Positions 1-64,000 of a stretch of DNA of 64,000 nucleotides are shown piece by piece. The notes beneath the pieces are model-generated. The model was given only the letters and a program-made list of their open reading frames with translations. It was not told where the DNA came from and did no database searches. The stretch covers positions 274,105-338,104 of the forward strand of contig CAZYIA010000001.1 of the NCBI GenBank assembly GCA_964646765.1. The letters run 5' to 3'. Origin of the DNA: an uncultured Candidatus Saccharibacteria bacterium. Lineage in GTDB: Bacteria; Patescibacteriota; Minisyncoccia; Phycocordibacterales; UBA9973. The position numbers were made by a program, and so were the translations under genes. Each line of letters opens with the position of its first letter. Position 1 is the first letter of the stretch.

Positions 1-692
1 AAGACATTTACACCTAAACTATGCAAACGCTGCAATACTCTAGCTGACACTTTCGGTGGCAACGCAGGAGCAAGCCGTGGAGCAGATTCAATAAGATCAA
101 CAGTGATGAATGATGGATCAACACCATAATGTTTTGCGAGCATTTCAAGATACGATACTAGATCGCCTGCTACCTCACATCCTGTTGGCCCACCACCAAC
201 AACAATAACGTGGAAGTGTGCAACCATTTCACGCGGGTCAGGATTTGCATGATCAGCGAACAAGAGATGAAGGTGGCGTTTTAAATTCATTGCTTCCTTT
301 GCCGATTTAAAGCCAAAGGAGAGCGTGGAAAGGCCAGGTAGCCCAAAATAAGTTGTTTCTGAACCAAGAGCAAGCACGAGGTAGTCAGCTTCATACATTT
401 TACCTGATGCACAGGTTACTTTTTTCTCTGTCAGATCAACTGCTGTAACGGTGTCGAGAATAACCTCAACCCCTGAAGGAAGCATATCGGTAAGCGGCAC
501 ACATACTTCAATTGGTGAAGCGCCGGTAATCAATCGATACAGTGCTGGATAATATTCAAAGTACGATTTATTTGAAATAAGACTAACTGAAAGTTTTTTA
601 CCAGCTTGTTGCTGTAACTTTCGCGCAGCTTCTACACCGGCGAATCCGCCGCCAATAATTAAGGCGTGCTTTCCTGTTTTCGTTTCTTGCAT
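1..692 (-). CDS. ndh: type II NADH dehydrogenase / FAD-dependent pyridine nucleotide-disulfide oxidoreductase (3' part of gene cut by window edge)
   Basis: Reverse-strand translation from ATG (cat at 690-692) gives MQETKTGKHALIIGGGFAGVEAARKL...HVIVVGGGPTGCEVAGDL... with two Rossmann GxGxxG motifs typical of NDH-2; open to window start; absent from ORF track because it has no stop inside the window. Confidence 0.75.
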   Translation of the reverse strand, partial: MQETKTGKHALIIGGGFAGVEAARKLQQQAGKKLSVSLISNKSYFEYYPALYRLITGASPIEVCVPLTDMLPSGVEVILDTVTAVDLTEKKVTCASGKMYEADYLVLALGSETTYFGLPGLSTLSFGFKSAKEAMNLKRHLHLLFADHANPDPREMVAHFHVIVVGGGPTGCEVAGDLVSYLEMLAKHYGVDPSFITVDLIESAPRLAPALPPKVSARVLQRLHSLGVNV

Positions 693-1123
693 ACGGAGTA
701 TTGTACCAAAGCGGTAAAAAAGTGAAAGAAATTAGGGCTTTTTTGACAATTGTAAGAATTTGTGTGCAAAAGCGTCTTCATTTCCGAACCGAGAAAACAC
801 TATATTATCTAACCAAAAACCAATACCATGTTTAACAAAAAATTTATCATCGCAAACATTTTTCACTCTCTATCTATGATGGAGAACAGCCCGAAGTTCA
901 CATTTATTTTTTTCACCGTATTTATGTTTATCTTGTGCTCCTTCTTTTTGTACCAATTTGTTTTCCTTCCAAGGAAAAATAGCCATGAATAGCTCCGGTA
1001 CAACTCAAAAACATTTGCAGGCACCCAGACTTCCCCGTTTGGGTCCTTGTACTAGATGCCAAATCTAAGAAAAGACGTTATACTAGAGCATGTAAGGGAA
1101 TTCTTTCTTTTCCGTCTTAATCT

Positions 1124-1639
1124 ATGAAGTCCGATATGACAACAGAAGAGGCTTACCTAAAAGCCTACGATTTGTATAACGATGCCATTTTTAGGTACTG
1201 CCTTTTTGAAACTTCAAACCGCGAGATAGCGCTTGACCTCGCCCAAGACACTTTCATGAAAGTATGGGAGTATCTCCAAGCTGGAAACACTATCGAAAAT
1301 ATGCGGGCATTCCTCTATCGGGTAGCTGGTAACTTAGTTATCGACTATCGCCGAAAGAAAAAGGCGACTTCTCTCGATGCTCTTCTAGATGAAGGTTTCG
1401 ATGTCGGCCACGATGAAAAATCGAAGACCATTGATGTAATTGATGGCCGAAAAGTTATGGAATTAATGAATGAGATTCCTGAAAAGTATCGTGATGTTAT
1501 CATCATGCGATATGTTGAAGACCTTTCAATAAAAGAAATTGCAGAGGTAACTGGCGAAACAGAAAATAATATTTCTGTTCGCTTACACCGCGGACTCGAT
1601 CGAGTTCGTACTCTGGTTGAAGATCAGGAATCAAAATAA
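1124..1639 (+). CDS. ECF-type sigma-70 family RNA polymerase sigma factor
   Basis: 171 aa; region 2 (DLAQDTFMKVWEYL, LYRVAGNLVIDYRRKK) and region 4 HTH (LSIKEIAEVTGETENNISVRLHRG) patterns. Confidence 0.8.
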   Translation: MKSDMTTEEAYLKAYDLYNDAIFRYCLFETSNREIALDLAQDTFMKVWEYLQAGNTIENMRAFLYRVAGNLVIDYRRKKKATSLDALLDEGFDVGHDEKSKTIDVIDGRKVMELMNEIPEKYRDVIIMRYVEDLSIKEIAEVTGETENNISVRLHRGLDRVRTLVEDQESK

Positions 1640-1643
1640 CGAT

Positions 1644-2735
1644 ATGGAAAACTTTACAGAACAACTGAAAAACGCAAAAAATATCCGAATGACGGATACT
1701 GAAAAAGCTCGCATGCGCGAGACGCTGATTTCCCATATGGAAAAGTTTCCGCTTGCTGAAACTACTACCACACAGATTCGTTCCGTACCAAAGACGAGCA
1801 CGGCTTCTCCCTACAGCATCCCTTCAGTATGGAGTGGCGCGGTCTTTCTTCGAATTGCAGCTAGTGCTCTTGCGCTAGTTCTCCTGATTGGATCTTCGGC
1901 AACCTTTGCTTCTGCAAACGCTACTCCGGGTTCTCTTCTCTACCCTGTTCGAATTCACGTAAAAGAAAAAGTTGAACGTGCTCTTATAACTGCTCCAGAG
2001 AAGAAACTTGCATATGACCAAGGACGTATTGAAACTCGTATTTCAGAACTGGAAACTCTAGCTGACACTACGAACCCGGATGATACTGATGCAGTACTCA
2101 CAGCAAAAGCGGCATTTACCGAGAACCTTTCTGACTTCCAAACAACACTCAAAGAAACTGAGAGTTCTGGCCGGTTGGCAGTGAGCGTAAAAACTCGTGA
2201 ACAAGTGCTCGCTCGACTTTCAGCATATGCAGATCCAGTTGCTCCTGTTATGGCAACTATGAGCTTGGCCGCAGCAAAGACTGCTCCAGAAACTGCCGCT
2301 CCTACCCTTATGAAAACTAGCGTAAGAATGGACACAGGAGCTTCTGCTGAAGTAGAAGAAAACCAAGATACACCACTAATACCGGTTACCTCTAGTGACA
2401 AGAAGGAAAAAAATAAACTCAAAGAAAGTATTCATGAACTCTTGAAAGTTGGCCGAGAACAAATCTTGGAAACTGCTCAACGAGACGGAGCTGCTAGTAT
2501 GGAACAGCAATCTCCAGATGTAGAACCAGTAACTGATACGTTATCTGTAAATGAAAACACTGAAGCAACTAGTGAAAACGGAACTGAAGCTACTTCTACA
2601 AGTAATACAAATAACGAAGTTCCTAGATCTTCAAATAGCACAGGAACACCTAAGTCCACCTTGGAAGACTCTTTCAAGAGCACTATAACCGCAAGCGTTA
2701 ACCAATCAGCACCTATCCATACGGTTCCTCGCTAG
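1644..2735 (+). CDS. putative anti-sigma factor (single-pass membrane protein with Thr/Ser/Ala-rich extracytoplasmic tail)
   Basis: Starts 2 nt after sigma stop (track gives alternative TTG start at 1617); short cytoplasmic N-domain, one TM helix (AVFLRIAASALALVLLIGS), long low-complexity C-terminal region; position immediately downstream of ECF sigma. Confidence 0.4.
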   Translation: MENFTEQLKNAKNIRMTDTEKARMRETLISHMEKFPLAETTTTQIRSVPKTSTASPYSIPSVWSGAVFLRIAASALALVLLIGSSATFASANATPGSLLYPVRIHVKEKVERALITAPEKKLAYDQGRIETRISELETLADTTNPDDTDAVLTAKAAFTENLSDFQTTLKETESSGRLAVSVKTREQVLARLSAYADPVAPVMATMSLAAAKTAPETAAPTLMKTSVRMDTGASAEVEENQDTPLIPVTSSDKKEKNKLKESIHELLKVGREQILETAQRDGAASMEQQSPDVEPVTDTLSVNENTEATSENGTEATSTSNTNNEVPRSSNSTGTPKSTLEDSFKSTITASVNQSAPIHTVPR

Positions 2736-2746
2736 CCAACGACACT

Positions 2747-2776
2747 AAAAAAGCGGGATTTCTTCCCGCTTTTTTT
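2747..2776. terminator. bidirectional rho-independent terminator between convergent anti-sigma gene and ATPase gene
   Basis: aaaaaAGCGGGAtttcttTCCCGCTttttttt hairpin flanked by A-run and T-run. Confidence 0.6.
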
Positions 2777-5578
2777 CTATTCGAGAATACTTTTTAAAAT
2801 ATCTTCAGGAACTTCTTTTGAAGCAGTAGACTCTTTTCGAGAAACATTAGATTCTGGAGAGGTTTCAGAAACTGACTCTGGTGATGAAGTTTCTTCCTTC
2901 GCTAATTCTTGCTCACGGGCTTTTCGCTCCTCTTCTAACTTCTTTTCTTGTTCTAAGGTTCGAGCTTCGGCTTCTTCTGCCGCCTTAAGAGCTTTTTGTT
3001 TTTCTTCTTGCTCAATTTTCACAGCCGCTTCAAGTCGGGCTTTTTCTTGCTGTTCTTTCCGAAGAGCTTCTTCATGGGCTACTTTGAGGGCTTCTGCTTC
3101 TCGTTTCCGTTCTTCTTCGGCCTTACGAACAACTTCTATTTCGAGTGCCTTCTTTTCTGCCTCAAATTTTTGACGCTCCTCTTCCTGCACTCGACGAACT
3201 TTTTCGAGAGCCTCCTGCTTTTCTTTTTCAATTTTTTCTTCAAGTGCTTTCTTTTCTGCCTCAATTCGTTCTTTTTCCTCTTTAGTTTTACGTTCCCGCT
3301 CTAGTGCTTCTTGCTTTTCGCGAAGAAGAGCCTCTTCTTGAGCTGTATGTTTTTCTTCATTAATGGTAGTGGTAGTTGGATCTTCACCACGTAGGACTGG
3401 ATCTATGTTTTTTGGTTCATTAAGTTCAGCTTCCTCGGCAAGTCCAATACCAGCTTGAGAAAGGGCTGTAGCCAGCGTATTTTTTGTTTCTTCTGCTGCT
3501 TCTTTCTTAGGAGTCATGAAAACAGGAGAAGCTACTGTTGGTGCATCTTTTTTAAGTGCAGAAAGCGATATTGTTTCTTGAGGCTTTTCAATAACTGGTT
3601 CAGCTATACCTTCTTGTTCTATCGGCTTTGTAGCAACTGCTGGCTTAGCTGGAGCGCCCATTGTTTTTGAAAGCGCTTGATTTAGGATACTTCGAAGTCC
3701 AGCGGTATCGGGAGCTTTACGTTCTTTTGTTACAGGAACTTTTACTACTCGAGGTGGCGGCGTGCGTGGAAGATCATCTTTTTTTGCTCCATCCGGAGTT
3801 TTTATACTCTGAGGCACTCGAAACGCCGTTTGCACTTGCGGTTGTATTTGTACTTGAGCTTCAGATGGCTTCTTATAAGCCCCTTTCGGTAATGGCATAT
3901 CATCTTTACCAGCCTTAATAACCCCAATAGGCGGCATATCAGGCCGATCTACCACGGGACGAACTTTTGGTCGTTCGCCAGTAGATCCTCCCCAATCACT
4001 CCTTGGTTTCGAAGAACCACCGGTAAATTCAATACCGAGCGCGGCAAGTGCATCGTATGAAATATTATCTTTCTTTTCTTTTGGTGGACGGAACCCTGGT
4101 GCCGGTTCAAGTTCACCTTGCTTAATTTTAAAAAGACATTCTTTACAATAAATTGGCAAACCTGGTTCTGGTTCAAACGGAACGTAAATGGATTTTTTAC
4201 AATTAGTACATTCAGCGCGATATTTGCCAACAGCTTCACTTCCCGCATTTTCTGGGTTACTGGTTCCTTGGCCAGGCACCGTTGAACTCCAACGGTTAAT
4301 TTCCTCCTCTACATCAGTGCGCGAACGAGTATACATGCGGCGTGAAGTATCAATAATATACTGTTCGGTTTCTTTTGATTCGTGCACCTCAAGTGGCGGC
4401 AAGGTTTTTGCTGAAAATGGTCGCGAGGTAACCCCATCCACCATGAGCTTTGCATAAATATGATAGTTCGGAAGGTTTACGAAATCTTCAATGACGAATT
4501 CCGGTTCAAATTCTTTTTCGAGTGCTTCGGCATCTTCTGCGCCAACACGGAAGATGATAATTGTTCCAACGTTACCAAACACGGCATCTTTCACCGCGCT
4601 ACCAGTTTCAGTTTCAAGCTGGGCAACATATTGATGCGCAATAGTAAGACATAAGCGATATTTTCGAGCTTCTGAAAGAATAGAAGCAAATGAATCGGTT
4701 ACGAAGTTTTGGAACTCGTCTACAAAAAGATAAAAGTCTTCACGCTTATTTTCTGGAATGCGCACACGCTCCATAGCGGAAAGCTGAATTTTGGTAATGA
4801 GCATTGCACCAAGAAGTGCTGAGTTATCTTCACCAATACGGCCTTTCGACACATTAACCAGAAAGATTTTTTTCTGGTTCATAATATCGAAAATGTTTAT
4901 AGTTGAACGCTGCTGGCCCACTACGTTACGTACGATATTTGATGAAAGGAATTGACCAACTTTGTTTTGAATCGGCGCAATAGCTTCATTACGAAACTGG
5001 TCACGCCATGCTTCATATTCGTGCACCCAAAAAGCCTTCACCACAGGGTCTTTCAAATTCCCGATGATGTACTGACGATAGTCCTTATCCACTAGCATAC
5101 GCGGAATACCAAGAAGTGTGGTATTAGGCGTATCGAGAAGCGCTAAAATGGTGTTGTTCAAAATATATTCCATTCGAGACGACCATGCGTTCGCCCAAAT
5201 TTTGGTGAAAATTCCCATCAAACCTGAAGCCACCAAGTGTTTATACTTCGGGTCATCAAGTTGCATTGGGTTAAAACCAATTGGAAAATCCGTATCCGCT
5301 GGATTGAGGTATACGACATCTTCTGCACGTTCTTTAGGAACAGCCGTTATGATTTTTTCTACGAGTTCACCGTGCGGATCTACCACACAAACACCTTCAC
5401 CGGTACGGATATTCTGGATAATCATGTTCTCCAGCATCACAGACTTACCGGTACCAGATTTACCAAGCACGTACATGTGCTGGCGTCGGTCTTTACGCTT
5501 AATGCCGAAAACTTGATCCATGCCACGGAAATGTGTCCGGGCAAAATATGTAATGTCCTGGTTTAGTGGAACTTCCAT
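2777..5578 (-). CDS. soluble VirD4/TraG/TraD-like (type IV coupling protein family) P-loop ATPase with long disordered/proline-rich linker, C-terminal CxxC...CxxC zinc ribbon and K/E-rich coiled-coil tail
   Basis: 933 aa; Walker A VLGKSGTGKS followed by VDPHGE (DPKGE-like motif of VirD4/TraG), Walker B YLFVDEFQNF, TIAHQYVAQL (TraG-D_C-like xQSxxQL region); no TM helices; zinc ribbon CTNCKKSIYVPFEPEPGLPIYCKEC encoded around 4125-4225; last ~190 aa are E/K/A/R-rich heptad-like low complexity. Confidence 0.7.
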   Translation of the reverse strand: MEVPLNQDITYFARTHFRGMDQVFGIKRKDRRQHMYVLGKSGTGKSVMLENMIIQNIRTGEGVCVVDPHGELVEKIITAVPKERAEDVVYLNPADTDFPIGFNPMQLDDPKYKHLVASGLMGIFTKIWANAWSSRMEYILNNTILALLDTPNTTLLGIPRMLVDKDYRQYIIGNLKDPVVKAFWVHEYEAWRDQFRNEAIAPIQNKVGQFLSSNIVRNVVGQQRSTINIFDIMNQKKIFLVNVSKGRIGEDNSALLGAMLITKIQLSAMERVRIPENKREDFYLFVDEFQNFVTDSFASILSEARKYRLCLTIAHQYVAQLETETGSAVKDAVFGNVGTIIIFRVGAEDAEALEKEFEPEFVIEDFVNLPNYHIYAKLMVDGVTSRPFSAKTLPPLEVHESKETEQYIIDTSRRMYTRSRTDVEEEINRWSSTVPGQGTSNPENAGSEAVGKYRAECTNCKKSIYVPFEPEPGLPIYCKECLFKIKQGELEPAPGFRPPKEKKDNISYDALAALGIEFTGGSSKPRSDWGGSTGERPKVRPVVDRPDMPPIGVIKAGKDDMPLPKGAYKKPSEAQVQIQPQVQTAFRVPQSIKTPDGAKKDDLPRTPPPRVVKVPVTKERKAPDTAGLRSILNQALSKTMGAPAKPAVATKPIEQEGIAEPVIEKPQETISLSALKKDAPTVASPVFMTPKKEAAEETKNTLATALSQAGIGLAEEAELNEPKNIDPVLRGEDPTTTTINEEKHTAQEEALLREKQEALERERKTKEEKERIEAEKKALEEKIEKEKQEALEKVRRVQEEERQKFEAEKKALEIEVVRKAEEERKREAEALKVAHEEALRKEQQEKARLEAAVKIEQEEKQKALKAAEEAEARTLEQEKKLEEERKAREQELAKEETSSPESVSETSPESNVSRKESTASKEVPEDILKSILE

Positions 5579-5713
5579 TTTCTAATCCGCCTCATAGGAG
5601 AGGTTATTTAAAGTTACCTCACAAGTATACCATACTAGGCAAACGAAAGATGAGTTCTTTGACTCAAAGTTAATTTGTGTGCTTAAATTGACCGAATTTA
5701 AAAAGTGAACTAT

Positions 5714-6247
5714 ATGGAAAAAAACGTGGAATTAAATTTTGACTTAACCTTTGATGAAAGCGTAACAATTTACTTTGAAGAATCTGCGCATTCCTTCAAA
5801 ACAAAGTTTTCAGCTACCTTAATGCTTATGGCTATTGCCCACACCCATTTTCGCGGAAGTATGCACAAGGTACTCCGTAGTATTGATACTATCAACCGTG
5901 CTGATATTTTACTTTCAGGAAAAACAGTTAATGAAATAACGAAAGTAAAAAAATTTTTACGCGCACATAAACTCACAGGAACTACATACCGATACTTACA
6001 TGCGTACTGCTACAACTACTTTGTCGAAAAACCAAAGTTTATACAATACCAATCTTTAGGAGAACCTCATGCAGGTGAACTACTCTTACCGTGTGGTCTC
6101 AGATTTATATCTCTATACCAACAAAACTTACTTATCGAAGTAGAAACCTACTATGAGCAATCACTCATTAAAGACTGGGAATACGAGGAACTCCGGTACC
6201 TCATATATAAAAGTGATTTACGTCCCCATAACCCCCTTTTGAACTAA
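5714..6247 (+). CDS. hypothetical protein (no recognisable domain)
   Basis: ORF track 5705..6247 (GTG), ATG at 5714 (MEKNVELNF...); only plus-strand gene inside the ATPase/Cys-rich locus; followed by a strong terminator. Confidence 0.4.
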   Translation: MEKNVELNFDLTFDESVTIYFEESAHSFKTKFSATLMLMAIAHTHFRGSMHKVLRSIDTINRADILLSGKTVNEITKVKKFLRAHKLTGTTYRYLHAYCYNYFVEKPKFIQYQSLGEPHAGELLLPCGLRFISLYQQNLLIEVETYYEQSLIKDWEYEELRYLIYKSDLRPHNPLLN

Positions 6248-6252
6248 CAAGT

Positions 6253-6287
6253 AACAACCTGCTTTCCTCGGCAGGTTGTTCTTTTTT
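6253..6287. terminator. rho-independent terminator (AACAACCTGC-tttcctcg-GCAGGTTGTT + T6), also abuts stop of minus-strand gene 6286..7950
   Basis: 10-bp perfect stem, 8-nt loop, TCTTTTTT tail. Confidence 0.65.
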
Positions 6288-7950
6288 ATGCAAACGCTTG
6301 GTTATAACAACTTTCGCAGTAGAGAATTTCCGGTCGGTTGGGAGAATATGATGACTCAATTTTTTTATTGCAATTTGCGCATTCTCGAGTGAAGAGCTTA
6401 TTTGGCCCGCGAGCTTTAAATCGGCGCAGGTGTCGACATTCGGGACATTGCCGCGGAAGTGGAATAGAAAGTTTTTTATAGAACGTAAACTCATTTGGAA
6501 TAATGCGATAATTCTTTTTACATTCGGTACACTCAAAAATTTCTTTTACAATCTCGTCCTTTGTTTTGCCAATTGAATCTGATACATCAGCCCAGCTAAT
6601 TGTCGCTTTTCCGAATGTTCCTCGCGGCGTTTCTTCCCACTTAAAACCCTGAGCGAGAGCTTCTTCTTTCGTAAGTGGGTACTCAATCATAGCTGATGAT
6701 TCGTTATAACCGAAAGAAGAAAAAGTAGCCGGATAAAATTCACCATAACTTCCCTCTTGTTTCATTTTTGCTACTATTTCGGAGCGCAACTTTTCATATT
6801 CTTCTGGAGAATATTGCTTATTTAAGATCGTGTTTTTTGCTTTTCGAAAACCAACGCAACCAAAAATATTTTGGGAGTTTGGACAATTCACGGAGTAACC
6901 AACGAACTGAGAGCTCCAACAATAGAATCCGCAAATAACATTGGACCCTTCAATACCAGTATTCATGGTGTTGTAGAGTAACTCCGCTCCACGACCAGCA
7001 GTATTACAGTCCATGCAGTCTTTAGCCCCACGCCAAGCATGTACCGAATAGGCACAATCTTCGGCGTCATACGAATGAAAACAATGGCGATTATTTTTAA
7101 CGTTTGTCATGTAATTCCCAGTCGAATTGTAAACGTTATACACTTCGGCAAATTTTCGTGGCTGATCTTTAATAAACTCTGTAAATTGTTTTCGAAAAGC
7201 CTCTACTCCAGAATGAGTATCGAGACGAAACTCTGCTAACTTTTTTTCGTATTCTTCTTTAGAATATTGTGCATTAAAAATACAGTATTTTTGATTACGA
7301 AGATTAATACAGCCTAAACAATTAGTGCAGCCGCGACAATCCAACAAAAATGCACTATCGGTACATGAGTGGACGCTTTTACAATACTTAATTCCGTATG
7401 AATCATAGCAGTCATCAACTTCGTACGATCGTTCAACCTGTTGGGTAAATGAACAATCGACGAGATCTTTTGAAACTTGAATCCAATATGAGTGAATTGC
7501 ATCTTCATTGTTTGAACTTTCAATAACGAAATAACAATTTTTATTGTCAGCCGCGTAATTCATGTACTCACAATTAACTGCCCGCATAGAAACAAGGCCT
7601 GGTTTTGGCACTTTCATCCATAGTTCATACCACTGATCGAGAAATGGCCGCGATGGATCATAGTCCATAGCGTAATCTGCCCCGCTCCAGTCTTCCGAAA
7701 ACCAACAGTCATAACACCAAACCACATCAGGTTTATTCAGCGAAAACTGACAGATAGTATCTTTTTTACACTTATCACAAGGACGCTTATAAAAACTGCG
7801 TTCGTTGCGAAAATTAAGCCGTAATTGGGATCGGCATTCCGGACATAGTTTTGGCGGCAATACACCTATTTTTTCATAGAAGGAAAAATCATCAGGTTCG
7901 ATAACAAATTCACTATTACATTTAGTGCAAAATCGATTTTCTGTCGCCAT
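6286..7950 (-). CDS. large cysteine-rich multi-zinc-ribbon protein, paralog A (function unknown)
   Basis: 554 aa, ~45 Cys, no signal peptide/TM; N-terminal ribbon CTKCNSEFVIEPDDFSFYEKIGVLPPKLCPECRSQ; two internal Cys-rich modules ending in ...CLGCINLRNQKYCIFNAQYSKEEYEKK and ...FGCVGFRKAKNTILNKQYSPEEYEKL; C-terminal tandem ribbons CTECKKNYRIIPNEFTFYKKLSIPLPRQCPECRH and CANCNKKIESSYSPNRPEILYCESCY. Confidence 0.7.
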   Translation of the reverse strand: MATENRFCTKCNSEFVIEPDDFSFYEKIGVLPPKLCPECRSQLRLNFRNERSFYKRPCDKCKKDTICQFSLNKPDVVWCYDCWFSEDWSGADYAMDYDPSRPFLDQWYELWMKVPKPGLVSMRAVNCEYMNYAADNKNCYFVIESSNNEDAIHSYWIQVSKDLVDCSFTQQVERSYEVDDCYDSYGIKYCKSVHSCTDSAFLLDCRGCTNCLGCINLRNQKYCIFNAQYSKEEYEKKLAEFRLDTHSGVEAFRKQFTEFIKDQPRKFAEVYNVYNSTGNYMTNVKNNRHCFHSYDAEDCAYSVHAWRGAKDCMDCNTAGRGAELLYNTMNTGIEGSNVICGFYCWSSQFVGYSVNCPNSQNIFGCVGFRKAKNTILNKQYSPEEYEKLRSEIVAKMKQEGSYGEFYPATFSSFGYNESSAMIEYPLTKEEALAQGFKWEETPRGTFGKATISWADVSDSIGKTKDEIVKEIFECTECKKNYRIIPNEFTFYKKLSIPLPRQCPECRHLRRFKARGPNKLFTRECANCNKKIESSYSPNRPEILYCESCYNQAFA

Positions 7951-7968
7951 TTTTCGATTCTAGCACGC

Positions 7969-9756
7969 TTACAAATAACGTGCCTGGTAACAGCTCTCGC
8001 AGTAAATAGTTTCTGGCTTTTCTGGGGCATAGGTCGTTTCAAATTCGTTTGAGCACGCTCCAGAATGCTGGTGACCAGTTTCATCACACTGACACTTTCG
8101 GTGCCATAATTTCATCGGACCCCGAGAACGGAGACGCATGTAATGACGACAGTTTGGGCAAAGGCTAGGTAATGGCAAGCCAAGTCGTTTATAAAACTGG
8201 AGTTCCTGTGGCACTAGGCGAAACGCTTTCGAACATAAATGTCCTTCACAGGCACCTTGGTGGGCGCATTCGATAACTTCGTTTAAAATAGTACTTTCAT
8301 TTACTTCAGACAGTGAATTTGGAACAGTATCTTTACTCATCGTAATGGTATAAGACTTTTCTTCTGGTTCTTTCCAAGTAAAACCCTGGGCCAAGGCTTC
8401 TTCTTTTGAGAGTGGGTAGTAATCAAAAGCAATAGTTTCGTTGTAGGCAAACGGCGAAAGTTCAGCCGGGAAAAATTCTCCAAACTTGTATACTCTTCCC
8501 TTTCCATCTTGGTACGGCATGGCATTCATGTGCTCAATAATCTTCGGCACAAGTTTTTCGTATTCTTCTTTGGTATAGCGCTTGTTTAAAATCGAGTAAC
8601 TACCATTCTTCACTCCGACACAACCAAAGCAATTCTGGTTCGATGGTGAGTTGTAGAGATACATTGAGTTTGTCGATGACTTTGCATAAATGCAGAACGA
8701 AACATTTTGACAGCCTGAGAACACGCCAAACGAGTCATAAATGAGCTCAGAACCATGACCAGCATGTGAAGCGTTTCGAGCATCTTTTATATCACCGCCT
8801 GAAAGAAAGAAGTTTTTTAAATCTTCTGAACCAGGAACTAAATCAAAACAGTTAATACAGTTTTTAGCATTGGCAATATTATCACCGGTGCAATTAACTG
8901 ATTTAATAATGTGGGCGAAACGATGCGGAAACGTCAGCTTAAATTCCTCAAATTGCTTACGGACTTTTTCTAAGCCTAGACGAGTATCAAGCTTCAGTTC
9001 TTTTGCCTTCGCTTCATATTCTTCTTTTGAATATTCTTGGTTAAAAATGCAGTGCGATTTATTGCGGAGCGAAACACAACCAATACAGTTGTCACAATTT
9101 ACACAGTCATACAGAAACGTTGAATCCGAACAGCTTTTACAATATTGACCATAGCGAAGCTTGTAACATTCTTGCGAATCAGTACACTCGTAGCACAAAT
9201 TACATTTCTCAACCAAATATAAATCCTGACTATCACGAGAATGCATATTAAAAGTACTGTAGGAGCAATCTTCATTGTAGTCACCACCAAAAACGAGATA
9301 GCAATTTTTATTACTCTCAGTACAGTTACAGTAATCACTATTCACCGCATTCCAGTTCATGAGCGAAGGCCACGGCACTTCGCGAATTAGTTCCTTGAGT
9401 TGTTCAAAAAACGGCTTTGAAAAATCAACATCTTTGCCATAGCTATATGGATCCCAGCCATCACCCCACCAATATTCGCGATCATAAACCGTTAGTGGCT
9501 TGTCGTCAGAATAGATAGAGATTATTTTTTGACCTTCTTTTCCGGGGGCGTTATCAGTACGTCGATACAGAACATTTTGGTTGCGAAACACCATGCGGCG
9601 CACGAACTGACATTCTGGACACCAAGTTGGTGGCGGCACTTTCATTTTCTGATAAAAGGCTAAATCATCCGCATCCAACAAAAATATCTTACTGCAATTT
9701 TTACAGGCAACTTCCATATGCCTATAGTACTCAAAAATGCTCCGTATACAAACCAA
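7969..9756 (-). CDS. large cysteine-rich multi-zinc-ribbon protein, paralog B (function unknown)
   Basis: 595 aa (true start may be MEVACKNCSK at 9717); same architecture as 6286..7950: N-terminal ribbon CKNCSKIFLLDADDLAFYQKMKVPPPTWCPECQF, internal modules ...CIGCVSLRNKSHCIFNQEYSKEEYEAK and ...CFGCVGVKNGSYSILNKRYTKEEYEKL, C-terminal ribbons CSKAFRLVPQELQFYKRLGLPLPSLCPNCRH and CSNEFETTYAPEKPETIYCESCY. Confidence 0.7.
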   Translation of the reverse strand: MVCIRSIFEYYRHMEVACKNCSKIFLLDADDLAFYQKMKVPPPTWCPECQFVRRMVFRNQNVLYRRTDNAPGKEGQKIISIYSDDKPLTVYDREYWWGDGWDPYSYGKDVDFSKPFFEQLKELIREVPWPSLMNWNAVNSDYCNCTESNKNCYLVFGGDYNEDCSYSTFNMHSRDSQDLYLVEKCNLCYECTDSQECYKLRYGQYCKSCSDSTFLYDCVNCDNCIGCVSLRNKSHCIFNQEYSKEEYEAKAKELKLDTRLGLEKVRKQFEEFKLTFPHRFAHIIKSVNCTGDNIANAKNCINCFDLVPGSEDLKNFFLSGGDIKDARNASHAGHGSELIYDSFGVFSGCQNVSFCIYAKSSTNSMYLYNSPSNQNCFGCVGVKNGSYSILNKRYTKEEYEKLVPKIIEHMNAMPYQDGKGRVYKFGEFFPAELSPFAYNETIAFDYYPLSKEEALAQGFTWKEPEEKSYTITMSKDTVPNSLSEVNESTILNEVIECAHQGACEGHLCSKAFRLVPQELQFYKRLGLPLPSLCPNCRHYMRLRSRGPMKLWHRKCQCDETGHQHSGACSNEFETTYAPEKPETIYCESCYQARYL

Positions 9757-9782
9757 CGGAGGACTGTGTCAAAATAGTGACA

Positions 9783-11246
9783 CTAGATTAGCGGCTCAGC
9801 GACTTCTACTTTTTCAGCAGGCGCTCCTCCACCATCAGATTTATTACCACGAGTAATAGCCGCTTTTTCTTGAGCAGAACGAATGATGGTTGCTTCTTCT
9901 TCGGCAATAAGTTTCTTGGCGGCGTCGGCTGAGATAGCAAATTTACGACGAGAAGCTTCAATAATTTTTGTGCGAAGTGATCCATGAGCAGCTGGCAATA
10001 CTTTCAACGTTTCAGCAGAAAATGGATCATATGATTCACCGTCGATAGTCATTTTAACGTAAAACTCTCCCACACCGAGGTTAATCATATCTTTTACATC
10101 GAAAATCGGAGCAAATTCTGGTTTGAGTTTTACGGCATCATCACCACCCACGCGGAAACAGATAATAGAACCAACGTTACCGAGCACGGCTTGAGCAACA
10201 CGTGGTGTCAGCTGACCAACGTATTGGTGCGCTACCGTAAGGTTAATAGAATATTTACGCGCCTCAGAAAGAATGTTTTCGAAAGTATCGGTCACCACGT
10301 TTTGGAACTCATCCACATAGAGATAAAAATCGTAGCGCTTGTCGTGTGGAATTTTTGCTCGCGCCATACCAGCTTGCTTAATTTTGGTCAGGAACATTGC
10401 ACCGAAGAACGAAGAGTTTTCTTCACCAATCTTACCCTTACAAATGTTGATGAGCACAATTTTTTTGTTGTTCATCAGCCATTCAATGTCAATTTTGTTT
10501 TCCTTCTGGCCGAAAATGTTACGGAGCATCGGATCAGAAAGAAATTGCCCGAGTTTGTTAACAAGCGGGATAATAGCGTCGGTATCAAATTTTTCCGACC
10601 AGTCGGCGAATTCGATTGCCCAGAAGCGCTTCACCATATCGTCTTCAATGTACTCAACCACTTTTTGACGATAGTTACGGTCGGTAAGCATCGAAATCAT
10701 TCCGCGCATGGTTGCGTATGGATAGTCGAGAAGCGCGAGTGTGGTAAAGCGGAACACGTGCTCAAGACGCGGCGTCCAGTTAGCACCGAATTGCTTTTCC
10801 AACACTTCAATCAAACCTTGGGTTAGTTGGTGTTTGAATGCGGGGTCAACGTTAGCGAGCGGATTAAATGAGGCCGGATAGTCCATGTCAGACGGATCGA
10901 TGATGCATACGTCTTCCATACGGTTCTCTGGAATAAAGTCGAGAATGTCATCAATAAATTCTCCGTGCGGGTCGATGACACAAATGCCGTGGCCATAGGC
11001 AACATCCTGGCGCACCATCAGTTCCTGGAGTTTTGATTTTCCCACACCAGACTTCCCTACAATGTAGAGGTGGCGGCGGCGGTCAACGCGTTTAATACCA
11101 AAAACGTATTTCTTTTCTTCGAGAGCGGCCACATAGTTGGTGCGGCCGATAAATGACGCGTCTTCTGGAGGCACTTTACCAAACTCCGGCAGTTCTGTCG
11201 GTGGCGGCGCGTATTTAATTATTTGAATCTTATTCGCTCGTGCCAT
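9783..11246 (-). CDS. soluble VirD4/TraG/TraD-like P-loop ATPase (paralog of 2777..5578 N-terminal 480 aa, no C-terminal extension)
   Basis: 487 aa; IVGKSGVGKS, IDPHGE, YLYVDEFQNV, TVAHQYVGQL, GNVGSIICFRVGGDD - same motif order and spacing as the 933-aa protein. Confidence 0.7.
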   Translation of the reverse strand: MARANKIQIIKYAPPPTELPEFGKVPPEDASFIGRTNYVAALEEKKYVFGIKRVDRRRHLYIVGKSGVGKSKLQELMVRQDVAYGHGICVIDPHGEFIDDILDFIPENRMEDVCIIDPSDMDYPASFNPLANVDPAFKHQLTQGLIEVLEKQFGANWTPRLEHVFRFTTLALLDYPYATMRGMISMLTDRNYRQKVVEYIEDDMVKRFWAIEFADWSEKFDTDAIIPLVNKLGQFLSDPMLRNIFGQKENKIDIEWLMNNKKIVLINICKGKIGEENSSFFGAMFLTKIKQAGMARAKIPHDKRYDFYLYVDEFQNVVTDTFENILSEARKYSINLTVAHQYVGQLTPRVAQAVLGNVGSIICFRVGGDDAVKLKPEFAPIFDVKDMINLGVGEFYVKMTIDGESYDPFSAETLKVLPAAHGSLRTKIIEASRRKFAISADAAKKLIAEEEATIIRSAQEKAAITRGNKSDGGGAPAEKVEVAEPLI

Positions 11247-11281
11247 AGGACTTGAAATTTATTATATCACGCTTCGCAAGC

Positions 11282-11307
11282 AAAAAACCGCTCTGGGGCG
11301 GTTTTTT
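11282..11307. terminator. bidirectional rho-independent terminator downstream of gdh
   Basis: aaaaaaCCGCtctgggGCGGtttttt. Confidence 0.65.
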
Positions 11308-11326
11308 GCTTCTAACGGTAAAAATA

Positions 11327-12556
11327 TTAGAGCTTATACCCCATAGCCTCGGCAATACGCTCCATGGCCACGATAAAAGCTGCTCGGCGAAGATCAGTTT
11401 TAAGAGTCTCGGCACGCTCGTAGATAGCCAATGTTTCGCGAGTAAGCTGTTCGTTCAATTTTGAGAATACATCGGCTTCAGTCCAACGTTCACCGGAAAG
11501 ATTCTGTTCCCATTCATAGGTTGAAACGGTTACACCACCAGAGTTTGCCAAAATATCTGGTACTACTGGAACACCGCGAGAAAAGAATACTTCGTCAGCA
11601 TCAGGAGTAATTGGACCATTGGCAAGTTCAAGAATAAACTTTGCTTTTACATGCGGAGCATTTTTGTCAGTGATTTGATTTTCCAGTGCAGCGGGAATAA
11701 GCACATCACATGGAAGCTCAAGGAGTTCTTCGTTAGTTACTGTTTTTGCTCCAGGAAAACCTGCGAGGGTTCCCTTTTCTTTTTTATACGCAAAAACATC
11801 AGCCATCTTAAATCCGTCTTCCTTATAGATACCACCCTTTGAATCAGAAATTGCTACGATAGTGTAACCTTCACGTTCAAAAATTTCTCCAGCGTTGCCA
11901 CCAACGTTACCCATACCTTGGATAACAACCTTGGCACCTTTTACAATTCCATATTTTTCAGCGAGTGTGCGAAAAACGTAGTAACCACCCAAACCAGTTG
12001 CGGGACCACGACCTTCACTACCACCAACTTCAAGCGGTTTGCCGGTAAATGTTGCATTTGTTTTGTCGCCAGAAATTTTGGCGAATTCGTCTACCATCCA
12101 AGCCATAATTTCTGGCGTGGTGTTTACATCAGGAGCCGGAACATCTTTTTGCGGGCCAAGAATTGGGGCCATACCACGAACCCAACCTCGTGAAAGTGCT
12201 TCGAGTTCTTTTTTAGAAAGTTCTTTTGGGTTTACCGTGATACCACCCTTTCCCCCGCCCATCGGGATATTAGCGACAGCACACTTAAGCGCCATCCAAA
12301 ATGCGAGGGCACGCACTTCATTAATATCAGTATCTTGATGATAACGGATACCACCTTTGTATGGACCCCGAGCATTGTTATGTTCAACACGGTAGCCTTC
12401 AAACACTTTAGTGTCACCAGTATCCATTTTTACCGGAATAGAGATTCGCACTTCGCGCTGTGGTTGCGAAAGTTCAGCAAGAAATGCTGGCGGAAACTGA
12501 CGTACAACAGTGGCACGAGAGAGTTGCATGAGGGCATTTTCGAATGGATTAGACAT
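11327..12556 (-). CDS. gdhA: NAD(P)-specific glutamate dehydrogenase
   Basis: 409 aa; Glu/Leu/Phe/Val dehydrogenase signatures incl. GGGKGG active-site region and GMGNVGG dinucleotide-binding motif. Confidence 0.9.
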   Translation of the reverse strand: MSNPFENALMQLSRATVVRQFPPAFLAELSQPQREVRISIPVKMDTGDTKVFEGYRVEHNNARGPYKGGIRYHQDTDINEVRALAFWMALKCAVANIPMGGGKGGITVNPKELSKKELEALSRGWVRGMAPILGPQKDVPAPDVNTTPEIMAWMVDEFAKISGDKTNATFTGKPLEVGGSEGRGPATGLGGYYVFRTLAEKYGIVKGAKVVIQGMGNVGGNAGEIFEREGYTIVAISDSKGGIYKEDGFKMADVFAYKKEKGTLAGFPGAKTVTNEELLELPCDVLIPAALENQITDKNAPHVKAKFILELANGPITPDADEVFFSRGVPVVPDILANSGGVTVSTYEWEQNLSGERWTEADVFSKLNEQLTRETLAIYERAETLKTDLRRAAFIVAMERIAEAMGYKL

Positions 12557-12596
12557 ACAAGAAATTATTAATTACTACTAAAAATATCTACTACAT

Positions 12597-13670
12597 TTAG
12601 GTTACTTCATGCGCAGTTCCTGCTATGCGCAGTGGTAATCCATCCGCGCCATACGATAGTTCGGCAATAAGTTTAAGAGGGTGTGAACCTGAAGCAGTCG
12701 TAAATGTAACTGTCTGCATCCACTCTTTATCTTGACGATCAGCAGCTCGCTCAAGGCTACGACGAAATTCTATACGATCCGCCTCCTGCATAGCTGATTC
12801 AAATGCGTCTCGGGTAAGTCGAACATCCTTTTTAATCCCGGTAAGTTGATACATTTTTTCATCAAAGGATAATTCCTGCGTCTTTGGGATAAGGGTCCAA
12901 GTGGCAACACGCGCCCGATCAAGTGTTCCCTGAAGATATTCACGTTGGTGCTCAAGTGTCGTCGCTCGTTTTTTAAAGATTGAAAGCAAGTCAGATGAAC
13001 GGCGTAAATATAAACCAGCAAAAGTAAAAAGGATCGCCAGAAGGACGCCAATACTTATGATGGAAATTTTAATGAAACGAAGTTCTGCCTGCCATCTCGT
13101 AGCATCAACGTCCATACCCACAATTGCAATAATTGAATTATTGGCGTCACGCACCGGAGCGTATGCCGAAACCCAAGTTCCCCAACTATCTTTATATGGT
13201 CCTTCCGTGAAAGGAACTCCCTTATTGTAGTTGATAAATTGAAGTGACGATGTGTCTTCATATACTTGGCCAGGTGGAGAGTAGTCAGGACTCGAAGGAT
13301 CTTCCGAGTCGACATAGAAAAAAAGTTTCGAACCATTAGAACCCATGAGATACACAAACCGCGCGTCGGTATTTATGGTTCGCAGGTCACGCATAACCTG
13401 TTTTAGATGAATGTATTCTTTTTTCTCGGTATCAGAATATGCACCATCAAGTGCAGCAATTTCTTTTGATGGCACTAGATACGCTGCAGTTTGTACACGA
13501 GTGAGTAATCGTTCGCGAGAAGTTGCATCAGCTTTGGTAGAAACACTAAACGCAATAACAATGCTTGCTACAAGCACCGCTATACCGACGATGAAAAAAG
13601 TTGTTGACCATACTCCAGCGCCTGATTCGTGAGAACTAGTTGAGGGTACTTCGGGACTGGTATACGACAT
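12597..13670 (-). CDS. membrane sensor-domain protein (extracytoplasmic Cache-like domain between two TM helices, then PAS-like segment; no kinase/output domain)
   Basis: 357 aa; TM1 FFIVGIAVLVASIVIAF, TM2 ISIISIGVLLAILFTFAGLYL; periplasmic region resembles Cache/dCache; C-terminal ~110 aa PAS-like; ends without HisKA/HATPase. Confidence 0.4.
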   Translation of the reverse strand: MSYTSPEVPSTSSHESGAGVWSTTFFIVGIAVLVASIVIAFSVSTKADATSRERLLTRVQTAAYLVPSKEIAALDGAYSDTEKKEYIHLKQVMRDLRTINTDARFVYLMGSNGSKLFFYVDSEDPSSPDYSPPGQVYEDTSSLQFINYNKGVPFTEGPYKDSWGTWVSAYAPVRDANNSIIAIVGMDVDATRWQAELRFIKISIISIGVLLAILFTFAGLYLRRSSDLLSIFKKRATTLEHQREYLQGTLDRARVATWTLIPKTQELSFDEKMYQLTGIKKDVRLTRDAFESAMQEADRIEFRRSLERAADRQDKEWMQTVTFTTASGSHPLKLIAELSYGADGLPLRIAGTAHEVT

Positions 13671-13768
13671 AATGGGCTTTAGTATACCCTAGGGAGCAAA
13701 TGGAAGCATGTGGAGAAAACACGCCACAACTACAGCATAAAAGACCTGGTAATAAACTTTTTAGAGAG

Positions 13769-13839
13769 TCGGGGTGCCGAGAATCGAACTCGGTTCTCAC
13801 GAACCCGAATCGTGCATACTACCGGTGTACTACACCCCG
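13769..13839 (-). tRNA. tRNA-Pro (anticodon CGG)
   Basis: Manual fold: acceptor CGGGGUG/CACCCCG with C1:G72 (typical bacterial tRNA-Pro), U8A9, D-stem GUAC/GUAU, anticodon stem CACGA/UCGUG, loop UUCGGGU, T-arm CCGAG-UUCGAUU-CUCGG, discriminator A. Confidence 0.8.
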
Positions 13840-13944
13840 AGACGAAGAGGAGAATACCACATTTCATGTATTTTATCAGCTGAAATTGTCGTCAGGGATA
13901 TTTTCTGTCTTTGTGGTCACAAATATTTTTCCTGACGGAAAAAT

Positions 13945-14048
13945 TTCGCGACCCCGGCTCGCGGTTTTTGCCTTTCGCTACGCTCAAACAAAAACATCGT
14001 TCCGCCTTCCACATGTACGCAAAAATCCCCAGTAGTGGGGATTTTTGG
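13945..14048. repeat. conserved tRNA-flanking element copy A (approx. 100 nt, two hairpins; possible sRNA or tRNA 3' trailer); ends in hairpin 14021..14046
   Basis: Homologous to 15116..15200 and 22322..22414: shared 5' ttcgcgaccccgg hairpin and 3' ..tcCG.CtTCCAC....C-AAAAA-TCCCCA-gtag-TGGGGA-TTTTT; lies 7 nt from 3' end of tRNA-Ala(UGC). Confidence 0.55.
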
Positions 14049-14053
14049 TCATG

Positions 14054-14126
14054 TGGACCCTAGCGGATTCGAACCGCTGACCTCCTCTTTGCAAAAGAGG
14101 CGCTCTACCAACTAAGCTAAGGGCCC
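14054..14126 (-). tRNA. tRNA-Ala (anticodon UGC)
   Basis: Manual fold: acceptor GGGCCCU/AGGGUCC with G3:U70 Ala identity pair, D-stem GCUU/GAGC, anticodon stem CCUCU/AGAGG loop UUUGCAA, T-arm AGCGG-UUCGAAU-CCGCU, discriminator A. Confidence 0.85.
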
Positions 14127-14196
14127 AAATAAAGTTGTACGGGTATCTAAATGTATTCTCCTGAACTTTTTTGTTAGTAGAGCGCCTACGGCGGCT

Positions 14197-14226
14197 TTCC
14201 TCTCTACTTGCCAACTAAGCTAAGGG
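14197..14226 (-). repeat. duplicated 5' fragment of tRNA-Ala(UGC) (acceptor 5' strand + D-arm), tRNA remnant
   Basis: ccaactaagctaagggcccaaat is an exact copy of 14108..14130; downstream part diverges and includes an inverted copy of the anticodon-stem region (gtagagcgcc). Confidence 0.6.
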
Positions 14227-14317
14227 CCCAAATGAAGCTCTAACGGCACTATAGTACCGCATTTCGGCTATTTCGCAAGTATTTTTGGCATATTTTATGG
14301 TAAGCTAATGCATCAGT

Positions 14318-15016
14318 ATGAAGAACCTAGAGCCAAATTCAGGGAAACAGCTCACTATTAACGTACAAGGAATAAACTACGCCCGTTTTCCAGTTAAAAC
14401 TCCTGTCATTAAAAGTGGTGATGATGTTGCTGCTATTCTTAAAAATCTTGTATACAGTGAACTTCAACCTGGCGACACCCTTTTCATCAGCGAAAAAATT
14501 ATCGCTATTTCTCAAGGCCGAGCGTTTAAAATTTCGGATATTCATCCGAGTGCCTTGGCTAACTTTCTGGTTCGATTCGTACATAAATCCAAGTATGGCA
14601 TTGGCTTAGGCTCACCCTGGACAATGGAGCTCGCTCTACGTGATGTTGGTGCTCCACGAATTTTATTTGCTGCCTTTTGTGCTGCTTTAACAAAACCATT
14701 TGGTATAAAAGGAGTTTTCTATCATGTAGCTGGAAAGGATGTAAATGCAATTGATGGCCCATGCGACTATACCCTTCCACCATATAATGAGTACGCAAAA
14801 CTTGGACCCAAAAAACCTAACGAAGAAGCAAAAAAGATCTCAGGTGCGCTTAATGTACCAGTTGTTATCATTGATGCCAACGACCTTGGGGTAAACATTC
14901 TTGGCCGATCATCAAAAGAAATATCTCTTGATTGGGCAAAAGCAATCTTCAAAGACAACCCACTTGGCCAGGCTTCACAACAAACCCCTGCAGCAATCGT
15001 TAGAAAAACAAAATAG
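14318..15016 (+). CDS. CofE/F420-0:gamma-glutamyl ligase-like family protein
   Basis: 232 aa; TLFISEKIIAISQGRA and GIGLGSPW segments resemble the F420-ligase (PF01996-type) fold; assignment from memory of family pattern only. Confidence 0.4.
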   Translation: MKNLEPNSGKQLTINVQGINYARFPVKTPVIKSGDDVAAILKNLVYSELQPGDTLFISEKIIAISQGRAFKISDIHPSALANFLVRFVHKSKYGIGLGSPWTMELALRDVGAPRILFAAFCAALTKPFGIKGVFYHVAGKDVNAIDGPCDYTLPPYNEYAKLGPKKPNEEAKKISGALNVPVVIIDANDLGVNILGRSSKEISLDWAKAIFKDNPLGQASQQTPAAIVRKTK

Positions 15017-15018
15017 TT

Positions 15019-15032
15019 GACCGCACCGGACT
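15019..15032. repeat. 14-nt direct repeat of the 3' end of tRNA-Ala(GGC) (gaccgcaccggact = 15210..15223)
   Basis: Exact 14-nt match 190 bp from the tRNA 3' end, immediately after the stop of the CofE-like gene. Confidence 0.55.
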
Positions 15033-15115
15033 TTCTGCCTACCGCAGAATCGTGTATCACGAATCACTAAGCATAATTCTTCTCCGTCAGTCGACAGATC
15101 GAATTCTGCAAAGTG

Positions 15116-15200
15116 TTCGCGACCCCGCCTCGTCTGTCGCATTGCGACATGGCTCCGGCCTCCACAAGTATCAAAAAATCCCAAGCAGTTGGGATTTTTC
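15116..15200. repeat. conserved tRNA-flanking element copy B; ends in hairpin 15173..15199
   Basis: ttcgcgaccccgcctcg...ctCCGGCCTCCACaagtatc-AAAAAA-TCCCAA-gcag-TTGGGA-TTTTT; 8 nt from 3' end of tRNA-Ala(GGC). Confidence 0.55.
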
Positions 15201-15207
15201 TCTCTAG

Positions 15208-15280
15208 TGGACCGCACCGGACTTGAACCGGTCACCTCTCCCATGCCATGGGAACGCTCTACCAGATGAGCTAGCGGCCC
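15208..15280 (-). tRNA. tRNA-Ala (anticodon GGC)
   Basis: Manual fold: acceptor GGGCCGC/GCGGUCC with G3:U70, D-stem GCUC/GAGC, anticodon stem UUCCC/GGGAG loop AUGGCAU, T-arm ACCGG-UUCAAGU-CCGGU, discriminator A. Confidence 0.8.
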
Positions 15281-15325
15281 GAAATGTCGGGACAATGTAA
15301 CACGAAACACTTATTTTGGAAAAGG

Positions 15326-16210
15326 TTATCCTTTCACCAAATCAATTGCGTGTTTTAAAAACTCAGGCATTTTTGAACCAACCGCTTCAAGAGCAATTGG
15401 CATATAGCGCAAAGGGTGCAGTAGTGGATTTGATTCAATCGCACCAACATGAATACCATCTTTTGCGCGAGTAAAATGAATACTCGTCAGATGTTTTAAC
15501 CCAAGTGTTATATACAGTTCCTTTGCTCGAGCAGTAATTTCTCGAGCATCAACTCCTCCAAGTAAACGGGGTTTTACAAAAGTGTACCCAGAAAAACTAT
15601 ACGAACCTAACACAACCGGCGGAAAAGCATACGGATGTTCACCACGAAATGTATCAGTCACTAAAACCGCAATATCCTCGCCAAAAGCTAAGGATTCAAT
15701 TGTTCCTCCACTTACCTTCTGAAAATGAAGTGCAAACAACCTTGCTAGCTCTTCTCGTGTTTTCACTGTTTTAAATGGCAGCGACTGACCAGGTAAGCGA
15801 ATAAGCCATGGTGGTGGCAATTTTTGCGAAACTATACCAGCCATATTTTCAATCGAAGTAACCTCTGGATTGCGCATCAAATCAGCAATGAGTATCGTTT
15901 TTGGCGTCTGATGAAAGTGTGGCATTACTCCCGAAACAACGGGTAAACCAATTTCACTGAATGAAAATAGCCCAGTATGTTGTGGGGCTGATAAGAGCGA
16001 CAACAGCACATCTACCGAAGAAACAATATCACCGGCATTTACCTCTTTTCCTCGAATGTGCCAAACTCCGTCACGAGTTATCAAAATATCTATGCCCTGG
16101 TGCGAATGCGCTAAGTCATTTTGAACAAGATTCAGCACGTACGAACCTGCTTCAAGAGAATGAAAATATTCCGGACCTGTTCCACCACGAATAATGCCAA
16201 CGCGAATCAT
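15326..16210 (-). CDS. ddl: D-alanine--D-alanine ligase family protein (ATP-grasp)
   Basis: 294 aa; N-terminus MIRVGIIRGGTGPEYFHSLEAGSYVL matches Ddl N-domain pattern (G-I-x-x-GG-x-S-x-E-x-x-x-SL-x-SG); short for Ddl. Confidence 0.5.
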   Translation of the reverse strand: MIRVGIIRGGTGPEYFHSLEAGSYVLNLVQNDLAHSHQGIDILITRDGVWHIRGKEVNAGDIVSSVDVLLSLLSAPQHTGLFSFSEIGLPVVSGVMPHFHQTPKTILIADLMRNPEVTSIENMAGIVSQKLPPPWLIRLPGQSLPFKTVKTREELARLFALHFQKVSGGTIESLAFGEDIAVLVTDTFRGEHPYAFPPVVLGSYSFSGYTFVKPRLLGGVDAREITARAKELYITLGLKHLTSIHFTRAKDGIHVGAIESNPLLHPLRYMPIALEAVGSKMPEFLKHAIDLVKG

Positions 16211-16249
16211 GCCACTAAGTATACCGTAGTGGGTAGTCTGTAGCTAGAA

Positions 16250-17491
16250 CTATTTAAGAAAAGCCTGGCCGCGTTTCTTTTTATGGAACGTAATTGCAAA
16301 ACGGTGTGCTTCGGCATTTGCTAAAATAATCGCCTTTTGCTGTTTAGTACTAAATTCTGTAAGCCCTAATATTTCTCGCGGTTTATGATGTTCATCTTTC
16401 ACTACTGAAACGACTGGAATAGTGAGCTGAAATCGCTTAAGCACCTGCTCACCTACTCGCTTTTGAGCTACACCACCATCCATCACAACAATATCTGGCA
16501 TTCCCCACTCACTATGGCGAAAACGGCGAGAGAGAACTTCTTCAAGTGCCCCAACATCATTACTCTTTTCTTGGCTTTGGATAATAAATTTTCGATACTC
16601 TGCTTTATCAATTTCTCCGTCCGTGATTACCGTCATAACACCAACCATGTTTTTGCCGCTCATGTGTGCAATATCGTAGGCCTCGATACGAATATGCGCT
16701 GTGCGAGGATCACGAAAATTTTCATTTTTAATGAGTGCTGTATCGTTAATATGCTTGAGAGCAAAAATTTGGTCTCGAACACGAGCAGCCTCCTCAAACC
16801 GATGTTCTTTTGAAAACGATTTCATATCTCGCTCGAGTGTTCGAACAATATTCCCTTTTTTGCCAGAAAAAAATAATTTCAGATTACGAATATTTTTTCG
16901 GTACGCCTTTACCGCTTCTTCATTTGAGATGTCAGGATTGAGCCCAACTTGGCGATAAAATTCATAATTGTCTTGGCGAGCCGACTGACCATCCATAAAT
17001 GGGAAAATACGGCGAATAATTTTTATCGCTTCTTTAAACTGCCCACCAGAAGTAAATGGACCATACACAGTATCTATTTCAACGTGCTCAAGCGATTCAG
17101 GTACAATTCCTTCTTCATATTTTTCTAAGTCACGACCACGAACAGTAAGGACTCGGGGTAATTCTTCTTTTGTAATGACAATATAATTCCAGCTCTTATC
17201 ATCTTTTTCTTTAACGTTGTAATACGGCAAATGACGCTTGATGAGCGCTGCTTCGAGAATAAGAGCTTCGAGTACCGTTTCAGTTTCTTGCCACTCAATT
17301 TTCGTAGCCTTAAATACCATGTCCACGATCATTGGTCCGCGAGTGTTAATAAGGTCGCTGGCAAAATAACTCCGTGTACGCTCACGAAGCGACGTTGCTT
17401 TTCCAATATACAGAATCTCCTTCCCTTTTTTGAAGAAGTACACACCTGGTACATTAGGAAGTTTACATTTTGCGAGCTGTTCTATCGTCAC
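16250..17491 (-). CDS. uvrC: excinuclease ABC subunit C, short form (GIY-YIG + RNase H-like endonuclease domains, no C-terminal HhH)
   Basis: 413 aa; GIY-YIG block GVYFFKKGKEILYIGKATSLRERTRSYF at N-terminus; C-terminal PDIVVMDGGVAQKRV...IPVVSVVKDEHHK matches UvrC endonuclease domain. Confidence 0.65.
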   Translation of the reverse strand: MTIEQLAKCKLPNVPGVYFFKKGKEILYIGKATSLRERTRSYFASDLINTRGPMIVDMVFKATKIEWQETETVLEALILEAALIKRHLPYYNVKEKDDKSWNYIVITKEELPRVLTVRGRDLEKYEEGIVPESLEHVEIDTVYGPFTSGGQFKEAIKIIRRIFPFMDGQSARQDNYEFYRQVGLNPDISNEEAVKAYRKNIRNLKLFFSGKKGNIVRTLERDMKSFSKEHRFEEAARVRDQIFALKHINDTALIKNENFRDPRTAHIRIEAYDIAHMSGKNMVGVMTVITDGEIDKAEYRKFIIQSQEKSNDVGALEEVLSRRFRHSEWGMPDIVVMDGGVAQKRVGEQVLKRFQLTIPVVSVVKDEHHKPREILGLTEFSTKQQKAIILANAEAHRFAITFHKKKRGQAFLK

Positions 17492-17552
17492 AAGGATGCA
17501 TTATACGGATTTCAAACTAATAAAAAAGCTTCCCGAAGGAAGCCTTTTTACT

Positions 17553-18131
17553 TTAACGAGCAATACGGACACTACTGTACGTGCGGTGATACCGAGCAAA
17601 GTATCCGCGCATAAGTATCGTTAATCCGAATGCTCCCGGTGTATTATTCGGCATCGAATTATTCGACACCCTAAAAATAACATCGCGTGGAGTTAGAAAG
17701 TTCAAATCGAACTCTCTCCTCTCAAAGAACTCTTTTATTTCGCTTGAAAAAAGAAGGACTCCGTTTATATCACGCACCTCTACGAAGTCATTACCGGTAT
17801 CATCATTAGCATCCATAATGACTGTAACGTGAACGCAGATAACATTGCGAATCACTCGAACTTTCGGCTGTTTCGTATCCACGGGGGTAAATTTGAAATC
17901 CCGAGGTGATACCAATCCAGTGGTGAGACTTCTCAGATTATCTGATGAACCACCCATGTCGTACCAACGAAATTCTTTCACCACACGTTGTGTACGCTCA
18001 GTAAGTAAAACGGTTTTTTTACTACCGGTATGACTAAAGACGTCACAACGTAAAAGTTTAGAGTCGCTACATCCATAAAAAGTGGCACTGAAAAGCATCA
18101 GCATCACTAAAAGAGAATTTGACGTTTTCAT
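17553..18131 (-). CDS. hypothetical lipoprotein
   Basis: 192 aa; signal peptide with lipobox-like FYGC. Confidence 0.45.
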   Translation of the reverse strand: MKTSNSLLVMLMLFSATFYGCSDSKLLRCDVFSHTGSKKTVLLTERTQRVVKEFRWYDMGGSSDNLRSLTTGLVSPRDFKFTPVDTKQPKVRVIRNVICVHVTVIMDANDDTGNDFVEVRDINGVLLFSSEIKEFFERREFDLNFLTPRDVIFRVSNNSMPNNTPGAFGLTILMRGYFARYHRTYSSVRIAR

Positions 18132-18343
18132 ACATTAAGTTTTGTTGACCACAATGGGCGAGAAAGCTCGTCAGCTCCGGCCAGCAAACCTACTGCTCTC
18201 AAATAACGAAGCTATTACTTCCACAGTACAATTTCATATTTTTATGTCAAGAATAGTTTCGTAGTATTGACGCCGCGTAATCTAAGGTGATACGGTGATG
18301 CTGAAAATGAAACCCTATTTACATCATACTTAAATTCTTTCCT

Positions 18344-18691
18344 ATGCTTCTCCTTTCCACTACAGAATTTAAACCTATACTAACAATCAATAACATCATA
18401 CAAGCCTCTCCCGAAAAAGTAGCTGAGATTATGATGCGTTGGCTTACCGAGCAGGCAACATACCATACTATAGGTATTAAGGCAGCAGCTAAAGCCGATA
18501 ACAATATCGTTACAGTAAACTTCACTGCTCCAGCATACACCGGTGGTAGTCCTGAAAGTATTTTATGTACAGCAACCGTGACTTCGAAAGAAGTTACTAT
18601 TGAGCAAACCCACAAAATGGCAAGCAACTATGTTTGGAATTGCTTTAGAAGTCATCTAATCATGACCATTGAGAAAATTACTGAGATATAG
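18344..18691 (+). CDS. hypothetical small protein (uncertain; competes with antisense ORF 18319..18627)
   Basis: 115 aa hydrophilic ORF in a 560-nt gap between convergent/divergent genes; no clear RBS. Confidence 0.25.
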   Translation: MLLLSTTEFKPILTINNIIQASPEKVAEIMMRWLTEQATYHTIGIKAAAKADNNIVTVNFTAPAYTGGSPESILCTATVTSKEVTIEQTHKMASNYVWNCFRSHLIMTIEKITEI

Positions 18692-18741
18692 CGAACAGAA
18701 CAACAAAGACTTGGCACGACCTATTTGGTACGGCCTCGTTT

Positions 18742-21363
18742 TTATTTTCGGAGAACTTTTTTAAGATATTTTCCTGTGTGGCTCTTCGGATTATTTGCCA
18801 CTTCCTCCGGTGTTCCATGTGCTACCAATTTACCACCGCCAACACCACCTTCTGGACCAATGTCGATGAGGTAGTCGGAGCATTTAATGATATCCATGTT
18901 GTGCTCAATCAATACGACACTGTTTCCTTTGCCTACGAGCATCTGAAGCACTTCTAAAAGCTTTGCAACGTCATCGTAGTGTAAACCTACTGTTGGCTCG
19001 TCTAAAAGATACATCGTTTTTTCGATATGCGTTCGATACAGTTCAGATGAAATTTTAACACGCTGTGCTTCCCCACCCGAGAGCGTGGTAGCACTTTGGC
19101 CAAGCTCCAAATACCCTAAGCCAACATCATCAAGGGTTTTTAAACGGTCATAAATAGCTGGAATATCCTCAAAGAATTTTAGTGCTTCTTCAACTGTTGT
19201 TTTGAGCACTTCGTAAATATTCTTTTTCTTATACTTTACCGCAAGGGTTTCTTTGTCGAAGCGCTTACCGCGACATACATCACAAGTAACATACACGGTT
19301 GGCAAAAAGTGCATTTCAACTGCAATTTCACCATTTCCTTCACACGCCTCACAGCGGCCACCTTTCACGTTGAATGAAAAACGATTTGATTTCCAACCGC
19401 GAATACGAGCTTCCTCGGTAGCTGCAAAAAGGTCACGAATATGCGAAAAAGCACCGGTATAGGTAGCAATATTTGAGCGTGGTGTACGGCCAATCGGCGA
19501 CTGATCGATCAAAATAGCCCGTGAAAGATACTCGGAACCAGTAAACGTTGCGCAGTTAAATGTTTGGTTCGAACGATACCGGCGATCAAATCGGGCTTCC
19601 AAATTCTTGTGCAAGATTTCATACATGAAAGAGCTCTTACCGCTACCTGAAACACCAGTAATGGTAACTAAGCGACCGAGCGGCACTGTAACATTCATGT
19701 TTTTAATATTGAAGACACTACCATTCACAATTTTGACAGCTCCTTTATCTTTACTGCGGCGTTCATCTGGTACAGCAATTTTTTCTTCGCCACGAAGATA
19801 CGCGAGTGTACGTGAACCGCTCGGGTTTTTCTTCGCAGTCAACAGATCATCAAGATACCCTGAAGCAATTACATTACCACCATGAACACCTGCTTTCGGA
19901 CCAATATCAATAATATAGTCAGAGGCGTAAATAGTATCTTCATCGTGTTCAACGACTAAGATAGTATTGCCAAGATCACGGAGATTCAAAAGCGTTTCAA
20001 TCAAACGTTCGTTATCACGCTGGTGAAGCCCAATCGTTGGTTCATCGAGCACATACAGTGCTCCCACAAGTCGTGAACCCAGTTGTGAAGCTAAACGAAT
20101 GCGTTGCGCTTCCCCACCCGAGAGCGTATTAGCTCTTCGATCAAGTGTTAAATATTCCAAACCAACATCGAGCATAAACACCAACCGAGCTTCAATTTCT
20201 TTCAAAACTGGCAGCGAAATATCTTTATCCTTTGGAGAAAATTTCAGGTTGGTCGTGAAAGCATGCGCGGTAGCAATACTCTGTGCAGCAAATTCAACAA
20301 TATTTTTTCGCTCCGTTCCGGTGCCGATAAATACATTTAAAGCTTCAGTTCGCAAGCGAGCTCCTTTACAAGTAGGACATGCTTCGTCACCAAAAAAATG
20401 CTTGGTGCCTAAACCATTACATTCAGAACAGGCACCATAGGGTGAATTGAACGAAAAGAGTCGCGGCTCAATTTCTGGAAATGAAAAACCATCGTTTGGG
20501 CAAGCAAACTTTGCCGAGAGCAAAAATTCTTCACTGCCATCAAACGACACAATAACTAAACCATCAGCCTCATGGAGAGCTCGTTCCACCGATTCAGCAA
20601 GTCGCATACGAGCAGCCTCAGGGCTGTTCTTAAATTCTTCTACCAAAAATTCATCTACGAGTACTTCAATGTTGTGCGCTTTTGTTTTTGAAAGCTCAAT
20701 ACGGTCACGAAGACTCATCATCTTGCCATCAACGCGAACATGCGTAAAACCTTTACCAAGAAGATCATATAGCAACTGATAGTATTCACCTTTTCGTCCA
20801 CGAACTAATGGCGCGTATACATGCACTCGCGCATCTACCCAAGTAACTCCGAGAACTGTTTTCTTTTTAGAAATTTTAATGCGTTCATCTGCCTTTTCAA
20901 GGACAAACGAAACAATTTCTTCGTTCGATAGTTTTTTAATCTCCGTACCGCATACTGGACAAACGGCCTTTCCCACACGAGCGTAGAGCACACGAAGATA
21001 GTCGTAAATTTCGGTAATGGTTGCGACTGTTGAACGTGGATTATTTGAGCGAGATTTTTGGTCGATAGAAATCGCCGGAGAAAGTCCAGTGATTTCGTCC
21101 ACATCAGGCTTTGGCATCTGATTTAAGAACTGACGAGCATACGCTGAAAGTGACTCAACATACCGACGCTGACCTTCAGCAAAAATGGTATCAAAAGCAA
21201 GCGAGCTTTTACCTGAACCTGACATACCAGTAATAACCACCATTTTATTGCGTGGCATTTCAACCGTAATGTTTTTGAGATTATGCGTTCGAGCACCGCG
21301 AACGATGATTTCTTCTTGTTGTTTATGGGTTTTATGAGACATAGCTATATGACGCAAACTCAC
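18742..21363 (-). CDS. uvrA: excinuclease ABC subunit A
   Basis: 873 aa; [11 protein letters not shown]..., two ABC ATPase modules ([14 protein letters not shown]; GVSGSGKSS), LSGGEAQR signatures, zinc-finger CxxC pairs. Confidence 0.9.
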
Positions 21364-21435
21364 CCGCCAAGACTGCTTGGGGGTGTTTATCGTACAGTTC
21401 TACTATAACATACTTGGCAAGTCCTTATAGAGACA

Positions 21436-21466
21436 CAGAAAGACGCCTGCAGGAGGCGTCTTTCTG
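21436..21466. terminator. rho-independent terminator (cagaaAGACGCCTgcaggAGGCGTCTttctg) downstream of small minus-strand ORF
   Basis: 13-bp near-perfect stem. Confidence 0.6.
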
Positions 21467-21507
21467 TATTAGAAGTTGAAAGTCGTGTTTTAGTTTTAGT
21501 TGTTTGG

Positions 21508-21650
21508 TTAGCGGTTGTCTGAACCAGATGAAGAACCGGAGCCACCAGAACCGGAATCATTACCCCTGTTTCCCTGACCACCACCTCCCTGGTTGCCGCT
21601 CTTTTCCATCTTGTCCTGGCCACCTTGGTTGTTGTGAAATTCGTGAGTCA
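21508..21650 (-). CDS. small Gly/Asn/Gln-rich hydrophilic protein (KGG-repeat stress-protein-like?)
   Basis: 47 aa from ATG at 21650 (MTHEFHNNQGGQDKMEKSGNQGGGGQGNRGNDSGSGGSGSSSGSDNR); longer ORF to 21705 possible; own terminator 40 nt downstream. Confidence 0.3.
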
Positions 21651-21783
21651 TATAATTAAAACACAAAACGAAATTCGTATTGTGTTGGTTGTTACTACTA
21701 ATCATCGGCCTACATCTTACCTAACGCAAGGTAAAGAGGAGGTGTGACAAACCGATTGAAAAAATAACAAAAACTAACAGCTA

Positions 21784-22188
21784 CTATTTATTTAGAACTG
21801 TGATAGTTAACTGTAAACAAGTAGCAAACATTCCCCAGAGAAGATATGGGATGTTTACATACACTACCCAACGGAATGCTGGTGCGACATGCCAAAGCAT
21901 ATATAATGCCCAAGCTAAGGTAATAACTACAAGGATTACATCAATCGAGGCAAGAAGATTATTTCTAAGTCCAAACTGAATTGGTGTAAATGCAAAATTA
22001 AAAATGAGGTTCAAAGCAAATGGTAAAGATAGTATCCAAGGAAGCTCTCCAGTATGGGATCGATAAAAGACGGTACCGAAAGAAATAGCAATAATTACAT
22101 AGAGCACCGTCCATACTGGACCAAACAGCCAAGATGGAGGAGCCCAAGCAGGCTTCATAAGTTCTGAGTACCAAGTGTAAGTGTTCAT
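21784..22188 (-). CDS. tspO: TspO/MBR family tryptophan-rich sensory protein
   Basis: 134 aa, 5 TM; N-terminal WYSELMKPAWAPPSWLFGPVWTVLY matches TspO signature. Confidence 0.8.
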   Translation of the reverse strand: MNTYTWYSELMKPAWAPPSWLFGPVWTVLYVIIAISFGTVFYRSHTGELPWILSLPFALNLIFNFAFTPIQFGLRNNLLASIDVILVVITLAWALYMLWHVAPAFRWVVYVNIPYLLWGMFATCLQLTITVLNK

Positions 22189-22321
22189 TGGTTTAGTGTA
22201 GCATTTGAGCTCATAAGTTAATAAGTAAAATTCTACAGGAAGACGCGCTCTACGGTCACTGACACTTTTCCATCACTAAACTTGTGAGCCATAATAATTT
22301 GCTCGCCGTCGCTCACAAATT

Positions 22322-22414
22322 TTCCAGCCCCGGACTCAGCTGTTTTTCTTGCTAGAAAAACATGCTTCCGTCTTCACTGCACAGCAAAAAATCCCCAGCA
22401 GTGGGGATTTTTTG
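22322..22414. repeat. conserved tRNA-flanking element copy C; ends in hairpin 22386..22413
   Basis: ttccagccccggactcagctgtttttc...aaaaacatgctTCCGTCTTCACtgcacagc-AAAAAA-TCCCCA-gcag-TGGGGA-TTTTTT; 7 nt from 3' end of tRNA-Glu. Confidence 0.55.
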
Positions 22415-22420
22415 TGGCAG

Positions 22421-22492
22421 TGACCCTACGGGGAGTCGAACCCCGGTTAACGGATTGAGAACCCGCTGTCCTAACCACTAGACGATAGGGCC
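22421..22492 (-). tRNA. tRNA-Glu (anticodon CUC)
   Basis: Manual fold: acceptor GGCCCUA/UAGGGUC, D-arm GUCU-AGUGGUUA-GGAC (Glu/Gln-type), anticodon stem GCGGG/UCCGU loop UUCUCAA, T-arm CGGGG-UUCGACU-CCCCG, discriminator A. Confidence 0.75.
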
Positions 22493-22569
22493 AATAACAG
22501 AAGAAAGATAGCAAAAATAACTTGATTTTTCAATGTTCGTAGAGAAAGTTTTTCTGTTACAATACAGAT

Positions 22570-22881
22570 ATGACAACCAAACCTTTCTATAATTCAGTAT
22601 TTGCAATGGCCTATATTGTGGTCATCGTTTCCCTTCTTTCATTTGCTCAGCATTTTGCCGCTGGCCCTGACAACATGCTTATGCCAATAGGCATGCTTTC
22701 AATGCTAGTTCTTTCAGCAGCAGTTATGGCGTACATTTTCTTTTACCAACCAGTTCTCATGCTCATTGAAGGAAAACGCGAACAAGCTGTGACTTTCTTC
22801 ATGAAGACAGTTGCTTACTTTGCAATCATTGCAGCATTAATGTTTTTTGCTTCTATCGTAGTAAGCCGTATCGCAGCATAA
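22570..22881 (+). CDS. hypothetical small membrane protein (3 TM)
   Basis: 103 aa; TACAAT -10-like box 9 nt upstream. Confidence 0.4.
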   Translation: MTTKPFYNSVFAMAYIVVIVSLLSFAQHFAAGPDNMLMPIGMLSMLVLSAAVMAYIFFYQPVLMLIEGKREQAVTFFMKTVAYFAIIAALMFFASIVVSRIAA

Positions 22882-23071
22882 GTTTTTGCAATAAACACTA
22901 CAAACGGTCAAGGTAACGTTCTTGAAATTAATTCGTCATTATATATGCAGCGGGGCTCGCTAAAAGGCCAAAAAACTTTGCAAAAAGCTTATTCCCACCT
23001 ACGAATAAGCTTTTTGTTTTCTACTTTTGATTTTTGTCCTATTTCTTATTTCTTTAAGACTTTTTTACAAC

Positions 23072-23117
23072 TATTTTATATACAATTCTCACCCGGGTGA
23101 GAATTGTATATAAAATA
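23072..23117. repeat. perfect 46-bp palindrome (TATTTTATATACAATTCTCACCC|GGGTGAGAATTGTATATAAAATA) between convergent genes; likely bidirectional terminator or protein-binding site
   Basis: 23-nt arms perfectly complementary, CCCGGG centre. Confidence 0.7.
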
Positions 23118-23206
23118 TATTTAAAGTGAGGGGAAGATATTTTTTACTTCTTTTCTTTCTTACTGTTTCTTACGAGTGGTACTTTTTACCACTATTCCTA
23201 TTTATC

Positions 23207-24481
23207 TTATTTTTTCTTCCACTCTTCTTCTTGGCGAACGAGGAGTTTTTCTTTATGTTCAGGGTGCGCCATCAGTTCTTCAACTGCTCTTTCGAGACGA
23301 ACACCCTGGGAACCTTTTACTAAAATTAAATCTCCTGGTTCAAGAATCGAAGCAAGAGCTCGGCCGGCTTCGCGGCTTCCTTGATACTCAGCAACATTTT
23401 GCGCCGTCATACCGTGCATATAGGCACTCTCAGCAATCCCCTTTGCTCGAACACCAACCGTAATTAAGTGCTTCACCACTTTGGCCGCATGCTCTCCAAC
23501 TGTATGGTGTGCTTCTTCGGTAAATTTACCAAGCTCAAGCATATCACCAAGCACCGCAATTTTTCTGCCGGGAGCTTTCAGGTTATCTAAGAGTTTCAGT
23601 GCTGCTTCCATTGCTTCAGGTGAAGCATTATAGCTATCATCAATAATCACACTTTGATTTTTTCCTTCAATAAGTGACAGGCGGCCAGGCGGCGTACGAA
23701 AGCCCGAAAGATTTGCGAGAACTTCCCTTCGATTAAAACCAAGAGCGTCAGCAACTGAGAAAGCAGCAAGAACCGCCGTTATTTGGGTATCAGAAATAAG
23801 ATATGGAAAATCCTGAGTAATTTGTTCGTCGCCAGTATCAATCGCAAAGCTAATCCCATTTTCACCACGCGACAATATATTTCCTTTAATTTGCGCTCGC
23901 TCTAAAAATCCGTAGCCGCGAGAGGGGCCATTATATTCTCGAAGTGTCAGCGCAATACGTTCGTCATCAGCATTTCCAATAAGAATTCCCCCTTCACGTA
24001 GGGTGCGAACTAAAGCTAATTTTTCTTGAATAACATGTTCGGCTGATTCAAAAAACTCAACGTGCACAGGAATAAGTGGTAAGCGAGTAAGAACTGTCAC
24101 GTTTGGTTTTAACCATTGGGTAATACTCGAAATATCTCCTGGACGGTCAGTACCCACCTCAAGGACAAGCCATTCAGGATACTTATGAGGAAAAACTACT
24201 AACCAAAAACCAAGAAAGATATTTTCAATCCAGCGCCACCACGAGTTCCAGACATTTGGAAGTCCTAAAACCGAAAGCGGTACGCTAAATTCACTGTTAA
24301 AACTTTTTTCACTTTTACGAACATGGGTTAGGCCAGAGAGTGCAGTAAAAATAGCATCTTTAGTTGACGTTTTACCCACACTGCCAGTAATAGCGATAAT
24401 TTTTGGCTGGTAACGAAGCAACACGGCTTTCGCTTCCCAGATTAAAATATTGTTGAGAATCTTTTTTAAAGTTTGACGCAT
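23207..24481 (-). CDS. murF: UDP-N-acetylmuramoyl-tripeptide--D-alanyl-D-alanine ligase
   Basis: 424 aa; Mur ligase P-loop ITGSVGKTSTK, position after ftsI in dcw cluster. Confidence 0.8.
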   Translation of the reverse strand: MRQTLKKILNNILIWEAKAVLLRYQPKIIAITGSVGKTSTKDAIFTALSGLTHVRKSEKSFNSEFSVPLSVLGLPNVWNSWWRWIENIFLGFWLVVFPHKYPEWLVLEVGTDRPGDISSITQWLKPNVTVLTRLPLIPVHVEFFESAEHVIQEKLALVRTLREGGILIGNADDERIALTLREYNGPSRGYGFLERAQIKGNILSRGENGISFAIDTGDEQITQDFPYLISDTQITAVLAAFSVADALGFNRREVLANLSGFRTPPGRLSLIEGKNQSVIIDDSYNASPEAMEAALKLLDNLKAPGRKIAVLGDMLELGKFTEEAHHTVGEHAAKVVKHLITVGVRAKGIAESAYMHGMTAQNVAEYQGSREAGRALASILEPGDLILVKGSQGVRLERAVEELMAHPEHKEKLLVRQEEEWKKK

Positions 24482-24482
24482 A

Positions 24483-26204
24483 TTACCTGTCAGGTGGCAG
24501 GTCGTAGTAGTTTATCAGAAAATCAATCATCTCGCGAAGGCCGGCACCGAGAGTTTCCGCAGAAAATGTTGCCCCTTTGGGATTACGATTATAAAGAAAA
24601 ACAATAAATTTTGGATCATAGGCCGGCAAATACGCAAATGCGGTATGTAGGAAACGATCAGAATAATAACCACCCTCTGGTTTTACCAACTGTGCCGTAC
24701 CAGTTTTCGCAGCCACGCTGTAGTGCTCAAGATGCAGAGCTCCGTTTGCGGTACCGTAATCAAATACATGCACCAACATGCGAGTTATTGTTTCGGTTGT
24801 AGTGGCTGGTAACACTTGTTCGCCTTTTGGCCATTCTAATGTTTTAGTACCACCATCTTTATAATTGATAGAAGCTCCAATATGAGGCGTTACTAAATAA
24901 CCGCCATTAGCAAGCACCGAAAACGCACGCACTGCTGAAACTGGTGAGAGCGCAATACCTTGACCAAATGACGCCGTAGCATAATCAACCGGCTGACCTT
25001 TTTCAAGATTTCTCGTGAGATTGGTTACTTCATTTGGTAAATCAATTCCGGTTTTTTTATTAATTCCAAATTTATAGAGATATTCTCGGAAGCGATCATT
25101 TCCTAATTTTTGTTCTGCAAAGACCGCACCGGTGTTGAGTGATTTATCAAGTACTGTTTGCATTGTGGTAATACCACGAGCTTTACTGTCGAAGTTTGCT
25201 ACACGGCGGCCACTAATAGTTAAGACTCCTTTATCATCGTAGGTGGTATCTGGAGTTACCACACCAGCATCAATGGCTCCGGCCATAGTAAGCGGCTTAA
25301 CAACCGAACCAAGCTCAAACACATGCTCAACCAAAGGATTACTAAAATGGCTAATATCTTCGGTTTGCTGATAGGTATTTGGATCAAAGTCTGGTAACGC
25401 AGTAAGTGCATAAATGGCACCTGTTTTAGGATCCATAATAATGCCGCCAACTTCATCCGACTGAAACTTTGAGAGCACACCCTGAAGTGTTTCTTCTAAT
25501 TTTTGTTCTACTAGCGGCTCAATTGTTGTCACCACATCTCCTTCTCCATGATCTTTCGTAACTACCGAATCTGAAACACTATTCCAAAGCTCAGCAAAGA
25601 AATTAACAAACACTGTGTCGTTAGATCGCGAAAGTGTATCATTATAAGAACGCTCTACACCGTATGAACCAGCGCGATTTTTACCATCCCAGCCAACAAA
25701 ACCGATAAGTCGTGATGCGAGACTTTCACCAGGATAAAAACGCCATTTTTCTTTATAAATTTGCACGCCCGGCAACTTGAGTGCTGAAATGGCATCAGCG
25801 ACATCTTTTGAAAGATGGTCGGTAATTTCTTCGTACGGATCGTTCGTTCGTCCTGCTTTCTGTATAAAATCGTCATGCGGAATTGACGTAAGTGCATTGA
25901 GTGCTTCATATGTTTTTTCGGGATCAGTAATTGACTTAGGTTCAATCGCAACTTTAAAACCCGAAGTGAGTGTTGCTGCGGACACAAGCGTGCCATCTTT
26001 TCGCGTAAAGAAAATACTGCCACGCTCAAAAATATCAGTAACCGGTGTCACGTACTGACGATCAGCCCGAGTAATATAGTCATCTTTATGGATGATTTCT
26101 AAACTCACAAGCTTCAAAATAATAAGAAGCGCGATCAAAATAACAAAACCCCGGACAATCCAGAGTTTTGTATTCGTAACGTTAGATTCCATGAGCAAAT
26201 GCAA
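24483..26204 (-). CDS. ftsI: peptidoglycan D,D-transpeptidase (class B PBP, FtsI-like)
   Basis: 573 aa; N-terminal TM, dimerisation domain, transpeptidase motifs SVVKP (SxxK), KTGTA; position after ftsL. Confidence 0.8.
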   Translation of the reverse strand: MHLLMESNVTNTKLWIVRGFVILIALLIILKLVSLEIIHKDDYITRADRQYVTPVTDIFERGSIFFTRKDGTLVSAATLTSGFKVAIEPKSITDPEKTYEALNALTSIPHDDFIQKAGRTNDPYEEITDHLSKDVADAISALKLPGVQIYKEKWRFYPGESLASRLIGFVGWDGKNRAGSYGVERSYNDTLSRSNDTVFVNFFAELWNSVSDSVVTKDHGEGDVVTTIEPLVEQKLEETLQGVLSKFQSDEVGGIIMDPKTGAIYALTALPDFDPNTYQQTEDISHFSNPLVEHVFELGSVVKPLTMAGAIDAGVVTPDTTYDDKGVLTISGRRVANFDSKARGITTMQTVLDKSLNTGAVFAEQKLGNDRFREYLYKFGINKKTGIDLPNEVTNLTRNLEKGQPVDYATASFGQGIALSPVSAVRAFSVLANGGYLVTPHIGASINYKDGGTKTLEWPKGEQVLPATTTETITRMLVHVFDYGTANGALHLEHYSVAAKTGTAQLVKPEGGYYSDRFLHTAFAYLPAYDPKFIVFLYNRNPKGATFSAETLGAGLREMIDFLINYYDLPPDR

Positions 26205-26517
26205 CAGCTACACCGGTGCCTTCTCGTGCGTAGGCAACTGCTTTCGGAGTAGTGAGACCTAAGCTTGCTCCAGTTTCTGGAGTCAGACCTTCGGTAAGTG
26301 AGAGATAGGTTCCTTCAAGTGTAGCAGTAGCTGAGACAGTATCACGAATAGCAACTTCAATAGTACGGCGATGGAGAGCAAGGGAAACGGTTGAGAGCAT
26401 AGCGTAAAGATACAAACCAAAAGCCAGGACAATAACCATAAAAAGAAAGTGAACCGTGCGACGCTCAAAAACCTGTGAGGTAATGAGTGCAGCTGGAAAT
26501 TGTTTTACACGATACAT
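26182..26517 (-). CDS. ftsL: cell division protein FtsL-like (small single-TM protein)
   Basis: 111 aa, one TM helix, located between rsmH and ftsI as in canonical dcw clusters. Confidence 0.45.
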   Translation of the reverse strand: MYRVKQFPAALITSQVFERRTVHFLFMVIVLAFGLYLYAMLSTVSLALHRRTIEVAIRDTVSATATLEGTYLSLTEGLTPETGASLGLTTPKAVAYAREGTGVAVAFAHGI

Positions 26518-26543
26518 ATGGTGACTATAGAGACTTTTAGCTT

Positions 26544-27443
26544 CTAACTTTTTTCGATAACGCGAAGCTTGGCGCTTCGGGCTCGAGGATTAGTTTTTGC
26601 TTCACTTTCATTTGGACCAACCGGTTTTTTGGTAATAATTTTTCCAGAACCATCGCTCGCCAGAGTTTTAAACGTCTGCTTCACGATGCGGTCTTCCAAA
26701 CTGTGAAAAGTGATCACTGCAAGCCTTCCTCCGCTAGCAAGGCTGTTCCATCCTCCATTAATTCCCTCTTCGAGCGCTCGCAATTCGTCGTTAACGGCGA
26801 TGCGAATAGCTTGGAAGGTTCGGGTAGCTGGATGGATTCGGCCTTTCTTGTAGGCTGACGGCACTGCGGCATCCACACACGACACTAAATCAAACGTTGT
26901 CATGAGCGGGTGAACTTGTCGTCTCTCTACAATTACTTTGGCGATGCGGCGAGCGTAGCGCTCTTCACCGTAGGCGTAGATCATATTGGCTAGTGCTTCT
27001 CCACTAGCACTGTTTAAAAGAACTTTGGCAGTTAGGGTTTCGTCGGTTACTGGATACTCCATCGTCATTTCGAGTGGTTCATCGCGAAGGAAAGAAAATC
27101 CTCGACCACTTGCATCGAGCTGATCGCTACTTATGCCGATGTCGAGCAAAATGGCATCAACTGGAGTGAAATCATTTTCAGTGAGAACGCGCTCCATATT
27201 TCGGAAACTCTCATTAAAAAGGATTGGTTTCGCGCCAAGTTTTGCCAATCGAGCCTGTGCTCGTTTGAGCGCTTCCTTATCGCGATCAAAACCAATGATC
27301 GTAACTTTCCCTTTGAGTGTTTCAAAGACTGCACTCGCATGACCTCCACCACCAAACGTTCCGTCAACATAGACGGTATTTGGGCGAAGATTCAAATTCG
27401 AGAGTGTCTCGGCAAGAAGAACTGGAATGTGAACGGTTTCCAT
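26544..27443 (-). CDS. rsmH: 16S rRNA (cytosine1402-N4)-methyltransferase
   Basis: 299 aa; N-terminus HIPVLLAETLSNL...YVDGTFGGGGHA is the MraW signature. Confidence 0.9.
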   Translation of the reverse strand: METVHIPVLLAETLSNLNLRPNTVYVDGTFGGGGHASAVFETLKGKVTIIGFDRDKEALKRAQARLAKLGAKPILFNESFRNMERVLTENDFTPVDAILLDIGISSDQLDASGRGFSFLRDEPLEMTMEYPVTDETLTAKVLLNSASGEALANMIYAYGEERYARRIAKVIVERRQVHPLMTTFDLVSCVDAAVPSAYKKGRIHPATRTFQAIRIAVNDELRALEEGINGGWNSLASGGRLAVITFHSLEDRIVKQTFKTLASDGSGKIITKKPVGPNESEAKTNPRARSAKLRVIEKS

Positions 27444-27446
27444 ACT

Positions 27447-27881
27447 TTAAAGAACACCAATGGAACCAAGTTTCTCAGCAAGCGAGTCGGCCTGCCCTTC
27501 GACATTCTTCTTGTAATCGCTCCAGGTTTTTTCGTTCCAAATTTCAACCCGGTTCGATACACCGATGATAGCGACATTCTTTTTAAGCCCTGCACGCTCT
27601 TTAAGGAAATCTGGTACGAGGATGCGGCCACTGCCGTCTACCTCAACCTCAACTGCTCCTCCAAAGAGAAAGCGATTGAATGAACGATTATCCGTTTGGA
27701 GCATCGAGCTCTCTGCCAATCGAGAAGCAATTTTTTGCCACTCGTCTGGTGCAAACATAAATATTGATTTATCAAGACCGGGAGCAAGGACAACCTTTTT
27801 CCCGAATTCAGTGCGAAATTTCGCGGGTAAGGACACGCGGTTTTTCTCATCTAATGTATGTATGTATTCTCCAATGAGCAT
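27447..27881 (-). CDS. mraZ: transcriptional regulator MraZ
   Basis: 144 aa; duplicated MraZ domain with DEKNRVSLP and DGSGRILVP motifs. Confidence 0.9.
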   Translation of the reverse strand: MLIGEYIHTLDEKNRVSLPAKFRTEFGKKVVLAPGLDKSIFMFAPDEWQKIASRLAESSMLQTDNRSFNRFLFGGAVEVEVDGSGRILVPDFLKERAGLKKNVAIIGVSNRVEIWNEKTWSDYKKNVEGQADSLAEKLGSIGVL

Positions 27882-27901
27882 AAACCGCGTAATTTCCTAA
27901 A

Positions 27902-27948
27902 TCCCACTTATTCCCACCTAAATGAAATTTTACTCCACTTCATCCCAC
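27902..27948 (-). promoter_or_regulatory. putative MraZ operator: four GTGG(G)A direct repeats (plus strand TCCCAC at 27902, 27912, 27934(TCCAC), 27943) with ~10-bp phasing in the mraZ leader
   Basis: Repeats read directly; MraZ of E. coli/Bacillus binds phased GTGGG-type direct repeats in its own promoter. Confidence 0.4.
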
Positions 27949-28047
27949 CATGCTAATTTTCGTGCCACTTTTCTGTGGATAAAAAGAACGAAAAAAGTAA
28001 AAAGAAATGAAATAGAAGTTACGTCTACTGAACGAGCGTTCACAAAT

Positions 28048-28075
28048 AAAAAAGCCCTATGGTGTAGGGCTTTTT
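28048..28075. terminator. bidirectional rho-independent terminator (aaaaaAGCCCTAtggtgTAGGGCTtttt) insulating dcw promoter region from upstream gene
   Basis: 7-bp stem with A/T runs on both sides. Confidence 0.6.
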
Positions 28076-28101
28076 AGAATTTTTTGAGAATGAAATTTGA
28101 T

Positions 28102-28401
28102 TTACAAACAACCAATCAAGAAACAATTTGAGCATCCATCTGGCTCAAGACCATGCGGACCAATGTTTTTAAACACTTTGCAGGTTTTACAGAGACCGCG
28201 AGTAACCACTGGTTTACCCTTTCGATCAATGGGGTGGATTTGTCCGCACTTACACTGACACACCTTGGTTTCTTTTTTGAGTATGCCCTGATTAAATGTG
28301 ACATCTCCCAATTTTTGAGAATGACTCCAGGTGTTAATGGTGTACATTGGTGGAATGAGTTCATGTTCTTTTCTTTCTGGTACATTTTGTGTGATACACA
28401 T
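28102..28401 (-). CDS. small cysteine-rich hypothetical protein
   Basis: 99 aa, 10 Cys (CQCKCGQ..., CKTCKVFKN..., CSNC); terminator 27 nt downstream. Confidence 0.4.
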   Translation of the reverse strand: MCITQNVPERKEHELIPPMYTINTWSHSQKLGDVTFNQGILKKETKVCQCKCGQIHPIDRKGKPVVTRGLCKTCKVFKNIGPHGLEPDGCSNCFLIGCL

Positions 28402-28598
28402 AGTATTAAGTTTTAAAAGTGAAAAATAAAAAAAACGACCCTCACAGAAGGGCCGATGTTTATTTTCATTCTTTGGAAATTTCGAGAATCAACGCAAAGA
28501 CCGGCCCTCCTTGTTTCGGAAGCCGAAATAAAAACCTTTGTTTGTAACTTTGCGTACCATAATTCGAATGTAGCAGAGGGATGTGGTAGTGTCAAACT

Positions 28599-29345
28599 AT
28601 GGAGGGAAAATTTCTCTGGTATAAAAACTTAGGCGAAACACCACTCGAAGCACTTGAACGGGCTCGGAGAGAAAAAGGGATCCCCGATACTGTTCCAATG
28701 ACCTACGCCGGCCGTCTTGATCCTCTTGTTGAAGGCTTATTACTTATTTTGGTTGGCGAAGCATGCAAAACAAAAGATCAGTACAACAAGCTCGATAAAA
28801 CCTATGAGTTTAAAATTCTCTCTGGTATTAGCACTGATAGCTACGATCTGCTCGGTTTAATTACTGATACTGATTTTGGAACGAAACTTGAAATCGGGAG
28901 CGTGAAAAAATACTTAGAAGAAAATAAGAAAACCATAACCCAAAATTATCCGCCATATTCTTCTAAAACCTTTGAGGGCAAGCAACTTCATGCACATGCA
29001 CGCGAAGGCAACTTCCCTACCATGAACCACAAAGTAACCCTCTACGACTACGAATTTTTAGGTGAACGCTCTATTTCAAAAGACGAACTTTTAAAAACTA
29101 TTATCGAGCGAATTGATTTAGTTTCCGGCGACTTCCGCCAAGAAGAAATTAAAGAAAAGTGGAAAGAAGTTCTTGAATCTACTCAAGCTAACTTCCAAAT
29201 CACCTCTTGGCGCGCTCAGGTTTCAAGTGGATTCTATATCCGTCAGCTAGTAAAAGATATTGGCGAGCATTTCAAAATACAAACGGTTACTTTTTATATC
29301 AAAAGAACAGCAATTGGAAGCGAATTACTTCTCGATAAAAGCTAA
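28599..29345 (+). CDS. truB: tRNA pseudouridine synthase (TruB family)
   Basis: 248 aa; catalytic-Asp region MTYAGRLDPLVEGLLLILVGEACK. Confidence 0.6.
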   Translation: MEGKFLWYKNLGETPLEALERARREKGIPDTVPMTYAGRLDPLVEGLLLILVGEACKTKDQYNKLDKTYEFKILSGISTDSYDLLGLITDTDFGTKLEIGSVKKYLEENKKTITQNYPPYSSKTFEGKQLHAHAREGNFPTMNHKVTLYDYEFLGERSISKDELLKTIIERIDLVSGDFRQEEIKEKWKEVLESTQANFQITSWRAQVSSGFYIRQLVKDIGEHFKIQTVTFYIKRTAIGSELLLDKS

Positions 29346-29819
29346 GAGGGCATCAAATATTCCCTGCTCGGTTTTTACCCAAGAATTTTGCTTGGCCTCT
29401 TCTACAGAAAGCCAAAGACCAAGTTCGTTTGTTTGCGCGCGTTGTGTGACTTTACCAGCATAAAAAAGCATGTAACTTGTTGGGCTTGGATACCGATAGT
29501 TTTCTGGCGTATTCGGAGTATGGGTTTTATTTATAGCGACAAGAGAAACAGCTTCTGGGGTAACACCAGTTTCTTCTACCAGTTCACGCGCAATTGCTTG
29601 TTCTGGAGTCTCTCCAAGCTCAATATGGCCTCCCGGAAGCTCAAAATCATGCGCATGATCATCTTCGCCGTGCGTAAACAAAATATGACCATCGCAATAA
29701 ATAAACCCATACACTGAAACACAAAGTTCTAGTGGTGGAAGTTCATTCGAAAGATACGCCTCCGCATAGCTTCCTGACGGAAGCCAAGTAGGGTTATCAA
29801 TCTTCTGCAGAAACTGCAT
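29325..29819 (-). CDS. NUDIX hydrolase
   Basis: 164 aa; Nudix box GGHIELGETPEQAIARELVEETGV. Confidence 0.85.
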   Translation of the reverse strand: MQFLQKIDNPTWLPSGSYAEAYLSNELPPLELCVSVYGFIYCDGHILFTHGEDDHAHDFELPGGHIELGETPEQAIARELVEETGVTPEAVSLVAINKTHTPNTPENYRYPSPTSYMLFYAGKVTQRAQTNELGLWLSVEEAKQNSWVKTEQGIFDALLAFIEK

Positions 29820-29820
29820 A

Positions 29821-31302
29821 TTATTTTTCTTTCGGCTTCACGAGAGGAAACAGCTGTGTTTCGCGAATTGGTTTATCTACCATGAAGGCAAAGAGACGCT
29901 CACCGAAGCCGAAGCCACATGTTGGTGGCATGGCGTGTTCCAACATTTCAACGAACTCCCATTCTGGTTGCATTGCTTCTTCGTCGCCACTTTCAATAAG
30001 TTTTTGTTGGAGTTCAAAGCGAGCACGCTGATCAATTGGATCGTTTAGTTCAGAGAAACCATTTCCTACTTCTGATCCTGCGAGGAGAATTTGGAAACGC
30101 TCAACGGTTCCTGGGCGATCAACTGATTCTTTAGCAAGCGGCGAAACCAATTTTGGATGATGCACTAAAAAGGCTGGGCCAGCAATTTTCTTGCGGCAGT
30201 ACTTCCAAAGCGTATCGGTAAGACGCTCGCGGTTTGCACCTTCGTACTTAACTGAAAGCTCATCGAGCTTTTTCTTCATGTCTTCTTCGGTAGCTGTGAG
30301 AACATCAATACCGGTTTGCTTTTTGATTTCATCAACATACTCGACTACCGGCCACTCACCTGCCAAGTCGAACGTATGACCGCGAGTAGTGAACTCTGTT
30401 TTACCAAACACCTCTTTAGCGAGGTATTGATAAAGTTCTTGAGTGAGCTTCATGCCATCGTGATAATCAGCATAGCCCCAGTAAAATTCCATGTTGGTAA
30501 ATTCTTGAAGATGTTCAGGACTTGATCCTTCGTTGCGGTATGCGCGACCAATTTCAAATGTTTTTGGAAAACCGGCAGCCATCAAACGCTTCTGCCAAAG
30601 TTCACCAATGGAAATACGAAGATATACCGCGAGATCAAAATCTTTGTGGTGTGTTTTGAATGGATTTGCTTCAGCCCCGCCGGTAGTTACTTCAAGTGTC
30701 GGGGTTTCTACTTCAAGAAAGCCGTGCTTTAACATGAATTCGCGCGTCGCATCCCAAAAGCGGGCTTTCTTAGCGAACATCTCGCGCATTTCTGGATTAG
30801 TAACGAATGCGAGATAGCGCTTACGAAGCAGTTCTTCTTCGTCTTCGAGGCCATAGTATTCAGACGGAAGCGGGAGAAGTGACTTTGATGCCATTACCCA
30901 ACTTTTAGCCAAAATACTGTTCTGGCCTCGTTGTGTTACAAATACCGGACCGGTAACAGAAATGAAATCGCCTAAATCGGCAGTTTCGCCAAAGAGCGCA
31001 AAATTTTTTTCTTCCATATCATCTTTCTTAAAGACTACTTGGAATTTTGCTGTGCCGTCATCAAGGGTGGCAAACATAATAGCGCCTTGGCCACGGAGCG
31101 TGGTAATACGTCCGGCAACTGAAATTTCTTTTACACTATCAAGAAGCGACTGAAAATTAGCAGTAACTTCAGAAAGTGAAGTATCACGAGGAACGCGTGC
31201 TGGATAAGGGTTAATTCCCGCTTGTTTGAGTTTTTCGAGTTTCTCTATCCGAGCGGCACGGATTTCTTCAAGGGCTGCCATATATAGCGGTGAGTATAGC
31301 AA
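29821..31302 (-). CDS. lysS: lysine--tRNA ligase (class II)
   Basis: 493 aa; N-terminal OB anticodon-binding domain, class II motifs incl. FEIGRAYRNEG. Confidence 0.85.
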   Translation of the reverse strand: MLYSPLYMAALEEIRAARIEKLEKLKQAGINPYPARVPRDTSLSEVTANFQSLLDSVKEISVAGRITTLRGQGAIMFATLDDGTAKFQVVFKKDDMEEKNFALFGETADLGDFISVTGPVFVTQRGQNSILAKSWVMASKSLLPLPSEYYGLEDEEELLRKRYLAFVTNPEMREMFAKKARFWDATREFMLKHGFLEVETPTLEVTTGGAEANPFKTHHKDFDLAVYLRISIGELWQKRLMAAGFPKTFEIGRAYRNEGSSPEHLQEFTNMEFYWGYADYHDGMKLTQELYQYLAKEVFGKTEFTTRGHTFDLAGEWPVVEYVDEIKKQTGIDVLTATEEDMKKKLDELSVKYEGANRERLTDTLWKYCRKKIAGPAFLVHHPKLVSPLAKESVDRPGTVERFQILLAGSEVGNGFSELNDPIDQRARFELQQKLIESGDEEAMQPEWEFVEMLEHAMPPTCGFGFGERLFAFMVDKPIRETQLFPLVKPKEK

Positions 31303-31330
31303 AAAGCGCCTGTATTAGACAGGCGCTTTT
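31301..31330. terminator. bidirectional rho-independent terminator (aaaaAGCGCCTGtattagaCAGGCGCTtttg)
   Basis: 8-bp GC-rich stem with flanking A/T runs. Confidence 0.65.
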
Positions 31331-31335
31331 GTGGG

Positions 31336-31797
31336 TTACTTAATGTCAGAGATAGTGTACTCTGTTTCTCCTTTTGGAGTCTTAATGACTGCGGTTTCTC
31401 CTTTTTTCTTACCCATCAAAGCTGCACCAATTGGTGAGTTGTTTGAAATCTTTCCAGCGGCCATGTCAGCCTCTTCGCCACCAACAATAGTGAAAACTCG
31501 TGATTCTTTGTCACCCTTTTTCTTAACGGTAACCACAGAACCAACTGAAACAGCAGCGGTTGAGTGCTTAGTAACAATGACAGAATTACGGAGGACTTCC
31601 TCAATTTTAGCAATACGCTCTTCAAGGCGAGCCTGCTCATCGCGGGCGTTATGATACTCAGCATTCTCAGAAAGGTCACCGAGAGATCGGGCAAACGAAA
31701 GAGCGTCCAGGACTTCCTGGCGCTTTGGACCCTTCAATTCTGCTAACTCTGCCTCGAGATCTTTCTTCTTATCAGGCGAAATATATGTGTCACTCAT
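31336..31797 (-). CDS. greA: transcription elongation factor GreA
   Basis: 153 aa; N-terminal coiled coil, GDLSENAEY motif, C-terminal FKBP-like domain. Confidence 0.9.
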   Translation of the reverse strand: MSDTYISPDKKKDLEAELAELKGPKRQEVLDALSFARSLGDLSENAEYHNARDEQARLEERIAKIEEVLRNSVIVTKHSTAAVSVGSVVTVKKKGDKESRVFTIVGGEEADMAAGKISNNSPIGAALMGKKKGETAVIKTPKGETEYTISDIK

Positions 31798-31838
31798 GAG
31801 CCCTGTAGTTTACCATAAAATTGTAAAATGGCAATATT

Positions 31839-32825
31839 TTACGACTTTCGAAGCCACTTTCGTAGTTTAAACATGAGACCATAAAATAAATATAAAGTTG
31901 GATAGACCACAAGGTCGAAACTCCCCGGTAAAGCCACAATAGAGCCACCATAGCCCTTTTTAAAGCTTGAAAACCCAGCCCAGGAGGCTTCGCCTACTAA
32001 TGTCTCTGGAAGCGTACCCCAAAGGTCGATGGTAGCCGCCCCTCTCTCTTTAGCTTTCTCGATAATCTTAAACAAGAGAAAATTTTTCGCCTTTACCTCT
32101 TTGTGGAGCATGCTCGTACCGCTATAGGGCGTATACCAAGTATCCTTCCAGCAAAAAACTTCATACGCGGCAAGAATATCACCTTGGTATGTGGCAGTGA
32201 AAATTTTTGCCATACCTTTTGGAGCGAGATTTTTCCAAATAGTTTCGTGATATGCGCGAGTATGGCCACCATAGTTTTTTCGTTCCGCAGTACTGAAGAA
32301 AAGGTTAGCGAAGTGAGCGAAGCCTTCGTCGTTTACATATTCATCTACTGTCACCCCAGCGCGTTCGGCAAGCCCAACGTTGTAGCGAGTTTTCTTTTCT
32401 AGTCCCGCGCGAAGTTCTTCAATTGTTTTGCCAGCGAGTGAAATGAGTCGTGTGTGGGAATAAAAATTAGGGTGAGAAGAAACTTTCAACATTGAAGGAA
32501 TCTGCGCAGCGCCTACATGCGGCTCAAATTTTATGAAAAGAATTCGATGCGCTCGAGCATAGGATTTTAGAAAGTTGAGCACGGTTTCGTTCGGTGCATC
32601 GCACTGGGGAACGTAACCAATTGAAAAACCAAGTGGGAGCGCATGAAGTGTTACCTGAAAAACCTGAGTGAGCTTCTCGTTTGAAAACACACCAACGCGA
32701 ATGACTCGAAGTCCGTGGGCTTGGCGTGCCTCTCCCCAAGCAAAAGATTGGAGAGGGTGCGGTGCAAAAGCGTCCCATTCAGCCTCTCCAATTGTTTCAA
32801 GAATTTTTACTGTGTTATCTGACAT
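31839..32825 (-). CDS. FemAB-family peptidoglycan bridge-formation aminoacyltransferase
   Basis: ORF track 31839..32972; likely start MSDNTVKIL at 32825, 1 nt after PBP2 stop; QSFAWGEARQ... resembles FemAB N-domain. Confidence 0.55.
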   Translation of the reverse strand: MSDNTVKILETIGEAEWDAFAPHPLQSFAWGEARQAHGLRVIRVGVFSNEKLTQVFQVTLHALPLGFSIGYVPQCDAPNETVLNFLKSYARAHRILFIKFEPHVGAAQIPSMLKVSSHPNFYSHTRLISLAGKTIEELRAGLEKKTRYNVGLAERAGVTVDEYVNDEGFAHFANLFFSTAERKNYGGHTRAYHETIWKNLAPKGMAKIFTATYQGDILAAYEVFCWKDTWYTPYSGTSMLHKEVKAKNFLLFKIIEKAKERGAATIDLWGTLPETLVGEASWAGFSSFKKGYGGSIVALPGSFDLVVYPTLYLFYGLMFKLRKWLRKS

Positions 32826-32826
32826 A

Positions 32827-34551
32827 TTATCGAACATATTCTGGTGTTTTTTGGTACATCTCAAGAAGTGCATCGTGACCGACACTTCGCACAGTTGCTT
32901 CAGCATCTGATGGACCTCTCTCAAGCATAATAACAAATGCGTAGCGTGGAGCCTCATATGGGAAGAAACCAATCATCCAGGAGTTAACGCGATTATACTT
33001 ACCCGCAACCTGCACTTCAGCGGTACCGGTTTTAACTGCAACTTTGAACGGTAATGTTCCCATAGTAGCAGCAGTACCACTCTCTGCTACGAGCCGCATA
33101 CCTTCACGAATAACTGGAAGATAGGTATTTGGAATTGGTAATGGCGTTGTTGGTGCGGGACTCTCTTTTCGAATATGTGGTGTTACGAGTGTGCCGTTGT
33201 TCGCAATGGAAGCAACCGCGCGCAGCATTTCAATTGGGGTAACCTGAAAGCTATACTGACCAATCGCTGTGTTGTAGGTATCACCAATACGCCATGGTTC
33301 TTTTGGAAATACTTTTGCTTTCCAAGTTGGAGTAGGAATGTTTCCAGTTTTTTCACCATCAAGATCAATACCGGTTTTTTCAGCAATACCAAATTTGTGC
33401 AAATATTCTGCTGCTTTTTCGATACCAATTCCCTTTTGATTCTGGTATCCACCAATAACATTAAAGAAATAAATGTTTGAGGAAACTCTCAAAGCATTTC
33501 GTATATCAAGCCAGCCATTGTTAGGGTGGTAGTCACGGAAAATGGAAGGCTGTGATGGATTAAACGGATTTGGAATAGTAATTTGCGTATTCGAAAGAAT
33601 TTTGGTTTCTGGAGTTACTACACCTTCAGTTAAGGCGGCTGTTGCCATAAATGGCTTCACAATAGATCCAGGGGCATAGAGACCTGAAATTGCCCGGTTC
33701 ACGAACACACTTCGAGTATCTTTAAAATAGTGTGAAATAGTTTGTGAGTCCGTCCCTTCTGAAAGAACCGAGGAATCGTACTCAGGATAACTGGTGAGGG
33801 CGATAAGTTCGCCATTAGTAATATCCATCATAGCGGCCGCACCGCCTGAGTAACCGCCAGCATCAGCAACTTTTTGAAGACGATCAAAGAGCGCTGATTG
33901 CACTCGAGCGTCAATAGTGAGATCAATATTTTTCCCGGGAACTGGTTCGGCAATGAGGTTTTCATTGTATATCTGGCCACGAGCGTCACGTTCAATGAGC
34001 CGGCTGCCATTCGCTCCGGAAAGTTCTGTCTCAGCCAACTTTTCTACTGACGCCTTACCAATAAATTCGCTCTGCCAATAATTTCCTTGATTATCTTTTG
34101 CCGGATAACTTACATAGCCAAGCAAATGAGAAAACCCTGGTGTTTTGTACATGCGACGAGAAAAAGGTTCACCTTCCCGAGCCGGCGCATTCCATGCTAA
34201 CTTTTCACCGGTACGATCATAAATAATACCTCTCTCAGCAAAAATCGGCTCTTCAGCGAGACTATTGTTTTCACTCTCCTTTAAAAACTCGTCACCATGA
34301 ACCAACGAAAGTCCGCCAGCCCTAAATCCGTAAATACAAAGTACCACTATAAAAAAAATACCAATAAACGTAATTATATTCTTGGGAATTGGCTTCTCGA
34401 TGCGGCCTTCAAATTGTTGGGTATCAAACTGTGGAATATTCTTGGCATCAAGAAAAATCTCGTCGGGGGCAACGTCGTCAAATGATCGTTTGTGTTTGCG
34501 AAAAAATCTATTCCAAAACATGAGTAGCAAGTTGTGAGCGAATATAGGCAA
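32827..34551 (-). CDS. mrdA: peptidoglycan D,D-transpeptidase (class B PBP, MrdA/PBP2-like)
   Basis: 574 aa; N-terminal TM, SIVKP (SxxK), SSN, KTGTA motifs. Confidence 0.8.
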   Translation of the reverse strand: MPIFAHNLLLMFWNRFFRKHKRSFDDVAPDEIFLDAKNIPQFDTQQFEGRIEKPIPKNIITFIGIFFIVVLCIYGFRAGGLSLVHGDEFLKESENNSLAEEPIFAERGIIYDRTGEKLAWNAPAREGEPFSRRMYKTPGFSHLLGYVSYPAKDNQGNYWQSEFIGKASVEKLAETELSGANGSRLIERDARGQIYNENLIAEPVPGKNIDLTIDARVQSALFDRLQKVADAGGYSGGAAAMMDITNGELIALTSYPEYDSSVLSEGTDSQTISHYFKDTRSVFVNRAISGLYAPGSIVKPFMATAALTEGVVTPETKILSNTQITIPNPFNPSQPSIFRDYHPNNGWLDIRNALRVSSNIYFFNVIGGYQNQKGIGIEKAAEYLHKFGIAEKTGIDLDGEKTGNIPTPTWKAKVFPKEPWRIGDTYNTAIGQYSFQVTPIEMLRAVASIANNGTLVTPHIRKESPAPTTPLPIPNTYLPVIREGMRLVAESGTAATMGTLPFKVAVKTGTAEVQVAGKYNRVNSWMIGFFPYEAPRYAFVIMLERGPSDAEATVRSVGHDALLEMYQKTPEYVR

Positions 34552-34792
34552 ATAAAAGGAAACATACGGCTCCGCCTAAAAAAAGAACGCCGGGATATTG
34601 GAAAAAAGATACTCGAGCAACCCCAAATAAGCAGTCGAGGATAGCAAGAATTACAAGTGTGCCAATACGAAGTCGAGGGTTCCAAAGTCCGTAGAGCGCC
34701 AAAAAAACTGTCACGTACCAGGGTGTGGTAAGCGAGAGAATAAAGAGTATTAAGAGAAACAGTATGGGAACAACAGGATTTTGGGCGGACAT
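34508..34792 (-). CDS. small polytopic membrane protein, MreD-like (rod-shape)
   Basis: 94 aa, 3 TM, immediately upstream of PBP2 gene; assignment by context only. Confidence 0.3.
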   Translation of the reverse strand: MSAQNPVVPILFLLILFILSLTTPWYVTVFLALYGLWNPRLRIGTLVILAILDCLFGVARVSFFQYPGVLFLGGAVCFLLFAYIRSQLATHVLE

Positions 34793-34793
34793 A

Positions 34794-35652
34794 TTAACCG
34801 GTAATCTTATTAATCAAAGCTCGTGTTCCTATAATCACGAGAAGAATAAGAATACCATAAAATACGATTTGATTACCGAGAATAAATGCCAACGCTGTTC
34901 CAAGGAAAAGTTTTACATAGGTAAACGGAGAGAAGTTTGAATCAACGGTTTTTTCTTCTTTCCCTCCGAGAGTTTTTGTAGTGGTAGCAGTTTGGGTGGT
35001 GTGAGTGTCTATCGTTTGCTTTGCTTCCATCTTTAGCGTGGTAGCTTTTTGGGCACTTGATTCTCGAAATGCATCAAATGAAGCAGCAAAATCTATCACT
35101 GGTTTTGGTACGACATCGAGCACTTTATTTTCTAAAGTATCAACAACTGCTAGCTGTTTTCCTTCTGGTGTAGCGTCATTTATTTCGCGTTCTGGGGCAA
35201 AAACAATTTTTCGTACTACGGTTTCCTTTACGGGATTAGTACTAACACTCGCAAGAGTTATCGCTTTTGGTCCAGAACCAAGTTTTCCTGAAAATTCCGC
35301 AGAAATTCGATGATCACCTGCCGTTACCTTCCAATAGGTTGTCGCAATATGTACTCCTTTAGCTGGAATAGAAACCGATGTTTTTCCAAGTAAAGTTTCG
35401 CTGTCATAAAAAGAAACGGTGCCCGAAAGGGTCGCGTCACCGCTATTTACTAGAGCAGTAGAAATAACTACGGTTATTCCCTCTTTCAGCTCTTCGGAAA
35501 ACCATACCGGCGAATCAATAAACTGAGCGGGACCAGTTTCTGCAAAAAGTCGGCCTGGAGCTACTAAAAGAAAGCTCAGGGCAAGGCTAGCGAAGAGTAA
35601 AGGTAGCGCGAACCGTAACCATAACTTCTTTATCAACTTGTGTTGTGTCATA
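34794..35652 (-). CDS. hypothetical exported protein with C-terminal TM anchor
   Basis: ORF track to 35675; probable start MTQHKLIKKLWLRF... (signal peptide); C-terminal hydrophobic helix. Confidence 0.4.
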
Positions 35653-36363
35653 TGTACCATAATCAGAGATATCAACGGAGTGTGGTGAGAGCACCTGTAC
35701 TACACCGGAGGAAGCACTCGTTAGTGTGCCAACATTTCTGCCTCCTGCGTTAGCAATTTTTTCAGCGCGGGCTTTTGCGTCCTGCATTGCTTGTTCAAGA
35801 AGCTTTACTCGAATATCTGGAAGTGCAGAGTAATAGTATTCAAGAGATTGTGTAGCAACCAAAAGTCCTTTTCCAGCCAGATCAGAAATACCCTTAGAGA
35901 GTTCAGTGATTTTAGCAACATCATTAGAACTTACCTCTATGCTTTGCCGGAGAGTATAGCTTCGTGGTAACCCAGAATTCTGCATATCATAATTTTGATC
36001 CATATACACAGGCGAAATAACAACTGAAGTGTCAGGAATAGCCTGATCGTGTAAGTATGTCTGCACTGTTTTCAAATCAGCATCAAGCATTGGGTATGCT
36101 GATTTTAAAGTTGCAGCAGTCGTCTCACGAGTAATTTGAAATGTCCATTTCGCAGTGTCAGAAGTAACAGCTTGGCGCGCAGACCCAGTTACTGAGAGTG
36201 ATTGATCAAGAGAGCGAATGCGGTAGAAAGCATAGCCCGCGACAATTGATGCAATAATGAGCGACGCGCCCATAATTGCCGGGATAATGTAAGCGTTTGG
36301 AGCAAAGCTAATGCGCTTTTCCTTAACAAAGGTTCCCTCTTGAGACAATTCTTTTCCTTCCAT
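35587..36363 (-). CDS. SIMPL (DUF541) domain protein
   Basis: 258 aa; N-terminal TM then ~220-aa periplasmic domain of SIMPL-like composition; family call from memory. Confidence 0.45.
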   Translation of the reverse strand: MEGKELSQEGTFVKEKRISFAPNAYIIPAIMGASLIIASIVAGYAFYRIRSLDQSLSVTGSARQAVTSDTAKWTFQITRETTAATLKSAYPMLDADLKTVQTYLHDQAIPDTSVVISPVYMDQNYDMQNSGLPRSYTLRQSIEVSSNDVAKITELSKGISDLAGKGLLVATQSLEYYYSALPDIRVKLLEQAMQDAKARAEKIANAGGRNVGTLTSASSGVVQVLSPHSVDISDYGTYDTTQVDKEVMVTVRATFTLR

Positions 36364-36413
36364 ATAAAGAAGTATAGCCTACTCTTACCTAAGGGCAAAA
36401 TCTGCAGTACTCT

Positions 36414-37886
36414 CTACTTTTCCAGATCAAACGTTTCATCAATGCGAATCTGCTCCACAAATTCTGGAACGTGCGACACAAGAATCATTGCTCCTTTATA
36501 TTCATGGAGCGCTTTGGCGATAATTGGTAAGTGTCGGAAATTTATATGGTTCGTTGGCTCGTCTAAAATAAGAAGGCCTGGCTTTTGTAACACCAAACGA
36601 GCGAAGGCGACCAGTCCTTTCTGACCTTCAGATAGGTTTCCAATTTTTGTACGAATCATTTCTCCAGTAATTAAAAAACCGGCAGCAGTACTTCGCATAA
36701 ACTCTTCGTTAAGCTTCGTTTTTGATTCTTCCATTGCCTTGGCGAGAGATTGGTATACGGTATCGTCAAAATTGAGCGTAGAAAAATCTTGGCGGTAGTA
36801 GCCAACGCGGACACCTTTTTGAATCGTTGCTCCCGGTGCTTCGCCGGTAGCCAAAGTTTCAAGGAGTGTACTCTTCCCTATACCATTTGGGCCTTTTAAC
36901 AGAAGATGCTGATGTTTACCAAGAGAAATATTGGCACTCTTTTTTACAATTTTGTGATTTTTCAAAACGGTCAGAGATTTTATGGAAAGAATTTCTCCCA
37001 TGATGTCTTCCTGTACTGGAATGGTAAACGGTTTAATGGTTTTATCCTCTTTCCGAACATCTACCATTTCTTCTTCGAGCTCTTCAGCTTTTTCGCGCAT
37101 GCGTTTTGCCACTAAACGCATTTGGCCCCCTTTGTAAGCAAACTGATTGGCTTTTTCTTTCTTTGCCTGAATTTGCTTTGCCAGCTGAGCATTCTTCATA
37201 TTTTCTTTTTCTACTCGAGCGGTAATATCCTTCACCACGTTGTAGTAGTTTCCAACATAGTTTTCTATTTTTCGAGTATACACATCAAGATAGAGCACAC
37301 CTTCAGTAAAGGCATTCAGAAACGCAGCATCATGAGAAATAACTACCACTGTTTTTTTGTAATCGATCAAAAATTTAGTTAAGTGCTCAATTCCCGCCTT
37401 ATCGAGGTTGTTGGTTGGTTCATCTAAAAGCAGCAGATCTGGTTTTTGAATAAGTGCCTGAGCAAGGAGTAATCTAGCCTGCTGGCCACCAGAAAACGTA
37501 CGGATGATTCGGTCGTGCACTTTTTCGTGACCAACAAGATGTACTACTTCCAATACGTCATCAATCATCGGATCAATAGCGTGAATCTTTTTGGGGAAGC
37601 AACTTTGAAAAAATTCCCGTACCGTCATATCGAGCTCGTTTCGCGGAATAACCTGCCGAGCTGTGGCAATACTTATTCCTTCTACGACGAGTACCCGGCC
37701 GCTCTCGGGAGCGAGCTTTTTCATAATAAGATTGAAAATAGTGCTCTTACCGGCACCATTCTGACCCATGAGGGTTAACTTTGCCCCCTCACGTATAAGA
37801 AAGCTCACCTCATCTAAAATTGGTTTTTGGGCGTTATACTCGTAACTTACCTCTTCGAACCGAACAATAGCCTCTCCTTTTGACAT
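36414..37886 (-). CDS. ABC-F family ATPase (two ABC domains, no TMD)
   Basis: 490 aa; Walker A GQNGAGKST and GPNGIGKST, signatures FSGGQQARL and LSEGQKGLV, linker between domains. Confidence 0.85.
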   Translation of the reverse strand: MSKGEAIVRFEEVSYEYNAQKPILDEVSFLIREGAKLTLMGQNGAGKSTIFNLIMKKLAPESGRVLVVEGISIATARQVIPRNELDMTVREFFQSCFPKKIHAIDPMIDDVLEVVHLVGHEKVHDRIIRTFSGGQQARLLLAQALIQKPDLLLLDEPTNNLDKAGIEHLTKFLIDYKKTVVVISHDAAFLNAFTEGVLYLDVYTRKIENYVGNYYNVVKDITARVEKENMKNAQLAKQIQAKKEKANQFAYKGGQMRLVAKRMREKAEELEEEMVDVRKEDKTIKPFTIPVQEDIMGEILSIKSLTVLKNHKIVKKSANISLGKHQHLLLKGPNGIGKSTLLETLATGEAPGATIQKGVRVGYYRQDFSTLNFDDTVYQSLAKAMEESKTKLNEEFMRSTAAGFLITGEMIRTKIGNLSEGQKGLVAFARLVLQKPGLLILDEPTNHINFRHLPIIAKALHEYKGAMILVSHVPEFVEQIRIDETFDLEK

Positions 37887-37977
37887 GGGTTAGAGAGTAC
37901 TTCATTTGAAGAGAAATAGAAAGGAGGTGTGTCGAAATGATATACTCCCTTTACCATTACTAGGATAAATATGGAGT

Positions 37978-38115
37978 ATGGAGGAAAACGAACAGAAAGA
38001 GCAAAAATGCCCTGAATGTGACGTTATGTCGGTTGATGGAGTCTGCCCGTCTTGTAAAATGACGACAGATGATATGGATGACTATGACGAACGTGACCGA
38101 CGTGAACGACGATAA
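37978..38115 (+). CDS. small zinc-ribbon protein (45 aa) not in ORF track
   Basis: MEENEQKEQKCPECDVMSVDGVCPSCKMTTDDMDDYDERDRRERR; AGGAT 11 nt upstream; strong terminator 38121..38146 directly downstream. Confidence 0.35.
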   Translation: MEENEQKEQKCPECDVMSVDGVCPSCKMTTDDMDDYDERDRRERR

Positions 38116-38120
38116 CACCC

Positions 38121-38146
38121 AAAACCCCGGTTTAAACCGGGGTTTT
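38121..38146. terminator. rho-independent terminator (aaaaCCCCGGTTTAAACCGGGGtttt)
   Basis: perfect 9-bp palindromic stem. Confidence 0.65.
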
Positions 38147-38370
38147 GTTTACACTCTAAATAGAGTCTTCAATAACACCTTTGACGACAATACTGTCACC
38201 TGCGATATCAAAGGCGATATCTTCTCGAAGAGAACCTCTAGGTTCTCGTTCATTATCTTGAGAATGCATAGCCATAATGTAATTTTGAAATAACCAATAA
38301 AATACTCCCTGGCCAGCGGGGCCGGAGCCTATATCGTAACGAGACCACTACAATACTGTGACGGGAGATT

Positions 38371-38898
38371 TTACTTTTCGTTTAGAATAGCAATAATCGC
38401 TTGGCTAATTTCTTCTTCATTCATATGAGTAGTGTCAAATACTGGGCTTCCTGAAGGAATAAAATAACCAAGATCATAATTTTCCTTAAAAAGTTCTTCG
38501 GTTGTCATTGAGATTCGATTCCCTTTTTGAGCAGCACTTTGTACGCGTTCACGAAAACGTTCAATGAGAACTCCGTAGGGTGCAGTAAGTTCAAACGTAT
38601 AAAAAGAGTACCCATACTTAGCGGCAAGAGCCACACATTGTTCATATGTTTCTTTGGTCCGGAAAAGCTCTAAATTAATAGGCACCCCTGTTTTTAAAAC
38701 AGTTTCAAATAATCCAAAAACGACAGTTTTTACAAACTCACGATCAGTGTTTCGATTATATCCCGAGAGAAGCCATTTTTGTTTATCATAGGCAACGTGG
38801 TACATCCCAGGAAAGGCTTCTCGTACTAATTTACCGATGGTTGACTTACCAGAACATGAATGTCCGGTGACTTGGAAAACGAATTTTTTAGTTTGCAT
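38371..38898 (-). CDS. P-loop NTPase / small-molecule kinase-like protein (AAA_33/CPT-like)
   Basis: Likely start MQTKKFVFQVTGHSCSGKSTIGK (Walker A); track ORF extends to 38973. Confidence 0.45.
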   Translation of the reverse strand: MQTKKFVFQVTGHSCSGKSTIGKLVREAFPGMYHVAYDKQKWLLSGYNRNTDREFVKTVVFGLFETVLKTGVPINLELFRTKETYEQCVALAAKYGYSFYTFELTAPYGVLIERFRERVQSAAQKGNRISMTTEELFKENYDLGYFIPSGSPVFDTTHMNEEEISQAIIAILNEK

Positions 38899-40189
38899 AC
38901 GTGTTGCTTTTTCGAGCATATAAAAACCACATAAAAAATATAAGTTGTAATCCAGCAATAATACTTGGCGCAAGAATAAGAGTTGTATGAGAAGCTGTTT
39001 TTAATGCAAGGAAAAGTACTGCACAGATACCAAGTACCCTACCAAGATTTAAATACAGCTCGTTATCAAAGACATATGCAAATCGAAGAGTTTGGTCACC
39101 TTCCATTTCTTTTTCTGAGAGTTCTAGAAAAACTGGACTTACCACAAGCGAAAAGAAAGCAATACTACCTCCTGAAAGAACTGTGTACAGAACATAATTG
39201 AGCTTTGCCGGTACTACAATAAGCAAGAGTGAAGAAAGAAAAAATACAAAACTTAAAATAGTAGCGGTCTTAATCGAATGTCGTACATGAACACTGCGGC
39301 CATATACATAGAGAGCAATTACTGAAAGTAAGGAAACAATAGAAGCTGCAGTTCCGAGCACTCCTTCGTTACCAAATACGGTAAGCACAAGAAGTGTTGG
39401 GAGAAACGCCAGACCATCCATTAAGCCCGTTGCCATAGAAAGAATTCTCCGACTACGGTTTTTTCTATTACCAGGAAAGAAAATTTTTTTAGGTTGTGGA
39501 GTAATAAAGGTTCCCGAATAAATAACAACACCACAAAACACCATAATAAGCAGAGCGAAGGCAAATAAAATCCAGTAGGCATGCGTAGTCGTATACCAAC
39601 CAGTATAGGTTCCAAAAACAATAAACCACCCAACTAAGAGTGGCACTAAAATATTAGATAAGGCTCCAACAGCAGAATTAAAACCAAAAAAGTATTGTCG
39701 TCCTTCGAGCTCAGTTTCTTGAAACTCTAAAAAATTACGATTTGCCCAATACAAACCGTTTCCTAAGCCCCAAATAAAACCATAGAAAAAAATTGATAGT
39801 GAGTTAGCACTCCCCGTTACCACAAATGCGGCACTGGTTACACCAGAAAGAATTGCCCCAACGGCAAACAACTTTTCAATATGAAAACGACGGAGCAGAA
39901 GCCCGTTGAGATAAAAACCAATTGGTAGCGCAATACACATCCCTAAGTTATAGAGTGCAACAGAATATATTGAGCCTGTTAAACGCCAAACGAACGCATT
40001 TAAAAATGTTGAAAAAAGCGGGTTCGAAATTGTTTTGAGGGCATTCGAACCAACCAAACGGCGAACGTTTCCGCTAATATGTTTTGAAAAATGACTAGAT
40101 TCTTTTTTCAAAAATGAAATAACCATAGAATAGTGCGTCCTATTTCTTCTCGGACACATGCCTATTGTAGCTCTTGGCGAGACTTTCAA
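38888..40189 (-). CDS. MFS transporter
   Basis: 433 aa, ~12 TM helices. Confidence 0.7.
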   Translation of the reverse strand: MKVSPRATIGMCPRRNRTHYSMVISFLKKESSHFSKHISGNVRRLVGSNALKTISNPLFSTFLNAFVWRLTGSIYSVALYNLGMCIALPIGFYLNGLLLRRFHIEKLFAVGAILSGVTSAAFVVTGSANSLSIFFYGFIWGLGNGLYWANRNFLEFQETELEGRQYFFGFNSAVGALSNILVPLLVGWFIVFGTYTGWYTTTHAYWILFAFALLIMVFCGVVIYSGTFITPQPKKIFFPGNRKNRSRRILSMATGLMDGLAFLPTLLVLTVFGNEGVLGTAASIVSLLSVIALYVYGRSVHVRHSIKTATILSFVFFLSSLLLIVVPAKLNYVLYTVLSGGSIAFFSLVVSPVFLELSEKEMEGDQTLRFAYVFDNELYLNLGRVLGICAVLFLALKTASHTTLILAPSIIAGLQLIFFMWFLYARKSNTYAN

Positions 40190-40227
40190 GAAGAGTCAGT
40201 CCGAAAGAATCAATAAAGGTATAACAC

Positions 40228-41385
40228 TTAGATAACTCCGCCCCACTGACTAAGTTCAACATAGGTGTTTTTAGGATCCCAAAAAAGCCATGACGAGAAG
40301 CCCAGATCTTGTGCGGCTTCTACTTCGGCTTGTACTTCTCGTGTAGAATATTTCACACCTACAAGATTAAAATCCTGAATCCAAGGACGAAGTTTGCCTT
40401 GTGCTTCCACCTGAGACATACCTATGGCTTCTAGTTTATGGATACCATCTGAGAGAGCTCGATGAATAACTCCATAGGGTTCAGCTGCCGGCATCGCGTA
40501 GCCATAGCTTCCGGGCGCAAAGTGTGAAGGATAGATCATTGGACAAACGTAATCGACATACGGAGCGACATGGGTAAGAAGTTGACCAATACCAATATCA
40601 TCTTCTGCAGAAACGGTAAGACCAAAAAGATCAGCCGATAAAGGGATACCTTTTTCGCGAACTTCGTCGTTCATGTAGGCAAAAAAAGAATCTAGCTTTG
40701 CAATTCTTGCCTCTCTAGAACCTCGGTCGATAACTGAAAGGTCACCATCTGAAGGAAATCGAACATAGTCAAGATTTATTTCATCAAAACCTTCCGCATA
40801 CGCATCTTGAGCAATTGCGCTAATGTAATCCCACACTACTTTAGAATCTGGGCGAAGCCATGGAGTACCTTGAAAATTTGACCATATGGTTCCCGTTGCA
40901 TTATTTTGAAACGCAGCCTCAGGATGAAGCTTGGCAAAAAATGGATCTTCAAATACAACAATACGACCAATCACATAGAGATTTTGTTCGTGCAATTCTT
41001 CAATAAGGTGCGAAACATCACTAATGCGTTTTTGGCCCGATCCAACTTCAACAAGTTTTGGATCTTTAGGTATGTATGAGAGTCTACCGGAAGCATCCTT
41101 AATATCTATCACTAAAGCATTAATGTGTGCAGGTTCTACACGGTGCAAAATACGTAAAATGGTTGGAAGACTGCCAGCTGTCCAACCTGTAAGATAGATG
41201 CCTCGTACGTTTTGGATAGCCACATGGTGAGACACTTCTCCAGGAGGTTGCACCAGAGCAGAAGAGGTATCAACCGAAATTGTAGGTGCGTATAAAGCCT
41301 GTGTAACAACTAGCGATGAGAGAAAAATAATTGTTATTGCAAACAAATACTCAGCAAAACGTTTAGAAATATGAAAACCGTGCAT
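40228..41385 (-). CDS. putative glycoside-hydrolase-like TIM-barrel protein (GHL/DUF4015-like), exported
   Basis: 385 aa; N-terminal signal/TM; family call tentative. Confidence 0.35.
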   Translation of the reverse strand: MHGFHISKRFAEYLFAITIIFLSSLVVTQALYAPTISVDTSSALVQPPGEVSHHVAIQNVRGIYLTGWTAGSLPTILRILHRVEPAHINALVIDIKDASGRLSYIPKDPKLVEVGSGQKRISDVSHLIEELHEQNLYVIGRIVVFEDPFFAKLHPEAAFQNNATGTIWSNFQGTPWLRPDSKVVWDYISAIAQDAYAEGFDEINLDYVRFPSDGDLSVIDRGSREARIAKLDSFFAYMNDEVREKGIPLSADLFGLTVSAEDDIGIGQLLTHVAPYVDYVCPMIYPSHFAPGSYGYAMPAAEPYGVIHRALSDGIHKLEAIGMSQVEAQGKLRPWIQDFNLVGVKYSTREVQAEVEAAQDLGFSSWLFWDPKNTYVELSQWGGVI

Positions 41386-41388
41386 GAA

Positions 41389-42276
41389 TTAGCTCTCAAT
41401 AGGGAGTGCACCTCGAAGAATTTCTGCTCGAGGTATATAGCAATCAGTGCAGCAAAGCATTTTTCTTGATGGCCGAACAGTGTCGTCGTTTACATAATTC
41501 TCGGTAGGTTTCTCACAAAAGACGCATGTACCCACCATAACCTTGCCGGGAGTCTCTACCACATCAGTAGTCATTCGATTATCGAACACAAAAAGTGTCC
41601 CTTTAAAATTTTTACCAGGAAACTTTTCCATGTAAGTATGAATACCATCCTTCAGCTGATACAGTTCAGTAAAACCTTCTCGAGTCATCAGACAGGTTGC
41701 CTTTTCACAACGAATACCACCGGTACATACAGCAACTACTTTTTTATCTTTCAGATGAGAGAGTTCAGAGAGCTTTTGCGGTAAATCACGGAAGTTTCCA
41801 AGTTTTGGATTTATAGTTCTCTCAAAATATCCAGATTGCACTTCGTAGTCGTTACGAAGATCAAGCACCACGAAGTCTTCGTTGCCTTCATACCATTTTG
41901 CAAGTTCTTCGGCAGTAAGTTCTTTCGCGGTTTCTTTTTTTACATCAAAACGACCGGCACCAAGTGTAACAATTTCTTTTCGTACTTTTACGACGAGTTT
42001 TGGAAACGCATTTCCAGTACCGGTACTCGTTTTAAAAGCAATATCAGCAAATCGAGCATCACGTGTGAGCTCTTTTTTATATTCTTCAATCGCTTCATTT
42101 GTTCCTTCGAGAGTGGCATTAATACCCTCTTCTGCAAGGAGAATGCGGCCTTTTAAACCAAGACGCTCACAGAGAGCTCGCTGCGATAAGCGAAGTTCTT
42201 CGGGATTCTTAATATCTACAAACGCATAGAAGAGAATGATTGTATACGGCGTACTCATGGCTGTAATAATAGTCAA
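41389..42276 (-). CDS. trhO: rhodanese-domain protein of TrhO/YceA (UPF0176) family, tRNA U34 hydroxylase-like
   Basis: 295 aa; rhodanese active-site CTGGIRCEKA, C-terminal Cys cluster. Confidence 0.6.
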   Translation of the reverse strand: MTIITAMSTPYTIILFYAFVDIKNPEELRLSQRALCERLGLKGRILLAEEGINATLEGTNEAIEEYKKELTRDARFADIAFKTSTGTGNAFPKLVVKVRKEIVTLGAGRFDVKKETAKELTAEELAKWYEGNEDFVVLDLRNDYEVQSGYFERTINPKLGNFRDLPQKLSELSHLKDKKVVAVCTGGIRCEKATCLMTREGFTELYQLKDGIHTYMEKFPGKNFKGTLFVFDNRMTTDVVETPGKVMVGTCVFCEKPTENYVNDDTVRPSRKMLCCTDCYIPRAEILRGALPIES

Positions 42277-42297
42277 AAAGTTTTTTGAGGCAAGTTT

Positions 42298-42546
42298 TTA
42301 GGCCTTTTTCCACCGTGGAGCAAACCTGATCATGAAGGTAAAGAACCAAGCTTGGAGTGGACGAATACCACGATCACGCATGCTCTTGTAGCACATGTCT
42401 TGGAATTCTTTTAGATTATTTCCCTCATAGCTAAGTTTGCCGTCTTTAAAACAGAGACTACAGTAACGTGGGTTTTGGCGAACACCGGTATCTTTCTCAA
42501 ACGGCATCAAGCAGCTCTCACATGCATTGCAATTTTCACCTTCCAT
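42298..42546 (-). CDS. zinc-ribbon domain protein
   Basis: 82 aa; CNACESC...CSLC. Confidence 0.5.
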   Translation of the reverse strand: MEGENCNACESCLMPFEKDTGVRQNPRYCSLCFKDGKLSYEGNNLKEFQDMCYKSMRDRGIRPLQAWFFTFMIRFAPRWKKA

Positions 42547-42549
42547 ATA

Positions 42550-43062
42550 TTATCCGTTATACGCTTCTTCTAACGTTGCGATTTGAATCTTTTTCATCTG
42601 AAGCATCGCTTGCATCACCCGACCAGCTTTTACTGGATCAGGATCACTCAATAGTTCGCCCATTCTCTTTGGAAATACTTGCCAGGAAAAACCAAACTTG
42701 TCTTTGAGCCACCCACACTGTTGTGCTTTCGGGTCGCCCCCATCTGTAAGTTTAGTCCAAAAATGATCTACCTCATCTTGACTCTCACACTCGATAAGAA
42801 ATGAAATTGCTTCATTTGGTTTAAATATCGGGCCACCATCGAGTGCCATATATCGCATACCTTCAAGCTCAAAAATTGCAGTCAGGACTTGACCCTCCAT
42901 ACCTTTCATAGGACCTTCGAGACCTTCGTTTGGATAACGCTTCAGACTGACAATTCTTGATTCCAGTTTTTTAGCTGGATTGCTATTAAAAACAGAAACA
43001 TAGTAATTGATTGCTTCCTCACAATTACGATCGTACCAAAGGGACGGGGTTATTTTTTGCAT
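42550..43062 (-). CDS. VOC/glyoxalase superfamily, PhnB-like (3-demethylubiquinone-9 3-methyltransferase domain) protein
   Basis: 170 aa; WYDRNCEEAINYY...DGGP pattern. Confidence 0.6.
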   Translation of the reverse strand: MQKITPSLWYDRNCEEAINYYVSVFNSNPAKKLESRIVSLKRYPNEGLEGPMKGMEGQVLTAIFELEGMRYMALDGGPIFKPNEAISFLIECESQDEVDHFWTKLTDGGDPKAQQCGWLKDKFGFSWQVFPKRMGELLSDPDPVKAGRVMQAMLQMKKIQIATLEEAYNG

Positions 43063-43071
43063 ACAATTATT

Positions 43072-43587
43072 TTAAAAAGTAATTCCTAACAATGAAAGCA
43101 CTATTTTTGCCAAAGGGTCGGCAGAAGTACCATACACCATTACTCCACCAAGAAGGCCAGTAACAGTAAGTGTCCCTAGAGCAATAAGCGCCAGAGGAAT
43201 AGCAAGATAAGCATTGGTAAGAATATCGTCAAGAAAAACAATGCTCTTAGCAATGAAGGACGGCATCTTTTGAAGAGGCACTTTTTCTCGGGTAATTGCC
43301 GCAACCTCACCAGCAAGAAGAGCACCGTAGAGCCAGGTGGCGATGTCAGCAAAGAGCGAGTGCATTTCAACAAGTTGGTGAAGTGGCTTTACGAGATGTT
43401 CGGCAATTTCACCAGTTTGAAGAGCGACAAAGGCGCCAAGTACACCAGATAAGAGAAGAAGGCGTTCAATATCTCTCCAAGCAATAGTTGGAAGAAATTT
43501 CCTGAGGGGAATAATTTTAATAACTGAATACACAAAAAGAAGTGCGATTGGAAAATGCACAAAAATCGGGTGAACATTGTAGGTCAT
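43072..43587 (-). CDS. DUF2231-like membrane protein
   Basis: 171 aa; HPIFVHFPIAL motif, 4 TM. Confidence 0.45.
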   Translation of the reverse strand: MTYNVHPIFVHFPIALLFVYSVIKIIPLRKFLPTIAWRDIERLLLLSGVLGAFVALQTGEIAEHLVKPLHQLVEMHSLFADIATWLYGALLAGEVAAITREKVPLQKMPSFIAKSIVFLDDILTNAYLAIPLALIALGTLTVTGLLGGVMVYGTSADPLAKIVLSLLGITF

Positions 43588-43638
43588 GTTCTTAGTATAC
43601 TACTATCTTGAAATTAGAGAGACTGCTACAATAATCTC

Positions 43639-44229
43639 GTGGATAAACATATTATTGCAATAGTTGCTGCAGTACTTGCAATTATTGGTAACGTTCCCTA
43701 CCTTATCGATATAATAAAAAAACGAGTGAAACCTCACCCGTATACATGGTTTATCTGGACCATTGTTTCAGCAACCATTTTTTTTGGCCAAGTTGCTAAA
43801 GGGGCAGGCATTGGGGCTCTTCCAACTTTAGCCTCAGAAATTTTTACGGTGATTATTTTTCTTTTTTCACTCCACTATGGCTTTAAAAATATTTCTCGAA
43901 CAGATACGTACTTTTTGATTGCCGCTCTCTTGGGTCTTATTCCTTGGGTACTTACTAAAGATCCAACCATTTCCGTTGTCATTATGGTTTCAATTGATTT
44001 TATTGCCTTTATTCCGACCCTTCGCAAAACATGGCAAGCTCCAGAGACTGAAACACCTCTTCTGTATGCTACCAATGTTATTCGCCACATCCTCGCCCTC
44101 TTCTCACTCGAAGCCTACAACATTGCCACGATGCTTCACTCAATTGTTATGATCACTACGAACTCACTTATGACAGTCTTCATCATCGGAAAAAGCAAAA
44201 ACAGGGTTCCCCCTGTTTCGCATTTGTAA
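43639..44229 (+). CDS. hypothetical polytopic membrane protein
   Basis: 196 aa, 6 predicted TM helices. Confidence 0.45.
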   Translation: MDKHIIAIVAAVLAIIGNVPYLIDIIKKRVKPHPYTWFIWTIVSATIFFGQVAKGAGIGALPTLASEIFTVIIFLFSLHYGFKNISRTDTYFLIAALLGLIPWVLTKDPTISVVIMVSIDFIAFIPTLRKTWQAPETETPLLYATNVIRHILALFSLEAYNIATMLHSIVMITTNSLMTVFIIGKSKNRVPPVSHL

Positions 44230-44241
44230 GTTGGTTAGTAA

Positions 44242-45132
44242 TTAGCTTGATTGCAGTGCGTTAATAATGGCGCTACCCGCAAGTATCAATGAGGCATCAA
44301 CGAATGGCCCATCTGCTTCAGTAATGGCAAGTGGAATTTCAGTACAACCAAGAATAGCAACTTCAGCACCACGAGCTTCGAGGTGACGCCAAGCTTTTAG
44401 AAAAAGTGCTTTAGCTTCCGGAAACTCATTTTGAGTTGCCTGAAGGTTTTTTACGCCTTTTCCAGTTTTAGTTCCGTAAATAGCTTCCATCACCTCTTCC
44501 TGAATATCATCGGCTGGCACAACTGCTTCTAATCCTGCCTGTTCAAGAGCATTTTGGTAAATTTTGAAATTTACCGTGCCTGTTGTCGCCAACACCCCAA
44601 CTTTTTTAACATCGGGAGCGAAGCGCTGTATCGCTTGTACACTAGCAGTATTGATGTTAATAATCGGAACGCTTTCTAGCCCCCGATTCTTTAATTCTGT
44701 AATAATTCCAGGAACTTCTTCTGGACCTTCAAGGTCAGGAAGAAATGCGTGAAGTGTATTGCAAGTAAAGACGATACCAGACACTTCTCCTTCTATCATC
44801 ATCTCAACTGTTTTTTCTGTAGCAACTCGAACCACCTCTTTTGCAAGTTCTGTGTTTCCTTCGCGAAACGCAAGAAGCGCCTGGGTTCTGTCAGGAATTT
44901 GGGGACACATGTGAATGACCATGCGCATATGACCCTGATCTGTAGTGGCAGGAGTTAAGCCAATTACCTTTCGTTGGAAATCAACCGTAGCAAGTGGCCC
45001 AACACCACCAAAAACTCCAATATTTCCGCCACCTTTTTTATAGGTATCGAACTTGAGTTTATATTGTTCCTGAATTTCGTTGATAAGTGATTGTTTAAAA
45101 TTTATGTCCATAACAATAGGTTTATTTTTCAA
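44242..45132 (-). CDS. Asp/Glu/hydantoin racemase family protein (aspartate racemase-like)
   Basis: 296 aa; GGVGPLAT, CNTLH and LGCTEIPL motifs with the two catalytic Cys. Confidence 0.7.
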   Translation of the reverse strand: MKNKPIVMDINFKQSLINEIQEQYKLKFDTYKKGGGNIGVFGGVGPLATVDFQRKVIGLTPATTDQGHMRMVIHMCPQIPDRTQALLAFREGNTELAKEVVRVATEKTVEMMIEGEVSGIVFTCNTLHAFLPDLEGPEEVPGIITELKNRGLESVPIININTASVQAIQRFAPDVKKVGVLATTGTVNFKIYQNALEQAGLEAVVPADDIQEEVMEAIYGTKTGKGVKNLQATQNEFPEAKALFLKAWRHLEARGAEVAILGCTEIPLAITEADGPFVDASLILAGSAIINALQSS

Positions 45133-45185
45133 TTGATTATCAAATTCTATACTGCTGATTTTTCAGGAAAAGTCAAAAGTATTCT

Positions 45186-45599
45186 TTAGTTACTTTCGGT
45201 ATATTTTTTAAAGTTATCGAGGATTGCCTGCCAACCGGCTCGCTGCATCTCTTCAGGATTTTCATTCTCCATTTCAAATGTTTCGGTGATAGTTACACTT
45301 TCTGGGATCTCTTTGAAGAGCACTAAAGCCTTTCGGCCGTCGCCCATGGTATACGCTATTTTTTGCATAGGAACTACTTCATCGTAGGTGCCACCAAAAT
45401 CAAATCCTATGCTGCCATCACGAGCCTCCATGCGAGACGTAAAAGTACCACCGGTGCGGAGATCATTCGTAGCCGTCGGCGTATGCCAATCAGGCGAGGC
45501 ACTATTCCACTTCGTGATATGTTCTGGATTCGTCCAAAAATCCCAAACTGTCTGGAGATCTTTATTTACAACAGTTTGAACAGTTATTGATTGTGCCAT
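45186..45599 (-). CDS. SRPBCC/AHSA1-like domain protein
   Basis: 137 aa; composition and length typical of Aha1/SRPBCC family. Confidence 0.55.
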   Translation of the reverse strand: MAQSITVQTVVNKDLQTVWDFWTNPEHITKWNSASPDWHTPTATNDLRTGGTFTSRMEARDGSIGFDFGGTYDEVVPMQKIAYTMGDGRKALVLFKEIPESVTITETFEMENENPEEMQRAGWQAILDNFKKYTESN

Positions 45600-45631
45600 A
45601 GTAGTTTTTTGTAAACTTCGTTTACTTAAGG

Positions 45632-47179
45632 TTAAGCGGCAGGATTCCCTGGTGGCAAGGTATCACAAGTTACCGCTACGTTTGTAATACTTGAGCCTCC
45701 CATGGTGCCGGCACCATTGGTAACCGTGCAGATTTGGTTTTCTGGCTGAGAGAGTACGGTAACATCGTATGTACTGCCCTGGCTCATTGGAGTTGAGAAA
45801 GTGAAAGGTCCGTTTGAAATTATTACATTAGTATCTCCTCCGTTATTTTGAAGTGTAACAGTTCCCGTAAGTCCACTCACCGTACCGCCAACAGTATATG
45901 TGATTACATCAAAAGTTGCGGTCACACTCGTTGGAGCATCTGCGGTGACAATACAACTTCCTTGACCAGAACAAGCTCCAGACCAACCAGCAAATGTTGA
46001 ACCAAGTTGTGAACTTGCATTTAAGGTAACCATAGTTCCAGCAGCATAGTCACTACTACAAGTTGCGCCGCAGGCAATGCCCGCTGGCGTACTCGTAACC
46101 AGACCAGAACCTGTACCAGCTCTTACTACCGTTATGCTGTAGCTAGTAATATCGACAGTTACGTTAAACGAATGTGTCGCTACACCAACATTTCCTGCAG
46201 CATCAGTTGCTCGAACTTCAAAAAGGTATGATCCATCACTTGGGGTTGGAGAGCTCCATGTAAAAGTATGGGAACCAGCTGCGGGCACATTGAGTGTTTC
46301 GGTTGTAATCACATTGTTCGGCGGCGCTGCATTGTAGATAGTCATTTCAATGGAAGCTAACGTGTTCGTTTCCATAACCAAAAAATCGAAATCGAGCGGA
46401 ATGCCACTGTACCCTAACGCTGCCGGATTGGTAGGAGCTCCTGGAATAGTTACGAGCGGTGCAGTTCTATCAACGGTAATGGCAACTCCCTCAGAAGTAG
46501 TTGTGTTCCCTGCACTATCACGAGCAACAGCGGTAATAGTATGTGGGCCTTCAGTAACTGTATTGGTATTTAACGTAGTTCCATATGGAGCCGTTGTATC
46601 TGCGCTTCCTGCATTTACTCCGTCAATTTGAAACTGAACACTTGCTACCGCAACATTATCGGAAGCCGATGCCGAGAGCGCGATAGTACCTTGCACAGAA
46701 GCCCCTCCCGCAGGTTCGGTTACTGAAACCGTAGGCAAAGTTGTGTCAGATACTCCTCCTGAAGGAAGTGCTAGGAGCAAACCCTGTGGTAAGTAACCAA
46801 CAGGCAACAGGTTAGATGAAAAAGGTACTGGTGGTTTCGAACCATTCGGTAGAGTTACTGATGTTGTTTCTTTTCCATATTCAGCGATCTTTTTGCGAGT
46901 TAATGGACCAACAACACCGGTCGTGGGAAGATTATTAGCCTTTTGAAAGGCAATAACTGCATCCTTTGTACGACGGCCAAAAAATCCAGTAGTCGTTGGA
47001 TAGGAAAAATAACCAAGATCTTTAAGGAACTGTTGGAGCAAGAGTACTTCGGAGCCAGTAGAACCAAGCCTGAGTGTTTGACTTAGTATTGGCCCGGTTG
47101 TTTGTGCTCTTGAAGAAAAAACCGACAGAGATAGAAACAGAAATCCAATAAAAAACGCCAGGCCGATTTTTTTATGCAT
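45632..47179 (-). CDS. secreted peptidoglycan-binding protein (PG_binding_1 domain + Ig-like/T,S,G-rich repeats)
   Basis: 515 aa; signal peptide; LRLGSTGSEVLLLQQFLKDLGY...TGFFGRRTKDAVIAFQKANNL PG-binding domain; long Thr/Ser/Gly-rich beta-repeat region. Confidence 0.6.
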   Translation of the reverse strand: MHKKIGLAFFIGFLFLSLSVFSSRAQTTGPILSQTLRLGSTGSEVLLLQQFLKDLGYFSYPTTTGFFGRRTKDAVIAFQKANNLPTTGVVGPLTRKKIAEYGKETTSVTLPNGSKPPVPFSSNLLPVGYLPQGLLLALPSGGVSDTTLPTVSVTEPAGGASVQGTIALSASASDNVAVASVQFQIDGVNAGSADTTAPYGTTLNTNTVTEGPHTITAVARDSAGNTTTSEGVAITVDRTAPLVTIPGAPTNPAALGYSGIPLDFDFLVMETNTLASIEMTIYNAAPPNNVITTETLNVPAAGSHTFTWSSPTPSDGSYLFEVRATDAAGNVGVATHSFNVTVDITSYSITVVRAGTGSGLVTSTPAGIACGATCSSDYAAGTMVTLNASSQLGSTFAGWSGACSGQGSCIVTADAPTSVTATFDVITYTVGGTVSGLTGTVTLQNNGGDTNVIISNGPFTFSTPMSQGSTYDVTVLSQPENQICTVTNGAGTMGGSSITNVAVTCDTLPPGNPAA

Positions 47180-47277
47180 GCGAATAGTATACTCTTTTTT
47201 ACTCGAACAATTAACTATCTACTTTAATAAAAATAAAAGAAGGCAGAACGATTACTCGGCCTGCCTTCTTTTGTATT

Positions 47278-48168
47278 TTATGGTTCTATGTGTTTTCGAA
47301 ATGGTGAGAAAAATTGTTTCCAGTATAGATTAGGTAATTGATATGGAATTCCAACAAGGTGCTTTAAGCCAGTAACATCATAAGTGCCAAAGACTACATC
47401 GTAGAGAGTCGTTGATTTACCATAGTTATGGTTTGACTCAGGAATTTCAATTGAATGGTGTACTCGATGTAAATCGGGAGTGGAAAAAATGCGATTCCAA
47501 ACTCCTGGCTCAATTTCAACATTGGCATGCTGAAGTAAGCCAATAAGAGAACTATGAATAGTGTAAAGCAGTAATGTTGTATTTGAACCGCCAACCAGCG
47601 TAAGAGCAGTGACCGGGATAATAAACCGTACCGCTGCTTCAAAAGCATGCATCTTTAAACTATTTATAGCGTACACTCGTGAAGAAGAGTGGTGTATTTC
47701 ATGAATCCCCCATAAAAAAGCGTTATGGTGCTCCCAGTAATGATACGCATAGGTCAGAAACTCAACTAAGAAATAGAAAGCAAAAAATTCTATAACCGGA
47801 GGAAGAGTTAATAAACAATGCACATATCCATTCAGTACCGCGACATCAAATGCATATTTTGCACCGAATAGTAAAAATACTTCTACTACGGCAAACACAA
47901 CAATATCGCTTACCGCGTAGGTAATATCGAGCCATGTATCACCGTGGTCTCGGTTCCATTCTGGATTAAAAGGAACCTTTCGCTCAAATACAGCGATAAG
48001 AATTCCACCGGTAATTAAAGCGAGATTACTAATAATAGCAGCCGGAAAGTGGAATTTCAGGTAAATACCTAAACTCAGTAAAGGAAATACGATAGCTAAA
48101 AGTGGAAACAATAGATGTTTCGCGAAAAATTTCTTATTCATATGGTAAGTTTTTTGCCAATGTAGCAC
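47278..48168 (-). CDS. fatty acid hydroxylase / sterol desaturase superfamily membrane protein
   Basis: 296 aa; histidine boxes HYWEHH, HEIHHSS, HRVHHS. Confidence 0.7.
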   Translation of the reverse strand: MLHWQKTYHMNKKFFAKHLLFPLLAIVFPLLSLGIYLKFHFPAAIISNLALITGGILIAVFERKVPFNPEWNRDHGDTWLDITYAVSDIVVFAVVEVFLLFGAKYAFDVAVLNGYVHCLLTLPPVIEFFAFYFLVEFLTYAYHYWEHHNAFLWGIHEIHHSSSRVYAINSLKMHAFEAAVRFIIPVTALTLVGGSNTTLLLYTIHSSLIGLLQHANVEIEPGVWNRIFSTPDLHRVHHSIEIPESNHNYGKSTTLYDVVFGTYDVTGLKHLVGIPYQLPNLYWKQFFSPFRKHIEP

Positions 48169-48220
48169 GACAAAAATACCAAAGCAATTAGGAAACTTCG
48201 TTAGATTTTGTCAATTTTGA

Positions 48221-49063
48221 TTATCCCTGAGGAAATAATTCTTTACTTGTCATCAATTCTTCTGGGGCTCCAGGATTTTTATGAATTCTAATCACTCCCC
48301 TCGCAACTTGAACTTCAATCTGATCTCCATACTTTTCTTTAACCTTCTTTGCCCAATTTTCTACATCTTCCTGGGTATCCATAAAAAGATAGTCGTATTC
48401 GTCTTTTTTATGCCTTTCCTCTACTACTGGATGATGTTGTTTTACTAGCTGAAATTGAGCAATCAAAATACCGTTATCATTCAGTATGCTGTACCATTTC
48501 CGAATAATTCGGTCGAGGACAAGAGGATTTCTTGATAAGTCTTCAAGCGGACCCATCAATCTAGAAACAATAAGATCTGTTTTACTAGTCCCGATTGAGT
48601 CAGTAATCTGTTTAAAAAGTTCTTTATTTTTTGTATCCAAAAGATCTCCTGCAATAACCGAATGTCCATGCTCTTCATCGTATTCTTTTTTATAAGCAGG
48701 CCGTATATCGTCTAAACAAACACCAACAGTTTTCTCAAAAAAATTTTCTGAAAAACCTGAAAAGAAATTTGATCCCGGTCCTCCAAACTCAATTGCGGTT
48801 CTATGTTTATTTAAACTAGCACTTAGAGTATCTTCAATATATTGTCGAAATGCTTCACCATAAGCTTCTAAAGAAGAATTTTTATCGCTATTGAGCGCAC
48901 CAACATATTTTTCTGGAAGAACTTTACCGAAAGTATTACCAAAATGAGAGATGGGCTTATCATATTGCTGCCAATTCCCTTCTGTATCTTTTTTCTTCTC
49001 TACAAATTTTTTATCGTGCTCTAGGTCAAATCGGACGTTACCGAAATTCATATGGTGTTCCAT
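48221..49063 (-). CDS. hypothetical protein (possible Rossmann/MTase-like fold)
   Basis: 280 aa; IEFGGPGSNFF and VIAGDLLD segments weakly MTase-like. Confidence 0.35.
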   Translation of the reverse strand: MEHHMNFGNVRFDLEHDKKFVEKKKDTEGNWQQYDKPISHFGNTFGKVLPEKYVGALNSDKNSSLEAYGEAFRQYIEDTLSASLNKHRTAIEFGGPGSNFFSGFSENFFEKTVGVCLDDIRPAYKKEYDEEHGHSVIAGDLLDTKNKELFKQITDSIGTSKTDLIVSRLMGPLEDLSRNPLVLDRIIRKWYSILNDNGILIAQFQLVKQHHPVVEERHKKDEYDYLFMDTQEDVENWAKKVKEKYGDQIEVQVARGVIRIHKNPGAPEELMTSKELFPQG

Positions 49064-49249
49064 AGAGTCAGTATAACATCACCATACTGGGAGACATACG
49101 GACCTTGGAAACCCAGGGTTTTAAATACCGAAGTTGCTGGGAGTCTTAAACAAAGCTGGAACTCAGATACTTAAATATAATAACCTACTACCTCCATAAC
49201 GTGAGTCAAATTATTGCAGTAACAACGATACTTCTAGCTAGACTCCAAA

Positions 49250-50470
49250 CTACAAATAAAAGACAATCTGATCGAGCGTGAGTATTACCTGAAGCGCACG
49301 GGGGAGCGTATATGTGTCACCTGGTGCATAGCCATGTCCCACGGTATGACGTGAAGCACCCGCTGCTTCCGGTGCGTTGGGATCAAAGTTCGGATACGCC
49401 ACCTTCAAGAGATACTCAAGGAATTCTGATGGAAAGAATAACGATGCTTCGCTACCCGCTTTCCTTATTCCCTTATCGACAGCGTGTTGAAGTAGTGCCT
49501 CCGTCTTCGCTGTCGATCCCTTCTCAGCCAAGTGGACATCCGCGAGTACGCCCTCAATCTCTGTCATTATATTTTTTATCGCAGAAACAGAGTCCCCTTT
49601 CTTGAACGCATCCAATCCGGCCTGTAGCACGGTCTTGTGCTTGGCGAGCGACGGGTTTCTCCACCAACGTTCTGCGAGTCGATCTATACGTTCAGGAGTG
49701 AATCTAGCTACCAATTCCTTTTCCTTTGTCTCAATATCAAACTCATCCCGATACGCCTTTATGAGCGGATCGAAATCGCCTCCGAGAACTTCGATAAATG
49801 GAAACCATCCTGCCTTGGTCATGCGTTCCACCGTCGCTTCATCCGCAAGTGCCTCATACATCGCTTGGTAGCGCAGACGTTTGTAGAGTGTCGCCAAGTC
49901 GCGCTCCATTCGATCCATATCCAGCTCACCACTAAGGTCGAAGAACATTCCAAACTTCCACCCGATCTTGAAGCAAGCTACGATCTTATCTGAGGGATCA
50001 AGGGTCAAGGCGTGATACTTCATTCGGCGAATATCACCGATATCTCCTCCGTAAACAGCCTCGCCGGCTTGGATATTACGTTTTGTAAGTATCTCGATTG
50101 CACGGCCTGCTCCGTCCAAATGAAGTTCACCTGTGCCGTCCTTATGGATAACGAGCACGAACTCGACGAATGAATCAATGGAAAGGATTACTCCAGCCTC
50201 TTTCGCTCTCTCGATAATAATATTGCTGATTTGTTCCATATACATATGGAACTCTCGCTCGTCGGATGTCAGATATGCACGAACAAGGACAGGAACCAAT
50301 TCCTTTTTTCCTGCAGGAGTGTTTGTGGTGGCGAATCCTACCAATGGCGGCAGACCATTGAGCTTGACTACATCGGCGCGCTTGGGCACATAAGTTACGC
50401 CTGCCGAGATAATCTGCTTCGGCCTATTATATGGAACATATTGCTTCTTTTTTCTTCTGTGCTTACCCAT
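49250..50470 (-). CDS. hypothetical protein, compositionally atypical (GC ~50-60% vs ~35-42% flanks)
   Basis: 406 aa; basic N-terminus MGKHRRKKKQYVPYNRPK; no recognisable domain; adjacent to tRNA-Gln. Confidence 0.5.
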   Translation of the reverse strand: MGKHRRKKKQYVPYNRPKQIISAGVTYVPKRADVVKLNGLPPLVGFATTNTPAGKKELVPVLVRAYLTSDEREFHMYMEQISNIIIERAKEAGVILSIDSFVEFVLVIHKDGTGELHLDGAGRAIEILTKRNIQAGEAVYGGDIGDIRRMKYHALTLDPSDKIVACFKIGWKFGMFFDLSGELDMDRMERDLATLYKRLRYQAMYEALADEATVERMTKAGWFPFIEVLGGDFDPLIKAYRDEFDIETKEKELVARFTPERIDRLAERWWRNPSLAKHKTVLQAGLDAFKKGDSVSAIKNIMTEIEGVLADVHLAEKGSTAKTEALLQHAVDKGIRKAGSEASLFFPSEFLEYLLKVAYPNFDPNAPEAAGASRHTVGHGYAPGDTYTLPRALQVILTLDQIVFYL

Positions 50471-50571
50471 GGATGAAACTTAAAAAAATAGATGCACCTC
50501 AGCAGCTCGAACTGGGAAAAGCTAACAATGAAAAGACAAAAGAGCTATCTAATGAAGTTTGTCTATCTCTG

Positions 50572-50642
50572 CTGGGAGACTAGGAATCGAACCTAGATTA
50601 AAGGATTCAAAGTCCTCTGTCCTACCGTTAGACGATCTCCCA
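50572..50642 (-). tRNA. tRNA-Gln (anticodon UUG)
   Basis: Manual fold: acceptor UGGGAGA/UCUCCCA with U1:A72 and G73 (bacterial Gln identity), D-arm GUCU-AACGGUA-GGAC, anticodon stem GAGGA/UCCUU loop CUUUGAA, T-arm CUAGG-UUCGAUU-CCUAG. Confidence 0.8.
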
Positions 50643-50646
50643 ATAT

Positions 50647-51777
50647 TTATTTAGCACCACTATCTTGCCCTATTGTGCGAGCCAAAGCAAGTTCTAGCGG
50701 TAAGGTTTCGATAAATGCAAAGCGGGTTTGCTGATACGCCTCAAGTAAAATATCGAGGCTTTTTGCAGTAAGTGCCTGAGGATATTTTTCAATAATTTCT
50801 GTAGCTGTTACTTTATCACTTTCTGAAAGTGACTCTAGAAGCTTCTTGCCGAGAGCTCCACCAATACGAATAAGAATGAGCTGACGCATGAAAGAAACAA
50901 TTAGTTTAGCCAGGAGCCGGGCATCTGCGTATGAAGCAGCAATTTCTGAGAGAGCAGCAAGTGCTTGTTCAGTATTCCCTGAAGTAAATCCAACAATGTA
51001 TTGATGGACTAAAGTTCGGCTAGGGGCGCCAGTTGCAGCTTCTGCGTCTGAAACTGATATCTTTTTTCCACTTGCTGAAGCAAGAACTTTCTCAAGAGCA
51101 CCGTGGAGGTCACGGAACGAACCATCAGCAATGAGTGCAATAAGTTCGGCGGCCCCACTTTCAAGCGTATATCCTTCCTCCTTTGCGGTACGAATTGCAA
51201 CCTCTGCAAGAATGGCATCAGTTGGTTTTCGAAACAAAAAAGTTTGGCAGCGAGAAATTACCGTATCTGGAACTTTCTCAAGCTCAGTGGTAGCAAGAAT
51301 AAAAACAACATGCTGAGGAGGTTCTTCAAGAGTCTTCAAAAATGCATTCCACGCACCTTTTGAAAGCATATGTACCTCGTCAAGAATGTACACTTTGTAT
51401 TTTGATGAAAATGGCAAACTTGAAACACCTTCACGGAGATCGCGGATATCTTCAACACTGTTGTGTGAAGCAGCATCAATTTCGTAAATGTCTTCTGGAG
51501 AACTACCGATAGCTTCTGCAAAAATACGAGCTACGGTTGTTTTACCGGTGCCACGAGTACCAGAAAAAAGGTAGGCATGAGCAATTCGATCTTCTTTGGC
51601 AGCACGCTCCAGTACCTCAGTTACCTGAGGTTGACCAACAACTTCTTTCCAAACCGAGGGGCGATATTTGCGATATAACACCGTCTGAACAGATGCTTCC
51701 TTTTCTTTCGCTTTTGGCATGGGCAAAGTATACCCGCGCTTCCCTTTCGTCGCAAATGAAAAGAAGTAAGAGGCCAT
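50647..51777 (-). CDS. dnaX: DNA polymerase III subunit gamma/tau, short form
   Basis: Probable start MPKAKEKEASVQTVLYRKYRP at 51720; AAA+ clamp-loader motifs GTRGTGKTT, DEVHML. Confidence 0.85.
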   Translation of the reverse strand: MASYFFSFATKGKRGYTLPMPKAKEKEASVQTVLYRKYRPSVWKEVVGQPQVTEVLERAAKEDRIAHAYLFSGTRGTGKTTVARIFAEAIGSSPEDIYEIDAASHNSVEDIRDLREGVSSLPFSSKYKVYILDEVHMLSKGAWNAFLKTLEEPPQHVVFILATTELEKVPDTVISRCQTFLFRKPTDAILAEVAIRTAKEEGYTLESGAAELIALIADGSFRDLHGALEKVLASASGKKISVSDAEAATGAPSRTLVHQYIVGFTSGNTEQALAALSEIAASYADARLLAKLIVSFMRQLILIRIGGALGKKLLESLSESDKVTATEIIEKYPQALTAKSLDILLEAYQQTRFAFIETLPLELALARTIGQDSGAK

Positions 51778-51799
51778 AAGGCATCTTACTTCTTCACAG

Positions 51800-52141
51800 T
51801 TAGTGTAAATCTATAAGGTAAGAAATCTTTTTTTGGTCAATAATATCGTCAACGCTTTCAAAGCGAACATGACCTTTAGCGTCTTTAACAATAAGGTATT
51901 TTCCTTTAGTTTCTCGTGTCCAACCCTTTGGTGGAGTCACTCTAAAGTGGATTCCCTCATCGGAAATATCTTTAAACCCACGTGTCGCGAGTGCGTGTAG
52001 GCTCGTAGGAAATTCACCGTTGGTACTCTTCAATCGAGCGCCAACAAGCCAGGTTTCTTTTTGGGTTTCTTTTTGTTTACTCGTAAGCTTTTTAAATACA
52101 AAAAAAGCAAGAGCAGCTAGAATTAATAATATATATTTCAT
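51800..52141 (-). CDS. hypothetical small membrane-anchored protein
   Basis: 113 aa; N-terminal TM. Confidence 0.4.
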   Translation of the reverse strand: MKYILLILAALAFFVFKKLTSKQKETQKETWLVGARLKSTNGEFPTSLHALATRGFKDISDEGIHFRVTPPKGWTRETKGKYLIVKDAKGHVRFESVDDIIDQKKISYLIDLH

Positions 52142-52278
52142 ATTTGCGTGTTTTTGTTTAGAGTTTATTTAGAATTTTAGTACTTCTTATTTACTATACA
52201 ACAAAGACTTTATTTGTCAAAATTTTGATTCTTCGCTATAGTCAAAAATAAAAAATTGATAAACAAAACTTAAACTAT

Positions 52279-52623
52279 ATGGCTACCAAAAAAGAGCGAC
52301 TATTTTTTATTGGAATTACTTCTCTTGGCGATAAACTAAGCACCTTTCTGTTAGAGGTACTACTTCCGAAAGAAGTAAATGAGAAACCGAAAGCAATACT
52401 TTCTTTCGGCAACTACCGCCCTACCATTAAACAGTTCGAGATAAACCTTGAACAAAAAACGGCAACTATACTTTTGGGAAAGTGGGATAGGAAATACGAA
52501 TTTACAGAACAGGACGGTGACTGGTGGATTGGGACATCACAACTTGGAAGAGTTCAGATGGCTCAACTTTCAAAAAGTGCAGTAAAAAAATTACAAAAAA
52601 GAGACGCAAAACGTAACCCGTAA
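52279..52623 (+). CDS. hypothetical protein
   Basis: 114 aa; followed by terminator. Confidence 0.4.
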   Translation: MATKKERLFFIGITSLGDKLSTFLLEVLLPKEVNEKPKAILSFGNYRPTIKQFEINLEQKTATILLGKWDRKYEFTEQDGDWWIGTSQLGRVQMAQLSKSAVKKLQKRDAKRNP

Positions 52624-52630
52624 ATAAACA

Positions 52631-52662
52631 AGGCCCCTTCTTTTACTGGAGGGGCTTCGTTA
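52631..52662. terminator. bidirectional terminator between convergent genes (GCCCCT-tcttttactgg-AGGGGC + T-rich)
   Basis: 6-bp GC stem, 11-nt loop. Confidence 0.45.
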
Positions 52663-52665
52663 TAT

Positions 52666-54000
52666 CTATTCTTTCCAATCAATAACGTCCGCACCTTCGG
52701 GACCGGTACCAAGTGCCACAATGTGCACATTGGGGTTTACTTCGCGGAGATTTTTGACCAACGCATCAAGGTAATTTTTAAGTTCCGGTGTTACTGCTTC
52801 CCACTTATTAGCATGGGCTTCCATTTTCCAACCAGGATACGAAACTGTTTTCACACCACTGACAGTTTTGAGTTCACGAGGAACAACTTGGGTTTCTTTT
52901 CCATCTACAACATAGTGAGTTACTACTTGCACTGGTTCACTTTGGCAAATATCACTCTTCGCAACAAAAATTTCAGTGACGCCAGTAATCATCAAAGCAT
53001 AGCGAAGTGCAGGTAGGTCGATATAGCCACACATGCGAGGACGTCCAGTAGTTGCACCAAATTCACCGCCAGCTTCACGCCAACGCTTCTCCTCTTCCTC
53101 GGGCATACGTGAAGGAAACGGTCCGCCACCCACTTTTGTCGTGTAGGTTTTCATCACTCCAAACACCTTGCCAAGTTCATGGTGCGAAACACCTAAGCTG
53201 TTCATAACGCTTCCGGTAATAGTGTTTGAAGAAGTTACAAAAGGATAGTCCCCTTGATCAACATCGAGCATCACACCCTGGGCACCTTCAGCCAAAATAT
53301 TTACACCTTTGGCGAGCATGTCGTGCACCTTATACGTCATATTTACAATATGCAGTTTACGGAGATCATTGAGCGATTCTTTCCAAGCGGAAATTCGTTC
53401 ATCGAGAGCTTTCCAATCAACCGTAACACCGGCGCTTGTTTCGTACTGTTTCAAAAGATCACGCTGTGATTTTTCAAGAACATCCCAACCTGGAATTGCA
53501 GGATTTACTACATCCCCAATCTTAAGACCGATACGGAGTTTTGCTTTTGCGTAGCTTCGGCCAATACCACGACCAGTGGTTCCGACGGCATTACCACTAC
53601 GACTCGCTTCTTCAGCGCGATCAAGAAACGGATCAAAAGGATCAATGACGATCGTGCGGTCAGAAATATATAAACGTGGACGAACATCAATGCCCAATTC
53701 ATCAAGTTCTTTCAGCTCCTGCATAAGAATAATTGGATCAACCACCATCTGGGCACTCATTAAAAGTTCCATATGTGGGTGAAGGACTCCTGAAGGCACG
53801 GTATGAAGTACTACTTTTTTTCCTTGATGATAGAGCGTATGGCCAGAATTTGGACCACCCTGAAATCGGGCTATTGCCCCATAAAAGAACCCGCCACCTT
53901 GTGCGGGAACACTCGCGAGATAATCGATCGCTTTTCCTTTTGCTTCGTCGCCCCACTGCAAACCAAGGAGCACATCAATTCTGCCGCGCATTGTCGCCAT
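52666..54000 (-). CDS. purA: adenylosuccinate synthetase
   Basis: 444 aa; GLQWGDEAKGKAIDYL P-loop signature. Confidence 0.9.
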   Translation of the reverse strand: MATMRGRIDVLLGLQWGDEAKGKAIDYLASVPAQGGGFFYGAIARFQGGPNSGHTLYHQGKKVVLHTVPSGVLHPHMELLMSAQMVVDPIILMQELKELDELGIDVRPRLYISDRTIVIDPFDPFLDRAEEASRSGNAVGTTGRGIGRSYAKAKLRIGLKIGDVVNPAIPGWDVLEKSQRDLLKQYETSAGVTVDWKALDERISAWKESLNDLRKLHIVNMTYKVHDMLAKGVNILAEGAQGVMLDVDQGDYPFVTSSNTITGSVMNSLGVSHHELGKVFGVMKTYTTKVGGGPFPSRMPEEEEKRWREAGGEFGATTGRPRMCGYIDLPALRYALMITGVTEIFVAKSDICQSEPVQVVTHYVVDGKETQVVPRELKTVSGVKTVSYPGWKMEAHANKWEAVTPELKNYLDALVKNLREVNPNVHIVALGTGPEGADVIDWKE

Positions 54001-54011
54001 GTTTTTTCTTT

Positions 54012-55496
54012 TTATTTCCGAGAATAGTTCGGAGCTTCTTTAGTAATAGTAATGTCATGTGGATGGCTTTCATCCATTCCAGCATTCGTAATCTTAACAA
54101 ATTGTGCAGTCTTTAAGGTATCGATATCTTTTGCCCCAACGTAGCCCATACCAGCGCGGAGTCCACCAACGTATTGGTAAATTACTTCAGCAACGGTTCC
54201 TTTATATGCCACACGGCCAACAATTCCTTCTGGCACGAGTTTCTTTACATCATCTTCAGCATCTTGGAAGTAACGATCTTTTGAACCCTGTTGCATAGCC
54301 TCAAGCGATCCCATACCACGGTATGACTTAAAGCGGCGGCCATCGTAAATAATAGTTTCGCCTGGAGCTTCATCAGTTCCCGCTAAAATTGAACCAACCA
54401 TCACAGTATCACCGCCAGCAGCGATTGCTTTTACCAAGTCACCAGAATAACGAATGCCACCATCAGCAATAAGCGGTACGCCCGCTTTTTGACATGCTTT
54501 TGCTGCTTCCATAATAGCTGAAACTTGTGGCATACCGATACCAGCAACAATACGTGTTGTGCAAATGGAACCAGGACCAACACCAACTTTTACGGCATCT
54601 GCACCAGCATCAATAAGCCACTGTGCGGCTTCTTTGGTGGCAATGTTACCTGCAACAATCTGAAGTTTCGGAAATGCTTTCTTTGCTTCGCGAACTGCTT
54701 TAGCAACACCGTGCGAATGGCCATGAGCTGTGTCGATACAAACAGCATCCACACCGGCAGCGGCGAGTAAGCTGATGCGATCAATCATGTCAGCCGTTAC
54801 ACCAACAGCAGCACCAACAAGCAAACGGCCTTGAGCATCTTTACTAGCGAATGGTTTATTTTCAAGAGCACGAACATCTTTGTAGGTAATGAGACCAGCC
54901 AGTGTTCCATCAGTATTCACGATCGGAAGTTTTTCTACCCGATGCTCGGCAAGTACCTTTTGGGCAGCATTCATATCAGTGCCAACTGGGGCCGTAATCA
55001 AACCTTCTTTTGTCATGATAGATGACACAGAATTTGAATTGTTGGTAGCAAAACGCATATCACGAGAGGTCACGATACCAACAAGTTTGCCGGAAGTATT
55101 CAAAACCGGAATACCGCTAATCTGATTTTCACGCATGAGCACGCGAGCTTCACCAATTGTTTTATCTTCGGTGATAGTCACGGGATCAGCAATGAAAGCG
55201 CTCTCGGCGCGCTTTACGCGGCGAACTTCTTCAGCCTGTCGCTCTGCCGTCATATTCTTATGGAGAATGCCAATACCGCCTTCGCGAGCAAGCGCGATAG
55301 CAAGTTTGCTTTCTGTAACCGTATCCATCGCTGAAGATACGAGTGGAATATTAAGAGAGAGTTCCTTGGTAAAACGTGTTTTTGTAGACACGTCGCGCGG
55401 CAAGATTGCCGATTCGCGAGGAATAACAAGGACATCATCGAACGTAATGCCCTCAAGAGCGATTTTTTCGTTCATAACCATGCACGAGTGTAGCAC
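54012..55496 (-). CDS. guaB: IMP dehydrogenase (with CBS pair)
   Basis: 494 aa; catalytic loop [11 protein letters not shown], tandem CBS domains. Confidence 0.9.
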
Positions 55497-55646
55497 GGTT
55501 TTTGGGATTAGAAAAGTCCTTCATTGACAATGTCAAAAATAAGTTATATTTTGCGAACAGAACAAAACCTTGAAAAATGAGTCAGTAAATAGAAAGCTGG
55601 GAGGAAACCTGCCAGTTCCCTTTTTATTGACTCTAAAAATTACAAT

Positions 55647-56198
55647 ATGAAAAAGATAGCATTAATTTTTTGCGGAATATTCTTTATCGCAGGCTGCCGT
55701 AAAGTAGATGACACTATGGTTGTATTCTGGTTATGGAATCACGAATACAAGGTACCCATTATTAAAGACGCCTTTAACTCATATTTTCCATTCCCACATA
55801 CCATAACCATTATTCGGTATGGCAATGGTGATGGAGAACTTAAAGTAAAAAATACCGAAACGCACGATGTAACGTACACTCGTCCTGGCGGCTGGTATCA
55901 GGATAGTAATAATGGTTGTTGGTACTGGAACCCGGCTACAACGGTTACTGAAACAGTTACCTCAAACCAAGTACTAACCTACCATTTTGGATGGGATAGA
56001 TATTTTGAGAACAGTCATATTCGTTTAACCTTCGTTGAAGAAGACGCTCAAAAAAATAATACCAACCCAGACCTGGTAAAGTCACTTAATGGAAAGTATG
56101 AAATTAAGGGATTATGGACCGAACACGGTTCAGGACTTATTGGAGAGTTCAGGCTTACAAAAGAAAACGGAGAAAAAATTGTTGCAGATTTACGCTAA
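55647..56198 (+). CDS. hypothetical lipoprotein
   Basis: 183 aa; lipobox FIAGC. Confidence 0.45.
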   Translation: MKKIALIFCGIFFIAGCRKVDDTMVVFWLWNHEYKVPIIKDAFNSYFPFPHTITIIRYGNGDGELKVKNTETHDVTYTRPGGWYQDSNNGCWYWNPATTVTETVTSNQVLTYHFGWDRYFENSHIRLTFVEEDAQKNNTNPDLVKSLNGKYEIKGLWTEHGSGLIGEFRLTKENGEKIVADLR

Positions 56199-56221
56199 AT
56201 TTAACTATACAAAAAAATACT

Positions 56222-56584
56222 ATGGAAACTATCGAAATCGAAAAAAGAGAAAATGTCGCAATAATCACATTACCTGAAAACGCTGCATATGAAGTTGCCG
56301 ATGCACTAAAAAAAGAATTTGTCGTACTTAACAATGAGGGGCAAAGAAACTTTATTCTTGATTTAAACAAAACTAAACAGTTCGGGACTACTGGACTACA
56401 TGCGGTTTTGATAGCACACAAACTCTGCAAAGAATCAGGTGGTATATGCGTACTTACACATCTTAGTGAGCCAATTAAAAAACTCATTAAAATTGCACAG
56501 CTTGAGCCGATACTCCAAATTGAAAACGATTTGGATTCTGCACTGAATTATATTTTTAACGAAACTAATCAATACGCAGGATAA
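56222..56584 (+). CDS. STAS-domain protein (anti-sigma-factor antagonist family)
   Basis: Start METIEIEKRENVAIITL (track ORF begins upstream at 56114); STAS-like layout. Confidence 0.55.
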   Translation: METIEIEKRENVAIITLPENAAYEVADALKKEFVVLNNEGQRNFILDLNKTKQFGTTGLHAVLIAHKLCKESGGICVLTHLSEPIKKLIKIAQLEPILQIENDLDSALNYIFNETNQYAG

Positions 56585-56647
56585 TTTTTCCTGTCAAAGG
56601 TATAAAGGCGGTCACAGACTTCGTTGTCTGCGGCCGGCCTTTTTATT

Positions 56648-57706
56648 TTATGCCAATTTTTCTTTCAGATACGTCACCCACGGAATCTGACTTGGATCTA
56701 CGCCGTGGAGTAAACCGAGATAGTAAGAAATATACTCGCTTGCTTCAATGGCACGAATTGTTTCGGTGAAGATATCAACTTCAGAAAATGGTAGCTCAAA
56801 TACTTCTATTCCTTGCTTGGCTACAACCTCTTTTGTCACTGCTACTCGTTTTTTAATTCGGTCGCTGTATTTTGAAGATGTGAGGAAAATAAACGCCAGA
56901 TTTTGTTTATTTGTTTCTGGAAATGAAAGACCTTCTAAAAGATGATGGTTGAGCTCTGGCAATTCATGATAGACCGCAAATGCTTTGCTTGTTTCGTTGA
57001 ATTGATTTTGCAAAAAATGAGCCACCTGACCTAAATGCTCAGCACCAACAATAATCGGATTTTTATGGTTTAACTTTTCTGCCAGGTCTATAAGTGTTTC
57101 ATTTTTTTCTTTAGTAAGCGCCAAAAGAATTGAATCTATTGAAATACTCCTTGAAAGCAAACTCAGATTTTCAAGCGCACCGATTAACGCAAAGAGTGAG
57201 CCACCTAAACCAAAACGTGGCTGCCCACACGGGTTAGTTTCTTCGGAGAGTAAGGCGACAGGATATTTTTTTTCTTCGGCAATTTTTTGGAGTGTACCCC
57301 CAACAGTAATTACAGAAATCTTCGCTTTTTTTTCTTCAGCGAGCGAGAGCGCAGCGAGCGTTTCTTCAGTCGTGCCTGAATAACTCATCGAAATGACAAG
57401 CGTATTTTCTGATACATACTCTGGTAGTCCGTAGCGACTCCAGATCTCAAAAGGCATCATAACAATGTTCTGTGACTTCACAATATGGCCAGGAAGCGCT
57501 GAACCACCCATGCCTAATACAACCACATTTGAAACGTTTTTGTATGAATCGGGAAACACAACACTCTTCCCTACTTTGTACCCGCTTTCACACTGCTTCG
57601 GAAAAAGCAGAATGGATCCAAAAACATTTTTCGGATCTAGAGTACTCTGTAATTTTTTTAGATTATCGTTCATGTGCTTCAATAATTTGCCGCAAACTGG
57701 CAGCAT
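56648..57706 (-). CDS. bifunctional phosphoglucose/phosphomannose isomerase (SIS-domain, archaeal-type)
   Basis: 352 aa; SIS motifs VVVLGMGGSA, ISMSYSGTTEET. Confidence 0.65.
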   Translation of the reverse strand: MLPVCGKLLKHMNDNLKKLQSTLDPKNVFGSILLFPKQCESGYKVGKSVVFPDSYKNVSNVVVLGMGGSALPGHIVKSQNIVMMPFEIWSRYGLPEYVSENTLVISMSYSGTTEETLAALSLAEEKKAKISVITVGGTLQKIAEEKKYPVALLSEETNPCGQPRFGLGGSLFALIGALENLSLLSRSISIDSILLALTKEKNETLIDLAEKLNHKNPIIVGAEHLGQVAHFLQNQFNETSKAFAVYHELPELNHHLLEGLSFPETNKQNLAFIFLTSSKYSDRIKKRVAVTKEVVAKQGIEVFELPFSEVDIFTETIRAIEASEYISYYLGLLHGVDPSQIPWVTYLKEKLA

Positions 57707-58847
57707 CCGTGGCTTCGTCCATAATTTTCATTCGAAGTTCTTTGGAGCCTGACCAACCGTGAATGTAGGCCTTCACGTGCTTTTTCATAATCGAGAAACT
57801 CTTTATATCACCAAGAAGTTCTTCGAACAATGTCGCCTGTTCAATAAGCATGGAAAGCCGTTCCTCTTTTGAAACAGAGGAAATTGTATAGCGCGCATCC
57901 CCACCACTAAATTTTTTAGCAAAACGAGCTGGTAAGAAACGAGCATACCACGGCAATTTCCAATTTCCCTTCTGAACAATTTTTCGATTGCTATCAAACA
58001 ACCATGGGTTACCGAAGATTGCTCGACCAACCATAATACCGTCACAGCCAGTTTCTCGTACTTTCTTTTCCCCGTCTTCTCGATCGGAGACATCGCCATT
58101 ACCAATAATCTTGGTGGCAACTCCAAGTTTGTTACGAATTTCTACCGCTCGCTTTACAAATTCCCATCGTGCCGGCACTTTAGACATTTCTTTACGCGTT
58201 CGAGCATGCACAGTCAGCGCAGCAATATTTTCTTTGAGCAGTAGCGGAATCCAAGTTTCAAGTTCTACTGTGTTATAACCAACGCGAGTCTTAACCGAGA
58301 TTGGAAGATTTGGTGCGCCACGTTTCGCAGCGCGAACCACTTCGAGGGCAATATCGGGAGTTTTGATCATGCATGCTCCTGCACCTTGCTTCTCGATTGA
58401 TTTATCTGGACAACCCATATTAATATCGATACCGTCATAACCAAGTTCGGCACAAAGTTTTGCCGCTCCTTCAATATTTTTTGGATTCGAACCGAAGATT
58501 TGAGCAACGATCGGATGCTCTTCTTTGGTAAATGAGAGATCACGCATTAAAGCGTCTCGGCCGCCTTGCATTAAACCATCTGCGGAAACGAATTCTGTCC
58601 AAAATACATCAGGGCCGCCACCTATCTCTCCGTGGCGCGAGGCTTTTGCGACGATTTGCCGAAATGCCGCGTCAGTGACATCAGCCATTGGTGCAAGAGC
58701 GAAAAACGGTTTCGGTAACCGTTCCCAAAAGCCCATAAGTATATTATCCGTTCTTTTTTGTTCCATCAGTTTGTGAAGCATCAGCTGAATCGCTGAACTT
58801 GTAATACACCTTTTTTGAAAAGCGAAGATCGATATATTCGAGTGCAT
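57663..58847 (-). CDS. dus: tRNA-dihydrouridine synthase
   Basis: FALAPMADVTDAAFR..., catalytic Cys region, FMN-binding TIM barrel; start probably downstream of track start (MGFWERL at 58739) to avoid overlap with upstream gene. Confidence 0.75.
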   Translation of the reverse strand: MHSNISIFAFQKRCITSSAIQLMLHKLMEQKRTDNILMGFWERLPKPFFALAPMADVTDAAFRQIVAKASRHGEIGGGPDVFWTEFVSADGLMQGGRDALMRDLSFTKEEHPIVAQIFGSNPKNIEGAAKLCAELGYDGIDINMGCPDKSIEKQGAGACMIKTPDIALEVVRAAKRGAPNLPISVKTRVGYNTVELETWIPLLLKENIAALTVHARTRKEMSKVPARWEFVKRAVEIRNKLGVATKIIGNGDVSDREDGEKKVRETGCDGIMVGRAIFGNPWLFDSNRKIVQKGNWKLPWYARFLPARFAKKFSGGDARYTISSVSKEERLSMLIEQATLFEELLGDIKSFSIMKKHVKAYIHGWSGSKELRMKIMDEATDAASLRQIIEAHER

Positions 58848-59649
58848 CAGGAGTTTTTATCATCTTTGATTTTAGTGGATCGGTAGCAAGCGCTGCAGAA
58901 AGATATGAGAGTAATGTTTCAGGATTGTCATTACTTTTAACAACAATGCGACCACGATTTTCCATTGGTGGTGTTCCAATTAAGAACTCATTAGTGTCAC
59001 CTAAGAGTACAACAGCGTGTGGTGTAAACCCAAGTTTTTCCAGTCCTTCTGAAAACGCAACAACGGTACTGAACATCTCTGGCGATACTACCTGGGTACC
59101 AATTGCATTAGCCTCATCAGAAACAGCTCCGCCAAAAAATTTCAAATAAATTGTTCCACTAAATGCTGGTGCAGGAGCAAAAACATAGCCTTGATCATCA
59201 AGATACATACAGATTCCATCGAGTGAAAAATTATTACCACACCAGAGATACAATCCTTTGCGCTCAGTGGCGGTAAATGAGAGCGCTCGAAATCCATCTG
59301 GAACTAAGCGACTATCTTTGAGGCGAGGAAATTTTTCTGTGATATCTTCTAAAATTTCTTTCTTCGGATACACTAAAATACTATTTTTAGGAATGATCCA
59401 TAAAATAGTTCCGCTAAGTTGCGAAAAAATTTCGGCTTGAACTGCCAGAGGAGAAGTAACTTCAGTTCCTGATACATGTACCGTTGTGATTCGGAAAGTG
59501 GGCATACGAATAATAAGCACTACTCCCAAAAAACCAACCACAAGCGTTATAAAAATTGCATAAAGTACAAAAAAACGATGCTCTCCTCGCTTGCGCCGAA
59601 GCTCGAGTACACGTGGCGATTCTTTCCTGCTCCCGTAGTAGGTCGCCAT
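58744..59649 (-). CDS. ftsQ: cell division protein FtsQ/DivIB-like (POTRA)
   Basis: 301 aa; single N-terminal TM then POTRA-like domain. Confidence 0.45.
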   Translation of the reverse strand: MATYYGSRKESPRVLELRRKRGEHRFFVLYAIFITLVVGFLGVVLIIRMPTFRITTVHVSGTEVTSPLAVQAEIFSQLSGTILWIIPKNSILVYPKKEILEDITEKFPRLKDSRLVPDGFRALSFTATERKGLYLWCGNNFSLDGICMYLDDQGYVFAPAPAFSGTIYLKFFGGAVSDEANAIGTQVVSPEMFSTVVAFSEGLEKLGFTPHAVVLLGDTNEFLIGTPPMENRGRIVVKSNDNPETLLSYLSAALATDPLKSKMIKTPDALEYIDLRFSKKVYYKFSDSADASQTDGTKKNG

Positions 59650-59656
59650 ACTTTTT

Positions 59657-60931
59657 TTATGAGCGACGTTTAATTATCGTTTTGCCACCCATATATGGCA
59701 CCAATACATCAGGGATACGAACTGAACCATCAGCATTCTGATAGTTTTCTAAAATAGCGGCAGGTAATCGAGAAGTAGCACAAGCAGTGTTGTTAAGCGA
59801 ATGAGCATAGCGAAGTTTACCGTCTTCATCTTTATAGCGGATATTTAAACGACGAGTTTGAAAATCATGAAAATACGAAGATGAGTGTGTTTCGCGATAC
59901 TTTGATTGTGATGGCATCCAAGCTTCAATGTCATACTTCTTTACTTGTCCTAAACCAAGATCACCGCCACAGTTCACCACGACATGGTATGGGAGCTTGA
60001 GCGCCTGCATAAGATTTTCGACATGCGCAGTTATTTCCTCATGAAATTGTACGGAAAGCTCGTGATTCGCTTCACATAAGATAACTTGTTCGAGTTTGAA
60101 AAATTCATGCACGCGAATAATACCTTTTACATCTTTGCCGTGTGCTCCAGCTTCACGACGAAAACATGGCGAGAAGGCTAAAATCTTTTTGGGAAAATCC
60201 GATTTCTCAAGTACTTCGTCAGAATGATAGAACATGGTGGCAACCTCGCCAGTTCCAGCAAGGTAATCGCCATCTTGAGTCTTATAGAGATCGTCTTCTC
60301 CTTGTGGTAAGTATCCGGTACCGAACAATGCGTCACGTTTTACAAGTGATGGCACAATCATCGGCGTATACCCTTTCTGAATAAAATACTGAAGCGTAAA
60401 TTGCCACAGTGCAAAGAAAAGTTCAGCCCCTTCATTTTTCATAAAGTAGCCACGAAAACCAGCAACTTTTGCACCACGCTCAAAATCAGCAAGGTCGAGA
60501 TCTTCACAAATCGCGACGTGATCTTTTGGAGTAAAATCAAATGTTGGAATATCGCCCCACTTTTTTACTTCTACGTTTTGCTCATCGCTCTCGCCTTCTG
60601 GAACTGTCATGTCGGGAATATTTGGTACTCGAAGCATCATTGCCTGCCAATCGTGCATCACAGTCTTTAATTCTTCTTCGCGGTTTTTGAGATCTTCTTT
60701 GAGCGTTTTCATCTCGTTGATCATCTGTAAGCGCTTGTTTGCGTCTTTTTCGACAGCGATGTGGTTAGACATCTGATTTTGCTCAGCACGTAATATTTCG
60801 AATGAAGAAAGAGCAGCGAGACGTTTATCGTCAAGCGCAAGAAGTTCCGTTACATCAAACGGAATGTGCTTCTTCTTTGCTCCTTCTTGGATGAGGTCTT
60901 TATTATCGCGGATGAATTTAATGTCGAGCAT
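59657..60931 (-). CDS. serS: serine--tRNA ligase
   Basis: 424 aa; N-terminal coiled-coil arm, class II catalytic core. Confidence 0.9.
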   Translation of the reverse strand: MLDIKFIRDNKDLIQEGAKKKHIPFDVTELLALDDKRLAALSSFEILRAEQNQMSNHIAVEKDANKRLQMINEMKTLKEDLKNREEELKTVMHDWQAMMLRVPNIPDMTVPEGESDEQNVEVKKWGDIPTFDFTPKDHVAICEDLDLADFERGAKVAGFRGYFMKNEGAELFFALWQFTLQYFIQKGYTPMIVPSLVKRDALFGTGYLPQGEDDLYKTQDGDYLAGTGEVATMFYHSDEVLEKSDFPKKILAFSPCFRREAGAHGKDVKGIIRVHEFFKLEQVILCEANHELSVQFHEEITAHVENLMQALKLPYHVVVNCGGDLGLGQVKKYDIEAWMPSQSKYRETHSSSYFHDFQTRRLNIRYKDEDGKLRYAHSLNNTACATSRLPAAILENYQNADGSVRIPDVLVPYMGGKTIIKRRS

Positions 60932-61014
60932 ATAGTATAGAGACCGAAAGTTTAAATTAAATTGAACTTTCAGTATTAAGCTATCCTAACAGCAAAGTAA
61001 TAAAATGGAAAGTT

Positions 61015-61866
61015 ATGCGAATACTACGAGATAGGGACATCCCTCCACAACTTCGAGAAATCCCACAACCACCCGAAATACTCTATATAGAGGGAGAATT
61101 GCCACCGCCTTCTACAATAGTACTTGGGGTTGTTGGCTCACGAAAATATACCCAGTACGGTAAAGAAGCATGTCGAGAGCTTATTATCTCTTTGCGTGGC
61201 TATCCAATTGCCATTATTTCGGGACTAGCATTAGGTATTGATGCTATCGCTCATGAGGCAGCTTTGGAAGCTAAACTAACAACTATCGCCTTTCCTGGGT
61301 CTGGGCTTCATCCACGAGCGCTCTACCCCGCTCAACATTTTTCTTTAGCCCAACGAATTATTGAGAGTGGTGGTGCACTTATTTCAGAACTTGATCCAAA
61401 TGAGCGTGCCGCACCGTGGACATTTCCAAAACGTAATCGCTTAATGGCTGGATACGCAAAAGCACTATTAGTTATTGAGGCAGAAGAAAAATCCGGCACA
61501 CTTATTACTGCACGATTAGCTACTGAATACAACCGCGATGTACTAGCGATTCCAGGATCAATTTTTTCGGCTACCTCTCGTGGCACTAATTTTTTAATTC
61601 GCCAAGGAGCCACTCCAATTCGTGACAAACATGATTTGTTAGAAGCTTTAGGTTTTGAGGAAATTAAAGAAAGAACGGTACAAGAGCAACTTGAAGAACT
61701 TTCACCGCAAGAAAAACTAGTCCTAGAAATTCTTAGTGAACCTACATCACGAGACACCATTATAGAGCGGCTAAACATTCCTGCACATGAAGTAAATATT
61801 GTGCTTTCTATTCTTGAAATTAAAGGCTTCATTAGCGAATCATTTGGTGAGATTAGACAAATTTGA
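61015..61866 (+). CDS. dprA: DNA processing protein DprA (SMF family)
   Basis: 283 aa; Rossmann-like GVVGSRKYT...ISGLALGIDAIAHEAAL...TIAFPGSGL. Confidence 0.85.
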   Translation: MRILRDRDIPPQLREIPQPPEILYIEGELPPPSTIVLGVVGSRKYTQYGKEACRELIISLRGYPIAIISGLALGIDAIAHEAALEAKLTTIAFPGSGLHPRALYPAQHFSLAQRIIESGGALISELDPNERAAPWTFPKRNRLMAGYAKALLVIEAEEKSGTLITARLATEYNRDVLAIPGSIFSATSRGTNFLIRQGATPIRDKHDLLEALGFEEIKERTVQEQLEELSPQEKLVLEILSEPTSRDTIIERLNIPAHEVNIVLSILEIKGFISESFGEIRQI

Positions 61867-61911
61867 CGTCAAAAATATTATCTTGTAGTTTAAAAAGAAA
61901 AAGAAATTACC

Positions 61912-62247
61912 ATGAAAACTTTACAATCTGCCATTTCCTACATTCTTAATTTGAATGATGGAATCTATGCCTTACTGTGCATAGTCATACTTTTACCAAT
62001 AAGCACATTTCTTAGCTACCAGTTGTTCGGTAACCTTAGTTCTAATAACGCTACTCTCATTGCTTTACTACTCGGTGTTCTGATACTGGCAATAATTGCT
62101 CTGGCCATATTTCTCTACGCTTTTGCTGGCATATTCATCAACTTAAAATTTTTAATAACTATTTTTTCTGTCATTTTCGGAATATTGCTTATTCTACAAA
62201 TAGTTGCCACTGGCGGACATACTATTTACGATGGTGTACCATACTAA
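61912..62247 (+). CDS. hypothetical small membrane protein
   Basis: 111 aa, 3 TM. Confidence 0.4.
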   Translation: MKTLQSAISYILNLNDGIYALLCIVILLPISTFLSYQLFGNLSSNNATLIALLLGVLILAIIALAIFLYAFAGIFINLKFLITIFSVIFGILLILQIVATGGHTIYDGVPY

Positions 62248-62369
62248 AAGACATGCAAAAATTAATTTTAATTTAACTAAATCTGATAAATTTAAAAATG
62301 CCACTTAAGAACATTAGGGGGCATTTTTATTTGCCAAAAAAATGAAGCAGTGGTACTAATTAGCCCTAG

Positions 62370-64000
62370 ATGAAACTTTTAATCGTCGAATCACCATCAA
62401 AAGCAAAGACTATCGAGAAATATCTCGGTGGCGCTTTTACTGTGCGCGCTTCGGTTGGCCACATTCGCGATCTCCCAAAATCAAATAAGAAAGCAATCGA
62501 TATTGAGAAAGGTTTTGTCCCCCACTATGAAATCACGCCGGGCAAAGAAAAAGTAATTAACGAAATTGCAAGTCTTGCAAAGAAAGCAGATGAAATTATT
62601 TTGGCAACCGACCCAGACCGTGAAGGTGAAGCAATTTCTTGGCACATTACCGAGGCACTCAATTTAAAGAACACTAAATCCCGCCCAGTGAAGCGTGCAG
62701 TTTTTCATGAAATTACTAAAGACGCAGTGGAAGAAGCACTGAAACATCCACGCGAAATTGACGAAAAGCTAGTGAAAGCTCAAGAAGCTCGCCGCGTGCT
62801 TGATCGTCTTTTCGGCTATGATCTTTCGGGATTGATTTGGAAAAAAGTTCGCTATGGTCTTTCGGCTGGCCGCGTACAATCACCAGCACTCCGCATCATA
62901 ATGGAGCGTGAACGTGAAATTCGTGCATTCATTCCAGAAGATTACTGGGTACTAACGGGACAATTTGAAACCAAGAAAAAAGCTTCCCTTACTCTTACGT
63001 GCGTGGAAGAACCGCGCGATAAAAAAATTGTTGATCATATTTTAGATGCTGGAAAGAAAGGCGCTTGGAAAGTAACTGATCTAAAGGCAAGTGAACAAAA
63101 GCGCTCACCTCGTGCACCGTTTACCACAAGCACCTTACAACAAGCTGCAAGTTCACGTCTTGGATACTCTCCAAGCCGCACCATGCAAATTGCTCAAAAA
63201 CTGTACGAAGCTGGTTTCATCACCTATATGCGTACTGATTCGACAAACTTGGCTAAGCAAGCACAAGCTGAAATTCTTTCTCTCGTCACGAAAGAATATG
63301 GAAAAGAGTATGCTGAGGCTCGAGTATTTACGACTAAATCAAAGAATGCCCAAGAGGCTCACGAGGCTATTCGCCCAACTCACGCAACAACCATGAGCGC
63401 GGGTCATACCGACGAACAACACAAACTCTATCGCCTTATTTGGGAGAGAGCGGTTGCGTCACAGATGACGGATGCGAAACTCATGAAAACAAAAATCACC
63501 GCTCAAGTGGACGGTGAGAAAGATATCCCTGAATTTACAGCAAATGGTTCACGTATTCTTTTCCCTGGATGGCTCTCAGTTGATGTTGGCTCACGAGGTG
63601 AAGACGTGGAACTTCCTGAAGTCACTATTGGCGAAACACTCACCCTCAAAGATCTTTCCGCAGAAGGTAAACAAACCCAGCCTCCGGCTCGCTATACTGA
63701 AGCTGGTTTAGTGAAAGAACTTGAAGCTCGTGGCATTGGCCGCCCATCTACCTATGCGTCTATTATGCGTACGCTAGAAGATCGCGGTTATGTCACCAAA
63801 GAAGGCCGCACACTCTTCCCAACTGATACTGGGGATGTGGTTTCAACATTTATCGAAAATAATTTCAGTCAATATATTAGCGATACATTCACGGCTCAGA
63901 TGGAAGACGAGCTCGACGAAATCGCTAATGGTGAGCGTGAATATGTAAAAACCCTAAAAGAATTTTACGGTCCTTTTACTAAGGATATTAAATCGAAAGA
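62370..64000 (+). CDS. topA: DNA topoisomerase I (5' part; continues beyond window)
   Basis: Manual translation from ATG 62370: MKLLIVESPSKAKTIEKYLGG...GHIRDLP (TOPRIM), ...ATDPDREGEAISWH..., ...GFITYMRTDST (active-site Tyr region); no stop before window end so absent from ORF track. Confidence 0.85.
   Translation, partial: MKLLIVESPSKAKTIEKYLGGAFTVRASVGHIRDLPKSNKKAIDIEKGFVPHYEITPGKEKVINEIASLAKKADEIILATDPDREGEAISWHITEALNLKNTKSRPVKRAVFHEITKDAVEEALKHPREIDEKLVKAQEARRVLDRLFGYDLSGLIWKKVRYGLSAGRVQSPALRIIMEREREIRAFIPEDYWVLTGQFETKKKASLTLTCVEEPRDKKIVDHILDAGKKGAWKVTDLKASEQKRSPRAPFTTSTLQQAASSRLGYSPSRTMQIAQKLYEAGFITYMRTDSTNLAKQAQAEILSLVTKEYGKEYAEARVFTTKSKNAQEAHEAIRPTHATTMSAGHTDEQHKLYRLIWERAVASQMTDAKLMKTKITAQVDGEKDIPEFTANGSRILFPGWLSVDVGSRGEDVELPEVTIGETLTLKDLSAEGKQTQPPARYTEAGLVKELEARGIGRPSTYASIMRTLEDRGYVTKEGRTLFPTDTGDVVSTFIENNFSQYISDTFTAQMEDELDEIANGEREYVKTLKEFYGPFTKDIKSK

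What the first reader, a model, noticed from the sequence alone, without database searches (positions are those of the whole stretch)
13945..14048. Family of three conserved ~90-105-nt elements placed immediately 3' of three different tRNA genes
Copies lie at 13945-14048 (after tRNA-Ala-UGC), 15116-15200 (after tRNA-Ala-GGC) and 22322-22414 (after tRNA-Glu-CUC). They share a GC-rich 5' hairpin plus T-run on the plus strand (ttcgcgaccccggctcgcggttttt / ttccagccccggactcagctgttttt), a conserved core (aaaaacat.cTTCCG.CTTCAC), and an almost identical 3' hairpin AAAAA(A)-TCCCCA-g(t/c)ag-TGGGGA-TTTTT that ends 7-8 nt from the tRNA 3' end. Hairpin coordinates are 14021-14046, 15173-15199 and 22386-22413. 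Two stem-loops with the second followed by a U-run is the classic sRNA layout. Read on the plus strand it would be a ~100-nt sRNA transcribed convergently into the tRNA. Read on the minus strand it is a conserved tRNA 3' trailer and terminator. Conservation of flanks across non-identical tRNAs is not expected by chance.
Basis: seen in the sequence. Interest (0 to 1): 0.6.

Follow-up and report, generated by a model that had tools for sequence, protein, structure and literature searches.

The report
Structured insertion elements behind CPR tRNAs
The three look-alike sequences behind tRNA genes belong to a widespread, uncatalogued family of ~150-230-nt three-hairpin elements in Patescibacteria (CPR bacteria), which sit in the tRNA's own orientation, base-pair with the tRNA's last four nucleotides and, in about a third of cases, show the footprints of having been inserted into the tRNA gene.

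Summary
Each copy spans about 150 nt (window 13907-14057, 15034-15211, 22278-22423).

The same element lies 3' of at least 11 different tRNA species in at least 20 other Patescibacteria contigs. Rfam 15 has no family for it, and I found no paper describing it.

The conserved structure is three hairpins with heavy covariation: 38 pairs, 94.5% paired, 31 pairs with double changes, 0 of 500 shuffles as good. It is read on the tRNA-sense (window minus) strand, not the plus strand:
- G·U pairs number 17 against 3.
- One wobble pair is G·U in 16 sequences and U·G in 6.
- H3 folds only on that strand.

The "terminator" is the centre of a ~24-bp helix (H1). Its outer pairs join tRNA nt 70-73 plus the trailer to a complementary segment that changes with the tRNA.

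In 7 of 21 loci a second copy of the tRNA's T-loop-to-3'-end segment lies just beyond H3. This includes window copy 2, with repeats at 15205-15224 and 15014-15033. The element is therefore an insertion that brought a replacement tRNA 3' end.

Best reading: a small non-autonomous tRNA-inserting element, transcribed as a structured tRNA trailer. Its function and its means of movement remain inferred.

The parts
14054..14126 (-). tRNA-Ala(UGC). No CCA is encoded. Nt 70-73 (14057-14054) pair into H1 of copy 1.
14008..14057 (-). Copy 1, hairpin H1. It comprises tRNA nt 70-73, the trailer CAUGACC, A5, UCCCCA-CUAC-UGGGGA, U5, and the complementary segment GCGUACAUGUGGA.
13955..14004 (-). Copy 1, hairpin H2. 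It has a 3-bp base (GGC:GCC), a GGA/GA internal loop, a 3-bp helix, an AU bulge and a U/A-rich stem with a long apical insert.
13915..13953 (-). Copy 1, hairpin H3. The base is GGUCGCG/UGUGACC with two G·U pairs, the stem is AU-rich and the loop is GUCA. It is followed by ACAAAG.
13885..13904 (-). A second, degenerate copy of the H3 3'-strand box (tRNA sense AAAAUAUCCCUGACGACAAU), just beyond copy 1. Similar duplicated boxes occur in L130, L091 and L136.
   Evidence: read directly
15208..15280 (-). tRNA-Ala(GGC). Nt 70-73 pair into H1 of copy 2.
15161..15211 (-). Copy 2, hairpin H1. The inner stem is UCCCAA/UUGGGA, a compensated change relative to copies 1 and 3.
15127..15159 (-). Copy 2, hairpin H2. 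This is a minimal form whose stem is GUCGC/GCGAC instead of U5/A5.
15050..15125 (-). Copy 2, hairpin H3. This is the long 'type II' form also seen in L048, L074, L120 and L035. Coordinates are approximate.
15205..15224 (-). Direct repeat 1: the T-loop-to-3'-end segment of tRNA-Ala(GGC) plus 3 trailer nt (tRNA sense AAGUCCGGUGCGGUCCACUA).
15014..15033 (-). Direct repeat 2: a displaced copy of the same tRNA 3' segment, 19 of 20 identical, followed by a U-rich tract. It overlaps the stop codon of the convergent ORF 14318-15016.
22421..22492 (-). tRNA-Glu(CUC). Nt 70-73 pair into H1 of copy 3.
22374..22423 (-). Copy 3, hairpin H1.
22329..22372 (-). Copy 3, hairpin H2 (GAC:GUC base, AGCA loop). Coordinates are approximate.
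22286..22330 (-). Copy 3, hairpin H3. The base has U·G/G·U pairs and the loop region is GAGCGACGGCGAG. The segment also reads as a sigma70-like TTGTGA-16-TATTAT site facing TspO.

Best explanation
The three copies belong to an uncatalogued family of small non-coding elements of Patescibacteria (CPR). The conserved core is about 135-160 nt, and the insert is 150-230 nt where its boundaries can be seen. Each element is fused to the 3' end of a tRNA gene and lies in the tRNA's orientation.

Shown:
- On the tRNA-sense strand the element folds into three hairpins.
- H1 has a median of 24 bp, built as A-tract, short GC stem, invariant CUGC loop (CUAC in copy 1) and U-tract.
- The outer pairs of H1 join tRNA nt 70-73 plus the trailer to a segment whose sequence changes with the tRNA.
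- H2 has a 3-bp base, a GGA/GA internal loop, a covarying 3-bp helix, an AU bulge, a variable stem and an AGYA loop.
- H3 has a 7-bp base with a conserved G·U, an AU-rich stem and a GACG or GUCA loop.
- In about a third of loci, including window copy 2, a second copy of the tRNA's T-loop-to-3'-end segment lies 3-135 nt beyond H3, followed by a different trailer or terminator.

Inferred:
- The unit entered the tRNA gene at the T-loop and brought a replacement tRNA 3' end. That is how tRNA-targeting integrative elements behave, but this unit has no recombinase gene, so it would be moved in trans.
- It is transcribed as the tRNA's 3' trailer by read-through of the weak inner hairpin.
- H1 then serves as a bidirectional terminator and/or a double-stranded processing site at the tRNA 3' end.
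- H2 and H3 are kept folded by selection on that RNA, possibly as a protein-binding or processing module.
For: Family and linkage to tRNAs.
- Identical architecture occurs 3' of tRNA-Arg-CCU, Gly-UCC, Val-UAC, Val-GAC, Tyr, Glu-CUC, Lys-UUU, Lys-CUU, Ala-UGC, Ile-UAU and a UUA-anticodon tRNA. The host MAGs are labelled Nomurabacteria, Paceibacterota, Saccharibacteria and Patescibacteria.
- 24 covariance-model hits score 66-147 bits.

Structure.
- On a MAFFT alignment 94.5% of cells are paired, 31 of 38 pairs show double changes, and 0 of 500 shuffles do as well. Slid controls give 38-46% paired.

Strand.

Pairing to the tRNA.
- The cognate duplex averages -14.5 kcal/mol against -9.2 for non-cognate partners.
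- The 8 outer pairs covary, for example UA 10 / CG 9 / GC 2 / AU 1.
- The pairing reaches tRNA nt 70-73 in most copies.

Insertion.
- tRNA 3'-segment repeats occur in w2, L111, L120, L136, L105 and L131 (shuffle p of 0.01 or less), and in L125, whose p was 0.135 because the query there was non-tRNA flank; it is accepted by inspection. All start in the T-loop.
- The second repeat is followed by a U-tract in w2, or by a full terminator hairpin in L125.

Mobility hints.
- Tandem copies (L130, L035) and truncated copies (L091a, L035a, L095) exist, as do copies without a tRNA (L125, L134).
- Element subtypes are not tied to tRNA identity.
- The Glu-type element is 85-91% identical between contigs whose flanks are about 57% identical.

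The inner hairpin is weak (median -6.1 kcal/mol, -1.9 in L091b), whereas whole H1 is about -30, so read-through is plausible.
Against: - No recombinase was found next to the window copies by Pfam or PHROGs.
- There are no terminal inverted repeats.
- No copy was found in phage or viral collections.
- No "empty" orthologous site could be recovered, because TspO relatives are not syntenic.
- 14 of 21 loci, including window copies 1 and 3, show no second tRNA repeat within the sequence held.
- There is no transcript evidence for either strand.
- Strand-specific G·U pairs would equally fit G·T pairs in folded single-stranded DNA.
- Pairing with tRNA nt 70-73 could be a by-product of palindrome correction against a constrained arm rather than a selected contact.
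- The named taxonomy of several MAGs is only as deposited.
Confidence: 0.5

Rival explanations
1. A vertically inherited host module. On this view the structured 3' trailer belongs to certain tRNA transcription units and works in cis on tRNA 3'-end formation. It would do so by terminating transcription, by offering a ~24-bp double-stranded site for RNase III-type cleavage, or by presenting stem-A-CAA(G/A) junctions to RNase Z at both the tRNA end and the H3 end. The tRNA-fragment repeats would be incidental scars.
For: The structure is on the tRNA-sense strand. The pairing always reaches tRNA nt 70-73 and tracks tRNA identity. The distance from nt 70 to the loop is narrow, 21-29 nt with a median of 25. 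The tetraloops are conserved, and both the tRNA end and the H3 end read 'helix-A-CAA(G/A)'. The element is usually the last item of a tRNA unit.
Against: The T-loop-anchored direct repeats in 7 of 21 loci are not explained. Only a minority of tRNAs carry the element: 3 of 5 in the window, and about 4 of 22 non-ascertaining tRNAs elsewhere. Ancestral trailers with ordinary terminators survive beyond the repeat, so tRNAs function without it. Copies persist where the tRNA is gone (L125, L134). The element is more conserved than the tRNA beside it.
Confidence: 0.2
2. A recombination substrate made of folded single-stranded DNA. The strand-specific hairpins would form in ssDNA, as with integron attC sites, the CTX-phage attP or IS200/IS605 ends. 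The 4-8 nt complementary to the tRNA end would act as a guide that selects the insertion target.
For: G·T wobble pairs are tolerated in ssDNA hairpins, so cannot separate RNA from ssDNA. The internal segment is complementary to the flanking target and varies with the target. In L134 a Glu-type copy sits next to only the last 4-5 nt of the tRNA-Glu sequence, in otherwise unrelated DNA. Tandem and truncated copies also fit.
Against: H1 and H3 are unlike each other, which is not the LE/RE pattern of IS200/IS605. No R''/R' boxes of attC type were seen. The repeats are 9-20 nt of tRNA starting in the T-loop, which fits double-strand tyrosine-integrase crossover better. No HUH or tyrosine recombinase is nearby. 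A 4-nt target alone would not confine insertions to tRNA ends.
Confidence: 0.12
3. One reading: an independent ~100-nt plus-strand sRNA with two stem-loops and a U-run, transcribed convergently towards the tRNA.
For: The hairpin is flanked by an A-tract and a T-tract, so it could terminate plus-strand transcripts too. The plus strand is C-rich and G-poor, with CCUCC-like stretches.
Against: The covariation and wobble pattern favour the opposite strand. H3 does not fold on the plus strand. The plus-strand 'T-run' is a stem strand. No consistent promoter is present, and plus-strand ORFs end 9-31 nt upstream in three loci.
Confidence: 0.05
4. Ordinary bidirectional terminators that look alike by chance or through local duplication.
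For: The bare hairpin motif is common in AT-rich bacteria. L095 has the same hairpin behind tRNA-Ala without the rest of the element.
Against: The conserved unit is about 150 nt with three covarying hairpins in more than 20 unrelated contigs. 0 matches are expected by chance. The flanking genes differ.
Confidence: 0.02

Closest known systems
tRNA-gene-targeting integrative elements and their non-autonomous derivatives (genomic islands, IMEs, CIMEs)
   Same: The insertion is at the tRNA T-loop. The element supplies a replacement tRNA 3' end. A displaced copy of that segment is left as a direct repeat. Tandem arrays occur.
   Different: The unit is only 150-230 nt, with no integrase and no cargo genes. 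It sits at more than 10 different tRNA species. It has a strongly conserved, strand-specific three-hairpin fold and a segment complementary to the tRNA end. No large parent element was found.
Transcribed intergenic repeat elements (ERIC, REP/BIME, Correia, RUP and similar MITE-like repeats)
   Same: They are short, non-coding, multi-copy and hairpin-rich. They sit at gene 3' ends, are transcribed with the neighbouring gene, and can act as terminators or processing sites.
   Different: This family has no terminal inverted repeats. It is strictly placed at tRNA nt 73/74 in one orientation. Its flanking repeats are tRNA segments rather than short target-site duplications. It is conserved across distant lineages.
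Rho-independent bidirectional terminators
   Same: H1 contains an A-tract, a GC stem-loop and a U-tract, placed 7-8 nt after the tRNA.
   Different: The GC hairpin is weak (median -6.1 kcal/mol). Its loop is invariant while its stem covaries. It is embedded in a helix with a median of 24 bp that includes tRNA nucleotides. It is followed by about 100 nt of further conserved structure.
tRNA-linked non-coding RNAs released by tRNA processing (plant tRNA-snoRNA dicistrons, MHV68 tRNA-pre-miRNA TMERs, MALAT1-mascRNA, E. coli 3'ETS-leuZ)
   Same: A structured RNA lies immediately 3' of a tRNA or tRNA-like unit, in the same orientation and without a promoter of its own. TMERs also begin with a long hairpin directly after the tRNA.
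   Different: Those examples are eukaryotic, viral or enterobacterial. None pairs with the tRNA acceptor end, and none is flanked by tRNA-segment repeats. The comparison rests on my knowledge of those systems and was not tested here.

Membership tests
Any Rfam 15 RNA family | Covariance-model score at or above the family's gathering threshold. | tested here: not met
   Only tRNAs were reported in the window. With E up to 10 over 13700-15400, only chance hits far below threshold appeared. In 11 related loci the matches were tRNAs, rRNA, a group I intron and LOOT, all located elsewhere.
Rho-independent (intrinsic) terminator | A stem-loop immediately followed by a U-tract on the transcribed strand. 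| tested here: met
   A 5-7-bp GC-containing stem is flanked by A4-7 and U4-7 on both strands in all copies.
Rho-independent (intrinsic) terminator | A hairpin stable enough to terminate efficiently, and demonstrated termination. | tested here: inconclusive
   The inner hairpin has a median of -6.1 kcal/mol, and -1.9 in L091b. Termination activity cannot be tested with these tools.
Independent trans-acting sRNA gene on the plus strand | Secondary structure conserved on the proposed RNA strand. | tested here: not met
   There are 3 G·U pairs on the plus strand against 17 on the minus strand. The minus strand is more stable in 20 of 23 copies. The plus-sense consensus lacks H3 and has half the covariation term.
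Independent trans-acting sRNA gene on the plus strand | Its own promoter upstream of the conserved unit. | tested here: inconclusive
   No consistent sigma70-like site was found. Plus-strand ORFs end 9-31 nt before the element in w2, L074 and L132. CPR promoter rules are not established.
tRNA-targeting integrative element (att-flanked) | A direct repeat of the tRNA 3' segment bracketing the inserted DNA. | tested here: met
   Found in 7 of 21 loci, including window copy 2 (15205-15224 and 15014-15033, 19 of 20 identical). All repeats start in the T-loop. It is not seen at window copies 1 and 3.
tRNA-targeting integrative element (att-flanked) | An integrase (tyrosine or serine recombinase) encoded in the element. 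| tested here: not met
   The inserts are 150-230 nt and non-coding. Neighbouring ORFs have no recombinase domain in Pfam or PHROGs.
tRNA-targeting integrative element (att-flanked) | Presence/absence polymorphism (empty sites) or excision. | not tested
   TspO-anchored relatives were not syntenic.
MITE | Terminal inverted repeats and a short target-site duplication of fixed length. | tested here: not met
   No terminal inverted repeats on five repeat-bounded inserts, p 0.15-0.97. The flanking repeats are 9-20 nt of tRNA sequence.
IS200/IS605-derived palindromic elements (PATE) or REP | Similar subterminal hairpins at both ends, with a TnpA or RAYT gene in the genome. | tested here: inconclusive
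   H1 and H3 differ in sequence and shape. The presence of an HUH transposase in the genome could not be tested.

The most novel reading that the evidence does not exclude
The segment complementary to tRNA nt 70-73 plus trailer may be a functional guide. There are two versions. In the first, the element's RNA or ssDNA fold uses it to choose tRNA 3' ends as insertion targets, making this a nucleic-acid-guided mini mobile element without a gene of its own. In the second, the co-transcribed three-hairpin RNA directs or catalyses cleavage at the tRNA 3' end, giving RNA-guided or ribozyme-assisted tRNA 3' maturation in genome-reduced CPR bacteria.
Probability: 0.15. Interest if true: 0.85.

Novelty: new variant of a known kind. 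Interest (0 to 1): 0.65.

Why it matters
CPR (Patescibacteria) bacteria are a large, mostly uncultured part of bacterial diversity, with tiny genomes and almost no characterised non-coding RNA or mobile-element biology.

- A multi-copy, lineage-spanning structured element tied to one exact position of tRNA genes is a new handle on how their tRNA transcripts end and mature.
- It is also a handle on how DNA moves between these organisms, as a mini integrative element without genes.
- It explains the tRNA-fragment debris seen around CPR tRNA genes.
- Practically, a covariance model of the family would improve annotation of CPR genomes and mark recombination-prone tRNA loci.
- If the tRNA-complementary segment is a true guide, the family would be a very compact example of nucleic-acid-guided targeting.

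Tried and rejected
1. **Archaeal origin.** I first suspected this because no CCA is encoded and an F420-ligase-like ORF is present. I rejected it because the tRNA sequences are bacterial in type and the TspO homologues are named as CPR.
2. **Genome-wide scan with the hairpin only** (AAAATCCCMANNNNTKGGGATTTT). It was too unspecific, returning 120 or more loci, mostly Flavobacteria and others. Its CPR hits nevertheless gave the first homologues.
3. **Closing helix between the element's far end ('TTGTGGTCAC') and the tRNA-mimic segment.** There is no cognate specificity: -7.3 kcal/mol for self against -7.5 for cross pairs. That end is instead the 3' strand of H3.
4. **Small ORF on the minus strand** (a GGAGG-N7-AUG look-alike). 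The AUG is not conserved, being AUA in L039 and L111, and copy 3 stops after 3 codons.
5. **Ribozyme and riboswitch classes.** I considered hammerhead (CUGANGA/GAAA), HDV-like, hatchet, group I P1-like, T-box and K-turn assignments. None has an Rfam match, and the key consensus positions fail on inspection.
6. **Kissing interaction between the H1 and H2 loops.** It is not supported in the copy-1 subtype.
7. **Empty-site comparison through TspO homologues.** Their neighbourhoods are not syntenic.
8. **Phage association.** I found no BLAST hit and no hairpin match in viral contigs. One core-pattern match (L142) is a high-GC chance hit with no model match and no tRNA.
9. **Integrase next to the tRNAs.** ORFs 12597-13670, 15326-16210 and 49250-50470 have no recognisable domains.
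10. **Literature.** Five full-text searches found nothing describing the element. The nearest paper concerns group I introns in Patescibacteria tRNA genes (PMC13011429).
Full report
**1. Observation**

ARAGORN and Rfam find five tRNA genes in the window, all on the minus strand and none with an encoded CCA. They are Pro-CGG 13768-13839, Ala-UGC 14053-14126, Ala-GGC 15207-15280, Glu-CUC 22420-22492 and Gln-UUG 50571-50642.

The hairpin AAAAATCCCCAG(T/C)AGTGGGGATTTTT lies at 14021-14046 and 22387-22412. A doubly changed version, CCCAA...TTGGG, lies at 15174-15199. These are the only plus-strand matches in 64 kb, against 0 expected by chance. The core ACATnnYTCCGnCYTC at fixed spacing also occurs exactly three times. 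Each hairpin ends 7-8 nt from a tRNA 3' end. tRNA-Pro and tRNA-Gln have no such element.

**2. Organism**

The window has about 42% G+C. Its TspO protein has homologues of up to 79% identity, several of which are named Magasanikbacteria, Moraniibacteriota or Pacebacteria. Exact copies occur only in short Logan contigs. The genome is a Patescibacteria (CPR) bacterium.

**3. The element is a widespread family**

A hairpin-only scan of the species-representative genome collection was unspecific: it returned 120 or more loci, many in Flavobacteria. Among those loci, 12 hairpins lay 3-12 nt 3' of a tRNA, and nine of the 12 carried the whole element.

A more specific pattern found 13 metagenome contigs. 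A covariance model built from 20 copies then recovered 24 full-length members at 66-147 bits. Some of these have a different hairpin stem but the same loop.

Partners include tRNA-Arg-CCU, Gly-UCC, Val-UAC, Val-GAC, Tyr, Glu-CUC, Lys-UUU, Lys-CUU, Ala-UGC, Ala-GGC, Ile-UAU and a tRNA with anticodon UUA. Host MAGs are labelled Nomurabacteria, Paceibacterota, Saccharibacteria and Patescibacteria group.

Rfam 15 has no matching family at gathering or permissive thresholds. Five literature searches found no description.

**4. Structure**

RNAalifold and pair counting show a real conserved fold. On the model-fitted alignment 95.9% of cells pair, and 18 of 23 pairs carry double changes. On an independent MAFFT alignment of the tRNA-sense strand, 38 pairs are 94.5% paired and 31 have double changes. 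None of 500 shuffles reaches this, and slid controls give only 38-46% pairing.

Read in tRNA sense the unit runs tRNA, H1, 'AG', H2, 'GG(G)', H3, 'ACAA(A/G)'.
- **H1** comprises tRNA nt 70-73, a trailer (typically CAAGAC), A4-7, a 5-7-bp stem, a CUGC loop, U4-7 and the complement of the trailer and of nt 70-73. It has a median of 24 bp and about -30 kcal/mol. The inner GC hairpin alone is only -6.1 kcal/mol (median), and -1.9 in L091b.
- **H2** has a 3-bp base whose middle pair is C-G in 9, A-U in 8 and G-C in 4 sequences. Above it lie a 5'-GGA/5'-GA internal loop, a 3-bp helix of nearly free sequence, an AU bulge, a stem that is U5/A5 in most copies but GUCGC/GCGAC or UGCC/GGCA in others, and an AGYA loop.
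- **H3** has a 7-bp base (GGUCGCG/UGUGACC, or GGCUGCGG/CUGCAGCC in L124), an AU-rich stem, and a GACG or GUCA loop.

- The 5' hairpin is the junction of H2 and H3.
- The T-run is one strand of the H2 stem.
- The 'core' is the other H2 strand, plus the bulge, internal loop and basal helix, plus the tRNA-complementary segment.

**5. Which strand?**

Folding H2 of each copy on both strands gives 17 G·U pairs on the tRNA-sense strand and 3 on the plus strand. The tRNA-sense fold is more stable in 20 of 23 copies. One H3 base pair is G·U in 16 sequences, U·G in 6 and G-C in 1. On the plus strand those would be A·C mismatches.

On identical sequence extents the tRNA-sense consensus is -33.5 kcal/mol with a covariation term of -8.4 and 38 pairs. 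The plus sense is -27.3 with a term of -4.3 and 21 pairs, and has no H3.

In w2, L074 and L132 a plus-strand ORF ends 9-31 nt before the element. The structured strand is therefore the tRNA's strand, which disfavours the convergent plus-strand sRNA. The caveat is that G·T wobble pairs in folded single-stranded DNA would leave the same signature.

**6. Pairing with the tRNA end**

The segment next to the hairpin is complementary to the adjacent tRNA's last nucleotides and trailer. Cognate duplexes average -14.5 kcal/mol against -9.2 for non-cognate pairs, and cognates rank first or near first.

The eight outer pairs covary with tRNA identity. The individual folds reach nt 70-73 in most copies. 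The conserved 'AG' and the H2 base follow directly.

By contrast, my initial idea that the far end (TTGTGGTCAC) pairs with this segment has no cognate specificity.

**7. The unit is an insertion**

For each locus I searched the 400 nt beyond H3 for the tRNA's own 3' part. Significant direct repeats appeared in w2, L111, L120, L136, L105 and L131, each with a shuffle p of 0.01 or less. L125 also carries a displaced tRNA-Glu 3' end. Its p was 0.135, because the query there was non-tRNA flank, so it is accepted by inspection of the sequence.

In window copy 2 the tRNA-Ala-GGC segment AAGUCCGGUGCGGUCCACUA (15205-15224) recurs 19 of 20 identical at 15014-15033. There it is followed by UUUUGUUUUU and overlaps the stop codon of the convergent ORF 14318-15016.

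All repeats begin in the T-loop (positions about 53-60) and run towards nt 73. In L125 the second repeat is followed by an ordinary terminator hairpin. L111 and L125 share the sequence GUACUCAUGG immediately before the second repeat.

The simplest reading is an ancestral 'tRNA + plain trailer' into which a 150-230-nt unit was inserted at the T-loop, carrying its own copy of the tRNA 3' end. That is the footprint left by tRNA-targeting integrative elements (this comparison rests on established knowledge of such elements).

Several observations are consistent with movement or recombination:
- Tandem copies occur in L130 and L035. Truncated copies occur in L091a and L035a, and L095 has the hairpin only.
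- Copies survive where the tRNA has gone (L125, L134).
- Boxes resembling the H3 3' strand are duplicated (w1 13885-13904, L130, L091, L136).
- Subtypes are shared between different tRNAs in different genomes.
- The Glu-type element is 85-91% identical between contigs whose flanks are about 57% identical.

Against an autonomous element, the inserts have no ORF and no terminal inverted repeats. No recombinase domain is found in neighbouring ORFs. Nothing similar appears in phage or viral collections. Window copies 1 and 3 show no second repeat anywhere in the window.

**8. How it most likely works**

Shown: the family, its strict position and orientation, the three-hairpin fold on the tRNA-sense strand, the tRNA-specific pairing, and the insertion footprints.

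Inferred:
- (a) The unit is a non-autonomous integrative element moved by a recombinase supplied in trans.
- (b) Having no room for a promoter, it is transcribed as the tRNA's trailer when polymerase reads through the weak inner hairpin.
- (c) H1 then forms a ~24-bp duplex that can terminate transcription in both directions. This is useful between convergent genes, as at copy 2. It may also serve as a double-strand-specific processing site at the tRNA 3' end.
- (d) H2 and H3, with their conserved loops, tandem G·A-type internal loop and G·U pair, are maintained because they bind something or direct processing.

The element is not needed by tRNAs in general. Only 3 of 5 window tRNAs carry it. 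In loci that hold an element the figure is 19 of 38, which is biased by how the loci were found, and about 4 of 22 for the non-ascertaining tRNAs.

The rivals are a purely host-functional processing module, an ssDNA-folded recombination site with a 4-8-nt guide, the plus-strand sRNA, and plain terminators. They are weighed in the rival section.

**9. Comparison with known systems and verdict**

The element works most like a miniature, gene-less version of a tRNA-integrating island (CIME-like). At the RNA level it resembles transcribed intergenic repeats and tRNA-linked hairpin RNAs. It fails the membership tests for every Rfam family, for MITEs and for autonomous integrative elements.

I rate it a new variant of a known kind. 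It is of real interest for CPR biology, but its function and mobilisation mechanism are still inferred.

Noticed in passing
window 14210-14229 (minus strand): A 20-nt copy of the 5' end of tRNA-Ala-UGC (GGGCCCUUAGCUUAGUUGGC, 1 mismatch) lies 83 nt upstream of the intact gene. It is followed by CAAG and a GUAGAG...CUCUAC hairpin. This is a direct repeat on the 5' side, suggesting a second small insertion or replacement event at this tRNA.
   Followed up: partly
L129:1839-2466 (oriented as): An intact tRNA-Ile-GAU is bracketed by a 3' half-copy and a 5' 19-nt fragment of the same tRNA. A full element sits behind the 3' half. A miniature element-like unit (short hairpin, minimal H2, H3) sits behind the 5' fragment. 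The locus is heavily rearranged.
   Followed up: partly
window 2777-5578 and 9783-11246 (minus strand): Two ORFs carry TraG/TrwB-type type IV coupling-protein ATPase domains plus treble-clef zinc fingers. They lie downstream, on the same strand, of the tRNA-Ala/tRNA-Pro cluster. This may be a conjugative or island-like region, or the CPR-typical T4SS-like set.
   Followed up: no
L105:6777-6850: The tRNA carrying an element in this Paceibacterota MAG is called by ARAGORN with anticodon UUA, which would read UAA. Rfam scores it as a normal tRNA (70 bits).
   Followed up: no
window 22291-22318 (minus strand): The H3 segment of copy 3 also reads as a sigma70-like promoter (TTGTGA-16-TATTAT) facing the TspO gene 100 nt downstream. 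Type I H3 sequences in other loci read TTGCGA-16-TATT(G/C)(T/C). The element may therefore donate a promoter to the next gene.
   Followed up: partly
L095:4839-4862 and flanks: A Paceibacterota tRNA-Ala-UGC is followed by exactly the copy-1 inner hairpin (UCCCCA-CUAC-UGGGGA with A/U tracts) but has no H2 or H3. A convergent ORF ends 25 nt away.
   Followed up: no
L129:3387-4266: A 16S rRNA 3' part contains a group I intron (Rfam Intron_gpI, 53.8 bits). This is in line with the reported abundance of group I introns in Patescibacteria.
   Followed up: no
L001:6671-6793: A LOOT RNA (RF03000, 89 bits) occurs in a Nomurabacteria MAG. It is unrelated to the element.
   Followed up: no
window 16250-17491 and 18742-21363 (minus strand): The UvrC-like (413 aa) and UvrA-like (873 aa) ORFs are shorter than the usual bacterial proteins. 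Relatives of the TspO gene next to copy 3 sit in quite different neighbourhoods, beside DpnI, a Schlafen-like helicase or MazG-like genes.
   Followed up: no

Follow-up and report, generated by a model that had tools for sequence, protein, structure and literature searches.

We analysed a 64,000-nt stretch of DNA from an uncultured Candidatus Saccharibacteria bacterium (hereafter the window), in which a tRNA-Ala(GGC) gene and a cofE-like gene converge on a short segment bracketed by two copies of the tRNA 3′ end (Table 1). The tRNA differs by one base from its orthologue at a related locus, L003, and by eye is the same as the copies at L085 and L086, while cofE-like orthologues occur at L003, L085, L086 and L049. 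A sequence-only reading of this DNA had reported a 14-nt direct repeat of the tRNA end (GACCGCACCGGACT), which we find to be real and longer than described. We find the 14-mer at 15019-15032 and 15210-15223 and nowhere else in the window; chance predicts 0.12 matches when as many as two mismatches are allowed, and the observed count was reached in 0/100 shuffles. The repeat grows to 20 nt with 19 of 20 positions identical (TAGTTGACCGCACCGGACTT against TAGTGGACCGCACCGGACTT), the two starts being 191 nt apart, and in two runs no shuffled downstream sequence gave as good a match (0/200 and 0/300). The proximal copy, DR1, spans the tRNA from the final 4 nt of the T-loop through the 3′ strands of the T-stem and acceptor stem to A73, with three bases of the trailer beyond, and it completes the working tRNA-Ala(GGC). 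The distal copy, DR2, is a displaced tRNA 3′ end. Of the two 14-mers, only that at 15210-15223 is part of the tRNA; the other, in its extended form DR2, overlaps the TAG stop codon of the cofE-like ORF (15014-15016).

Table 1. Features of the tRNA-Ala(GGC) locus and the two other element copies, in window coordinates.
Feature	Position	Strand	Remarks
copy A (H1 + core)	13913..14052	-	directly 3′ of tRNA-Ala(TGC) 14053-14126; R1 68 bits; no downstream tRNA repeat
cofE-like gene (F420-0:gamma-glutamyl ligase family)	14318..15016	+	Pfam PF01996; convergent with the tRNA; landmark of the insertion site
distal repeat copy DR2	15014..15033	-	AAGTCCGGTGCGGTCAACTA; one C-to-A mismatch; contains the TAG stop of the convergent cofE-like gene
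small hairpin	15033..15049	-	UUCUGCGGUAGGCAGAA; between element tail and DR2; fold prediction
inserted DNA	15034..15204	-	171 nt in the window, absent from the unoccupied L003 site
element core, copy B	15054..15165	-	helices P2a and P2b, hairpin H2 (15135-15149), P4/H3 stalk (15056-15123)
extended hairpin H1	15161..15211	-	core AAAAATCCCAACTGCTTGGGATTTTTT (15173-15200); fold prediction
proximal repeat copy DR1	15205..15224	-	reads AAGTCCGGTGCGGTCCACTA on the tRNA strand: T-loop A57 to A73, plus CTA
tRNA-Ala(GGC)	15207..15280	-	intact; CCA not encoded; ARAGORN; Rfam tRNA 52.9 bits
copy C	22284..22419	-	directly 3′ of tRNA-Glu(CTC) 22420-22492; R1 94 bits; no downstream tRNA repeat

Two related loci show the same tRNA gene without the bracketed DNA. 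L003 has the gene order of the window, UvrC, a ddl-like gene, tRNA-Ala(GGC) and then convergent cofE, with the tRNA touching the cofE stop codon directly (..GGTCCACTAGTTTATTTT) and no element between them; the juxtaposition of DR2 and the cofE stop in the window is that of the intact tRNA in L003. At L086 the same tRNA-Ala(GGC) is followed by 69 nt and then tRNA-Pro, and a covariance model of the element, R1, detected no element in L003, L004 or L086. Because the L003 tRNA touches the cofE stop and the L086 tRNA lacks the element, we read the window as carrying a 191-nt insertion relative to its relatives, consisting of 171 nt and the duplication. On this alignment of occupied and unoccupied sites, the attL/attR-like repeats mark the ends of a real insertion, as had been proposed. 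The polarity, insertion rather than loss, is suggested by parsimony, since L003 and L086 are both empty, and by the stop-codon juxtaposition; had the two repeat copies recombined in L003 and so deleted the element, identical states would result. Both cofE orientation and tRNA gene order vary among L003, L085, L086, L049 and the window, and the gene spacing of the closest relative by ddl-like identity (P0002, 69%) fits the L085/L086 arrangement. Logan contigs from SRR11845619, SRR11845633 and SRR11845634 (n = 3) were 100% identical to the window or had equal gene spacing.

The inserted DNA is one copy, here called copy B, of a structured RNA of about 140-150 nt that lies on the tRNA strand. Its fold energy is -82.6 kcal/mol (z = -6.1), its core is matched by R1 at 15095-15165 (36.5 bits, E = 4e-6), and it is a divergent member of a larger family. 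The outer pairing of hairpin H1 reaches into the tRNA, with UCCAC (15207-15211) opposite GUGGA (15161-15165), and in the family the base before CAC and the base after GTG covary, being U-A in 15 cases, C-G in 15 and G-C in 3. H1 could pass as terminator-like, a description that comes from inspection only; a simple terminator scan did not flag it, probably because the T-run was counted as paired with the A-run. The sequence-only reading equated the bracketed DNA, put at about 175 bp, with the conserved element exactly. Between the 20-mers lie 171 nt, and the family-conserved part covers about 15054-15206, but the 20 nt at 15034-15053 fall outside it and belong to the small hairpin next to DR2, which we did not see beside the other copies read. 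ORFs listed across the bracketed DNA (such as 14975-15310 and 15052-15207) overlap the tRNA and the structured RNA, and by eye we saw no convincing promoter belonging to the cassette.

Genome and metagenome scans together with R1 yielded about 40 copies in Saccharibacteria, Paceibacterota, Kaiserbacteria, Nomurabacteria and metagenomes. Most immediately follow a tRNA gene or a 3′ fragment of one, the partners being tRNAs for Ala, Glu, Lys, Arg, Leu, Val and Ser, and some form tandem arrays. In the common architecture a five-helix core is preceded by a terminator-like hairpin, H1, whose pairing extends into the tRNA 3′ end. H1 is a long, A/U-flanked hairpin whose 3′ flank pairs back onto the last tRNA bases; the core runs P2a, P2b, H2, P4, H3 and ends in a 7-bp stem and AC. 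Across 27 copies, 88.8% of cells in the core are paired against 66.8% in shuffles (0/500) and 39-49% in slid controls, and both sides have changed in 26 of the 32 core pairs. Pair 69/122 is G-U or U-G in 25 of the 27 copies and pair 63/125 is G-U in 11, and because of these wobbles we place the RNA on the tRNA strand. We also considered an RNA from the opposite strand, a small RNA convergent with the tRNA and ending at H1, and rejected it because P4 consists largely of G-U pairs on the tRNA strand. With both covariation and G-U strand asymmetry present, this is a conserved structured RNA.

Searches of Rfam 15 with the window and the nine best-copy loci, at gathering and E-value thresholds, returned tRNA matches only. 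We also considered SRP RNA, 6S, 5S, box C/D RNAs and self-cleaving ribozymes and set them aside, as none gave an Rfam signal, and in the literature searched we found no tRNA-linked RNA of this kind in Patescibacteria. One report, on group I introns of anticodon loops, has no relation to this family (PMC13011429). The copies constitute an undescribed family of tRNA-linked RNAs across Patescibacteria (CPR bacteria).

We asked whether the family as a whole carries downstream tRNA repeats. A search for analogous repeats at copies A and C had been proposed; carried out against shuffles, it found none at either. A significant downstream repeat of the copy's own tRNA is present in 8 of 29 testable copies, copy B included (0/300 shuffles each), and 21 of 29, A and C among them, have no clear repeat. 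All eight repeats begin in or beside the T-loop, 15-21 nt before the tRNA end. They measure 20 nt in copy B, 24 in L047, 26 in L013 (tRNA-Ser), 20 in L055 (tRNA-Leu), 17 in L070, 16 in L024 (tRNA-Val), 12 in L023 and 11 in L020. In every case the repeat lies 0-48 nt from the element end, and in five it lies within 0-4 nt. Tandem arrays occur in L024, L030, L059, L066 and L070, and in the arrays of L024 and L070 the downstream repeat doubles as the "tRNA end" of the next unit.

This spacing bears on the suggestion, also made from the sequence, that the element is the remnant left by something larger. We consider it hardly credible that a large integrated island or prophage, having lost its interior by deletion, left this segment behind. 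A displaced tRNA 3′ fragment next to a regenerated tRNA is indeed how genomic islands are recognised (PMC4383910). Set against this, eight independent cases have a bracketed unit of much the same small size, with the downstream repeat never more than 48 nt from the element end, and its content is a conserved RNA rather than decayed coding sequence, with no integrase fragment found in the 26 window ORFs scanned. The remnant proposal is not supported.

Some repeats may do more than record an insertion. Just 5′ of the core, L024 (tRNA-Val), L013 (tRNA-Ser) and L055 (tRNA-Leu) carry an antisense copy of the tRNA from T-loop to 3′ end, reaching 17-27 nt (for example, GGGACTTGAA is the reverse complement of TTCAAGTCCC). 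The duplex between downstream repeat and element is far stronger than with shuffled repeats in L024 (z = -5.7), L013 (-4.3), L020 (-4.3) and L055 (-2.8), and is near the shuffled level in copy B (+0.6), L047 (-0.6) and L023 (+0.2). Since the repeats of four members pair with an antisense segment of their own RNA, selection could maintain such repeats, and in L024, L013, L020 and L055 the repeat may be functional rather than a scar; the same does not apply to copy B. Extended to copy B, this idea would make the distal copy a working part of the RNA. The transcript would hold two copies of the tRNA 3′ segment and, between H1 and the core, an antisense one able to pair with either; pairing with the distal copy would close the element and free the tRNA, and the double complementarity would preserve the identity of the repeats. 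The antisense copies and strong duplexes of other members favour it, yet we judge it quite unlikely as an account of this locus. DR2 finds no better partner in copy B than shuffled sequence does, as is also true in L047 and L023, the antisense segment of copy B is only GUGGA with the C-to-A change of DR2 opposite it, and the unoccupied sites are left unexplained. Pairing of DR2 with copy B RNA was rejected on the same z-score; the minimum free energy fold does pair GGCCGGAGCC with DR2, but the centroid does not, and this pairing clashes with the conserved P2 helices.

Given the insertion, we looked for an enzyme that could have made it. Among 26 window ORFs compared with Pfam, none matched an integrase, a transposase or a reverse transcriptase, and two were VirD4-like coupling proteins; the ORFs across the bracketed DNA lay outside this set, and 171 nt is too short for an integrase gene. 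Clustering of neighbouring proteins at 31 loci (flanks up to 4 kb) gave no recurrent recombinase, the recurrent neighbours being only conserved housekeeping families, namely UvrC, the ddl-like protein, a Mur ligase, a PBP and two unannotated families. Neither these 31 loci and flanks nor IMG/VR viral contigs yielded an autonomous relative that shares the element's ends and encodes a recombinase. Two pattern scans of the viral contigs gave nine matches, none of them a copy: one was read as a chance match and the other eight had no R1 match.

Our preferred reading, to which we give somewhat better than even credence, is that a 171-nt cassette, a gene for a non-coding RNA, entered the 3′ part of tRNA-Ala(GGC) as a non-autonomous integrative unit by recombination in the T-loop, so that the sequence from T-loop A57 to three bases past the tRNA end is now doubled. 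We hypothesize that the tRNA gene recombined conservatively, in the region of its T-loop, with a small DNA unit already carrying a matching tRNA 3′ segment, by analogy with Ms6- or P4-type att sites. A recombinase would act in trans, making the cassette non-autonomous, and a circular intermediate would be expected. The empty junction predicted for this locus is ...GGTTCAAGTCCGGTGCGGTC[C/A]ACTATTTTGTTTTTC, and the predicted circle junction would join the element tail ...GGTAGGCAGA to AAGTCCGG...CCACTAGAGAG. Because no convincing promoter of its own was seen by eye, we infer that the cassette, which is co-oriented with the tRNA, would be co-transcribed with it and cut out, the long H1 stem being a likely site for double-strand-specific processing.

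Several observations touch on mobility from either side. Lineages of element and locus are mismatched in two cases, which speaks for movement: the nearest relative of copy B, at 89% identity, sits behind a different gene, tRNA-Ala(TGC) in L049, and the core of copy C is 98% identical to that of L044, whereas the 76 nt upstream, at the tRNA position, are only 58% identical. Speaking against it, no integrase, transposase or reverse transcriptase gene was found among the window ORFs scanned, the viral matches are not copies, and most testable copies have no clear repeat. Housekeeping neighbours also show conserved synteny, ddl-like by tRNA-Ala and Mur ligase by tRNA-Glu, and therefore much of the distribution could be vertical. 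The earlier proposal of mobility is partly supported in this light. A miniature integrative element targeting tRNA 3′ ends is supported by the insertion and by T-loop-start repeats in seven other members, but not by copies A and C, which lack the repeat, nor by any link to an integrase, transposase or phage. Nor is the element only a mobile scar: it is a conserved structured RNA on the tRNA strand, with copies often at syntenic tRNA-Ala and tRNA-Glu loci.

The closest known relatives of copy B lie behind a different tRNA-Ala, and therefore a conservative recombinase would need an unsampled donor linked to tRNA-Ala(GGC); otherwise the target duplication was made in another way. Such a way, requiring no site-specific enzyme, would be template switching during replication or homology-facilitated illegitimate recombination with foreign DNA, anchored on the left by GGTCCACTAG at the tRNA end. 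Copying would then have resumed on the original template 20 nt further upstream, in the T-loop, so that the tRNA end was copied a second time and thereby duplicated. The left junction CCACTAGA is common to copy B, L036 and L049 despite the difference in their tRNA-Ala genes, GGTCCACTAG is likewise present at the unoccupied L003 site, the repeat is specific to the target as expected of a target duplication, and the locus is a rearrangement hot spot in which cofE orientation and tRNA order vary. We nevertheless regard this origin as unlikely, since the eight independent repeats, in seven tRNA species, all start within the same few T-loop bases, which random microhomology would not predict, and in five of the eight the repeat adjoins the element tail within 0-4 nt. 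Unequal crossing-over could instead have duplicated a unit from T-loop to element end in tandem, with later loss of the second element leaving its leading tRNA fragment behind. The five loci with arrays offer a model for this, as do the three 178-nt units of E. coli tyrV; we hold it to be very unlikely here, because a single element lies between the repeats with no trace of a second, the empty tRNA-Ala(GGC) genes of L003 and L086 lend no support to a pre-existing copy, and the T-loop position of the unit boundaries goes unexplained.

The T-loop recombination that we favour has parallels in known systems. In mycobacteriophage Ms6 the attP core consists of 26 bp from a tRNA-Ala 3′ end, T-loop included, and can be redirected from one tRNA-Ala gene to another (PMC1762012), and genomic islands as defined in Islander are recognised by a displaced tRNA 3′ fragment and a regenerated tRNA (PMC4383910). 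As at the copy B locus, these elements leave the tRNA regenerated and intact, with its displaced 3′ fragment as a direct repeat; identity from T-loop to tRNA end extends over 26 bp in Ms6 and 20 nt here, relatives have an unoccupied site, and several tRNA-Ala isoacceptors are used. Of the marks of a tRNA island, the displaced 3′ fragment is present at this locus, relatives (L003, L086) have an unoccupied attB, and an integrase inside is absent. Unlike Ms6 and the islands, the bracketed DNA is 171 nt rather than kilobases, has no integrase or coding capacity and contains a conserved RNA, and the family sits behind at least seven tRNA species with most copies lacking the repeat.

The E. coli tyrT/tyrV repeats resemble the locus in architecture only: the unit is about 180 nt long, opens with the last 19-20 or so nt of a tRNA and carries an RNA of about 170 nt. 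At tyrV there are three 178-nt units, the last running 19 nt into tyrV, with the 171-nt rttR RNA within the units; spacing and repeat are 178 and 19 nt there and 191 and 20 nt here. Sequence and structure show no similarity: RtT gave no Rfam match at E ≤ 10 on 13700-15400, copy B drew no Rfam entry at all at that threshold, and R1 had no match in the E. coli locus. The E. coli units form a tandem array at one locus in one clade, whereas members of the present family are scattered among many tRNAs and phyla, with an insertion polymorphism. Cis-mobilizable elements (CIMEs) carry attL/attR-like repeats around DNA without its own recombinase and are kilobase-sized deletion derivatives of known ICEs. 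Repeats bracket recombinase-free DNA here too, but no parent element was found and the cargo is a conserved RNA. Miniature elements of the IS200/IS605 type are small, have subterminal hairpins and an omega-RNA scaffold, and are not known to make a target duplication. Copy B is likewise small, with a hairpin near one end, a structured RNA, a short conserved target and a target-like element end (..CCAC), but it has a 20-nt duplication, no TnpA or TnpB nearby and no Rfam match to omega-RNA.

Taking the family together, we tentatively entertain a wider scheme in which a small mobile RNA-gene cassette of a hitherto unrecognised kind, composed of a tRNA 3′ segment from the T-loop to the end, a long processing hairpin and a folded core of about 100 nt, spreads among Patescibacteria tRNA genes by T-loop recombination, its RNA possibly aiding its own targeting or the handling of tRNA 3′ ends through the segment antisense to the tRNA end. 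The genomes of Patescibacteria are very small, yet several copies of a roughly 150-nt RNA are kept behind tRNA genes, with a fold that is conserved across phyla and described neither in Rfam 15 nor in the literature searched. The covariance model can be used to annotate regions in which automatic gene calling now places spurious ORFs, such as 14975-15310 and 13700-14035 of the window. If the RNAs are co-transcribed with tRNAs and pair with their 3′ ends, they bear on tRNA maturation or control in these bacteria. If the cassette moves by T-loop recombination without a recombinase of its own, it would be the smallest known integrative unit with classical tRNA att logic, and its mobility would account for the status of tRNA loci as hot spots of rearrangement in these genomes.

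The 14-mer GACCGCACCGGACT, which the sequence-only reading had taken for a direct repeat of the tRNA-Ala(GGC) 3′ end, is indeed present at exactly two sites in the 64-kb window, 15019-15032 and 15210-15223. Allowing up to two mismatches added one further, unrelated site; at that tolerance 0.12 matches are expected by chance, and none of 100 shuffles reached the observed count. The full repeat is 20 nt long with one mismatch, and its copies start 191 nt apart. The proximal copy takes in the four final T-loop bases, the 3′ strands of T-stem and acceptor stem, the discriminator A and three bases of the trailer; the distal copy ends with the TAG stop codon of the convergent cofE-like ORF in reverse complement.

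Features of the locus and of related contigs (window positions unless a contig is named)
Feature	Position	Strand	Remark
tRNA-Ala(GGC)	15207-15280	minus	
Proximal repeat copy	15205-15224	minus	reads AAGTCCGGTGCGGTCCACTA on the tRNA strand
Distal repeat copy	15014-15033	minus	reads AAGTCCGGTGCGGTCAACTA
Insert	15034-15204		171 nt
cofE-like ORF	14318-15016		PF01996; convergent with tRNA-Ala(GGC)
Copy A		minus	directly 3′ of tRNA-Ala(TGC)
Copy B		minus	directly 3′ of tRNA-Ala(GGC)
Copy C		minus	directly 3′ of tRNA-Glu(CTC)
ddl-like protein	15326-16210		294 aa; upstream of tRNA
ddl-like / tRNA-Ala / cofE / tRNA-Pro locus	13768-16210		
tRNA-Ala(TGC) 5′-part fragment	14165-14245	minus	~100 nt upstream of tRNA; GGGCCCTTAGCTTAGTTGG...
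Inverted repeat, D-arm	14098-14115 / 14170-14187		
Fragment in relatives	L011 2655-2759; L049 835-905		
Leaders with 5′-part fragment	L020 3420-3560; L021 1710-1870; L013 4130-4290; L029 4780-4930		
Second trailer type	L017 1500-1690		minus
Second trailer type	L020 3811-3880; L022 about 330-400		
Partial element	L003 7384-7440		behind tRNA-Ala(TGC)
VirD4/TraG-like coupling proteins	2777-5578; 9783-11246		block 2777-11246
Large ORFs between them	6286-7950; 7969-9756		Pfam match absent or weak, sub-threshold
Mechanical ORFs	14975-15310; 15052-15207; 13700-14035; 13984-14214		51-111 aa; 13700-14035 called as gene in Logan contig L001

We reached related contigs through the proteins encoded beside the insertion site. 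Contig L003 (ddl-like protein 60% and cofE 84% identical) shares with the window the order UvrC, ddl-like, tRNA-Ala(GGC), convergent cofE, tRNA-Ala(TGC), tRNA-Pro, 358-aa protein, GDH and VirD4-like. Its tRNA-Ala(GGC) abuts the cofE stop codon (...GGTCCACTAGTTTATTTTACG) with zero intervening sequence, and the window differs from this state by exactly the insert plus one extra copy of the 20-mer. Since the distal copy adjoins the cofE stop codon just as the intact tRNA does in L003, the occupied state appears to derive from an L003-like state. In contig L086 (cofE 78% identical), 69 nt separate the same tRNA from tRNA-Pro downstream, and a search with R1, a covariance model of the element core, found no element in L003, L004 or L086. 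Recombination between the repeats, deleting the element in L003, would yield the same pair of states; as two lineages are empty, gain in the window's lineage is the simpler reading, a polarity based on these two relatives, L003 and L086. Three Logan contigs from the source samples added no polymorphism, two being identical to the window where aligned and the third having the same gene spacing. We conclude that the site very probably took up an RNA cassette, which the two copies of the tRNA end now flank.

Copy B is one of three related segments in the window, each immediately 3′ of a minus-strand tRNA. Relatives were sought by two exact-pattern scans, of one genome per species and of JGI metagenomes, so copy numbers are a lower bound. 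The scans returned true relatives plus chance matches in the expected number, from Candidatus Saccharibacteria, Paceibacterota, Nomurabacteria, Kaiserbacteria, Minisyncoccia, unclassified Patescibacteria, and groundwater and other metagenomes. Judging by the relatives recovered, the window probably comes from a Saccharibacteria-like Patescibacterium. On the tRNA strand, all true copies share one layout: the tRNA end (..CAC), continued by a short trailer, x; hairpin H1, terminator-like by inspection, which contains an A-run and a U-run; x′, the complement of x, followed by GUG(G)A; and the core, AAG-N-C-GGA-NNN-AUG, hairpin H2 (loop often AGCA), N′N′N′-GA-G-N′-C, GGG-UCG-NG, hairpin H3, AUAUU, CNUGACC-AC. 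R1, built from an alignment of 27 cores and giving rough E-values, found exactly three copies in the window (C 94 bits, A 68 bits, B 36.5 bits) and about 40 in the fetched loci. No Rfam 15 family matches a copy in the window or in the nine loci with the best copies, and we found no description of this tRNA-linked RNA in the searchable literature; the family itself is undescribed.

The element core forms a structured RNA encoded on the same strand as the tRNA. Across the 27 aligned cores, a hand-written structure of 32 pairs (helices P2a, P2b, H2, P4 and H3, the interrupted P4 and H3 counted as separate helices) had standard pairs in 88.8% of cells, compared with 66.8% in column shuffles (0/500). 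Both-sided changes occur in 26 of the 32 pairs, and the 3-base helix P2b appears as GUC/GAC, GGC/GCC, GUG/CAC, AGC/GCU, AAC/GUU, GAA/UUC and others. Sliding partners by 1-3 columns left pairing at only 39-49%, a control somewhat favourable to the structure because, although the alignment was not fitted to it, the structure was derived from the same sequences; the number of pair types and the double changes are stronger evidence for the fold. In P4, 25 of 27 copies have G-U or U-G at one pair, and 11 have G-U at another; these would be mismatches on the opposite strand, so the RNA runs in the same direction as the tRNA. Copy B is a divergent member: its H2 is short and G/C-rich, its H3 stalk is long and atypical, and its tail reads GUGAUAC. 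Its predicted fold is still strong (-82.6 kcal/mol, z = -6.1).

H1 extends into the tRNA, since the sequence that follows the hairpin is complementary to the terminal bases of the tRNA and to its trailer. The base preceding CAC covaries with the base following GUG by tRNA type: C-G in 15 copies at tRNA-Ala (..UCCAC / GUGGA), U-A in 15 at tRNA-Glu (..GUCAC / GUGA) and G-C in three at tRNA-Lys and tRNA-Arg (..GUGCAC / GUGCA). Behind tRNA-Val (L024), tRNA-Ser (L013) and tRNA-Leu (L055) the antisense segment spans the full stretch from T-loop to 3′ end; in an example from these loci, GGGACTTGAA is the reverse complement of TTCAAGTCCC. Inspection of the copies read, by eye, showed no convincing promoter in the interval from H1 to the core, which suggests that the element is co-transcribed with the tRNA, and the long H1 stem would lend itself to double-strand-specific processing. 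Locus L075 has no upstream tRNA and carries a TATAAT box ~7 nt before the hairpin, compatible with transcription in the tRNA direction. CCA is encoded in none of the five window tRNA genes; in the three that carry elements, the discriminator A is followed by a C, the first base pairing with the element's GUG. The L020 and L055 trailers happen to read CCA.

Twenty-nine copies had both an intact tRNA upstream and sufficient sequence downstream; for these we aligned the tRNA's last 28 nt plus six trailer bases with the 90 nt after the element tail. Eight gave a score unseen in 300 shuffles: window copy B (Ala(GGC), 20 nt), L047 (Ala(TGC), 24 nt, perfect), L013 (Ser, 26 nt, gapped), L055 (Leu, 20 nt), L070 (Glu, 17 nt), L024 (Val, 16-18 nt), L023 (Glu, 12 nt) and L020 (Ala(TGC), 11 nt). 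All eight repeats start in the T-loop or beside it, 15-21 nt upstream of the tRNA end, and lie within 4 nt of the element tail in five cases and 20, 43 and 48 nt beyond it in the others. In L024 and L070 a second element follows the downstream repeat, which serves as its "tRNA end". Copies A and C, where the sequence-only reading would have looked for analogous repeats, have none in this alignment. Selection on a functional downstream copy could have kept the duplication. In L024, L013, L020 and L055 the repeat pairs within its own unit far better than shuffled sequence (z -2.8 to -5.7), and this explanation is real for some family members; it fails, however, for copy B (z = +0.6), L047 and L023, and overall we regard it as quite improbable.

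In its geometry the repeat matches the attP/attB core of T-loop-type tRNA integration. The Ms6 core is 26 bp at tRNA-Ala, and small changes retarget it among tRNA-Ala genes (PMC1762012); islands are recognised by a regenerated tRNA and a displaced fragment (PMC4383910). Given this geometry and precedent we rank conservative recombination in the T-loop region first, in which the enzyme would be supplied in trans and the cassette would be a non-autonomous unit. That site-specific recombination made the duplication is nevertheless a tentative proposal, with somewhat less than an even chance. Template switching or homology-facilitated illegitimate recombination, acting through the shared GGTCCACTAG, is an unlikely source. 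Like tRNA-integrated islands, the site has an att-like repeat, a regenerated tRNA and an empty counterpart, but it differs from them in size and in having no integrase. The miniature integrative element first raised as a possibility is partly supported. The accompanying suggestion of a remnant of something larger is scarcely credible as a decayed large island. An IS200/IS605-type miniature element does not fit the target duplication present here.

Vertical inheritance is supported by housekeeping neighbours in conserved synteny and by several negative results: no recombinase family recurs within flanks of up to 4 kb at 31 element loci, a Pfam scan of 26 window ORFs found no integrase, transposase or reverse transcriptase, and none of the viral-contig pattern matches is an element copy. 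Movement is supported by unoccupied sites, tandem arrays and element lineages that do not track their tRNAs. Copy B's nearest relative (89%) lies behind tRNA-Ala(TGC) in contig L049; that tRNA is 95% identical to the window's, yet the window's carries a different element, copy A, whose nearest relative lies behind tRNA-Ala(CGC) in L040. Between copy C and L044 the core is 98% identical and the upstream 76 nt, at the tRNA position, only 58%. Two other observations point towards movement. The partial element in L003 keeps H1, part of x′ and the terminal CCAC and lacks the ~95-nt core of contig L085 and the window, a state that resembles an internal deletion, and the entire locus differs in arrangement among L003, L049, L085, L086 and the window. 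In the window and L003, cofE and tRNA-Ala(GGC) converge; in L085, L086, L049 and, by annotation, the contig of P0002, the closest relative by ddl-like protein, cofE is co-directional with this tRNA and lies ahead of it. In L086 tRNA-Ala(TGC) is inverted. Every breakpoint carries a tRNA gene.

Several further features accompany the locus. The block with VirD4/TraG-like type IV coupling proteins also follows GDH in L003 and the P0002 contig, and thus appears to be a conserved part of the chromosome, not a mobile element of recent arrival. The 294-aa protein itself has no Pfam match; D-Ala-D-Ala ligase domains are present in its distant homologues (26-33% identity), which makes it a strongly diverged ddl-like protein, with only five closer relatives (50-69% identical) in a 5.8-billion-protein collection. 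The mechanical ORFs across the tRNAs and RNA elements are almost certainly not genes. Ahead of tRNA-Ala(TGC) there is a fragment that partially repeats the 5′ part of this tRNA and is conserved in relatives; the segment after it can pair with the D-arm. In the equivalent leaders of more distant Patescibacteria, a miniature element core lies between the 5′ part of the tRNA and a hairpin resembling an anticodon arm. The RNA module is thus also found ahead of tRNAs, in tRNA-like leaders. A second tRNA-trailer element type has the motif CUGUACUGYUCCUGUAAGGARAGA followed by tRNA-3′-end-like sequence; in L017 it follows tRNA-Ala(GGC), with an H1-like hairpin of its own in between. This second type may represent a sister family of the same design.

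The nearest architectural analogue of the tRNA-Ala(GGC) cassette is the E. coli tyrT/tyrV trailer, which has three 178-nt units, the last extending into tyrV by 19 nt; the 171-nt rttR RNA is part of this trailer. Neither Rfam nor R1 detected similarity of the element to these units or rttR in sequence or structure, and duplication by tyrT-like unequal crossing-over is very unlikely. The case is best seen as bringing together tRNA T-loop att duplication and RNAs in tRNA trailers, both familiar themes, around an undescribed RNA family.
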